A DNA stretch of 33,485 bases from a virus (Duplodnaviria > Caudoviricetes), in the IMG/VR virus record IMGVR_UViG_3300020388_000007, positions 1 through 33,485 of that record, one strand, 5' to 3'. Shown here piece after piece: positions 1-33,485 of this stretch. The number at the start of each line of letters is the position of its first letter. The first letter of the stretch is position 1. The translations under genes were made by a program, and so were the position numbers. The notes below the pieces were generated by a model, which made no database searches, had not been told where the DNA came from, and was given only the letters and a program-made list of their open reading frames with translations.

Positions 1-77
1 ATCAGGAGGAATGGCATCTTCTACTGGAGGTACACCAAAAGCAATTAATGAAAATGCTAAAATAAAAAGAGCTGGAA
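1..77. repeat. Terminal direct repeat (copy 1); circular-assembly overlap
   Basis: Bases 1-77 are identical to 33409-33485, and the repeat lies inside a coding sequence. Confidence 0.95.
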
Positions 78-700
78 AAAAAGCTGATGAATCTGCTAGA
101 AGTGAATTAGGTATTACACAAACTAATAATGCAATTTTTGCTACTAATACTGATGGAGATCAAATGTATGGTAGCAAATATTCACAAGCTAGAAATAAAT
201 ATTTAGCATCACAAGGTCTTGGTACTTTTAACAAAGATACAGGATCTTTTACAGCTGGTGTACAAACAGATAAGGGATTAACATTTACAAATTTAACTAG
301 AGGTGCGTATGAAGAATCTAGAAGATATAGAATACCTTTATCAAAACAAATGTATGATTCACAACAAAAATTTAAAATGGGTTTAGCTGGTATAACAGCT
401 TTAGCTGGTGCTCCATTTATTCCATCAATATTATTATCTTCATCACAAACACCTTATACAGATTATGTAAATAGTACTTCTACAAGAGGATTTTATGATT
501 ATTCAGATAGTCCTGTTCCAGATAAAAATAAAACTGTCAATATGACACCAACAGAAGCTAATGAGTTTAATTCAATGACAGAAGCACAAAGAGAAGCAGA
601 AAGAAAAAGAAGAGCCGCTGCAAGTAGAACTGGAGAGTTAGCTGTTGGTAATAGATCATTATTTACAACTATTGCTAAAACTTTTGGTGGTCAAGGTTAA
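11..700 (+). CDS. Hypothetical protein upstream of portal; true start probably at 33389 across the circular junction (MGSNTSASGG-MASS...)
   Basis: 229-aa ORF with TAATG overlap to the portal gene. An in-frame ATG at 33389 overlaps the stop of 33177..33389 and adds 10 codons. Confidence 0.8.
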   Translation: MASSTGGTPKAINENAKIKRAGKKADESARSELGITQTNNAIFATNTDGDQMYGSKYSQARNKYLASQGLGTFNKDTGSFTAGVQTDKGLTFTNLTRGAYEESRRYRIPLSKQMYDSQQKFKMGLAGITALAGAPFIPSILLSSSQTPYTDYVNSTSTRGFYDYSDSPVPDKNKTVNMTPTEANEFNSMTEAQREAERKRRAAASRTGELAVGNRSLFTTIAKTFGGQG

Positions 701-2286
701 TGGAATATAATAATTATAGAACATCTGCAAACATGGCAGAAATGAGTCCTAAATTATTTCTTAAAAAATATTCATTAGCAGAAGATTTAAAATCAGTATG
801 GAGATCTAAGTTTGAAGAAGCATATGAATATACTATGCCAGGTAGAGAATCATTCTATGAAGAATCACCTGGACAAAAAAGAACAGATAGAATATTTGAT
901 GAAACAGCTGTAGTAGGTATTCAAGAATTTGCTAGTAGATTACAAGCAGCTATGATTCCTACTTTTGGTAGATGGATGCATTTAAAATCAGGTGTTGAAA
1001 TACCATTAGATTTATCACCAAGAATTGATAAAGAATTAGATGATATTACAAATTATATTTTTGAAATATTACACAATTCAAATTTTAACCAAGAAGTACA
1101 TGAATCATTTATGGACTGTGCTATTGGTACAGGATGTTTACTTGTAAACGAAGGACCATCTTCAAATCCAATAATTTTTAATTCAATACCTTTACCACAT
1201 ATCACATTAAATAGTGGACCTGATAATAGAATAGATTGTATTTATAGAAGAAGATTTATGCACATTAATGATATTAAAGTTTTATATCCAAAAGCAGAAT
1301 TAGATGAACAATTAATTTCTATAATGGCTAATCAACCAAATCAAAAAGTTTCTGTAATTGAAGGCACAATGAGAAATTACTCTGATCCTAATAAAGAAGT
1401 TTATGATTATATTGTATGTGTACAAGATTATGAAAAAATAATAGTACAAGATCAATTTGAAGGTGCTGGATCAAATCCATTTATTACATTTAGATGGAAC
1501 AAAGCTAGTGGTGAAGTTTATGGTAGAGGTCCAGTATTTAATGCTATGGCAGCTATTAAAACAACAAACCTTACAGTAGAGCTTATATTAGAAAATGCAC
1601 AAATGAATATATCTGGTATCTATCAATTAGAAGATGATGGAGTAATTAATACAGATAATATTGCATTAGTGCCTGGCACAATAATTCCAGTAGCTCCTGG
1701 ATCTAGAGGATTACAACCTATTAATGGTGCTGGTAGATTTGATGTAGCACAATTAGTGTTAGATGATATGAGAAACAATATTAGAAAAGCATTATATATG
1801 GATACACTTGGTCCAACAAAAGGTACACCAATGTCTGCTACTGAAGTTGCAGAAAGAATGGCAGATCTTTCAAGACAAATAGGATCATCATTTGGTAGAT
1901 TGCAATCAGAATTTATACAACCATTAGTTAAAAGAATTATTTACATTCTTAAAAAACAAGGAAAGATTACTATTCCAAGTTTAGATAACAAAGAAATTAA
2001 AATTATACCTGAATCACCTTTATCAAGAGCACAATTTGAACAGGATATAGCAGATATAAATAGATTTAATGCTACTATTGGTCAAACATTTGGACCACAA
2101 GTTTTAAACTTAATAGTTAAACAAGAAGAAGTAGCTAGATATTTAGCAGAAAAAATGAACTTACCTGAAAAGTTAATAAGAGATTCTGCTGAACAACAAC
2201 AAGTTGTACAACAAATGCAACAATTACAACAAATGCAATCACAAGGAGGACAAGGTGGCTTGGGAGCAGATACGGAACAAACCTGA
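700..2286 (+). CDS. Portal (head-to-tail connector) protein, T7 gp8/Bbp21-like
   Basis: 528 aa with motifs IFDETA, RWNKASGEVYGRGP and MSATEVAER...GRLQSEF typical of podovirus portals; Q-rich C-terminus; position between terminase and scaffold. Confidence 0.92.
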   Translation: MEYNNYRTSANMAEMSPKLFLKKYSLAEDLKSVWRSKFEEAYEYTMPGRESFYEESPGQKRTDRIFDETAVVGIQEFASRLQAAMIPTFGRWMHLKSGVEIPLDLSPRIDKELDDITNYIFEILHNSNFNQEVHESFMDCAIGTGCLLVNEGPSSNPIIFNSIPLPHITLNSGPDNRIDCIYRRRFMHINDIKVLYPKAELDEQLISIMANQPNQKVSVIEGTMRNYSDPNKEVYDYIVCVQDYEKIIVQDQFEGAGSNPFITFRWNKASGEVYGRGPVFNAMAAIKTTNLTVELILENAQMNISGIYQLEDDGVINTDNIALVPGTIIPVAPGSRGLQPINGAGRFDVAQLVLDDMRNNIRKALYMDTLGPTKGTPMSATEVAERMADLSRQIGSSFGRLQSEFIQPLVKRIIYILKKQGKITIPSLDNKEIKIIPESPLSRAQFEQDIADINRFNATIGQTFGPQVLNLIVKQEEVARYLAEKMNLPEKLIRDSAEQQQVVQQMQQLQQMQSQGGQGGLGADTEQT

Positions 2287-2530
2287 GGGTTATCATTATT
2301 CAATAGACGGATTCCAAAGATCTAAAGGAGCAGAGTTAGAATTAAATGCTGATATTGCTGCATTATTCAAAACAGATTTAGGAAAAAAGGTTTTAAATTA
2401 TTTAAAATCTATTACAGTAGATGCTGTAGCTGGTAGAGATGTATCAAATGACCAACTACGACATTTAGAGGGGATGAGATATTTGTATTTCATAATGAAA
2501 AAAAGAATAGAAGCACATAAGGAGAGTTAA
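2255..2530 (+). CDS. Small head-morphogenesis-associated protein (Bbp19-like)
   Basis: GTG at 2255 is preceded by SD AGGAGG (2244-2249). The LFKTDLGKKVLNYL...LEGMR pattern is typical of the small gene after podovirus portals. Confidence 0.7.
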   Translation: MAWEQIRNKPEGYHYSIDGFQRSKGAELELNADIAALFKTDLGKKVLNYLKSITVDAVAGRDVSNDQLRHLEGMRYLYFIMKKRIEAHKES

Positions 2531-3282
2531 TGTCAGAAGAAACAACACAAACTACAGAACCAACATCTGAAGCAGTAACAGCTACAGAACAAAAAGAAGA
2601 AATAACTAGACCAGAACATGTAGCCGAAAAGTTTTGGGATACAGATAGAAATGAAGTTAAGGTAGATGAACTAAGTGCATCATACAATGCTTTAGAAAAA
2701 AAGATTGGTATGAGAACAGATGAACTATCTAAACAAGTTAGAGAAGATTTAGAAAAAGAAAGAATAGGTAACGTACCAGAAGAATATGAAATAGTTATAC
2801 CTGAAGTACCTGAACATATAAATATTGAGGTAAACAAAGAACAAGAACTATTAAAAGAGTGGTCTAATATTTGCAAAGATAATGGATTATCACAAGATAT
2901 ATTTAATAGAGGTGTCAATGCTTTTGTTAATAATGAAATTGCTGGTTTACCAGATATGCAACAAGAAATGCAAAAGTTAGGTGATAATGCTAGTACTAGA
3001 GTAGAAGCAGCAGATTTATGGTCTAAAAAATATTTAACTCCAGAATCTTATGAAGTTGCCGCAAAAATAGCTAGTACAGCTGAAGGTGTAAAAGCATTAG
3101 AAGAAATAATGAATATAACCAAAACACAACCATTACCTAATTCAAATACAGTTGTAGATGCAGAACTAGAAGAAACAGATTTAAGATCAATGATGAATGA
3201 TCCTAGATACTTTGATCCATCACAAAGAGATCAAGCATACTATGACAAAGTAACTCGATTATATGAAAAGAAATATGGCTAA
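2530..3282 (+). CDS. Capsid assembly scaffolding protein
   Basis: Acidic 250 aa with RPEHVAEKFW...SYNALEKKIG and C-terminal MMNDPRYFD motifs; lies between portal and major capsid. Confidence 0.8.
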   Translation: MSEETTQTTEPTSEAVTATEQKEEITRPEHVAEKFWDTDRNEVKVDELSASYNALEKKIGMRTDELSKQVREDLEKERIGNVPEEYEIVIPEVPEHINIEVNKEQELLKEWSNICKDNGLSQDIFNRGVNAFVNNEIAGLPDMQQEMQKLGDNASTRVEAADLWSKKYLTPESYEVAAKIASTAEGVKALEEIMNITKTQPLPNSNTVVDAELEETDLRSMMNDPRYFDPSQRDQAYYDKVTRLYEKKYG

Positions 3283-3535
3283 GAATAAAGACTTTCCTTT
3301 TAAGAAATATATTTTTAAATGGGAAGATCCTACTGGTCATAGTGAATGGATGTCTAAAAATGACATGGATTCGGTCAAACCAGCTGTTATTACAACAGAA
3401 GCATATTTATACTCTAAAGATCAAAAGCATATAAAGACTTTTTCATCTTACATAGAAGAATCAGATGGTTCATTTACATTTGGGGATGTCAATGTTTTTA
3501 TTGCTTCTGGTCTTGTAAAGATGACAAAAATATAA
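3275..3535 (+). CDS. Hypothetical protein
   Basis: ORF with a FKWEDPTGHSEW motif; ATG 3275 overlaps the end of the scaffold gene. Confidence 0.7.
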   Translation: MAKNKDFPFKKYIFKWEDPTGHSEWMSKNDMDSVKPAVITTEAYLYSKDQKHIKTFSSYIEESDGSFTFGDVNVFIASGLVKMTKI

Positions 3536-3540
3536 TATAT
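3512..3540 (+). promoter_or_regulatory. Putative sigma70-type promoter for the capsid operon
   Basis: CTTGTA-N17-ATATAT resembles the alphaproteobacterial CTTGAC-N17-CTATAT consensus and lies just upstream of the structured capsid leader. Confidence 0.45.
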
Positions 3541-3549
3541 CTCAACTAA

Positions 3550-3613
3550 CAAGCCGAAATAGACTGGAATATGCCCAATAGGATAACATACCAAAGTTTA
3601 TAACGACAACTTG
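3550..3613 (+). promoter_or_regulatory. Structured 5' leader hairpin of the major capsid gene
   Basis: Nested pairings CAAG/CTTG, CG/CG, TAGACT/AGTTTA, GG/CC, TATG/CATA and CC-AATA-GG. Confidence 0.55.
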
Positions 3614-3648
3614 ATTATTAACTAACAATACTCGAAAGGAAACTTATT

Positions 3649-4488
3649 ATGAGTGCAACTATAGACCAAGCCTTTATAAAGCAGTTCGAAGCAGAAGTGC
3701 ATATGGCTTATCAAAGAATGGGCTCTAAGCTCAAGAATATGGTCCGTAATGTTAGCAACGTAAAAGGTAGTACTGTTCAGTTTCAAAAAGTAGCCAAGGG
3801 TTCTGCTTCAACAAAAGCAAGACATGCCGAAGTTGTCGCTATGAACTCTGTACACTCTAATGTAACTGCAACACTAAACGACTTTTACGCAGCAGACTAT
3901 GTGGACAAACTAGACGAACTAAAAGTAAACATTGATGAAAGAAACATTGTTGCTCAAAATGCAGCATATGCTCTTGGTAGAAAAACAGACAGTATCGTAA
4001 CAGATACTTTTGATGCTGGTGCTACAGCAGTAGCTCACAACGCAAACTCTGATTCTGCTGCTGGTATGTCTTTAATCAAAGCTAAGAAGATGTTTGAAAC
4101 ATTCCAAGAAAATGATGTTCCAGATGATGGACAAAGATATTGGGTTATTGGTGGAAATCAATGGTCAGATCTTTTATCCATAGATCAATTCTCAAGAGCT
4201 GAGTATATCGGTGAAGCTGATCTTCCATTTAAAGGTGGATTAACAGCTAAGAGATGGATTTCATTTATGTGGATGGCATTTAGTGGTTTATCAAAAGATG
4301 GTTCTAATGATAGACACACATTAGCATGGCATAAGTCATCAATGGGATTAGGCGTAGGTTCAGATGTAAGAACTGAAGTAAACTACATTCCTGAAAAGGT
4401 ATCACACCTAACTACATCTTACATGTCAATGGGTGCAGTACTTATTGATACTGATGGATGTAGAGTACAGAAATGTAGGGAGAGTTAA
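3649..4488 (+). CDS. Major capsid protein
   Basis: 279 aa; FIKQFEAEVHMAYQ...GSKL, YVDKLDELK, AAYALGRKTD and DVPDDGQRY motifs of the podovirus capsid family; SD AAGGA; terminator one gene downstream. Confidence 0.92.
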   Translation: MSATIDQAFIKQFEAEVHMAYQRMGSKLKNMVRNVSNVKGSTVQFQKVAKGSASTKARHAEVVAMNSVHSNVTATLNDFYAADYVDKLDELKVNIDERNIVAQNAAYALGRKTDSIVTDTFDAGATAVAHNANSDSAAGMSLIKAKKMFETFQENDVPDDGQRYWVIGGNQWSDLLSIDQFSRAEYIGEADLPFKGGLTAKRWISFMWMAFSGLSKDGSNDRHTLAWHKSSMGLGVGSDVRTEVNYIPEKVSHLTTSYMSMGAVLIDTDGCRVQKCRES

Positions 4489-4490
4489 TC

Positions 4491-4739
4491 ATGGCATACG
4501 CAACTTCAAATCCTATTAAGAAGATCTCTCAAATGGGAGATAGTAATTCTATGTGGTACTACTCTGATGGAGATGCCATAGGAACTATTGATGATGCAGA
4601 TTACTTTTTATCAGCAACAGGCGACCTGAACGCTGGTGATGTAATCATTGTAAACAGTGGTGGATCAAATGGTGTAGTAGATATTTTAATTGTATCAGCT
4701 GCAACATCCTCTACAGTAACAACTGCATTATTATCATAA
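4491..4739 (+). CDS. Probable capsid decoration / minor capsid protein
   Basis: 82 aa (WYYSDGD...YF...LNAGDVIIV) directly after the capsid gene and before the terminator; SD GGAG. Confidence 0.65.
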   Translation: MAYATSNPIKKISQMGDSNSMWYYSDGDAIGTIDDADYFLSATGDLNAGDVIIVNSGGSNGVVDILIVSAATSSTVTTALLS

Positions 4740-4746
4740 TCATATT

Positions 4747-4769
4747 GGGGGGTTAAATACCCCCCTTTT
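4747..4769 (+). terminator. Rho-independent terminator after capsid genes
   Basis: GGGGGGT-TAAAT-ACCCCCC stem-loop followed by TTTT. Confidence 0.8.
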
Positions 4770-4772
4770 ATA

Positions 4773-5369
4773 ATGGCAGATACAAAAGTAGATATATGTG
4801 CAAGAGCAATCATAATGATCGGAGCTTCTCCGATTTCTTCATTTGATGATGGTTCAACAGAAGCCTTAGTTGCTTCTAACATGTACGAAAACATACTGAA
4901 GTCTTGTTTATCAAGACACAGATGGAAGTTTGCTACAGAACAAAAACAACTTTCTTTATTAGCTGATGCACCTACAGGAAGATATGAATTTGCTTATCAG
5001 CTACCATCAAGTCCTGAACTATTAGTTTTAAATACAGTTACAGTAAATGATAATCCCATACAATATGCTAGGTATGGAGATAAGATTTTTTGTAATTCAT
5101 ATGGTTCTACTAATATATTAATAGCAGATTATATATTTAGACAAGATGAAGCTGAGTTTCCAGAATACTTTAAATTAAGTTTACAATATAAGTTAGCAGC
5201 AATATTTGCTGGATCAGTAGCAAGAGATGCTGCTATGATACAACAGTTTGAAACACTTGGTGAAAACCAAATGAGAATAGCAAAGAATATAGATAGTCAA
5301 GAAGTATCTAATAGTGTTTTAAATACAAAAAGGTTTATACAGGATAGATTGACAACTGGAGGGTACTAA
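4773..5369 (+). CDS. Tail tubular protein A (T7 gp11-like adaptor)
   Basis: 198 aa; DICARAIIMIGASPISS, HRWKFA and YAYQLP-like motifs; position after capsid. Confidence 0.85.
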   Translation: MADTKVDICARAIIMIGASPISSFDDGSTEALVASNMYENILKSCLSRHRWKFATEQKQLSLLADAPTGRYEFAYQLPSSPELLVLNTVTVNDNPIQYARYGDKIFCNSYGSTNILIADYIFRQDEAEFPEYFKLSLQYKLAAIFAGSVARDAAMIQQFETLGENQMRIAKNIDSQEVSNSVLNTKRFIQDRLTTGGY

Positions 5370-7564
5370 TGGCGAATGTCCTTAGAACTGTATATACTAA
5401 CTTTTCAAGTGGAGAGTTAAACCCTTTATTAGTAACAAGAACAGACGCATCTGCATATTTTAGTGGAGCAAAAACTTTACGAAATTGGTATTTATTAGAT
5501 GAGGGTGGTATTATGCGTAGACCAGGAACTACTTATAAAGCTACATTACCTGGATCTTCAAGAATTATTCCCTTTATATTTTCTAATGATGAAATGGCAA
5601 TATTTGCATTATCAGATGGTAGATTAGATGTTTTTGATAGTAATGGATCTACTATACAATCTAATATTACTTCTAATTGTAATTGGTCTACATCAGAATT
5701 ATTTGAACTTAACTATGCACAGTTTGGTGATACAGTATTTATAGTACATAGAAATAATCCAATAGTAAAAATAGTAAGAGCTTCTGCTTCTTCTTTTAGT
5801 GTTTCTTTATTTGCTTTTGAAGAAGATGAATCTGTATCAGTAAGTGGAGTAAATAAATCTACACAACCTTTTTATAAATATGCTGCTTCATCTATATCAG
5901 TTACTTTATCAGCTCATGCTACAGGAACTGGTAGAACATTAACTGCAAGTGCTGATGCTTTTACAAGTGCTTATATTGGACAATATTTATTAGTTAATAA
6001 TAAACAAGTAAAAGTAACAGGATTTACAAGTGCTACTGTAGTAACAGTTACAGTAATAGAAGATACAGTTAGTGCTGGTCCTCATTTTTTATGGGAAGAA
6101 CAATTAATTTCTTCTATTAGAGGTTTTCCCCAAGCAGTAACATTTCACGATAATAGATTATATTTTGCTGGTGTAAGAGATAAACCTGGATCTGTTATAG
6201 GTTCTAAAGTTGGAGAATATTTTAATTTTGAAATAGGTACAGGACAACCTGATGATGCTATAGATGTTACAGTTACTGGTGATAGAATAAATGAAATTAG
6301 ACATTTAGTTAGTTCAAGAAACTTACAATTATTTACTGATGGAGGTGAATATTTTGTTCCAACATCTTCAGATACTTCTGCTGTTACTCCATCTAATATA
6401 GTTTTTACTAGACAAACACCTTATGGATGCAATAGAGCAAAACCAGTAATATTTGATGGAGCTACTTTATATGCTCAAAAAAATGGTAGATCTATTAGAG
6501 AGTATTTATTTTCTGATGTTGAATCAGCTTATGCTTCTACTTCAATATCTATACTTGCTTCACAAGTTATTAATAACCCAGTAGATATGACAATGATTAC
6601 TGGTACATCTACAAGACCAGAACAATTTGCATTTTTTACTAATACAGATGGAACACTTGCATTATTTCATAGTGTTAGAGCAGAAAAAATAGCTGGTTGG
6701 ACATTATGGAGTACTAGAGCAAATGATAAATACAAAAGTATAACAGCACTTAATGAAAATTTATTTGTAGTTGTTGAAAGACAATTAGAAGGTAGCACAG
6801 TATATACCTTAGAAAAGTTTGCAGATGATGATTCATTAACATTAGATTGCTCTGGAATAACTACATTAAATCAACAAGGTGCACCTAAAGTTAATGGTGG
6901 TAGTCAATCAGGATCTAGCCTGAATGTAGATGGATATACATCTGCTCCTAATCCTAATGATATAATTACAATAGCTGGTAACAGTACAGAATATACTATT
7001 CAAACAGTTAATGCTACAGCTTCTGGTTTTACTTTGGTATTAAATCAGAACTTAGCAGCTACACCATCTGATAATGCAGTAATTACAATAGCTCAAGGAA
7101 GATTACATAATACTCCTACGCACTTGACATCTACTTCAGTATATGCTGTTGATGGTACAATGGCATTAGGAACATTTACTACATCAGGATCAGATACAAT
7201 AACATTAAATGAAGCTCATGCTGCTGGTGTTAAATTAGGATTTGATTATACACCAACACTTGAAACTATGCCTATAGATAAAGAAGTACAAAATGGTCCA
7301 TTAACAGGACAAATAAAAAGAATATCAAGAGCAGTTATTGATGTATCAGATGCTTTGAATGTTGCTTTACAGGCTTCAGATAAAACTGCAAAAAATTTAA
7401 TTATTAGACAAGTAGACTTTAATGTAAATCAATCAGTAAGTGCAGTATCTGGTAAAAAAGAATTTTTCTTTTTGGGATATGATAGAGAACCTACATTAAA
7501 AATAACACAAACAGAACCATTACCACTTAAAATATTAGGATTAGCATTGGAGGTTGTTTATTAA
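5369..7564 (+). CDS. Tail tubular protein B (T7 gp12-like nozzle)
   Basis: 731 aa; NFSSGELNP, GGIMRRPGT, FPQAVTFHDNRLYF and IAGW motifs. Confidence 0.88.
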   Translation: MANVLRTVYTNFSSGELNPLLVTRTDASAYFSGAKTLRNWYLLDEGGIMRRPGTTYKATLPGSSRIIPFIFSNDEMAIFALSDGRLDVFDSNGSTIQSNITSNCNWSTSELFELNYAQFGDTVFIVHRNNPIVKIVRASASSFSVSLFAFEEDESVSVSGVNKSTQPFYKYAASSISVTLSAHATGTGRTLTASADAFTSAYIGQYLLVNNKQVKVTGFTSATVVTVTVIEDTVSAGPHFLWEEQLISSIRGFPQAVTFHDNRLYFAGVRDKPGSVIGSKVGEYFNFEIGTGQPDDAIDVTVTGDRINEIRHLVSSRNLQLFTDGGEYFVPTSSDTSAVTPSNIVFTRQTPYGCNRAKPVIFDGATLYAQKNGRSIREYLFSDVESAYASTSISILASQVINNPVDMTMITGTSTRPEQFAFFTNTDGTLALFHSVRAEKIAGWTLWSTRANDKYKSITALNENLFVVVERQLEGSTVYTLEKFADDDSLTLDCSGITTLNQQGAPKVNGGSQSGSSLNVDGYTSAPNPNDIITIAGNSTEYTIQTVNATASGFTLVLNQNLAATPSDNAVITIAQGRLHNTPTHLTSTSVYAVDGTMALGTFTTSGSDTITLNEAHAAGVKLGFDYTPTLETMPIDKEVQNGPLTGQIKRISRAVIDVSDALNVALQASDKTAKNLIIRQVDFNVNQSVSAVSGKKEFFFLGYDREPTLKITQTEPLPLKILGLALEVVY

Positions 7565-8118
7565 TGGGTGGAATGAATCCAGCAACAATGTTTATGATTA
7601 CAGCTGGTGTAACAGCTGGTGCATCTTTATACCAAGGATATCAACAAAGACAGGCATTAGAAAGTGATATTGCAAGATATGAAGAAGAAAAAAAAGTTAC
7701 AGAACTTAGAGGGATACAAGAAGAAAATTTAAGAAGGCAACAAATGGAAATTACATTAGGTAATAATAAAGTTATTGCTGGAGCTGCTGGTATTTTAGAT
7801 GACAGTAGATCTTTTTTAACTATACAAAATGATGTTAGAAATTCTGCTATAGAAGATATTAGATCTCAAAAACTTAATACAAGAATAGCTTTATCTAAAT
7901 ACGATCAACAAATAATAAATTCTAAAATAGATATGCAATCAGCTACATTTGGTTCAATAGTTGATGCTGGAAGTTCAATATTAAATGGATGGACATATAT
8001 GAATTATTATAGAGGTCCTAGTAAAACTATAAGACCAGGTATGTCGCCTGGAGAATCAAGAGCAAGATTTGGTACAACTAATGCAGCTGGTATGTATAGT
8101 GGAGGTAACGAGTTTTAA
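7564..8118 (+). CDS. Internal virion protein (T7 gp14-like position)
   Basis: 184 aa with a Gly/Ala hydrophobic N-terminus and coiled coil; position after the nozzle gene. Confidence 0.6.
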   Translation: MGGMNPATMFMITAGVTAGASLYQGYQQRQALESDIARYEEEKKVTELRGIQEENLRRQQMEITLGNNKVIAGAAGILDDSRSFLTIQNDVRNSAIEDIRSQKLNTRIALSKYDQQIINSKIDMQSATFGSIVDAGSSILNGWTYMNYYRGPSKTIRPGMSPGESRARFGTTNAAGMYSGGNEF

Positions 8119-10961
8119 TGGCTTTAGAAAGAGGATCATCCCTTAATAAAGGTGTCAGAAGAACAGGAGTAGAAGGTAGTTTTGGTGTTGTTAGAACAGC
8201 ACAAAATACTATTGGAACAAGTATAGCAAATGCTTCACAAACTGTAGATAAAATTACACAGTTTCAAGTAGATGTTATGGATAAAGAATGGCAAAACAAT
8301 TTTGATACAAGTAGTGCTATTTTTATAGAACAAGCTACTAGAGAAGAATTAAATAGTCAAAATCCTGATTTAGTAAAACTTAGAGAAAAATTTATTACCT
8401 ATAGAGATACACAATTAAAAGAAGCACCACAAAGATTTCAAAATTATATAACTAATAAATTAGATATTAACTTTGTTGATTCGGTAAATAATGTCAAAGA
8501 TTATGCTAATGATTTAAAATTTATAAATTTAAGCACACAAGGAACTACTTTAGCTAATATGAATTATGATAGTACATATAGCTCTATACAAACAATTATA
8601 AAAAATAACAAAGGTAACAATGAAAAAATACAACAAGAAATTGATTTATTATTTGTTAATGAAGTATTACCTAATATAGCATCACAAACAAAAAATGACA
8701 TTGTATTAAGTCAATTAAAACCTCTTGAAATGACTCCAGCTATGATTGAAGAAAGAGGTAACAAAACTAATATAGCATATGAAACCTTAAGAAATATTGG
8801 AATGATTGAAATGATGGTTGCTAATGTAAATTTTGATAGTAATGATACACAAAAATTAGCATCTGATTTAGAAATATTAGATAGAGCTATTGATGATTAC
8901 ATTGAAAATTATGTTACAAATCCAGATGCAAGAAAATACAATATGGATGAAAGAACTATTGCAGAAGTTGCTAAAAATTTAGAAACTACAAAAACAAATT
9001 TATTATCAGTACAACAAGATAAAATTCAAAAATCTATTAATGCAGAAACATATACACAAGGAGTTTTTTCAACAGAATTTGTAAATAACTATAAAAATAA
9101 TTCTAGATTATCAATAGAATCTACACCTAAAAGTATATTAGAATCTTTAAACAATACAGATTCTTTAGTTAATTTATATAACAACCCTGAATTATTTGCT
9201 AAAACTTTAAATAGTGCTATTGAAGCAACAAGTATTCATAAAATAATTGCTGGAAAACAATTTCAAAATAATGGTGTATTACCAAATATTGGAGATTTGA
9301 CTATTGAAATAAATACACAATTATCAACTAATATTAGTGAAGATGATTTATCAAGATATGTATATTCATCATTAGGTGGTTTATATAATTATACAGCAGA
9401 TCAAATGGTTAATGATGTAGATATAGTATTAAACAATCCAACACCAGATTCTGGTCCTGGTGGTTTTAGTGATGAATATGTACAATCTACTAAAAATTTT
9501 CAAGCTGCTGCAACTATGATGCAAAATGGTTATTACCCTCCAGGTTTAAATAATTATTTTTCTAATGTAGATAGAATAATGACAAAAACAGATTTAACAG
9601 ATCTTGATATAACAAGAGTAAATCAAAGTATGCAATTATTTAATTATATAAATAATAATGGTAGCGATGTTTTTTTTCCTACAGTTACAGGATCTGAAAC
9701 ACCTACATTTTTTCAATATTTAAAAATGTCAAAAGGACAACTATATGAAGGTGTAAATATTTTAGACTTAAATGATTTAAGAAACTTACAAACAGAATTT
9801 AAAGCATTTGTAGAAGCTCCATATGATTTAAATGAAATAAATAAATTTTTAATTGATAATAATCAGAACATAACATTGGACAATGTACAACTTAAAATTA
9901 CAGAAGATTTAAGATCACAGTTTGGTTTAGAAGCTATTGGAAAATTTTTATATAATAAATTACCTTATGTTGATGTTCCGTTTACAGATATGGATATTGG
10001 TTTAGATGAAGATGAACTATTTAAAAAAACAGAAGCATTTAGTGATTTATTCGCCAACATACCTGAATGGAAAAAAATAGCTATTGGAATGTCTATTGGT
10101 TTTGGAGGAGAAGAATATTTTAAAGATAATCCTTATCCACAATATTTACAAATAGATCCTGTTATTTTAGAACAATTTAATGAAATTTATGTTCAACAGT
10201 TAAAAAATAATGGTGTTGATTTTTCTTTAATGAAAAAAAATCCTGATAAATTTTTATCAGAAATACAAGAAGTAAGAGAACAAGCATTATATTCTACTGC
10301 ATATAGATTAAACAGAGAGGGTTTTGGTATATCAAATTATGAATCAATGAATAATGGTGGTAAATTAGTTCAAAATCCCCTTGAAAATCAAATACCATAT
10401 TCAAATAAATTAGATAAAGAAATGTATATGACAGGACATATATACACACACATTAAAAGTATGGAAGCTAAGTATGGTGAAGATAAAATGAAAGATATGT
10501 ATCCAGGAGTATACATTAATAATTTTGGAACTTCACAAGCTAATGAAGTAAAATTAGATATGAAAAGAGTAAATGATTTATTAAATGATGGTGCTTTTTA
10601 TTTTATAAAAGAACCTGGTAATGTTTATAGTTATAATTTAAATCCTAATAATATTTATTCTAATAGTTATGAAATGTCTATGGATATTGATGATCCACAA
10701 TTTCTTAGTGTTGATGATGTAATGACAACTAATGATGGAAAACAATTTTCAAAAAAAGCTATAGTAACTGAAGCTGTTAAAGATTATTTATCTGATAATA
10801 AATTGTTAAGTTATTTTGAAGATCAAGGATTAAATAGTAAATATGCAGAAAATTTTTTATATGCAATATTATATCCAGGAACATATGGTCTTACTAATAG
10901 AGATGATTTATTAGATTACTTAGAAGAAAATAAACCAGATATAAGAATGTTTGGACAATGA
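8118..10961 (+). CDS. Large internal virion (ejection) protein
   Basis: 947-aa ORF; assigned by synteny with T7 gp15, no motif recognised. Confidence 0.6.
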   Translation: MALERGSSLNKGVRRTGVEGSFGVVRTAQNTIGTSIANASQTVDKITQFQVDVMDKEWQNNFDTSSAIFIEQATREELNSQNPDLVKLREKFITYRDTQLKEAPQRFQNYITNKLDINFVDSVNNVKDYANDLKFINLSTQGTTLANMNYDSTYSSIQTIIKNNKGNNEKIQQEIDLLFVNEVLPNIASQTKNDIVLSQLKPLEMTPAMIEERGNKTNIAYETLRNIGMIEMMVANVNFDSNDTQKLASDLEILDRAIDDYIENYVTNPDARKYNMDERTIAEVAKNLETTKTNLLSVQQDKIQKSINAETYTQGVFSTEFVNNYKNNSRLSIESTPKSILESLNNTDSLVNLYNNPELFAKTLNSAIEATSIHKIIAGKQFQNNGVLPNIGDLTIEINTQLSTNISEDDLSRYVYSSLGGLYNYTADQMVNDVDIVLNNPTPDSGPGGFSDEYVQSTKNFQAAATMMQNGYYPPGLNNYFSNVDRIMTKTDLTDLDITRVNQSMQLFNYINNNGSDVFFPTVTGSETPTFFQYLKMSKGQLYEGVNILDLNDLRNLQTEFKAFVEAPYDLNEINKFLIDNNQNITLDNVQLKITEDLRSQFGLEAIGKFLYNKLPYVDVPFTDMDIGLDEDELFKKTEAFSDLFANIPEWKKIAIGMSIGFGGEEYFKDNPYPQYLQIDPVILEQFNEIYVQQLKNNGVDFSLMKKNPDKFLSEIQEVREQALYSTAYRLNREGFGISNYESMNNGGKLVQNPLENQIPYSNKLDKEMYMTGHIYTHIKSMEAKYGEDKMKDMYPGVYINNFGTSQANEVKLDMKRVNDLLNDGAFYFIKEPGNVYSYNLNPNNIYSNSYEMSMDIDDPQFLSVDDVMTTNDGKQFSKKAIVTEAVKDYLSDNKLLSYFEDQGLNSKYAENFLYAILYPGTYGLTNRDDLLDYLEENKPDIRMFGQ

Positions 10962-13900
10962 GTAATGTAGCACTTAAAGGTTTTACTAGAAGAATTATAC
11001 CTAATGAATTAGATATACCTGAAAGCTCACTAGATGGTTTTTTTAAAAACCCAAAGTTAGAACAATTTAAAAGAGGTGTACTAGATGAAAACTCAGTTGC
11101 ACTTTCATTTGCAGCTACAATGGAAAAAACTGCAAACTTTAAAAAAGATCCAACATATGATTTCTTATATGATGAACAATTAAAACCATATGTTGATAAT
11201 ATAGATTATTTTAGAAACTCTGGTAGTAAATTAGAAAGTAAATATTTAATAAATGAACTAAAAGAACAATCAGAAATGATTGCAACAAATCCTGGAGCAT
11301 ACTTTATAGGTAGACTTACAGGAGGTATATTAGATCCTGTAACTTATGCTGCTTTTAGTATGAAAGCATTTAGAACTGCAAGTGGAGCATATAATTTAAA
11401 AAGAATTACAGCTATAGCTACAGCTGAAGAATTATATAAACAAACTATAAATGCAAATAGAGAAAAAGAATTAGCATATTTTGTACCAGTAGGTACAGCT
11501 ATAGTTACAGGGTTAGTTAATACTATTGGTAGATTAAAAAGTTTTGAAGGTGGTGAAGCTGTTGGTAAATATAACAAACAGCAATTATTATTAGATGGTA
11601 GAGAAGAAGTAGTTGCTAGAGCAAAACAAAATAATGGTGAATTATTAGATAGTAGAATACTTGATCCTGATAATAGAATAGGTCCAAAAGGAGTAGGTGC
11701 AGATGCTACTAATACTGGTGGAGCTAGGTCATATAATGATGACTTATATGATGAAGCTATTGCTAATACATTAACTGGTTTAGAAAAAACAAATGCTACA
11801 CCTATGTTTCGATTATTAAAATCTCCTATATTGCAAGTCAGAGAATTAGCTACAGATTTATTAGATACAAAACTTTTACAAAATAAAAATAAATTGAATA
11901 CAGGATTTACTACAAAATCTATTGAATCTGCTATAGCAAGAAAATATATTTATGTAGAAGAAGCAAGGCAAAATGCAAAAGGTGGTTATAAAGATTATTT
12001 AAAAAGAGTATATCAAGAAAATAATCTTGGACAGGATGCAAGGTTTAAAAGAACAGAAATGCGTTTTAAAGGAATTAAAACTATATCTGAAAGAGAATTT
12101 CAAAGAAGAATATCATACAGACTTGTCAGTAAAGATATTAAAGATCCCATTCCAGAAGTAAATAAAGTTGCAAGTTATTTAAGAGAAAATTTTTTTACTA
12201 GAATTGGTAGAGAAGCAGATGCAGAAGAATTGTTTAGCATTTATTCTAAAGTTATTATAGCTGGTTTAAAAAGAACTAGAGATAAAATGAAAAGGGAAAA
12301 CAAAAAAACTACTGAATCAAATGGAGTAACTAAAACACTTGCTGAAATAGAAGCAAGATTAGCAGATGAAGAAGCTAGATTAATTAATATAAACGCTACA
12401 GGACCTTTAAGAGAAGATTATTTACCTAGATATTGGAAAAGAGATTTAATAAGAAATAAAAAAAAGGATTTTAAAAAAGATCTTAGAATAGCTTTTAACA
12501 ACAAAGGTATAAATATATCAGTAAATGAATTAGATGAGATTGTAGATGATATAGCTACAAGCACACCATTTAATAAATTACCTAGAGATGCTGTAAAACC
12601 AGATGAAACATTTGATTTATCTTTTGCATTTCAACCATCAGGAGTATCAAAACATTTAAGAAATAGAGTAATGATATTAGATGATGCTTATTTAATGCAA
12701 AGAGGATGGATGGAAGATAATATTAATATTATAGCAAAACAATATTTTAACTCAACTATGCCTGATATAGAAATATCTAAAGTATTTGGTGATGTAGCTA
12801 TGATGGGATTAAAAGGACCTGATAGTGGGTATAGACCTAGTATTCCACAAATAGCTATGGAATGGGATGCTTATATAAATAAAATAGCACCAAAAAATAC
12901 ACGCCCTAAACTCAGAGAAAAACTTATACAAAAAAAACAAGATGATATTAGAGATATAGAAGCTAGTAGAGATTTACTAAGAGGTACTTATGGATTAACT
13001 AACAATCCAGAATCAGGTTTTCAATCAGGTATTAGAACAACAAAAAATATACAAAACATGATTTTTTTATCTGGTTTTTTATCTGCTGCTCCAGACATGG
13101 CAAGATTAATTATGCAAAATGGAATTAAAAAAGGGTTTGGTCAAACTTTTGAAATATTTGCAAATCAATCAAATAGACAAATATTAAAAATGTCTAAAAA
13201 AGAAGCTAATATGGTTGGAGAAGCATTAGACTTAGCCATAGCTGGTAGAGCTAATACTATAGGTAATGTTGATGAAATGATTTATGGATTGAATAGTGTT
13301 GAAAGAGCTACTGGTGCTGCTAATTCATTTTATTTTACATTTATAAATTTAATGAATGTTTGGAATACAGGCATGAAAACAGCATCTTCTTATATTGGTA
13401 GTACAAAAATTATTGAATTTGCAGAACAAGCAACTAAAGGAACAATATCACAAAAAAATATGGCTAAATTATTAAGTGGTAGTATTGATAAATCAATGGC
13501 TAAAAGAATAGTACAACAATATAAAAAATATGGTTTAGGTGTTGGTGGTGCAGAAAAAGGAGATCTTAAATATAGTAAAGTAGCAAGATCTGATTTATGG
13601 GATGACAGAGAAGCAGCAGAAGCATTTGGTAATGCTTTAAGAAAAGAAATTAGAACAACTATTATTACACCAGATAAAGGTGATGTACCATTATGGATGA
13701 ATAAACCATTAGGAGGTTTATTATCTCAATTTAAAAAGTTTGGTATGGCAGCAACACAAGCTGTTATGATGAGAGGTTTACAAGAAAGAGATCAAAACTT
13801 TTTTATTGGTTTAATGTTCTTAGTAAGTATGGGTGCTATGGTAGATGCAGTAAGACAAAGAGCTTTTGATAGAGATTATTCTAAAAAGAAAACAGGAGAT

Positions 13901-14224
13901 AAAATAGCTAGTGCTTTAGATAGATCAGGAGCGATTGGTATATTTAGTGATTTAAATAGAATGTTAGAAGTTATGTCAGATAATGAATTAGGTATAGCTC
14001 CAGCATTAGGTGCTGGTAAACCTTATAATGCTACAAATAGACAAAAACTAGGATTAGTAGGACCTTCGGGATCACTAGCCTATAATTTATATGAAATAAT
14101 GTTAGATACTGGTAGTGGTAATTATGATTATACAACTGCTAGAGCTATAAGAAGATCTTTACCTTTACAGAATATATGGTATTTAGATAGTTTATTTGAT
14201 AAATTTGAAAAAGGTATAAGATAA
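10958..14224 (+). CDS. Large internal virion (ejection) protein, T7 gp16-like
   Basis: 1088 aa; YLPRYW, TIITPDKGDVPLWM...SQFKKF and terminal RRSLPLQN motifs seen in gp16-like proteins. Confidence 0.72.
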   Translation: MSNVALKGFTRRIIPNELDIPESSLDGFFKNPKLEQFKRGVLDENSVALSFAATMEKTANFKKDPTYDFLYDEQLKPYVDNIDYFRNSGSKLESKYLINELKEQSEMIATNPGAYFIGRLTGGILDPVTYAAFSMKAFRTASGAYNLKRITAIATAEELYKQTINANREKELAYFVPVGTAIVTGLVNTIGRLKSFEGGEAVGKYNKQQLLLDGREEVVARAKQNNGELLDSRILDPDNRIGPKGVGADATNTGGARSYNDDLYDEAIANTLTGLEKTNATPMFRLLKSPILQVRELATDLLDTKLLQNKNKLNTGFTTKSIESAIARKYIYVEEARQNAKGGYKDYLKRVYQENNLGQDARFKRTEMRFKGIKTISEREFQRRISYRLVSKDIKDPIPEVNKVASYLRENFFTRIGREADAEELFSIYSKVIIAGLKRTRDKMKRENKKTTESNGVTKTLAEIEARLADEEARLININATGPLREDYLPRYWKRDLIRNKKKDFKKDLRIAFNNKGINISVNELDEIVDDIATSTPFNKLPRDAVKPDETFDLSFAFQPSGVSKHLRNRVMILDDAYLMQRGWMEDNINIIAKQYFNSTMPDIEISKVFGDVAMMGLKGPDSGYRPSIPQIAMEWDAYINKIAPKNTRPKLREKLIQKKQDDIRDIEASRDLLRGTYGLTNNPESGFQSGIRTTKNIQNMIFLSGFLSAAPDMARLIMQNGIKKGFGQTFEIFANQSNRQILKMSKKEANMVGEALDLAIAGRANTIGNVDEMIYGLNSVERATGAANSFYFTFINLMNVWNTGMKTASSYIGSTKIIEFAEQATKGTISQKNMAKLLSGSIDKSMAKRIVQQYKKYGLGVGGAEKGDLKYSKVARSDLWDDREAAEAFGNALRKEIRTTIITPDKGDVPLWMNKPLGGLLSQFKKFGMAATQAVMMRGLQERDQNFFIGLMFLVSMGAMVDAVRQRAFDRDYSKKKTGDKIASALDRSGAIGIFSDLNRMLEVMSDNELGIAPALGAGKPYNATNRQKLGLVGPSGSLAYNLYEIMLDTGSGNYDYTTARAIRRSLPLQNIWYLDSLFDKFEKGIR

Positions 14225-15784
14225 ATGGCATTAGCAATATCAGACACATCCCCTAGAATACAGTATACAGCTACTGCTGGACAGACTGCATTTACTGTAC
14301 CATTTGAGTTTTTTGCTGATGGTGATCTTACAGTTATTAAAACAGCTGTATCTGATGGTGCAGATACTACATTAACACTTGCATCTAGTCCTTCTAGTGC
14401 TGCACAATATTCTGTTACTGGTGCTGGTGTATCAGGTGGTGGATCTATTACATTAGGTGGTGGTGCTACTGTTAATGATAAATATACTATATCTAGAAAC
14501 TTAGCTGTATCTAGAACCTCTGATTTTCCTGTATCTGGTACATTTCCTATAGAAACACTTAATACTGAACTAGACAAAATTATTGCTATGATTCAGCAAA
14601 ATGAGAGAGATATATTATTTTCTCCAAAAGCTAAGATATCTACATCAACTGCATTTAACCTGACATTCCCTGAGTTAGTAGCTAATAAAATACTTACAGT
14701 TAATAGTGCTGGTAATGCTTTAGAGTTTAGTCAATCAATTACAGATGTAGCAACTGTTGCTGGTATTGCTAGTGATGTTACTACAGTAAGTGGTATTGCA
14801 TCTAATGTTACAGCTGTTGCTGGTAATGCAACTAATATCAATGCTGTTGCTGCTGATGCAACGGATATAGGTACTGTAGCTGGTAAAGCCACAGAGATAG
14901 GTAGATTAGGTACTTCAGATGCTGTAGCAGATATGGCTATTTTAGGAACTGCTGATGTTGTAAATGATATGAATGTCTTAGGTAGTTCTGCAACTGTAAC
15001 TGCTATGAACTTATTAGGTACTTCTGATGTGGTATCAGATATGAATACCCTAGCCACAGCTGACATAGTTTCTGATATGAATACTTTAGCAACTGCTGAT
15101 GTGGTTGCAGATATGAATACTCTGGGTACTGCTGATGTAGTATCTGACATGAATACACTTGCTACTGCAGATATTGTAAGTGATATGAACACTTTAGCTA
15201 CATCTTCTAATGTAACTAACATGAATACTCTTGCTGGTATATCTAGCGATATAACTACTGTTGCTGGAATATCTAGTGCAGTTAGTGCTGTAAACTCCAA
15301 TGCAACTAACATTAACGCTGTAAATTCTAATTCTTCTAATATTAATACTGTAGCTGGTAATAACTCTAATATTACTACTGTCGCTGGTGTATCATCTAAT
15401 GTTACTACTGTGGCTTCTAATATTGCCAATGTTAATACTACTGCCACTAATATTACAAATGTAAATACATTTGCTAACCAATATCGAATCGGATCAAGTG
15501 ATCCAACATCATCTTTAGATGAAGGTGATTTATTCTACAATACCACAAGCAATCTATTAAAGTTCTATAATGGTAGTGCCTGGGTAGCCATTTCTGCTGA
15601 TACTGATGCTTTAGTGAAAGTGTCAAGTAATGATACAACTGCTGGATTTCTTAATGGAAAGCTAGTAGCTGGAAGCAACATTTCCTTTACAGAAGGTAGT
15701 GATGGTGGTAATGAAACATTAACAATAGCTGGTTCTGGAGCTTCGTTAGATGATGCTACAGCTCTAGCAATAGCATTAGGCTAG
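14225..15784 (+). CDS. Tail fibre protein
   Basis: N-terminal T7 gp17-like anchor (YTATAGQTAFTVPFEFF...ETLNTELDK), a long 10-/12-aa repeat shaft, GDLFYNT...LKFYNGSAW, and C-terminal ATALAIALG. Confidence 0.88.
   Translation: MALAISDTSPRIQYTATAGQTAFTVPFEFFADGDLTVIKTAVSDGADTTLTLASSPSSAAQYSVTGAGVSGGGSITLGGGATVNDKYTISRNLAVSRTSDFPVSGTFPIETLNTELDKIIAMIQQNERDILFSPKAKISTSTAFNLTFPELVANKILTVNSAGNALEFSQSITDVATVAGIASDVTTVSGIASNVTAVAGNATNINAVAADATDIGTVAGKATEIGRLGTSDAVADMAILGTADVVNDMNVLGSSATVTAMNLLGTSDVVSDMNTLATADIVSDMNTLATADVVADMNTLGTADVVSDMNTLATADIVSDMNTLATSSNVTNMNTLAGISSDITTVAGISSAVSAVNSNATNINAVNSNSSNINTVAGNNSNITTVAGVSSNVTTVASNIANVNTTATNITNVNTFANQYRIGSSDPTSSLDEGDLFYNTTSNLLKFYNGSAWVAISADTDALVKVSSNDTTAGFLNGKLVAGSNISFTEGSDGGNETLTIAGSGASLDDATALAIALG
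14912..15235 (+). repeat. Nine tandem 36-nt (12-aa) coding repeats, consensus TADVVSDMNTLA
   Basis: Read directly from the translation; flanked by 10-aa xxxNITTVAG-type repeats. Confidence 0.9.
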
Positions 15785-15794
15785 AAAGGATAGA

Positions 15795-16145
15795 ATGGCT
15801 AATACATTTAAAATAAAAACTAATGATGCTATGCCATCTAGTTCTGGTACACCTTTAACACTATATACAGTACCGAGTTCTACTACTTCGGTAGTACTAG
15901 GATTATTACTATGTAATATTCATACAGCTGAAGTAAATGTTAGTGTTAAGATTGAATCAGATACTTCTGATACAGAAACAAATCAAACTGTGTTTGTAGT
16001 TAAAAATGCACCTATTCCAGTTGGTGGTACTCTTGAAGTACTGACTGGTAGTAAGGTGGTATTACAAACTACAGATGTTGTAAAAGTTGATTGTTCTGTT
16101 TCTGCAAAAATAGATGCAGCATTATCAATAATGGAGATTACATAA
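15795..16145 (+). CDS. Tail-fibre-associated small structural protein
   Basis: 116 aa MANTFK...LYTVPSSTT...KVVL...LSIMEIT; SD AAGGA; follows the fibre gene. Confidence 0.7.
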   Translation: MANTFKIKTNDAMPSSSGTPLTLYTVPSSTTSVVLGLLLCNIHTAEVNVSVKIESDTSDTETNQTVFVVKNAPIPVGGTLEVLTGSKVVLQTTDVVKVDCSVSAKIDAALSIMEIT

Positions 16146-16146
16146 G

Positions 16147-16752
16147 TTGGCATATATTGGGCGTACACCTACAGGATCTATACTTACTGGTGCAGATATA
16201 GCAGACGGATCTATATCTACAGCTAAGATAGCAGACACAGCTGTTAGTACAGCTAAGATTGCTGATACAGCTATAAGCACAGCTAAGATAGCAGATGATG
16301 CAGTTACTAATGCTAAAGTAACAGGTTTTGGAAAAGTTATACAAGTAATTAGCCAAGTTCATAACACACAAGTTGGTGCTAATAACCAAGATGTACAGAC
16401 TTTTAACTTTGAAACGGCAATAACACCAACTTCATCATCTAACACTATTGTAGCTTTTATGAGTGTTGGAGGTCTAAGTAATGGTGGTGCAGGAAGATTA
16501 TTTTCAAGATTAGTGTATGGAACAACAAGTGGTGATATTTCTGGCACAGAAGTAACAGGATCAGCAGTAGCACAAGATAGTTCTGATACAGCAGGTTTAT
16601 CTTCTGTCACCCATGTTGTAAAATTTACAGCAGGTACAACAAGTGCATTATATGTTAAAAATACATTACAAAAACAAGATAGCGGCACACAATGGTACGC
16701 TCAAAGATATTCAAATCATAGTAATGTTGTTTTGATGGAGATAGAAATATGA
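16147..16752 (+). CDS. Short tail fibre / receptor-binding protein (MAYIG-type N-terminus)
   Basis: TTG start with GGAG upstream; four IADxAxSTAK 10-aa repeats; GKVIQV...ITPTSSSN...VLMEI head domain. Confidence 0.7.
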   Translation: MAYIGRTPTGSILTGADIADGSISTAKIADTAVSTAKIADTAISTAKIADDAVTNAKVTGFGKVIQVISQVHNTQVGANNQDVQTFNFETAITPTSSSNTIVAFMSVGGLSNGGAGRLFSRLVYGTTSGDISGTEVTGSAVAQDSSDTAGLSSVTHVVKFTAGTTSALYVKNTLQKQDSGTQWYAQRYSNHSNVVLMEIEI

Positions 16753-17063
16753 TTTTAGATGCAATACTTTCTTTAAACCCTAACGCTAAAGTTGTTGTTA
16801 GAGGAGATGATGTAGATTCTTGCACTATAGAATGGTTAGATGGAACAAGTGAAATATCTAAAAGTGATATAAAAACAAAAGTTGAAAAGCTACAAACACA
16901 ATATAGTAACAATAAATATCAAAGGGATAGAGCAGTTGCATATCCTTCTTTACAAGAATTTGCAGAGGCATATTGTGAAAAAGAAATAGGTGAAGATTCT
17001 ACAAAATGGGATGCTTATAAGACTGCTTATAACAAAGTAAGAACGGATAATCCAAAGGAGTAA
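16749..17063 (+). CDS. Tail fibre assembly/chaperone-like protein
   Basis: 104 aa ending YQRDRAVAYPS...WDAYK...VRTDNPKE; paralogous end to 19569..19898. Confidence 0.6.
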   Translation: MILDAILSLNPNAKVVVRGDDVDSCTIEWLDGTSEISKSDIKTKVEKLQTQYSNNKYQRDRAVAYPSLQEFAEAYCEKEIGEDSTKWDAYKTAYNKVRTDNPKE

Positions 17064-17065
17064 AT

Positions 17066-17518
17066 ATGGCATACATAGGAACAGCTCCTACAGATGGACA
17101 ATATACAATCTTAGATGATATATCATCAGGATTTAATGGATCAACAACAACATTTAACTTAACAAGTGGTGGTACTGCTGTTGTACCTCAGACAGATGCT
17201 AATGCCTTAATATCTATCTCAGGTGTTGTACAGTACACTTCAGCATACGCCATATCAGGATCTACTATCGTTTTCAGTTCAGCTCCATTGGCGTCAGATT
17301 CCTTTAGCGGTCGAGTTCTTGGTAATAGTAAGGACATAGGTGTGCCAACTGATGGAACAGTATCATCATCAAGTCTAGCCTCTACATTCTTCATGACTAA
17401 TGGTCAGACATTTAACAACATATCTATTGCATCTGGCAAAAATGCTATGGCAGTAGGTACAATAACTGTAAGTGGTACATTAACAGTACCATCAGGGAGT
17501 ACATTTGTAGTATTATGA
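17066..17518 (+). CDS. Tail-associated structural protein (MAYIG-type)
   Basis: 150 aa; LDDISSGFNGSTTTFNL...ISISGVVQ and C-terminal NAMAVGTITV...LTVPSGSTFVVL. Confidence 0.65.
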   Translation: MAYIGTAPTDGQYTILDDISSGFNGSTTTFNLTSGGTAVVPQTDANALISISGVVQYTSAYAISGSTIVFSSAPLASDSFSGRVLGNSKDIGVPTDGTVSSSSLASTFFMTNGQTFNNISIASGKNAMAVGTITVSGTLTVPSGSTFVVL

Positions 17519-18045
17519 GTAAAATTGAAGTACAAACAATAGACGCACCAAGTGGTCAAAATACAGTTACTATTGGTGATAGCAACGCATCAACTATAAC
17601 TCTAAAGTCTGGTGCAACACTTACAAACTTTCCAGCTAATACACCTTCGTTTCTTTGTACTAATGGTGGTTCAGCACAAACATTATCAAGTGCAACATGG
17701 ACAAAGATTACAGATTTTTCAGAAACTTATGATACTGATAGTGCTTTCACAGACAATCGTTTTACAGTTCCAAGTGGCAAAGCTGGTAAATATTTTTTTT
17801 ATGGTGGTATGAAAATTACAACTACATCAAGCCGTAGAGGAGTTATAGCTATTTACAAAAATGGATCAAAAATTTTAGCTGGTGGACAAGTTACAGATTA
17901 TTATAGTGGCCCAAGAGTGAGTGGTGCGATAGATCTTGCTGTTGGCGATTATGTTGAACTCTATGGAAAAATTGATGATGGTGGTGGTGGTAATATAGGT
18001 ACTGATACAAGTGAAGATATTTTTGGAGGTTTTAAATTAACATAA
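17515..18045 (+). CDS. C1q/TNF-like domain tail protein (paralogue 1)
   Basis: NTPSF...YDTDSAF...RFTVP...GKYFF...DLAVGDYVELY...FGGFKL. Confidence 0.7.
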   Translation: MSKIEVQTIDAPSGQNTVTIGDSNASTITLKSGATLTNFPANTPSFLCTNGGSAQTLSSATWTKITDFSETYDTDSAFTDNRFTVPSGKAGKYFFYGGMKITTTSSRRGVIAIYKNGSKILAGGQVTDYYSGPRVSGAIDLAVGDYVELYGKIDDGGGGNIGTDTSEDIFGGFKLT

Positions 18046-18567
18046 ATGAGCATATTAAAAACAAATCAAATAACTGACTTAGGGGGTAACGAACTACTAA
18101 CCAGTAATGGTAGTGGTGTTATCTCTAGTGGTGGTGCTATTACTAATACTCCTAGTTTTGCTGTCAAGATTACAGGCAATCAAAGTATTTCAAACGACAC
18201 AGACACAAAAGTCGCTTTTGATACAGTAGTATGGGATACAGATAGTGCATATAGCACATCTAATTATAGATTTACAGTACCCACAGGAAAAGGTGGTAAG
18301 TATTATTTACAGGCTCATACCCAAATACCTGGTATTGATGCAAATGAAATAGGTCAAATTATGATTTATATAAATGGTTCACATGACCAACTTGCTTCTG
18401 TGCGAGAACAAAAAGCAAGTTCAGATAGAATTTTTAGAATGATTACTGCATATACTGTTTCATTAAGTGTAGGAGATTATGTAGAAATTTATGTATATCA
18501 AAACTCAGGTGATGCACAAAATGCAACAAATCAATATTTTACAGGACACAGATTAATAGGAGCATAA
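18046..18567 (+). CDS. C1q/TNF-like domain tail protein (paralogue 2)
   Basis: NTPSF...FDTVVWDTDSAY...YRFTVP...GKYYL...LSVGDYVEIY...FTGHRL. Confidence 0.7.
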   Translation: MSILKTNQITDLGGNELLTSNGSGVISSGGAITNTPSFAVKITGNQSISNDTDTKVAFDTVVWDTDSAYSTSNYRFTVPTGKGGKYYLQAHTQIPGIDANEIGQIMIYINGSHDQLASVREQKASSDRIFRMITAYTVSLSVGDYVEIYVYQNSGDAQNATNQYFTGHRLIGA

Positions 18568-18568
18568 C

Positions 18569-19102
18569 ATGACATCAATTATTAAAGTAAACACAATACA
18601 AGATGTAGGTGGAAACAACCTATTAATATCTAATGGATCAGGAAGTATTACTACTAACAATATAGGTGGTCAGAATACTCCAGCTTTTGAAGCATATCCA
18701 AGCTCTGATTTATCAGTAGCTAGTGGTTCAACTGTGAAAGTTGTAGCTAATACAGAAAGATTTGATATTGGAAGTTGTTATGATAACAGTTCTAATTATC
18801 GTTTTACTCCTAATGTAGCTGGAAGGTATTTTTGTTATTGTTCTTATACCTATAACTTAACAGACGGAAATCTTGGTTTAGTTGCAGAATTAAGAAAAAA
18901 TGGTTCAGCAGTCTTATCTGCAAAACACCCAGCTCATGCAAATCAAAATTATTTAACAGGAGTATGTCATGGTGTAATTGAATTTAATGGTTCATCTGAT
19001 TATTTAGAATTTTTTACAGCAACGGATTCTGGTAGCACAAGAACTTTAGCTAGTGATAGTCAAAGAACTTACTTTGGAGCATACAGGATTATAGGAGCAT
19101 AG
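18569..19102 (+). CDS. C1q/TNF-like domain tail protein (paralogue 3)
   Basis: NTPAF...FDIGSCYD...YRFTPNVAGRYF...FNGSSDYLEF...FGAYRI. Confidence 0.7.
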   Translation: MTSIIKVNTIQDVGGNNLLISNGSGSITTNNIGGQNTPAFEAYPSSDLSVASGSTVKVVANTERFDIGSCYDNSSNYRFTPNVAGRYFCYCSYTYNLTDGNLGLVAELRKNGSAVLSAKHPAHANQNYLTGVCHGVIEFNGSSDYLEFFTATDSGSTRTLASDSQRTYFGAYRIIGA

Positions 19103-19103
19103 C

Positions 19104-19550
19104 ATGGCAATAACTAGAATCACAACTCCAAGTTTTGAAGCATCAACAAGTTCACAAACTGTAAGTGATGCAACTTTAACTAAAATAACTTTAGCAACAG
19201 AAACTTTTGATACTGATAGTTGCTATGACACCTCTACTTATAGGTTTACTCCAACTATTGCTGGTAGATATTTTGTTTATACACAAGCATTTTTTGAAGA
19301 AACAGCAAATTTTAATAGATTGTTTAATACAACTATTAGAATCCGTAAAAATGGTAGTGATATCACTAATGGAATTTTAAGTTTTGTTTCTAATAATTCT
19401 TCATATTCTTCTGCTCAATCTATGAACTTTACTTGTACTGTATCTATGAATGGTTCTTCTGATTATGTAGAATCTTTTGGTTATGTTGATGTTAGTTCAG
19501 GAACACCATTAATAAAAAATGCAATATTCGGATCATATAAATTAATTTAA
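19104..19550 (+). CDS. C1q/TNF-like domain tail protein (paralogue 4)
   Basis: TTPSF...FDTDSCYD...YRFTPTIAGRYF...MNGSSDYVES...FGSYKL. Confidence 0.7.
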   Translation: MAITRITTPSFEASTSSQTVSDATLTKITLATETFDTDSCYDTSTYRFTPTIAGRYFVYTQAFFEETANFNRLFNTTIRIRKNGSDITNGILSFVSNNSSYSSAQSMNFTCTVSMNGSSDYVESFGYVDVSSGTPLIKNAIFGSYKLI

Positions 19551-19568
19551 CAAAGAAAGGAAAAACAA

Positions 19569-19898
19569 ATGGCACAACTATCAACTAAAATATCTTTGTA
19601 TTGTCAGGCAAACTCTAAGACAGTTGACTTTACAAAAGATGTACTTCTTCAAGACGATTCAGATGGTAAGGGAGCATATATTAAAACTTGGAATGTTTCA
19701 GGTTTAGCTCAACCAACTGATGACCAGATTGCTTCATACGAAACTGCTGGTAATACTGAAGAAGCTAACAATGTTGTCAGAGCTACAAGAAGAACAGCTT
19801 ATGGTGATATTGGCGATCAGCTTGATGAGATCTATAAAGACATAGATGCTTGGTCAGCTAGAATTGCACAAGTTAAAGCAGATAATCCAAAGGAGTAG
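19569..19898 (+). CDS. XkdW-like / tail fibre assembly protein
   Basis: LQDDSDGKGAYIKTWNV...QPT and RRTAYGDIGDQLDEIY...VKADNPKE; SD AAGGA. Confidence 0.65.
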   Translation: MAQLSTKISLYCQANSKTVDFTKDVLLQDDSDGKGAYIKTWNVSGLAQPTDDQIASYETAGNTEEANNVVRATRRTAYGDIGDQLDEIYKDIDAWSARIAQVKADNPKE

Positions 19899-19901
19899 AC
19901 C

Positions 19902-19940
19902 ATGTGTGAATACTGTAATGGCGAATGTGTTTGTAGGTAA
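19902..19940 (+). CDS. 12-aa Cys-rich mini-ORF MCEYCNGECVCR (not in ORF track)
   Basis: SD AGGAG at 19891-19895, ATG at 19902, and its TAA overlaps the next ATG (TAATG at 19938-19942). Confidence 0.55.
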   Translation: MCEYCNGECVCR

Positions 19941-20305
19941 TGCCTAGTCTTTCAGATAAAACTGAAATAGGCTTACCTCTTAAGAATTTACTAGGATTAT
20001 TAGGTGTTACTGCAACTGCAGTATGGGCATATTTTGGTGTCATTGAAAGACTTAATAATATAGAAACTAGAGCTACTTTATTTGAAGCTGATCTGGTAAA
20101 GAATGCAGATCAAACTCCTATAGATCAGGAACAGTTTATGCTTCTAGAATTTGTATCAGAACAAGTAGAAGGTATGTCTGAAGATCTAGAAAACATGGCA
20201 CATAATAAGGTTAATATTATGAGATTACAAACTGATGTAGAGAAAGCCCTGGAAGATATAGAAGAACTAAAAGATAAAGTAAGAGCAAACGGATATGATA
20301 ACTAA
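19940..20305 (+). CDS. Membrane-anchored coiled-coil protein
   Basis: N-terminal hydrophobic segment LLGLLGVTATAVWAYFGVI followed by a heptad-rich region. Confidence 0.7.
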   Translation: MPSLSDKTEIGLPLKNLLGLLGVTATAVWAYFGVIERLNNIETRATLFEADLVKNADQTPIDQEQFMLLEFVSEQVEGMSEDLENMAHNKVNIMRLQTDVEKALEDIEELKDKVRANGYDN

Positions 20306-20510
20306 GGTAATTATAGCATTACTACTATTCTCTGGTGATACTATGATTGAACATACTGTTACTGATGGTGTTAAAGATTGTCTTGAAAAGAAACGAATGA
20401 TTGAAAGAGGTATATCAGATACAGCTAGAGTATCTTGTGTTAAAGTAGAAGCACAGATAGAAGTTATAGAAGGTGTTGAATTTATAAGATCATTGAGTAA
20501 AATAAACTAA
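20295..20510 (+). CDS. Small protein with hydrophobic N-terminus and two Cys
   Basis: 71 aa, overlapping its neighbours in the operon. Confidence 0.65.
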   Translation: MITKVIIALLLFSGDTMIEHTVTDGVKDCLEKKRMIERGISDTARVSCVKVEAQIEVIEGVEFIRSLSKIN

Positions 20511-20773
20511 TGACTGAAACAGAAAAAGAAATAAACAAACTGCGTAAAGAAGCTAAGTCTAATAAAAGACAAAGCAATAAGTTACAAAAGATAATTGATG
20601 AACAAGAAGTATTTATTACATACTTATCTAAAAAGATTCTAAGACTAACTGAGGAAGAAGAAATGAATATGCATCTAACAACTGAACTAAACAAGTTTAA
20701 AAATCTCAATCTATCTGAGAAAATAGAAACTATGGATTCTGTCAATGCCAAGCCAGTCGGAGAAAATAAATAA
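20510..20773 (+). CDS. Hypothetical coiled-coil protein
   Basis: 87 aa, TAATG-coupled. Confidence 0.6.
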   Translation: MTETEKEINKLRKEAKSNKRQSNKLQKIIDEQEVFITYLSKKILRLTEEEEMNMHLTTELNKFKNLNLSEKIETMDSVNAKPVGENK

Positions 20774-20939
20774 ACTAGATAAAGATATCCTACTAATTAA
20801 AAAGGATATCGATATCATTAAGTCTAACCATCTTAAACATATAGAAACTGATATCTCTATGATTAAGAAAGTTATGTGGACTGTAGGATTTTTAGTATTC
20901 TCTAACTTACTAGCCATCATAATGACACAAATAAAGTGA
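20745..20939 (+). CDS. Small membrane protein (coiled coil plus C-terminal TM)
   Basis: IKSNHLKHIE motif then hydrophobic VMWTVGFLVFSNLLAII. Confidence 0.65.
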   Translation: MPSQSEKINKLDKDILLIKKDIDIIKSNHLKHIETDISMIKKVMWTVGFLVFSNLLAIIMTQIK

Positions 20940-21142
20940 AGATTTACTTAATCATTTTATTCTGTGTACAATCACTAAGCTCCCCATTAGAAGAAAGTTG
21001 TGTTGCAGAACCTCTATATGAACCCTTTAATAATATACCAGATTGCCTTGCATATGTGGATAACTTTAGATACAGTTTAAGAAATAACGAGGATTTGTAT
21101 GTAACAGGATTCTGTACACAAAAAGATTATGATGCCGTTTGA
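20936..21142 (+). CDS. Small Cys-containing protein with hydrophobic N-terminus
   Basis: GTG start overlapping the previous stop; four spaced Cys. Confidence 0.6.
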   Translation: MKIYLIILFCVQSLSSPLEESCVAEPLYEPFNNIPDCLAYVDNFRYSLRNNEDLYVTGFCTQKDYDAV

Positions 21143-21557
21143 AGAACTAAAAGAAAGAATTAAAGAACACGAAGGCTATAGACTAGATGTTTATAAGTGC
21201 AGTGAAGGATTTGATACTGGTGGGTATGGTCATAAAATAATTGAAGGTGAAGATATACCTACTACAAGAGAAGGATGGGATACATTGTTTGAACAAGATT
21301 TCCAAACTGCTTGTGAAGGTGCTGACAATATAGTCGGTGATTATGATATAGATACTACTGCAAAAGAAGTAGTCATAGAAATGGTTTATCAAATGGGTGA
21401 AGGTGGTGTATCTAAATTTAAAGGTATGCTATCTGCTCTTAAAGAAGCTAGGTATACTGATGCATCAGATGAAATGATTGATTCTCTTTGGTATCGTCAA
21501 ACACCAAACAGAGCATCAGATCTAGCATTAACAATGAGGGAAATAGATGTTGCTTAA
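21129..21557 (+). CDS. Endolysin, glycoside hydrolase family 24 (T4 lysozyme-like)
   Basis: HEGYRLDVYKCSEGFDTGGYGH, EMVYQMG, and EMIDSLWYRQTPNRA matching the T4L SRWYNQTPNRA motif. Confidence 0.9.
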   Translation: MMPFEELKERIKEHEGYRLDVYKCSEGFDTGGYGHKIIEGEDIPTTREGWDTLFEQDFQTACEGADNIVGDYDIDTTAKEVVIEMVYQMGEGGVSKFKGMLSALKEARYTDASDEMIDSLWYRQTPNRASDLALTMREIDVA

Positions 21558-21927
21558 TATGTTAGGACCTATTGCTGGTGCTGTATTCAAGACTATAGAC
21601 AAAGTAGTAGACAATAAAGGTGAAGCTGAGAAGCTCAAAGCCAAAGTCCAGGAGAAGATTATATCTGGTGAACTAGCAGAACTAGAAGGTGCTGCTAAAA
21701 TTATACAAACAGAAGCACAAGGTGGATTTCTACAGAGGAACTGGCGACCAATTATGATGTTAGTCTTTGCTGGTTTGATGGTAGCTCATTGGTTCGGTTT
21801 TACTGCACCCAATATTCCAGAATCTGTACAAAATTCTTTACTCAATATTATCTTAGTTGGCATAGGAGGATACACTATTGGTAGATCAGGTGAAAAAATC
21901 GCAGACAGATTTAAAAAAGACAAATAG
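21547..21927 (+). CDS. Holin (3TM, GTA-holin-like family)
   Basis: EAQGGFLQRNWRP motif, hydrophobic helices and GGYTIGRSGEK; adjacent to the lysozyme. Confidence 0.8.
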   Translation: MLLNMLGPIAGAVFKTIDKVVDNKGEAEKLKAKVQEKIISGELAELEGAAKIIQTEAQGGFLQRNWRPIMMLVFAGLMVAHWFGFTAPNIPESVQNSLLNIILVGIGGYTIGRSGEKIADRFKKDK

Positions 21928-21979
21928 ATCATACAAGAAGAAATTAACTACCCCACCCACAGTCCTTAAAACGGGAAAA

Positions 21980-22681
21980 ATGGATAAGATTCTGGTCATT
22001 TCTGACCTTCACATCCCATATCACCATCCTGACAGCTTTCGCTTCTTAAATAAGTTAAAAAACAGATATGACTGGGATAAGGTCATCAATATCGGTGATG
22101 AGATGGATTGGCATAGCATTAATGTAAGCCATGTTATTAACCCAGATCTACCTTCGGCAGCTGATGAACTTGAAGTAGGTAAGTTTTGGATTAAGAAGTT
22201 AGAGAAGATGTATCCTGATATGATCTTACTAGAATCTAATCATGGATCTATGGTACTACGCAGAGCCATGGCTAAAGGGATGTCTAAGTTCTTTTTAAAA
22301 GATTATAATGAAATACTAGATGTATCATCTCGGTGGAAGTGGAAAGAATATCATTGGGAAAATAATACACTCGGTAGGATATACTTTGCACATCAAGTAT
22401 CTAAGAATATTGTTAAGTCAGTACAACTGATGTCTGCTTCGGTATGCCAAGGGCATTATCACACGCAGTCAAATATAGAGTATGTTGGTAATGACTTTCA
22501 TTTAAACTGGGGTATGTCAGTAGGTTGTCTTGTAAATAAACAATCATTAGCTATGGCATATATGAAGATCAATGTAGCTAAACCAATACTATCTTGTGGT
22601 TGTATCATTAATGGTGTACCATACTTAATACCAATGTTATTAAGGAAGGATGGTTCTTGGGATGGGCAGATATACATTTAA
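21980..22681 (+). CDS. Calcineurin-like metallophosphoesterase
   Basis: ISDLH, IGDEMD, SNH, AH and GHYH motifs; probable start is ATG 21980. Confidence 0.85.
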   Translation: MDKILVISDLHIPYHHPDSFRFLNKLKNRYDWDKVINIGDEMDWHSINVSHVINPDLPSAADELEVGKFWIKKLEKMYPDMILLESNHGSMVLRRAMAKGMSKFFLKDYNEILDVSSRWKWKEYHWENNTLGRIYFAHQVSKNIVKSVQLMSASVCQGHYHTQSNIEYVGNDFHLNWGMSVGCLVNKQSLAMAYMKINVAKPILSCGCIINGVPYLIPMLLRKDGSWDGQIYI

Positions 22682-22949
22682 AGATAAAAAATATTTTAAT
22701 AAAATAATTGAACATGGATGTTGTGTACCTGGATGTACATCAAACACTCCTATGAATGTTCATCACTTACGAGGATCACAAGTACAATTTAAAAGATCTA
22801 ATCATCTTGTAGTACCATTATGTTTTGAACATCATTCAGAACTAACATGGGGTAAACATAAACCAGAGTTTAAGTTTTGGGATTACTATGACTTTGATGC
22901 CTTAGAATATGCTAGTGAATTGTATGACCAGTACTCTCAACAACATTAA
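22662..22949 (+). CDS. Zn-binding HNH-like nuclease (Ref/DUF968-like)
   Basis: GCCVPGC...VHHLR...VVPLCFEHH pattern. Confidence 0.7.
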   Translation: MGRYTFKDKKYFNKIIEHGCCVPGCTSNTPMNVHHLRGSQVQFKRSNHLVVPLCFEHHSELTWGKHKPEFKFWDYYDFDALEYASELYDQYSQQH

Positions 22950-23133
22950 TACTCTTTACTTTTTTCATTATAGATTTACCAATGTTCTTAGATTCTTTTT
23001 CTCCTGTTAGATACATAGCAGTAACAGCATATGCACAGAAGATTGTTTCATCATCATATCCGAACTGAGTTAGATACTTAGTATAATCAGTTAAGGTTTC
23101 TATTAGCTCATCAAGTTGAGATTTTAATACCAT
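22912..23133 (-). CDS. Hypothetical protein, probably leaderless transcript
   Basis: 73-aa ORF with a promoter-like sequence ending 6 nt before the ATG. Confidence 0.6.
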   Translation of the reverse strand: MVLKSQLDELIETLTDYTKYLTQFGYDDETIFCAYAVTAMYLTGEKESKNIGKSIMKKVKSINVVESTGHTIH

Positions 23134-23139
23134 GTAGTA

Positions 23140-23168
23140 TATATATGGCTTTGTTTATAACATGTCAA
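23140..23168 (-). promoter_or_regulatory. Putative sigma70 promoter
   Basis: Minus strand TTGACA-N17-TATATA-N6-ATG. Confidence 0.6.
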
Positions 23169-23169
23169 T

Positions 23170-23413
23170 TCATGTACCTGGAATAATTTAATGGCTTTTC
23201 CAGGATGACCTTATTGCTTCGCCCTTACACACCAACCATATAACACTACATATTCCCCAACAACCTAGCTAGGTGAAGGTTCTACCTTACATAACGCAGA
23301 GGAAACTTTCTGTGTAGGCGTGTAGCCACCAGCTTTTGCCTTACATATAACCTCTGGCTCAATGCTTTACGCTCACTACCTAATGTCTTTCCTACACAGT
23401 TCCATATGGAAAC
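23170..23413. ncRNA. Candidate structured non-coding element
   Basis: Stems CTGTGTAGG/CCTACACAG and CCTGGAA/TTCCAGG, two perfect 12-bp palindromes, three CCTTACA repeats; no convincing ORF. Confidence 0.35.
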
Positions 23414-23743
23414 TTATCTATCTCTACTGATCTCACTAAAAGCATTTGTTTCTTTATGTATAAAATATAACATATGCCATACTGCTATATCATATGGTTT
23501 ACGAGCAGTTTTGCAGAAAGTAAGTTCATTATCTTTTTTGTATTTATTAATAACAAATGTTTCATGGTCTAAATCATGTTTAGATAAACCATTAAAGATA
23601 ATAACATTATCATGGTCTATATAAGTAGATTCTATAATATGGGGTTCTAAAATATCTGAAATATAACTATATTCTTCTAAAACTTTTAACCATTCTTTAT
23701 CAGTAAAATCATTTGTATGTGTCCAATAATTTGTATACCCCAT
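23414..23743 (-). CDS. Hypothetical phage protein
   Basis: MGYTNYW...FNG...HETF...FCKTARKPYD motif pattern; operonic with ssb. Confidence 0.75.
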   Translation of the reverse strand: MGYTNYWTHTNDFTDKEWLKVLEEYSYISDILEPHIIESTYIDHDNVIIFNGLSKHDLDHETFVINKYKKDNELTFCKTARKPYDIAVWHMLYFIHKETNAFSEISRDR

Positions 23744-23746
23744 TAT

Positions 23747-24160
23747 TTAAAATGGGATATCTGGAATATCATCATCAGGTAGTGCATCTTTATTGACAGA
23801 TTCAATAGATTTATCTTGCTTACCACCTAACATCTTCATAATACCAGAGTATCTAGGTATTAGAATTGATGTATTATATTTCTTGTTACCACTACTGTCT
23901 GTATACTGTGATACATCTATCTGACCTTCAAGGTATAATAATGTACCTTTAGTTACATAGTCTTTAATAGTCTTAGAAAGATTAGGATCAAATGTAACTA
24001 CTTTATGCCAAGTAGTTTTGTCTTTCATTTGTTGTGTATCTTTATCTCTTACTTTTTCAGTAGTAGCTACAGACATTGTAGCCATCAATGTACCACTTTT
24101 AAGTGTTTTGATTTCTGGATCTGTACCAGTTCTACCTACAAGTATTACTTTATTTATCAT
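23747..24160 (-). CDS. ssb: Single-stranded DNA-binding protein
   Basis: INKVILVGRTGTDPE, TTWHKVV and KGTLLYLEGQI motifs; acidic DDIPDIPF tail. Confidence 0.95.
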   Translation of the reverse strand: MINKVILVGRTGTDPEIKTLKSGTLMATMSVATTEKVRDKDTQQMKDKTTWHKVVTFDPNLSKTIKDYVTKGTLLYLEGQIDVSQYTDSSGNKKYNTSILIPRYSGIMKMLGGKQDKSIESVNKDALPDDDIPDIPF

Positions 24161-24650
24161 TAGTTAGTACCTCCTGTACTTTTGATTTATCTACATTACC
24201 TTTGTATTTTTCTTCAAGCTGTTTCACATATTTGTTTGAATCAAACATACCCATGAATACATCAGCATTGAATCCTAAATGTGATAGTGCTTTTGTTAGT
24301 GCATCTGTTAATGCTTTCTTTGGTGCATCATCATCTACCCTACCTTTACCATCTACTAACAAGTTACAACCTCTTACTGGTCCGTATGCCATCTCTGGTT
24401 TACCAACCCATATAACTACATCAGCAAATTGAAATGCTTTGTTGTCATGTGTTAGAGTATCATACTTGACACTATACCCCCAACCAGTACCAACTGGTCC
24501 GAAGATCTCTGTAGCTCGTCTGATTTGATAGTGAGCATCAATAGAAGTAAAACTCCTAGCTCCAAAGGATACTTTTTTAGTAAACCTCGGATCAGTTTCT
24601 TTAGCTTCATCCCATATATTAAGATTTTGAGTTTTAGTATTGTCATCCAT
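24150..24650 (-). CDS. Rad52/Sak-like single-strand annealing protein
   Basis: ATEIFGPVGTGWG and KKALTDALTKALSHLGFNADVF motifs; located between exonuclease and SSB. Confidence 0.75.
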   Translation of the reverse strand: MDDNTKTQNLNIWDEAKETDPRFTKKVSFGARSFTSIDAHYQIRRATEIFGPVGTGWGYSVKYDTLTHDNKAFQFADVVIWVGKPEMAYGPVRGCNLLVDGKGRVDDDAPKKALTDALTKALSHLGFNADVFMGMFDSNKYVKQLEEKYKGNVDKSKVQEVLTNDK

Positions 24651-25247
24651 TTATATTACCTCCTCAATAGATTGAAAATCAACATAGTCATCTGGAGCAA
24701 CATCCTTCTCCACATGTAATGTCCAGAACTGATGTTCTGCATTCAGCAACTTCCTCTGAAATTTTTTGTCTTGTGAAACAATAAATGCTTTCCATCTTAC
24801 ATTACCAAATATTACTGATAACCATGCTTTAGTTTTGTTAGCTACCATCATGTAATGCTGTACTTGAGCATAATATTTTTCAAGTATTGTATCATCTTTA
24901 GTCATCATATTAGTATGTTTAGCTTCAAAGATACCCATAGTCTTGAGATCTTGATTCAAAACAAAACCATCTACATTAGCTAACATAAATGGATAGTCTT
25001 TATGTACTAATGTATGATCTATTTCTTGAACTGGAAAATCGGTATGTGCTGTAAACCATTCACGATTGAATGATTCAGTATAAATACCAAGCTGTACTGG
25101 TAATATAAAAGATAAATCTTCTTGTTCTGATGTACCTTTTTTTATTTCATATAGTTCTTTCCACTTACCAGCTGCTAGATAAGTAGCATCACTCCCTCCG
25201 ATCCCTGAGTTTCTGTCTATAACGCTCTTTTGATTCTGTATATTCAT
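24651..25247 (-). CDS. YqaJ-like (lambda exonuclease family) recombination exonuclease
   Basis: GIGGSDA, LANVDG, FEAKH and YYAQVQHYM motifs. Confidence 0.9.
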   Translation of the reverse strand: MNIQNQKSVIDRNSGIGGSDATYLAAGKWKELYEIKKGTSEQEDLSFILPVQLGIYTESFNREWFTAHTDFPVQEIDHTLVHKDYPFMLANVDGFVLNQDLKTMGIFEAKHTNMMTKDDTILEKYYAQVQHYMMVANKTKAWLSVIFGNVRWKAFIVSQDKKFQRKLLNAEHQFWTLHVEKDVAPDDYVDFQSIEEVI

Positions 25248-25512
25248 TGACCTTCCTCTCTACAATGTTTTCAATGTCAGTTTTTTTCTTCCATAGTGCA
25301 TCAGCTAATCTCTTAGCAGATGGATCTCCGTCTATTAAACCTACTCTTAGTTTGTATTCTATCTCACGATCAAACCAAACTCTAGCTAAATAGCATACTT
25401 TTTTTATCCACCATCTCTTTCTTTGTACTGGATCTGAAAGATTATACTTGACTGTTTTTTTCTTTAGTCTTTTATTTCTTACAAATCCTTTAACTAAATC
25501 ATTTGCTGTCAT
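25189..25512 (-). CDS. Hypothetical basic protein
   Basis: 107-aa ORF overlapping its neighbours. Confidence 0.65.
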   Translation of the reverse strand: MTANDLVKGFVRNKRLKKKTVKYNLSDPVQRKRWWIKKVCYLARVWFDREIEYKLRVGLIDGDPSAKRLADALWKKKTDIENIVERKVNEYTESKERYRQKLRDRRE

Positions 25513-25714
25513 ACTGATTTATTAATCTATCTATATACCAACGAGCTTTCTTTAGATCTTGTGTTGGTTTATCAGGGTACTTGTGTCTGTTTCTTATTAC
25601 ATACTTGATGATGTTTGCTTCGTGATGATTCAATTTAAATTGTTCTATAACATCTATAACTTGAATCGCTGGTCCAATGTAATAGCCTGGATCAATGGGA
25701 TTTATTTTCTTCAT
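25499..25714 (-). CDS. DUF3310 protein (T7 gp1.7-like nucleotide kinase family)
   Basis: IQVIDVIE...ANIIKYVIR...DLKKARWYIDRLI; SD GGAGG. Confidence 0.85.
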   Translation of the reverse strand: MKKINPIDPGYYIGPAIQVIDVIEQFKLNHHEANIIKYVIRNRHKYPDKPTQDLKKARWYIDRLINQYDSK

Positions 25715-25853
25715 TATTCCTCCTGTTGTAACATTTAATACATGTGTATTCTCTGTAGTCTATCATCATAGCTTTAGTCCATTTCTTTTTACAGACAATA
25801 CATCTTTCTAATACTAACATATGTTGTGGTACGACACCTCTTTTTTTTCCCAT
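25692..25853 (-). CDS. Small zinc-finger protein
   Basis: CIVC...CIKC. Start placed at ATG 25853 because the upstream region is a hairpin. Confidence 0.55.
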   Translation of the reverse strand: MGKKRGVVPQHMLVLERCIVCKKKWTKAMMIDYREYTCIKCYNRRNNEENKSH

Positions 25854-25867
25854 AATGTTTATGTGTT

Positions 25868-25921
25868 GAGGGCAACCATGCGGAGGAAGGAGATCATATA
25901 CTATGAAGTTCGATTGCCCTC
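25868..25921 (-). ncRNA. Hairpin with anti-RBS/anti-start loop (candidate antisense regulator)
   Basis: Stem GAGGGCAAUCG/UGGUUGCCCUC with a 32-nt loop containing CAUAGUAUAUGAUCUCCUUCCUCC. Confidence 0.5.
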
Positions 25922-25930
25922 TATCTTGTT

Positions 25931-26725
25931 TTAGTGAAACCACCGACAGTTTGCAACCTTTCTTTCACGATCATATCTAGTATTAACTGAATCACTTGGG
26001 TAGTGTGTACTCCAATGTGTGATAGCTTGGTATGCACTAAACTTGTTCTCACCAAATTCTCTAGCATAGTTCTGATCATACTGATCTTGTATGTATCTCT
26101 TATGTTGTTGATTTACATGACTTTTATCAGTCCTTGTAGGTTGTAAGCATAGCTTATCTACTTCATAACTGAACTCACCATAGTTTACATCTTCTGCAAT
26201 CCAGTTCTCCATACTGTTCTTAACAGTCTTAAGTCTATCGATTGCATCATACTGATTAGGTATTTGTAGTTTGATATCTCTAGTACCTTTGTGTTGTGAA
26301 GATAAAGATAAATCCCATAAAGGATTTCTCATACCATTCATACATAGCCATAGATAGAAACCTAAATCAAACTTGAATGATCTCATACCATTGTAGCTGT
26401 TCCACATCACAGCTTCTAAAGATATCTGTGTATCTCTAAATGGTATTACATATTCTGGTAGTGTAAATCTAGTAGCCATTACTGCACCATTGTTAGAATG
26501 TCTGTGTTCTTCTTCCATACCATTAGTATTGAAGTTATCTTGTAAGAACTCATATGACATTTCATATGCATCATTGTGAGTAATAACTCTGTATGTATCT
26601 TTGTGTACAGCAATCAACTGGTTGTTTGTATCGTGTACTAATTGTTTGTATCCATCAATCTTAGATCCGTGTTGATTGTATACATCTTCCTGACGTACAG
26701 GAAACTCTAGTTCTGTTGGTAGCAT
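25931..26725 (-). CDS. DUF932/DUF945-like protein
   Basis: YRVITHND, WNSYNG...LWLCMNGM and NKFSAYQAITHWSTH motifs; SD AGGAG. Confidence 0.75.
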   Translation of the reverse strand: MLPTELEFPVRQEDVYNQHGSKIDGYKQLVHDTNNQLIAVHKDTYRVITHNDAYEMSYEFLQDNFNTNGMEEEHRHSNNGAVMATRFTLPEYVIPFRDTQISLEAVMWNSYNGMRSFKFDLGFYLWLCMNGMRNPLWDLSLSSQHKGTRDIKLQIPNQYDAIDRLKTVKNSMENWIAEDVNYGEFSYEVDKLCLQPTRTDKSHVNQQHKRYIQDQYDQNYAREFGENKFSAYQAITHWSTHYPSDSVNTRYDRERKVANCRWFH

Positions 26726-26733
26726 AGCTCCTC

Positions 26734-26949
26734 CTATTCAACTGTTATAATTATCTCATCTCTATCTGAGTAAGTAGTTCCTTCAAACTCAATAAGAATA
26801 CTTGATATCTTTTTAAACTCATGTTTCTTGAACTCTCCCTCTTCAGATGTTCCATGATATACTCTAGATGCAAACTTAATATTTGCATTAGGTGATATCC
26901 TATTTACTTTACACATTAGATCTTTAAACATTTCTGCATTACACTTCAT
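26734..26949 (-). CDS. Hypothetical protein
   Basis: ATG 26949 has an AAGGA SD; the ORF-track start 26967 has none. Confidence 0.55.
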   Translation of the reverse strand: MKCNAEMFKDLMCKVNRISPNANIKFASRVYHGTSEEGEFKKHEFKKISSILIEFEGTTYSDRDEIIITVE

Positions 26950-27244
26950 GTAGTTTTTCCTTTCCATAATAATCTTTAGGTAACTGAAAACCCTTGACTA
27001 TCCTTATTTCTAAAGCCTTGAACATAATATTCTCAACTTCTTTTCTGCCTTCAGTCATAGCCATCTGCTTGGTATCCCAATCAGTTCTATGTTGTGGACC
27101 TAGTACACTATCATCAACAGTCAATCTCCATTTAGTAATACTGTGTTTAAAGTTAGACTTTATCTTTACAATATTAACAACGATCACTTGATCTTGACCA
27201 TAAGATATAGTTGCTTGGTAATGTCCTGGTCTGATGCTTTTCAT
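26939..27244 (-). CDS. Hypothetical protein
   Basis: 101 aa; SD GGGGG upstream. Confidence 0.65.
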   Translation of the reverse strand: MKSIRPGHYQATISYGQDQVIVVNIVKIKSNFKHSITKWRLTVDDSVLGPQHRTDWDTKQMAMTEGRKEVENIMFKALEIRIVKGFQLPKDYYGKEKLHEV

Positions 27245-27246
27245 TC

Positions 27247-27507
27247 TTACCCCCTTGTTTCAAATCGAAACTCATCTAACTGTTTAAGCCACTGCTCTAC
27301 AGTCTTGATGTCCTTAGTTAGTTTATCTCTTAATGATTCAAACTCCTCTAATATTTCATTTTCTATCAGATACAATTCATCTAACTCATTGAGTGCTTGT
27401 ATCCTTCCATTAAGAATAGCATCATGTGGTTGTTTGATTGATTCTCTTACTTTGTTTCTTTGATCCCACAATCTTGCTTTTAAAATCTTTAATCCTTCGG
27501 TATTCAT
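27247..27507 (-). CDS. Hypothetical coiled-coil protein
   Basis: ATG 27507 with SD GGAGG. Confidence 0.65.
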   Translation of the reverse strand: MNTEGLKILKARLWDQRNKVRESIKQPHDAILNGRIQALNELDELYLIENEILEEFESLRDKLTKDIKTVEQWLKQLDEFRFETRG

Positions 27508-27637
27508 TAGCACCTCCTGTACCATTACACATATCACATGTGTCTGAACTCTCTGGATTATTCCAATCTATTATTAATCCAAGTCCAAGACATCTGATAC
27601 ATTTATTCTTTGTATGGTTCTGGAATGTAGTTTTCAT
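27422..27637 (-). CDS. Small protein with DnaJ-type zinc finger
   Basis: Two CxxCxGxG motifs (CIRCLGLG, CDMCNGTG). Confidence 0.6.
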   Translation of the reverse strand: MKTTFQNHTKNKCIRCLGLGLIIDWNNPESSDTCDMCNGTGGANEYRRIKDFKSKIVGSKKQSKRINQTTT

Positions 27638-27836
27638 CTTCAAACCTTTCTCTAACCATCTCTTTGATTTCTTGTGTGTAGATTAGCTTTACTCCATCTT
27701 GAAGCATCTGCTTGACACATGAATCTTCTAGATCTTGATAAGTATCATAGTGTTCATAGTATTTTAAGTAGATCACATCAAACTTGTCTAGCTCATCTTG
27801 TGTGAAACTATCTGCTGGTTCTGGTAATTTTGTCAT
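27603..27836 (-). CDS. Hypothetical acidic protein
   Basis: 77 aa, TAATG-coupled, SD GGAG. Confidence 0.65.
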   Translation of the reverse strand: MTKLPEPADSFTQDELDKFDVIYLKYYEHYDTYQDLEDSCVKQMLQDGVKLIYTQEIKEMVRERFEDENYIPEPYKE

Positions 27837-28150
27837 TACTTTCTCCTTGATTTAGTTTTCTTAATATCTGGTTCTGGTATGTCCTTCAATGTAATTGCAA
27901 TCTTTGTAATCCTATTACATAAGAATACTAGACCAACCCATATAGGTGCTGCTACAACTGACATAATCAATGTAGGATTGATACCGAAGAACAAACTGAA
28001 AGCAATAAGTCCTCCACCAAGACCAATATAAAATAATACAAACGTACCTAGATATTCAGCATTGTTTCTGAACTTGGTAGTCATTAGTGTTTTTAGTAGA
28101 TACTCGAAAAACTTGTCAAAGTATCCAAATAGTATAGACATGCTACGCAT
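27836..28150 (-). CDS. Early membrane protein (2 predicted TM helices)
   Basis: Two hydrophobic segments, a basic C-terminal tail, and a strong SD GGAAGGAG. Confidence 0.7.
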   Translation of the reverse strand: MRSMSILFGYFDKFFEYLLKTLMTTKFRNNAEYLGTFVLFYIGLGGGLIAFSLFFGINPTLIMSVVAAPIWVGLVFLCNRITKIAITLKDIPEPDIKKTKSRRK

Positions 28151-28186
28151 AATATAACTCCTTCCGTAACCTATAATATCAAAAGC

Positions 28187-28258
28187 ATTCGGTATTAGCT
28201 ACTTTAATCCGAATTTTTTTTTGTAAGAGAATGCCAAGCCACTTGTGCCTGGCATTCT
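28187..28258. terminator. Pair of intergenic hairpins (terminator/processing sites)
   Basis: ATTCGG/CCGAAT followed by a T-run on +. AGAATGCCA/TGGCATTCT extends to 12 bp with G-U on -. Confidence 0.5.
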
Positions 28259-28273
28259 ATACACGATTGTTTA

Positions 28274-28777
28274 TTAGAATCCTACCATTTCTGATACGAT
28301 TCTTTTCTTTTCTGCCATTTCTTCAGGTGTCATATTGGACTGTGTCCTCATCTTACCTATTGATGGCTTTGCCACTTTCCTCTCAGTCCACTTCATCTGA
28401 TAAAGCTGTTGATATAAATCACTACATGCTTTGTGTATAGCTGTGTATTTATCCTCCAATGCTTTCCAAGTTTGTGCCTGTTCAATCATATTGTCATGGT
28501 TGATAGTACTGATTTCTGTACCATTAGGTGCTTGTCTTTCATCTGTAAATGTAGACTCTAGCTGATCTTTCCAATACTGTGCATTCTTTGCAAATGATTG
28601 GATACTCTTGTATGTACTGTTGCATAACTGCCACAATAGTAGATCTGTGTAAACACGATCTATCTCATTTGATTCATCAACTAGACTGCCTACCCATTGG
28701 GTCCAGTCCTGTGTATTGTGGTAGTGAATACCATCAATAACATTAGTATTTGTAGTTAGTTTAGTAGGTTGTTTCAT
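28274..28777 (-). CDS. Hypothetical protein
   Basis: 167 aa; SD GGAGG. Confidence 0.75.
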   Translation of the reverse strand: MKQPTKLTTNTNVIDGIHYHNTQDWTQWVGSLVDESNEIDRVYTDLLLWQLCNSTYKSIQSFAKNAQYWKDQLESTFTDERQAPNGTEISTINHDNMIEQAQTWKALEDKYTAIHKACSDLYQQLYQMKWTERKVAKPSIGKMRTQSNMTPEEMAEKKRIVSEMVGF

Positions 28778-28931
28778 CTAATACCTCCATATTTTCATCA
28801 AACTCATCTGTACTATTTACTATCTGTGCATACTCTCTGAACAACTTAGCCTCATCTGGCTTACCTTCTTCATCAGCTTTTCTAGCTTTATCTAGTAATT
28901 CTAGAAATTTGATATCATTCCAATCAGTCAT
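28761..28931 (-). CDS. Hypothetical 56-aa protein MTDWNDIKFLELLDKARKADEEGK... (not in ORF track)
   Basis: SD AAGGAG 6 nt before ATG 28931; fills the gap between two minus-strand genes. Confidence 0.65.
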   Translation of the reverse strand: MTDWNDIKFLELLDKARKADEEGKPDEAKLFREYAQIVNSTDEFDENMEVLDETTY

Positions 28932-29106
28932 TTTGATCTCCTTTTCCTTTTAATATCTGCTCTTGCAGTTCCTCTATGGCGTCATGCCATCCTTTGTAAT
29001 AATCCCAAGTTTCATCAGAATCATAACATTTAGATAGTGCATCTTGTTTCTTCCACTTCATATTATTCAGTAGAATCCAACAAGTTTTTGTATCAAGATT
29101 TTCCAT
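28924..29106 (-). CDS. First early gene, hypothetical 60-aa protein
   Basis: SD AAGGAG; YYKGWHDAIEEL motif. Confidence 0.65.
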   Translation of the reverse strand: MENLDTKTCWILLNNMKWKKQDALSKCYDSDETWDYYKGWHDAIEELQEQILKGKGDQND

Positions 29107-29113
29107 AGTATAA

Positions 29114-29495
29114 TCTCCTTTCTTGATTCTTGATTAAAGCATAGTCTTTAGTCCTTGTTTGCGAGGAACGAGCTTATCATATTGATCGCAGTCTACTTGG
29201 ACTGTCGTCAAGATGACGATCTTTCGTGGTTCAGCGATACTTATCGCAGCGAAAGATTGCTAGGACTACTATGATATAATTGAGAATCAAGAGAGAGAGA
29301 TAGCACTGAAGATCATACAGGCGTAAGCTGACTGCTTGGCAGTCAAGATAAGAAGGATCGAGAAGTGCCAGTCCTGTGGACTGACTGTCTGATACACCTC
29401 GAATCTAAAGGTGAAAGGGAGAGTTTGAGAGGGAAGGGGAACACATCCCTCTCATCAGAGATGCAAACGAGTATCGTTGATACAAACGTTTACAA
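29114..29495 (+). ncRNA. Large multi-domain folded element (ncRNA or ssDNA origin/pac structure)
   Basis: Long-range stem 29114-29155/29262-29298 enclosing several hairpins, plus more hairpins to about 29490; G-T pairs favour the + strand. Confidence 0.5.
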
Positions 29496-29502
29496 TTTAG
29501 TG

Positions 29503-29530
29503 CTTGACATGGTTACGTTCATGTTTACAT
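29503..29530 (+). promoter_or_regulatory. Putative sigma70 promoter for terS (leaderless)
   Basis: CTTGAC-N16-TTACAT ending 8 nt before ATG 29539; no SD. Confidence 0.5.
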
Positions 29531-29538
29531 CTATCGTA

Positions 29539-29925
29539 ATGGCAAGAACACAATTAGGCAAGAAAGATGGTTTGACATACAAACAAAGAGCATTAGTTGA
29601 TACCCTCGTAGCAACAGGATGTACCATAACCGAAGCCTCTCAGAAGGCTGGTTATTCTAAGGGAGAAAGTGGTAGAGTAGTAGCTAGTAGGACACTACGA
29701 TTGCCAAAGGTACAGGCGTACCTACAACAGGAAGTGTCCAACAAGTTAGGACTAGGATCAGTCCACGCATCCTCTACTCTTCTACACTTAATACAAAATG
29801 GGAAGAGCGAGTATGTTAGACTGGAAGCTAGTAAGGATCTCCTAGATAGGATAGGGATGAGAGCTCCTGATAAGGTACAACACCAGGTCGCAGGAAACAT
29901 CTCTATCAACATAGACTTAGATTAG
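29539..29925 (+). CDS. terS: Terminase small subunit
   Basis: LTYKQR...TEASQKAGYS...ASRTLRLPKVQAYL HTH pattern, RLEASKDLLDR, and terminal ISINIDL. Confidence 0.85.
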   Translation: MARTQLGKKDGLTYKQRALVDTLVATGCTITEASQKAGYSKGESGRVVASRTLRLPKVQAYLQQEVSNKLGLGSVHASSTLLHLIQNGKSEYVRLEASKDLLDRIGMRAPDKVQHQVAGNISINIDLD

Positions 29926-30033
29926 GATACGGGGGTTTGAAATATGCAAAGACATAAGAGGAAAAGGTCCTATACAAACAATATAGTTGAAAAAAGCACT
30001 TCAAAAAAATATTTATTATAGTAAGGTTCGATC

Positions 30034-30291
30034 ATGGCAGATCCTCGAATAAAGAGAGCTGGAGTAAGTGGTTTTAATAAACCTAAAAGAACTCCTGGAC
30101 ATAAGACTAAATCACACATAGTGGTAGCTAAGTCTGGAGATAAAGTTAAGACTATTAGGTTTGGACAACAAGGAAAGACAGGAGATAGAACTATGACAAA
30201 GAGAGCAAAGTCTTTTAAGGCAAGACACGCCAAGAATATAGCGAAAGGTAATATGTCAGCTGCATACTGGGCGAATAGGGTGAAGTGGTGA
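30034..30291 (+). CDS. Small basic phage protein
   Basis: 85 aa, K/R-rich; KTIRFGQQG...SFKARH...SAAYWA...W. Confidence 0.75.
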   Translation: MADPRIKRAGVSGFNKPKRTPGHKTKSHIVVAKSGDKVKTIRFGQQGKTGDRTMTKRAKSFKARHAKNIAKGNMSAAYWANRVKW

Positions 30292-30455
30292 GTACAGTTA
30301 ATAAAGCTGGGAACTATACTAAACCCACAATGAGAAAGAGAATCTTTCAAAGAATAAAATCAGGAACAAAAGGTGGTAATGCTGGACAGTGGAGTGCGAG
30401 AAAGGCACAAATGTTAGCAGTTGCTTATAAGAAAGCTGGAGGAGGTTATAAATAA
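30288..30455 (+). CDS. Small basic protein (DUF5872-like; not in ORF track)
   Basis: GTG start; MSTVNKAGNYTKPTMRKRIFQRIKSGTKGGNAGQWSARKAQMLAVAYKKAGGGYK. Confidence 0.75.
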   Translation: MSTVNKAGNYTKPTMRKRIFQRIKSGTKGGNAGQWSARKAQMLAVAYKKAGGGYK

Positions 30456-30622
30456 TGGGAAAAACAAAACATTACTTCAAGAATGGTACAGAGTACAAAG
30501 GAGCTACACACAAGATGCCTAATGGATCATTACACAGTGGTAAGACACATGGTTCTGGCAGTAAAGTTGTAGTACATTTTAAAGATTTAAGTGCTAGTTC
30601 TAAGAAAAAAGCCAAGGCATAA
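30455..30622 (+). CDS. Small basic His-rich protein (not in ORF track)
   Basis: MGKTKHYFKNGTEYKGATHKMPNGSLHSGKTH...; TAATG-coupled on both sides. Confidence 0.75.
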   Translation: MGKTKHYFKNGTEYKGATHKMPNGSLHSGKTHGSGSKVVVHFKDLSASSKKKAKA

Positions 30623-30870
30623 TGGCTCTAGCTAAATCTCAACGTAGTTTAAAGGCTTGGTCTAAACAGAAATGGAGAACCAAGTCAGGGAAACCCAGTG
30701 CAAAAACTGGGGAAAGATACTTACCAGAAGCAGCAATCAAGTCATTGACAGATTCTGAGTATGCGTCTACTACTAGAGCTAAGAGAAAAGGCACTAGAAA
30801 AGGTAAGCAGTTTGTTAAACAACCTAAATCTATTGCAGCAAAAACAAGAGCATATAGGAGTATAAAATAA
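30622..30870 (+). CDS. Small basic protein
   Basis: 82 aa; QRSLKAWSKQKW...ERYLPEAA...GKQFVKQP. Confidence 0.75.
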   Translation: MALAKSQRSLKAWSKQKWRTKSGKPSAKTGERYLPEAAIKSLTDSEYASTTRAKRKGTRKGKQFVKQPKSIAAKTRAYRSIK

Positions 30871-30977
30871 TGTATGGAATGAAAAAAGCCAGTGGATCTA
30901 AGAAGCTAAAAGGTAAACAAAACAAATTACCACCAGCTTTAAAGAAAAAAATTATGGCAAGTAAAAAGAAAAAGTAA
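30870..30977 (+). CDS. 35-aa Lys-rich peptide (not in ORF track)
   Basis: MYGMKKASGSKKLKGKQNKLPPALKKKIMASKKKK; SD GGAG, TAATG-coupled. Confidence 0.65.
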   Translation: MYGMKKASGSKKLKGKQNKLPPALKKKIMASKKKK

Positions 30978-30987
30978 GGAGCTAGTT

Positions 30988-31095
30988 ATGTATAATAAAT
31001 TACTAGATCGTTGGAATAACCTTAATAAAAAAGGTAAGACTTTAGTTGTTGCAGTAGCTGTTATTATAGTAATTGTAATAGTACAGTCTGCATGA
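30988..31095 (+). CDS. 35-aa single-TM peptide (not in ORF track)
   Basis: SD AAGGAG; MYNKLLDRWNNLNKKGKTLVVAVAVIIVIVIVQSA; ATGA overlap with the next gene. Confidence 0.65.
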   Translation: MYNKLLDRWNNLNKKGKTLVVAVAVIIVIVIVQSA

Positions 31096-31289
31096 CACAA
31101 CAATACGCACAGGATCTTATATCTTTTCAAGACAGAATGAAGTTAAGAAAGATAGTTAAGAAGGTACATTTCTCTCATTATCCTAAAGAATTTATTACAG
31201 ATAAAGAAGCAGATATGTTTATTGAATCGTTACTACCAGATACTATTTACAAGTTAATTAAAGCTGGTACTGATTCCAATACTGTGTGA
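31092..31289 (+). CDS. Hypothetical protein
   Basis: 65 aa, coupled to the terminase large subunit gene. Confidence 0.7.
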   Translation: MTQQYAQDLISFQDRMKLRKIVKKVHFSHYPKEFITDKEADMFIESLLPDTIYKLIKAGTDSNTV

Positions 31290-32809
31290 GTGGACTAGAT
31301 TACAAAGCACCTGGAGAAGTTATTAAATCCTTTATGAAGGATAATAGCTTCTTTAGAGGTGTCCGAGGTCCAGTAGGATCAGGCAAATCAGTATCTTGTT
31401 GTATAGAAATATTTAGAAGAGCTGCCAAACAACAACCATCTCCTGATGGTAAGAGAAAATCTAGATGGGCAGTAATCAGAAACACAAACCCTCAGTTAAA
31501 AACTACTACCATGAAAACATGGTTAGATTGGTTTCCAGAAAATTTATTTGGTAACTTTACTTACTCAGTACCTTTTACACATCATATAAAGATTAATGAT
31601 ATTGAGTTAGAAGTTATATTCTTAGCATTAGATAGACCAGAAGATGTAAAGAAACTACTGTCATTAGAACTAACAGGAGTATGGATTAATGAAGCTAGAG
31701 AGATTCCTAAATCTATTGTAGATGCTTGTACTATGCGTGTAGGTAGATTTCCATCTATGAAAGATGGTGGACCTACATGGTATGGTGTTATAGCAGATAC
31801 AAATGCACCAGATGAAGATCATTGGTGGTCCATAATGTCTGGTGAAGTACCAGTGCCAGATCATATGAACCAAGAAGATTCATTAATGTTAGTCAAGCCT
31901 GACAACTGGAAATTTTTTGTACAACCTCCAGGCATGATAGAAAAGAAAGAAGATGATAAGATTAAAGGTTATGAACTAAATACAACAGCAGAAAACATTA
32001 AGAATGTTACTCCTGAGTATTATAGTAATATTATTAGAGGTAAATCAAAGTCATGGATAGATGTTTATGTTTTAAATAGATTAGGAACTATAGAGGATGG
32101 AAAGTTAGTCTATGGTTCATTTAGAGAAGATACACATTTAGCTAGTGAGAATATAGAATTTGCAGATACTACAGTATATATAGGTTTAGACTTTGGACTA
32201 ACACCTTCTGCTGTATTTGGACAGAAACTTCCTGATGGTAGATGGATTATAAACCATGAGTTAGTTTGTTTTGATATTGGTACAGTTAAGTTTAGTGAGA
32301 TGCTAAAGTATGATATAATTAAATACTGTGCAGATAAAGATTTAAAAATATTTGGTGATCCAGCTGGTGATTTTAGGGCACAGACAGATGAAACTACTCC
32401 TTTTCAGATACTTAGACAGCAAGGTATACAAGCCTTTCCAGCACCATCAAATGATGTAGCTCTACGAATCGAATCAGTAGAATCTGCATTGAACAGGATG
32501 GTTGATGGTAAAGCTGGATTTTTACTATCGCCATCCTGTAATCAGTTAAGAAAAGGTTTTTTAGGTGGGTATCATTATAGAAGAATACAAACATCTGGCG
32601 AAAGATATGAAGATAGACCAAATAAGAATAAGTTTTCTCATGTCCATGATGCACTACAATATCTTATGTTAGGAGCTGGAGAAGGAAGATCATTGACTGT
32701 AGGATCACAAAAACAAGGTGTTACAAATGTTTACAAAAGTTGGGATCTATATAATAGAAATGCTGTAAATAAAAGGGGAAAATGGGATATTTACCGAAAG
32801 AATGGGTAG
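31286..32809 (+). CDS. terL: Terminase large subunit
   Basis: Walker A GPVGSGKS, Walker B VWINEARE, DTN coupling motif, nuclease GLDFG, GDPAG and HVHDALQY. Confidence 0.95.
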   Translation: MSGLDYKAPGEVIKSFMKDNSFFRGVRGPVGSGKSVSCCIEIFRRAAKQQPSPDGKRKSRWAVIRNTNPQLKTTTMKTWLDWFPENLFGNFTYSVPFTHHIKINDIELEVIFLALDRPEDVKKLLSLELTGVWINEAREIPKSIVDACTMRVGRFPSMKDGGPTWYGVIADTNAPDEDHWWSIMSGEVPVPDHMNQEDSLMLVKPDNWKFFVQPPGMIEKKEDDKIKGYELNTTAENIKNVTPEYYSNIIRGKSKSWIDVYVLNRLGTIEDGKLVYGSFREDTHLASENIEFADTTVYIGLDFGLTPSAVFGQKLPDGRWIINHELVCFDIGTVKFSEMLKYDIIKYCADKDLKIFGDPAGDFRAQTDETTPFQILRQQGIQAFPAPSNDVALRIESVESALNRMVDGKAGFLLSPSCNQLRKGFLGGYHYRRIQTSGERYEDRPNKNKFSHVHDALQYLMLGAGEGRSLTVGSQKQGVTNVYKSWDLYNRNAVNKRGKWDIYRKNG

Positions 32810-33222
32810 TTTTTTTTTACGATCCACCTAATGAGGAATGGTATCATATCTTTAGAAAAAAAGGAATGGCTCATTGTGGAGCTTGTTATTTTGATACACA
32901 AAAAAATGTATGGGTAATTATAGAACATATACATAAAAGGATTGATATATCTTTATTACAAGGATCAGAAGTAGATAAAGTATTTGGATTTATACTAGCT
33001 AACAATGGAGTATTTTTAAAAACTAAAAGATTTAAACATAAATGGAGATTATTCCAAGCTGCATGGTTAAGAGAACATAGTTGTGTAACTATAGTTATGA
33101 GATTAATTGGAATAAATAGATTGATTATTACACCTTTTCAGTTATATAAATACTTAATAAAGAATGGAAGCACCAAATGGGCATTTTTAGAACACCAAAA
33201 TACAAACCAGATCCAGAGCTAG
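32782..33222 (+). CDS. Hypothetical protein, possible permuted papain-like fold
   Basis: AHCGA...HSCV...ITPFQLYKYL shows His-before-Cys order. Confidence 0.6.
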   Translation: MGYLPKEWVVFFYDPPNEEWYHIFRKKGMAHCGACYFDTQKNVWVIIEHIHKRIDISLLQGSEVDKVFGFILANNGVFLKTKRFKHKWRLFQAAWLREHSCVTIVMRLIGINRLIITPFQLYKYLIKNGSTKWAFLEHQNTNQIQS

Positions 33223-33389
33223 AAAAAAAGCTAAAAGAAGAAAGAGAAAGAGAAGAAGAAAAAAAGAAAGAATTAGAAGCTAAAGAAAAAAGATTTAAAG
33301 AAAGATTTGCTAAAGGTGTTATTGGTCAAAGAAGTTTATTCAGTAGAGCTGGTGGTCAAGGTTTTTATACAGATGGGGAACAAACATAA
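33177..33389 (+). CDS. Small charged coiled-coil protein
   Basis: 70 aa; GQRSLF motif; coupled to the downstream gene. Confidence 0.7.
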   Translation: MGIFRTPKYKPDPELEKKLKEEREREEEKKKELEAKEKRFKERFAKGVIGQRSLFSRAGGQGFYTDGEQT

Positions 33390-33408
33390 TGGGATCTAAT
33401 ACTTCAGC

Positions 33409-33485
33409 ATCAGGAGGAATGGCATCTTCTACTGGAGGTACACCAAAAGCAATTAATGAAAATGCTAAAATAAAAAGAGCTGGAA
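33409..33485. repeat. Terminal direct repeat (copy 2); circular-assembly overlap
   Basis: Identical to 1-77. A 77-bp overlap is typical of a de Bruijn assembler closing a circle. Confidence 0.95.

Follow-up and report, generated by a model that had tools for sequence, protein, structure and literature searches.

A conserved RNA hairpin with an anti-Shine-Dalgarno loop downstream of the DUF932 gene in a phage family, and its candidate targets among early genes

Which transcripts could the loop of a small RNA hairpin, encoded at positions 25868-25921 (minus strand) of a phage genome, recognize, and what could such pairing achieve? The window, i.e. the whole stretch of 33,485 nucleotides analyzed here, corresponds to a complete, 33.5-kb virus record bounded by direct terminal repeats. 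The plus strand carries podovirus-type portal, capsid, tail-tube and terminase genes; the minus strand holds an early block, to which the hairpin and the early genes described below belong. The closest cultured match is the Pelagibacter phage Hodr (capsid 60% identical, exonuclease 40%, similar layout), and SAR11 is therefore probably the host. Thirteen early-region proteins were searched against Pfam. The hairpin is located directly after the stop of a DUF932 gene (25931-26725; PF06067, E 2e-9) and is followed on its 3′ side by a small cysteine-containing ORF, a DUF3310 gene, a 107-aa ORF, a YqaJ/RecE-like exonuclease gene (24651-25247; PF09588, E 1e-16), a gene with a weak Rad52-like match under the cut-off (PF04098, E 0.005) and an SSB gene (PF00436). 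The original prediction, made from the letters of the window, presented the loop as antisense to the initiation regions of the earliest genes in a phage without recognizable protein repressor. In line with this last point, no repressor or integrase family was found among the 54 phage proteins scanned.

Sequence inspection and folding confirmed on the minus strand (25921-25868) the 11-bp outer stem, with its two G-U pairs (pairs 9 and 11), and the 32-nt CU-rich loop. The minimum free energy is -15.8 kcal/mol (z -2.35, with 5 of 200 shuffles equally good), and z reaches -2.79 when the flanks are included. The genome contains two 11-bp stems with loops of 20-45 nt, and only the one at 25868-25921 has a CU-rich loop. 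The loop is not fully open: in the predicted fold, an inner 5-bp helix, UCAUA/UAUGA (25894-25906), would conceal its anti-AUG part, leaving about 15 CU-rich nucleotides unpaired (UCUCCUUCCUCCGCA). The segment CCUUCCUC (25883-25890), predicted to be unpaired, is complementary to the Shine-Dalgarno sequence (SD) of the YqaJ exonuclease gene, and the segment UGAUCUCCUU (25887-25896) to the SD of a small gene starting at 28931 and partly to that of gene 29106. No Rfam family was detected at the hairpin when the region 22500-33485 was searched with E values up to 5, the one match elsewhere being a chance snoRNA, and a promoter and terminator scan revealed no terminator at the hairpin and no excess of sites. 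Hodr has neither such a hairpin nor a DUF932 match, and a scan of genome contigs for a host or prophage copy gave one weak unrelated match. We found no paper on this hairpin, which may sit among the unnamed candidates of a viral RNA survey comprising 10,006 of them (PMC10690425).

A search with an 18-nt loop pattern retrieved 29 viral stretches, each directly after a DUF932 homologue, and further loci were gathered by protein searches. The locus set comprises 174 records with sufficient downstream DNA, many of them being the same contig twice. All 150 records whose DUF932 is at least 50% identical contain the hairpin, in 32 distinct versions, and the distance between its start and the first base of the DUF932 stop codon is 8-12 nt in every one of these homologues. 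Pairs 1-10 are paired in 32 of the 32 distinct hairpins, with double-sided changes at pairs 3, 6, 8, 9 and 10, and the alternation between G-U and Watson-Crick pairs works on the minus strand only. In clade A, 99.5% of the cells pair, a value reached by none of 500 shuffles, although the rows are related; for the inner helix, 98.5% of the cells are paired, with one double-sided change. Using the stem pattern alone with a free loop, we detected 49 new loci, 38 after DUF932 genes and 11 in unrelated contigs; the loop is CU-rich in all of the former and in none of the latter. The stem is thus rewritten via compensatory changes while the loop remains anti-Shine-Dalgarno, and the AU-rich flank immediately 5′ of the stem is retained across all types. 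A model built from a MAFFT alignment, which contains no base pairs, matched only the window among 18 sources. We conclude that this phage RNA hairpin is real and conserved, and that it is apparently uncatalogued.

Such conservation could reflect a role of the stem alone, as a nuclease site or a stabilizing barrier in the early mRNA, the loop being a relic inverted ribosome binding site (RBS) without pairing role. The constant stem length (10-12 bp) fits this explanation. In clade A, moreover, identity reaches 91-92% over the final 120 nt of DUF932, as compared to 63-80% upstream, and part of the conservation therefore reflects a recent exchange of the block. Nevertheless, the loops are anti-SD across differing stems and at lengths of about 20-41 nt, and they co-vary with specific SDs as described below. 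We consequently hold a purely structural stem to be very unlikely, and with it the relic that the original prediction had offered as its own alternative. Another explanation places the function on the plus strand, which in clade A reads as a strong SD, a spacer and an invariant ATG, and could thus initiate an antisense minigene. The length of the corresponding frame, however, varies within clade A, some phages having 2 codons and others about 25, the plus-strand SD of the B1, B3 and C loops is not followed by an ATG, the G-U pairs require the minus strand, and the inner helix accounts for the invariant CAU. An antisense minigene is, in our opinion, extremely improbable.

The two targets initially named were the SD-to-AUG regions of the first early gene (gene 29106; 29104-29120) and of a membrane-protein gene (gene 28150; 28148-28165). 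Both pairings are present, the first one with 17 Watson-Crick pairs (9+8) and a 2-nt bulge. In a ranking over 58 curated start regions (mean -11.8, sd 4.4), gene 29106 comes first with -23.3 kcal/mol, the strongest start-region duplex in the genome, followed by the late gene 30455, the membrane-protein gene, YqaJ and gene 28931, hereafter gX. Outside these start windows, however, stronger duplexes are found within terL at +32671 (-29.0) and at +1/+33401 (-24.4). Furthermore, the named targets are real pairings but clade-specific ones, and the YqaJ SD and gX had been missed. Of the near-complete genomes, gene 29106 or 28931 is top-ranked in 4 of the 5 from clade A and in none of the 4 from clade B. 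A comparison of own and other pairings for gene 1 in clade A (16 pairs) gave p 0.004, as one of 16 tests; the value for clade B was 0.11. Covariation of the loop with the membrane-protein gene is weak (-0.57, rank 5 of 32).

The match had also been said to cover the spacer and the start codon in addition to the SD. These pairs exist, but with a fixed loop core they are no better than expected by chance, and the match is lost in other clades. With the core fixed and the rest of the window's loop shuffled, the energy to the first two genes was matched in 15-26% of 200 trials; in genome G001, shuffling the 5′ part around a fixed core matched the energy to genes 1 or 2 in 33-60%. Under a fixed core with the rest shuffled, some start region attained the observed energy in 30-57% of trials. 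When the core was shuffled too, none of 200 trials attained the energy to the first two genes, and some start region did so in 11-18% (window). The comparison of shuffles with and without the core therefore designates AUCUCCUU as what points at the first two genes. The spacer adds at least 3 paired bases in 7 of 15 clade-A combinations of loop and first gene (p about 0.013-0.018, with related rows). The anti-AUG extension hence amounts to modest evidence, the inner helix being another reason for the CAU to be invariant.

The best co-varying target is located elsewhere, at the SD of the YqaJ exonuclease gene, GAGGAAGG (25251-25258), 632 nt downstream of the hairpin on the same strand. When accessibility was counted, the YqaJ start region was placed in the top 2-14% in each of the 9 near-complete genomes and was the most consistent among the families present in all nine, clade C being absent from this genome set. 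YqaJ ranked first of 32 orthologous start-region families (-2.01, sd 0.65; next -1.33), and its type-level covariation (-2.30, 14 loci) is stronger than that of every one of the 196 homologous coding windows, whose values average 0.04 (sd 0.35) and go down to -1.22. The loop-target covariation sought among relatives is thus present, but its foremost target is the YqaJ SD, over six loop types. Types A and B1 combine the loop CCUUCCUC with the SD GAGGAAGG, type B2 the loop CCUCCUC with GAGGAGG or GAGGAG, type B3 UUCCUC with GAGGAA, type C1 ACUCUCC with GGAGAGU and type C2 ACCCUCC with GGAGGGU. The C1 and C2 SDs differ by AGA versus AGG, which is synonymous in the overlapping ORF; AGG is a rare choice there (13 of 203 AGR codons). 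Contiguous Watson-Crick pairing of 6-8 bases was found in 36 of 36 distinct combinations of loop and YqaJ SD.

Only about three independent concerted changes lie behind this pairing, the hairpin and its YqaJ target are linked and co-inherited, and SD function demands the GAGG core regardless of any loop pairing. Four B2 combinations display only 6 contiguous pairs, B3 loops fit B2 sites (7.0) better than their own (6.0), and clade-D loops do not match their own YqaJ site. Within clade A, where loop and site are both invariant, there is no YqaJ covariation (p 0.96).

A second co-varying target is AAGGAGAUCA (28934-28943), the SD of the small acidic gene gX (28761-28931). Its covariation, -1.77, was computed separately because clustering into 32 families had split the gX family. 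With G-U pairs allowed, 9-12 contiguous pairs were obtained in 19 of 19 clade-A combinations; 11-12 contiguous pairs were found in 4 of 8 B2 combinations, and several B phages show only weak pairing, with values of about -8. The gX proteins are acidic, about 55-65 aa long and encoded at a conserved position; the one at 28761-28931 matches no PHROG or Pfam family, and an Atlas search gave no match of at least 0.9. Covariation disfavored other targets, namely an HNH-like late gene (0.11), a gene encoding 167 aa (0.71) and the SD of DUF932 itself (-0.43).

These results bear on the idea of a generic anti-SD RNA directed against many strong RBS, mainly those of host mRNAs, whose phage matches would be a by-product of SD similarity. 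In its favor, UUCCUCCGCA is common to clades A and D, though clade D has no matching phage start region, duplex energy by itself singles out no dominant phage target for clade-B loops, and a late gene (30455) is second-ranked in the window. Generic pairing, however, accounts neither for loops that follow the YqaJ and gX sites from clade to clade nor for the absence of tracking in most other families, and seems to us distinctly unlikely.

Alternatively, the element could remain in the mRNA and work only in cis: a ribosome terminating at DUF932 would open the stem, and the freed loop would pair with the YqaJ SD, 630-1150 nt downstream, coupling exonuclease synthesis to DUF932 translation. This would agree with the offset of 8-12 nt from the DUF932 stop, fixed in 150 of 150 records, and with a nested fold of 710 nt that favors an open stem and predicts pairing of the loop with the YqaJ SD (probability 0.89). 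It would also agree with a recombinant locus (L042:3628-3706) in which the hairpin moves with the downstream block. Here a DUF932 of type B is followed by a hairpin and an exonuclease of type A, indicating that the block recombines as a unit, and its loop has gained an extra CCUCC module. Nested folding, however, is unable to represent a loop paired while its stem is intact, gX covaries nearly as strongly from about 3 kb upstream, and the same slot is filled in distant relatives by arrays of separate RNA modules. Long-range coupling restricted to the same mRNA is therefore an unlikely alternative. A switch acting on the SD of the downstream gene was rejected, being possible in only 14 of the 32 hairpins.

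The explanation that we prefer, and consider reasonably probable from these sequence comparisons, is that the hairpin is a multi-target antisense translational repressor of phage early genes, acting by base pairing. The original proposal of a downstream RNA silencing the earliest genes keeps its anti-SD class, backed by stem covariation, loop conservation and loop-target covariation, but its targets turn out to be clade-specific; an antitoxin-like role has no support, no toxin family being found among the targets. The hairpin would be made within the early polycistronic mRNA, because no terminator-like site separates it from the exonuclease gene on the same strand. In 8 metatranscriptome runs the region is covered by assembled contigs, which may include DNA. 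The hairpin may then be excised at its AU-rich 5′ flank, which we take to resemble an RNase E-type motif, and accumulate as a stable small RNA. The unpaired CCUUCCUC would seed pairing at an SD and keep the 30S subunit from loading. A point against this is that the YqaJ SD is embedded in the 3′ end of ORF 25189-25512, whose translating ribosomes would sweep across it. In the clade of the window, melting of the inner helix could let the pairing reach the start codons of genes 29106 and 28150. The whole would constitute a built-in timer, early recombination and takeover proteins being damped while early RNA builds up.

More distant loci show what can occupy the same position. Among the 24 records with less than 50% DUF932 identity, 8 (clade D) have a shorter hairpin carrying UUCCUCCG, and most of the others have arrays of other structured RNAs in the hairpin slot. 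Such arrays were observed after the stop of a DUF932 gene about 40% identical in L097:1300-1950, L100, L101, L102, L103, L104, L167, L168, L170 and L173. They span roughly 250-650 nt and appear to be made of structured RNA modules, which are shuffled between phages. The modules are separated by AAGUUU or GAGUUU, and most arrays end in a shared hairpin and an A-run before a probable helix-turn-helix gene. The similarity of these spacers to the AU-rich flank of the hairpin suggests processing. Most modules match no Rfam family; manA-like RNAs were recognized at L097:1500-1680, L168:2221-2400, L167:6997-7176 and L100:6970-7150 (E 5e-7 to 4e-5; 34-40 bits, under the gathering score of 55.2). Whereas the manA RNA is read as cis-regulatory in PMC2864571, the manA-like RNAs of the arrays sit among other RNAs and not directly before a metabolic gene. 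In L310 and L312, which represent a more distant phage group, two long hairpins without a clear anti-SD loop are located about 1370-1470 nt upstream of the YqaJ match, before a similar helix-turn-helix-like gene.

Other RNA features were observed in the early region of the window. A second GC-rich hairpin (28231-28261, early strand) is followed by a run of nine A, and a short inverted repeat (28183-28211) lies just before the membrane-protein gene; these may represent a processing site together with an internal promoter or operator. A 28-nt inverted repeat (29118-29295; 82% complementary, 122 nt apart) brackets the structured leader of the first early gene. The corresponding leaders of relatives are different ones that also look structured.

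Taken together, and with less confidence than we place in the repressor itself, we suggest that apparently lytic marine podoviruses may time their early program via a modular small-RNA cassette at the 3′ end of DUF932. This cassette would be a bispecific anti-SD loop co-evolving with the exonuclease and gX RBS in close relatives, and, in distant ones, an expanded array of structured and processed RNAs in shuffled order, manA-like RNAs among them. If true, temporal control would be exerted by RNA only in a phage without recognizable regulator protein. To our knowledge, early-gene shutdown in lytic phages lacking their own polymerase or repressor is mostly unexplained. The 54-nt element offers exact pairings together with natural compensatory variants, and would link an anti-Shine-Dalgarno hairpin, in a phage family that probably infects SAR11, to the regulation of a recombination exonuclease.

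Several known systems resemble the hairpin. In the T7 gene 1.1/1.2 mRNA, an RBS is masked by a 3′ segment located at an RNase III site; this is likewise a long-range anti-RBS pairing in a podovirus early mRNA, with a single target in the T7 case. In the icaR mRNA of S. aureus, according to PMC3868564, an anti-SD motif 3′ of the gene pairs at long distance with the SD of the same gene. Here, in contrast, the best target lies four genes downstream: the SD of DUF932 (GGAGGA in most A and B phages) is a moderate partner of the loop, at rank 12 of 58, with the covariation of -0.43 given above.

In Staphylococcus, the unpaired C-rich motif of RsaE pairs with the RBS of several mRNAs and blocks initiation (PMC2790875). 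The hairpin shares with RsaE/RNAIII-type RNAs an unpaired C-rich motif suited to several RBS, and would similarly block initiation. It differs from them in being phage-encoded, a single hairpin inside an early operon with the phage's own genes as targets. The UCCC motif of these RNAs is absent from the loop, which has UCCU and UCCG, both predicted to be unpaired. The cuckoo (CcsR / ar14) RNAs of Alphaproteobacteria, as described in PMC4615179, consist of 2-4 adjacent hairpins, each bearing CCUCCUCCC. They too combine variable compensatory stems with a conserved anti-SD loop, probably in the same host class. The phage genome, however, contains a single such hairpin, with no Rfam match, and its loop, of 20-41 nt across the family, varies with the phage targets; CCUCCUCCC occurs in none of the 32 distinct loops, the nearest sequences being CCUCCUCCU and CCUCCUCCA in clade B.

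The likeness to the P1 C4 antisense RNA, with a different structure, had been noticed from the beginning. According to PMC8198154, the P1/P7 C4 RNA (RF01695) serves lysogeny from a c4-icd-ant operon. C4 is a phage RNA whose target sites lie in its own operon and which limits the expression of downstream genes; the hairpin would follow a similar logic, the complementary YqaJ SD being located downstream on the same strand in the same string of genes. The target here, however, is the SD of an exonuclease gene; no RF01695 match was obtained, and the 54 proteins include no ant, icd, integrase or repressor family. No such case was found in the accessible part of a review of phage small RNAs (PMC12197685). 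The hairpin would thus act like the RsaE, cuckoo and C4 RNAs, yet it belongs to none of them.
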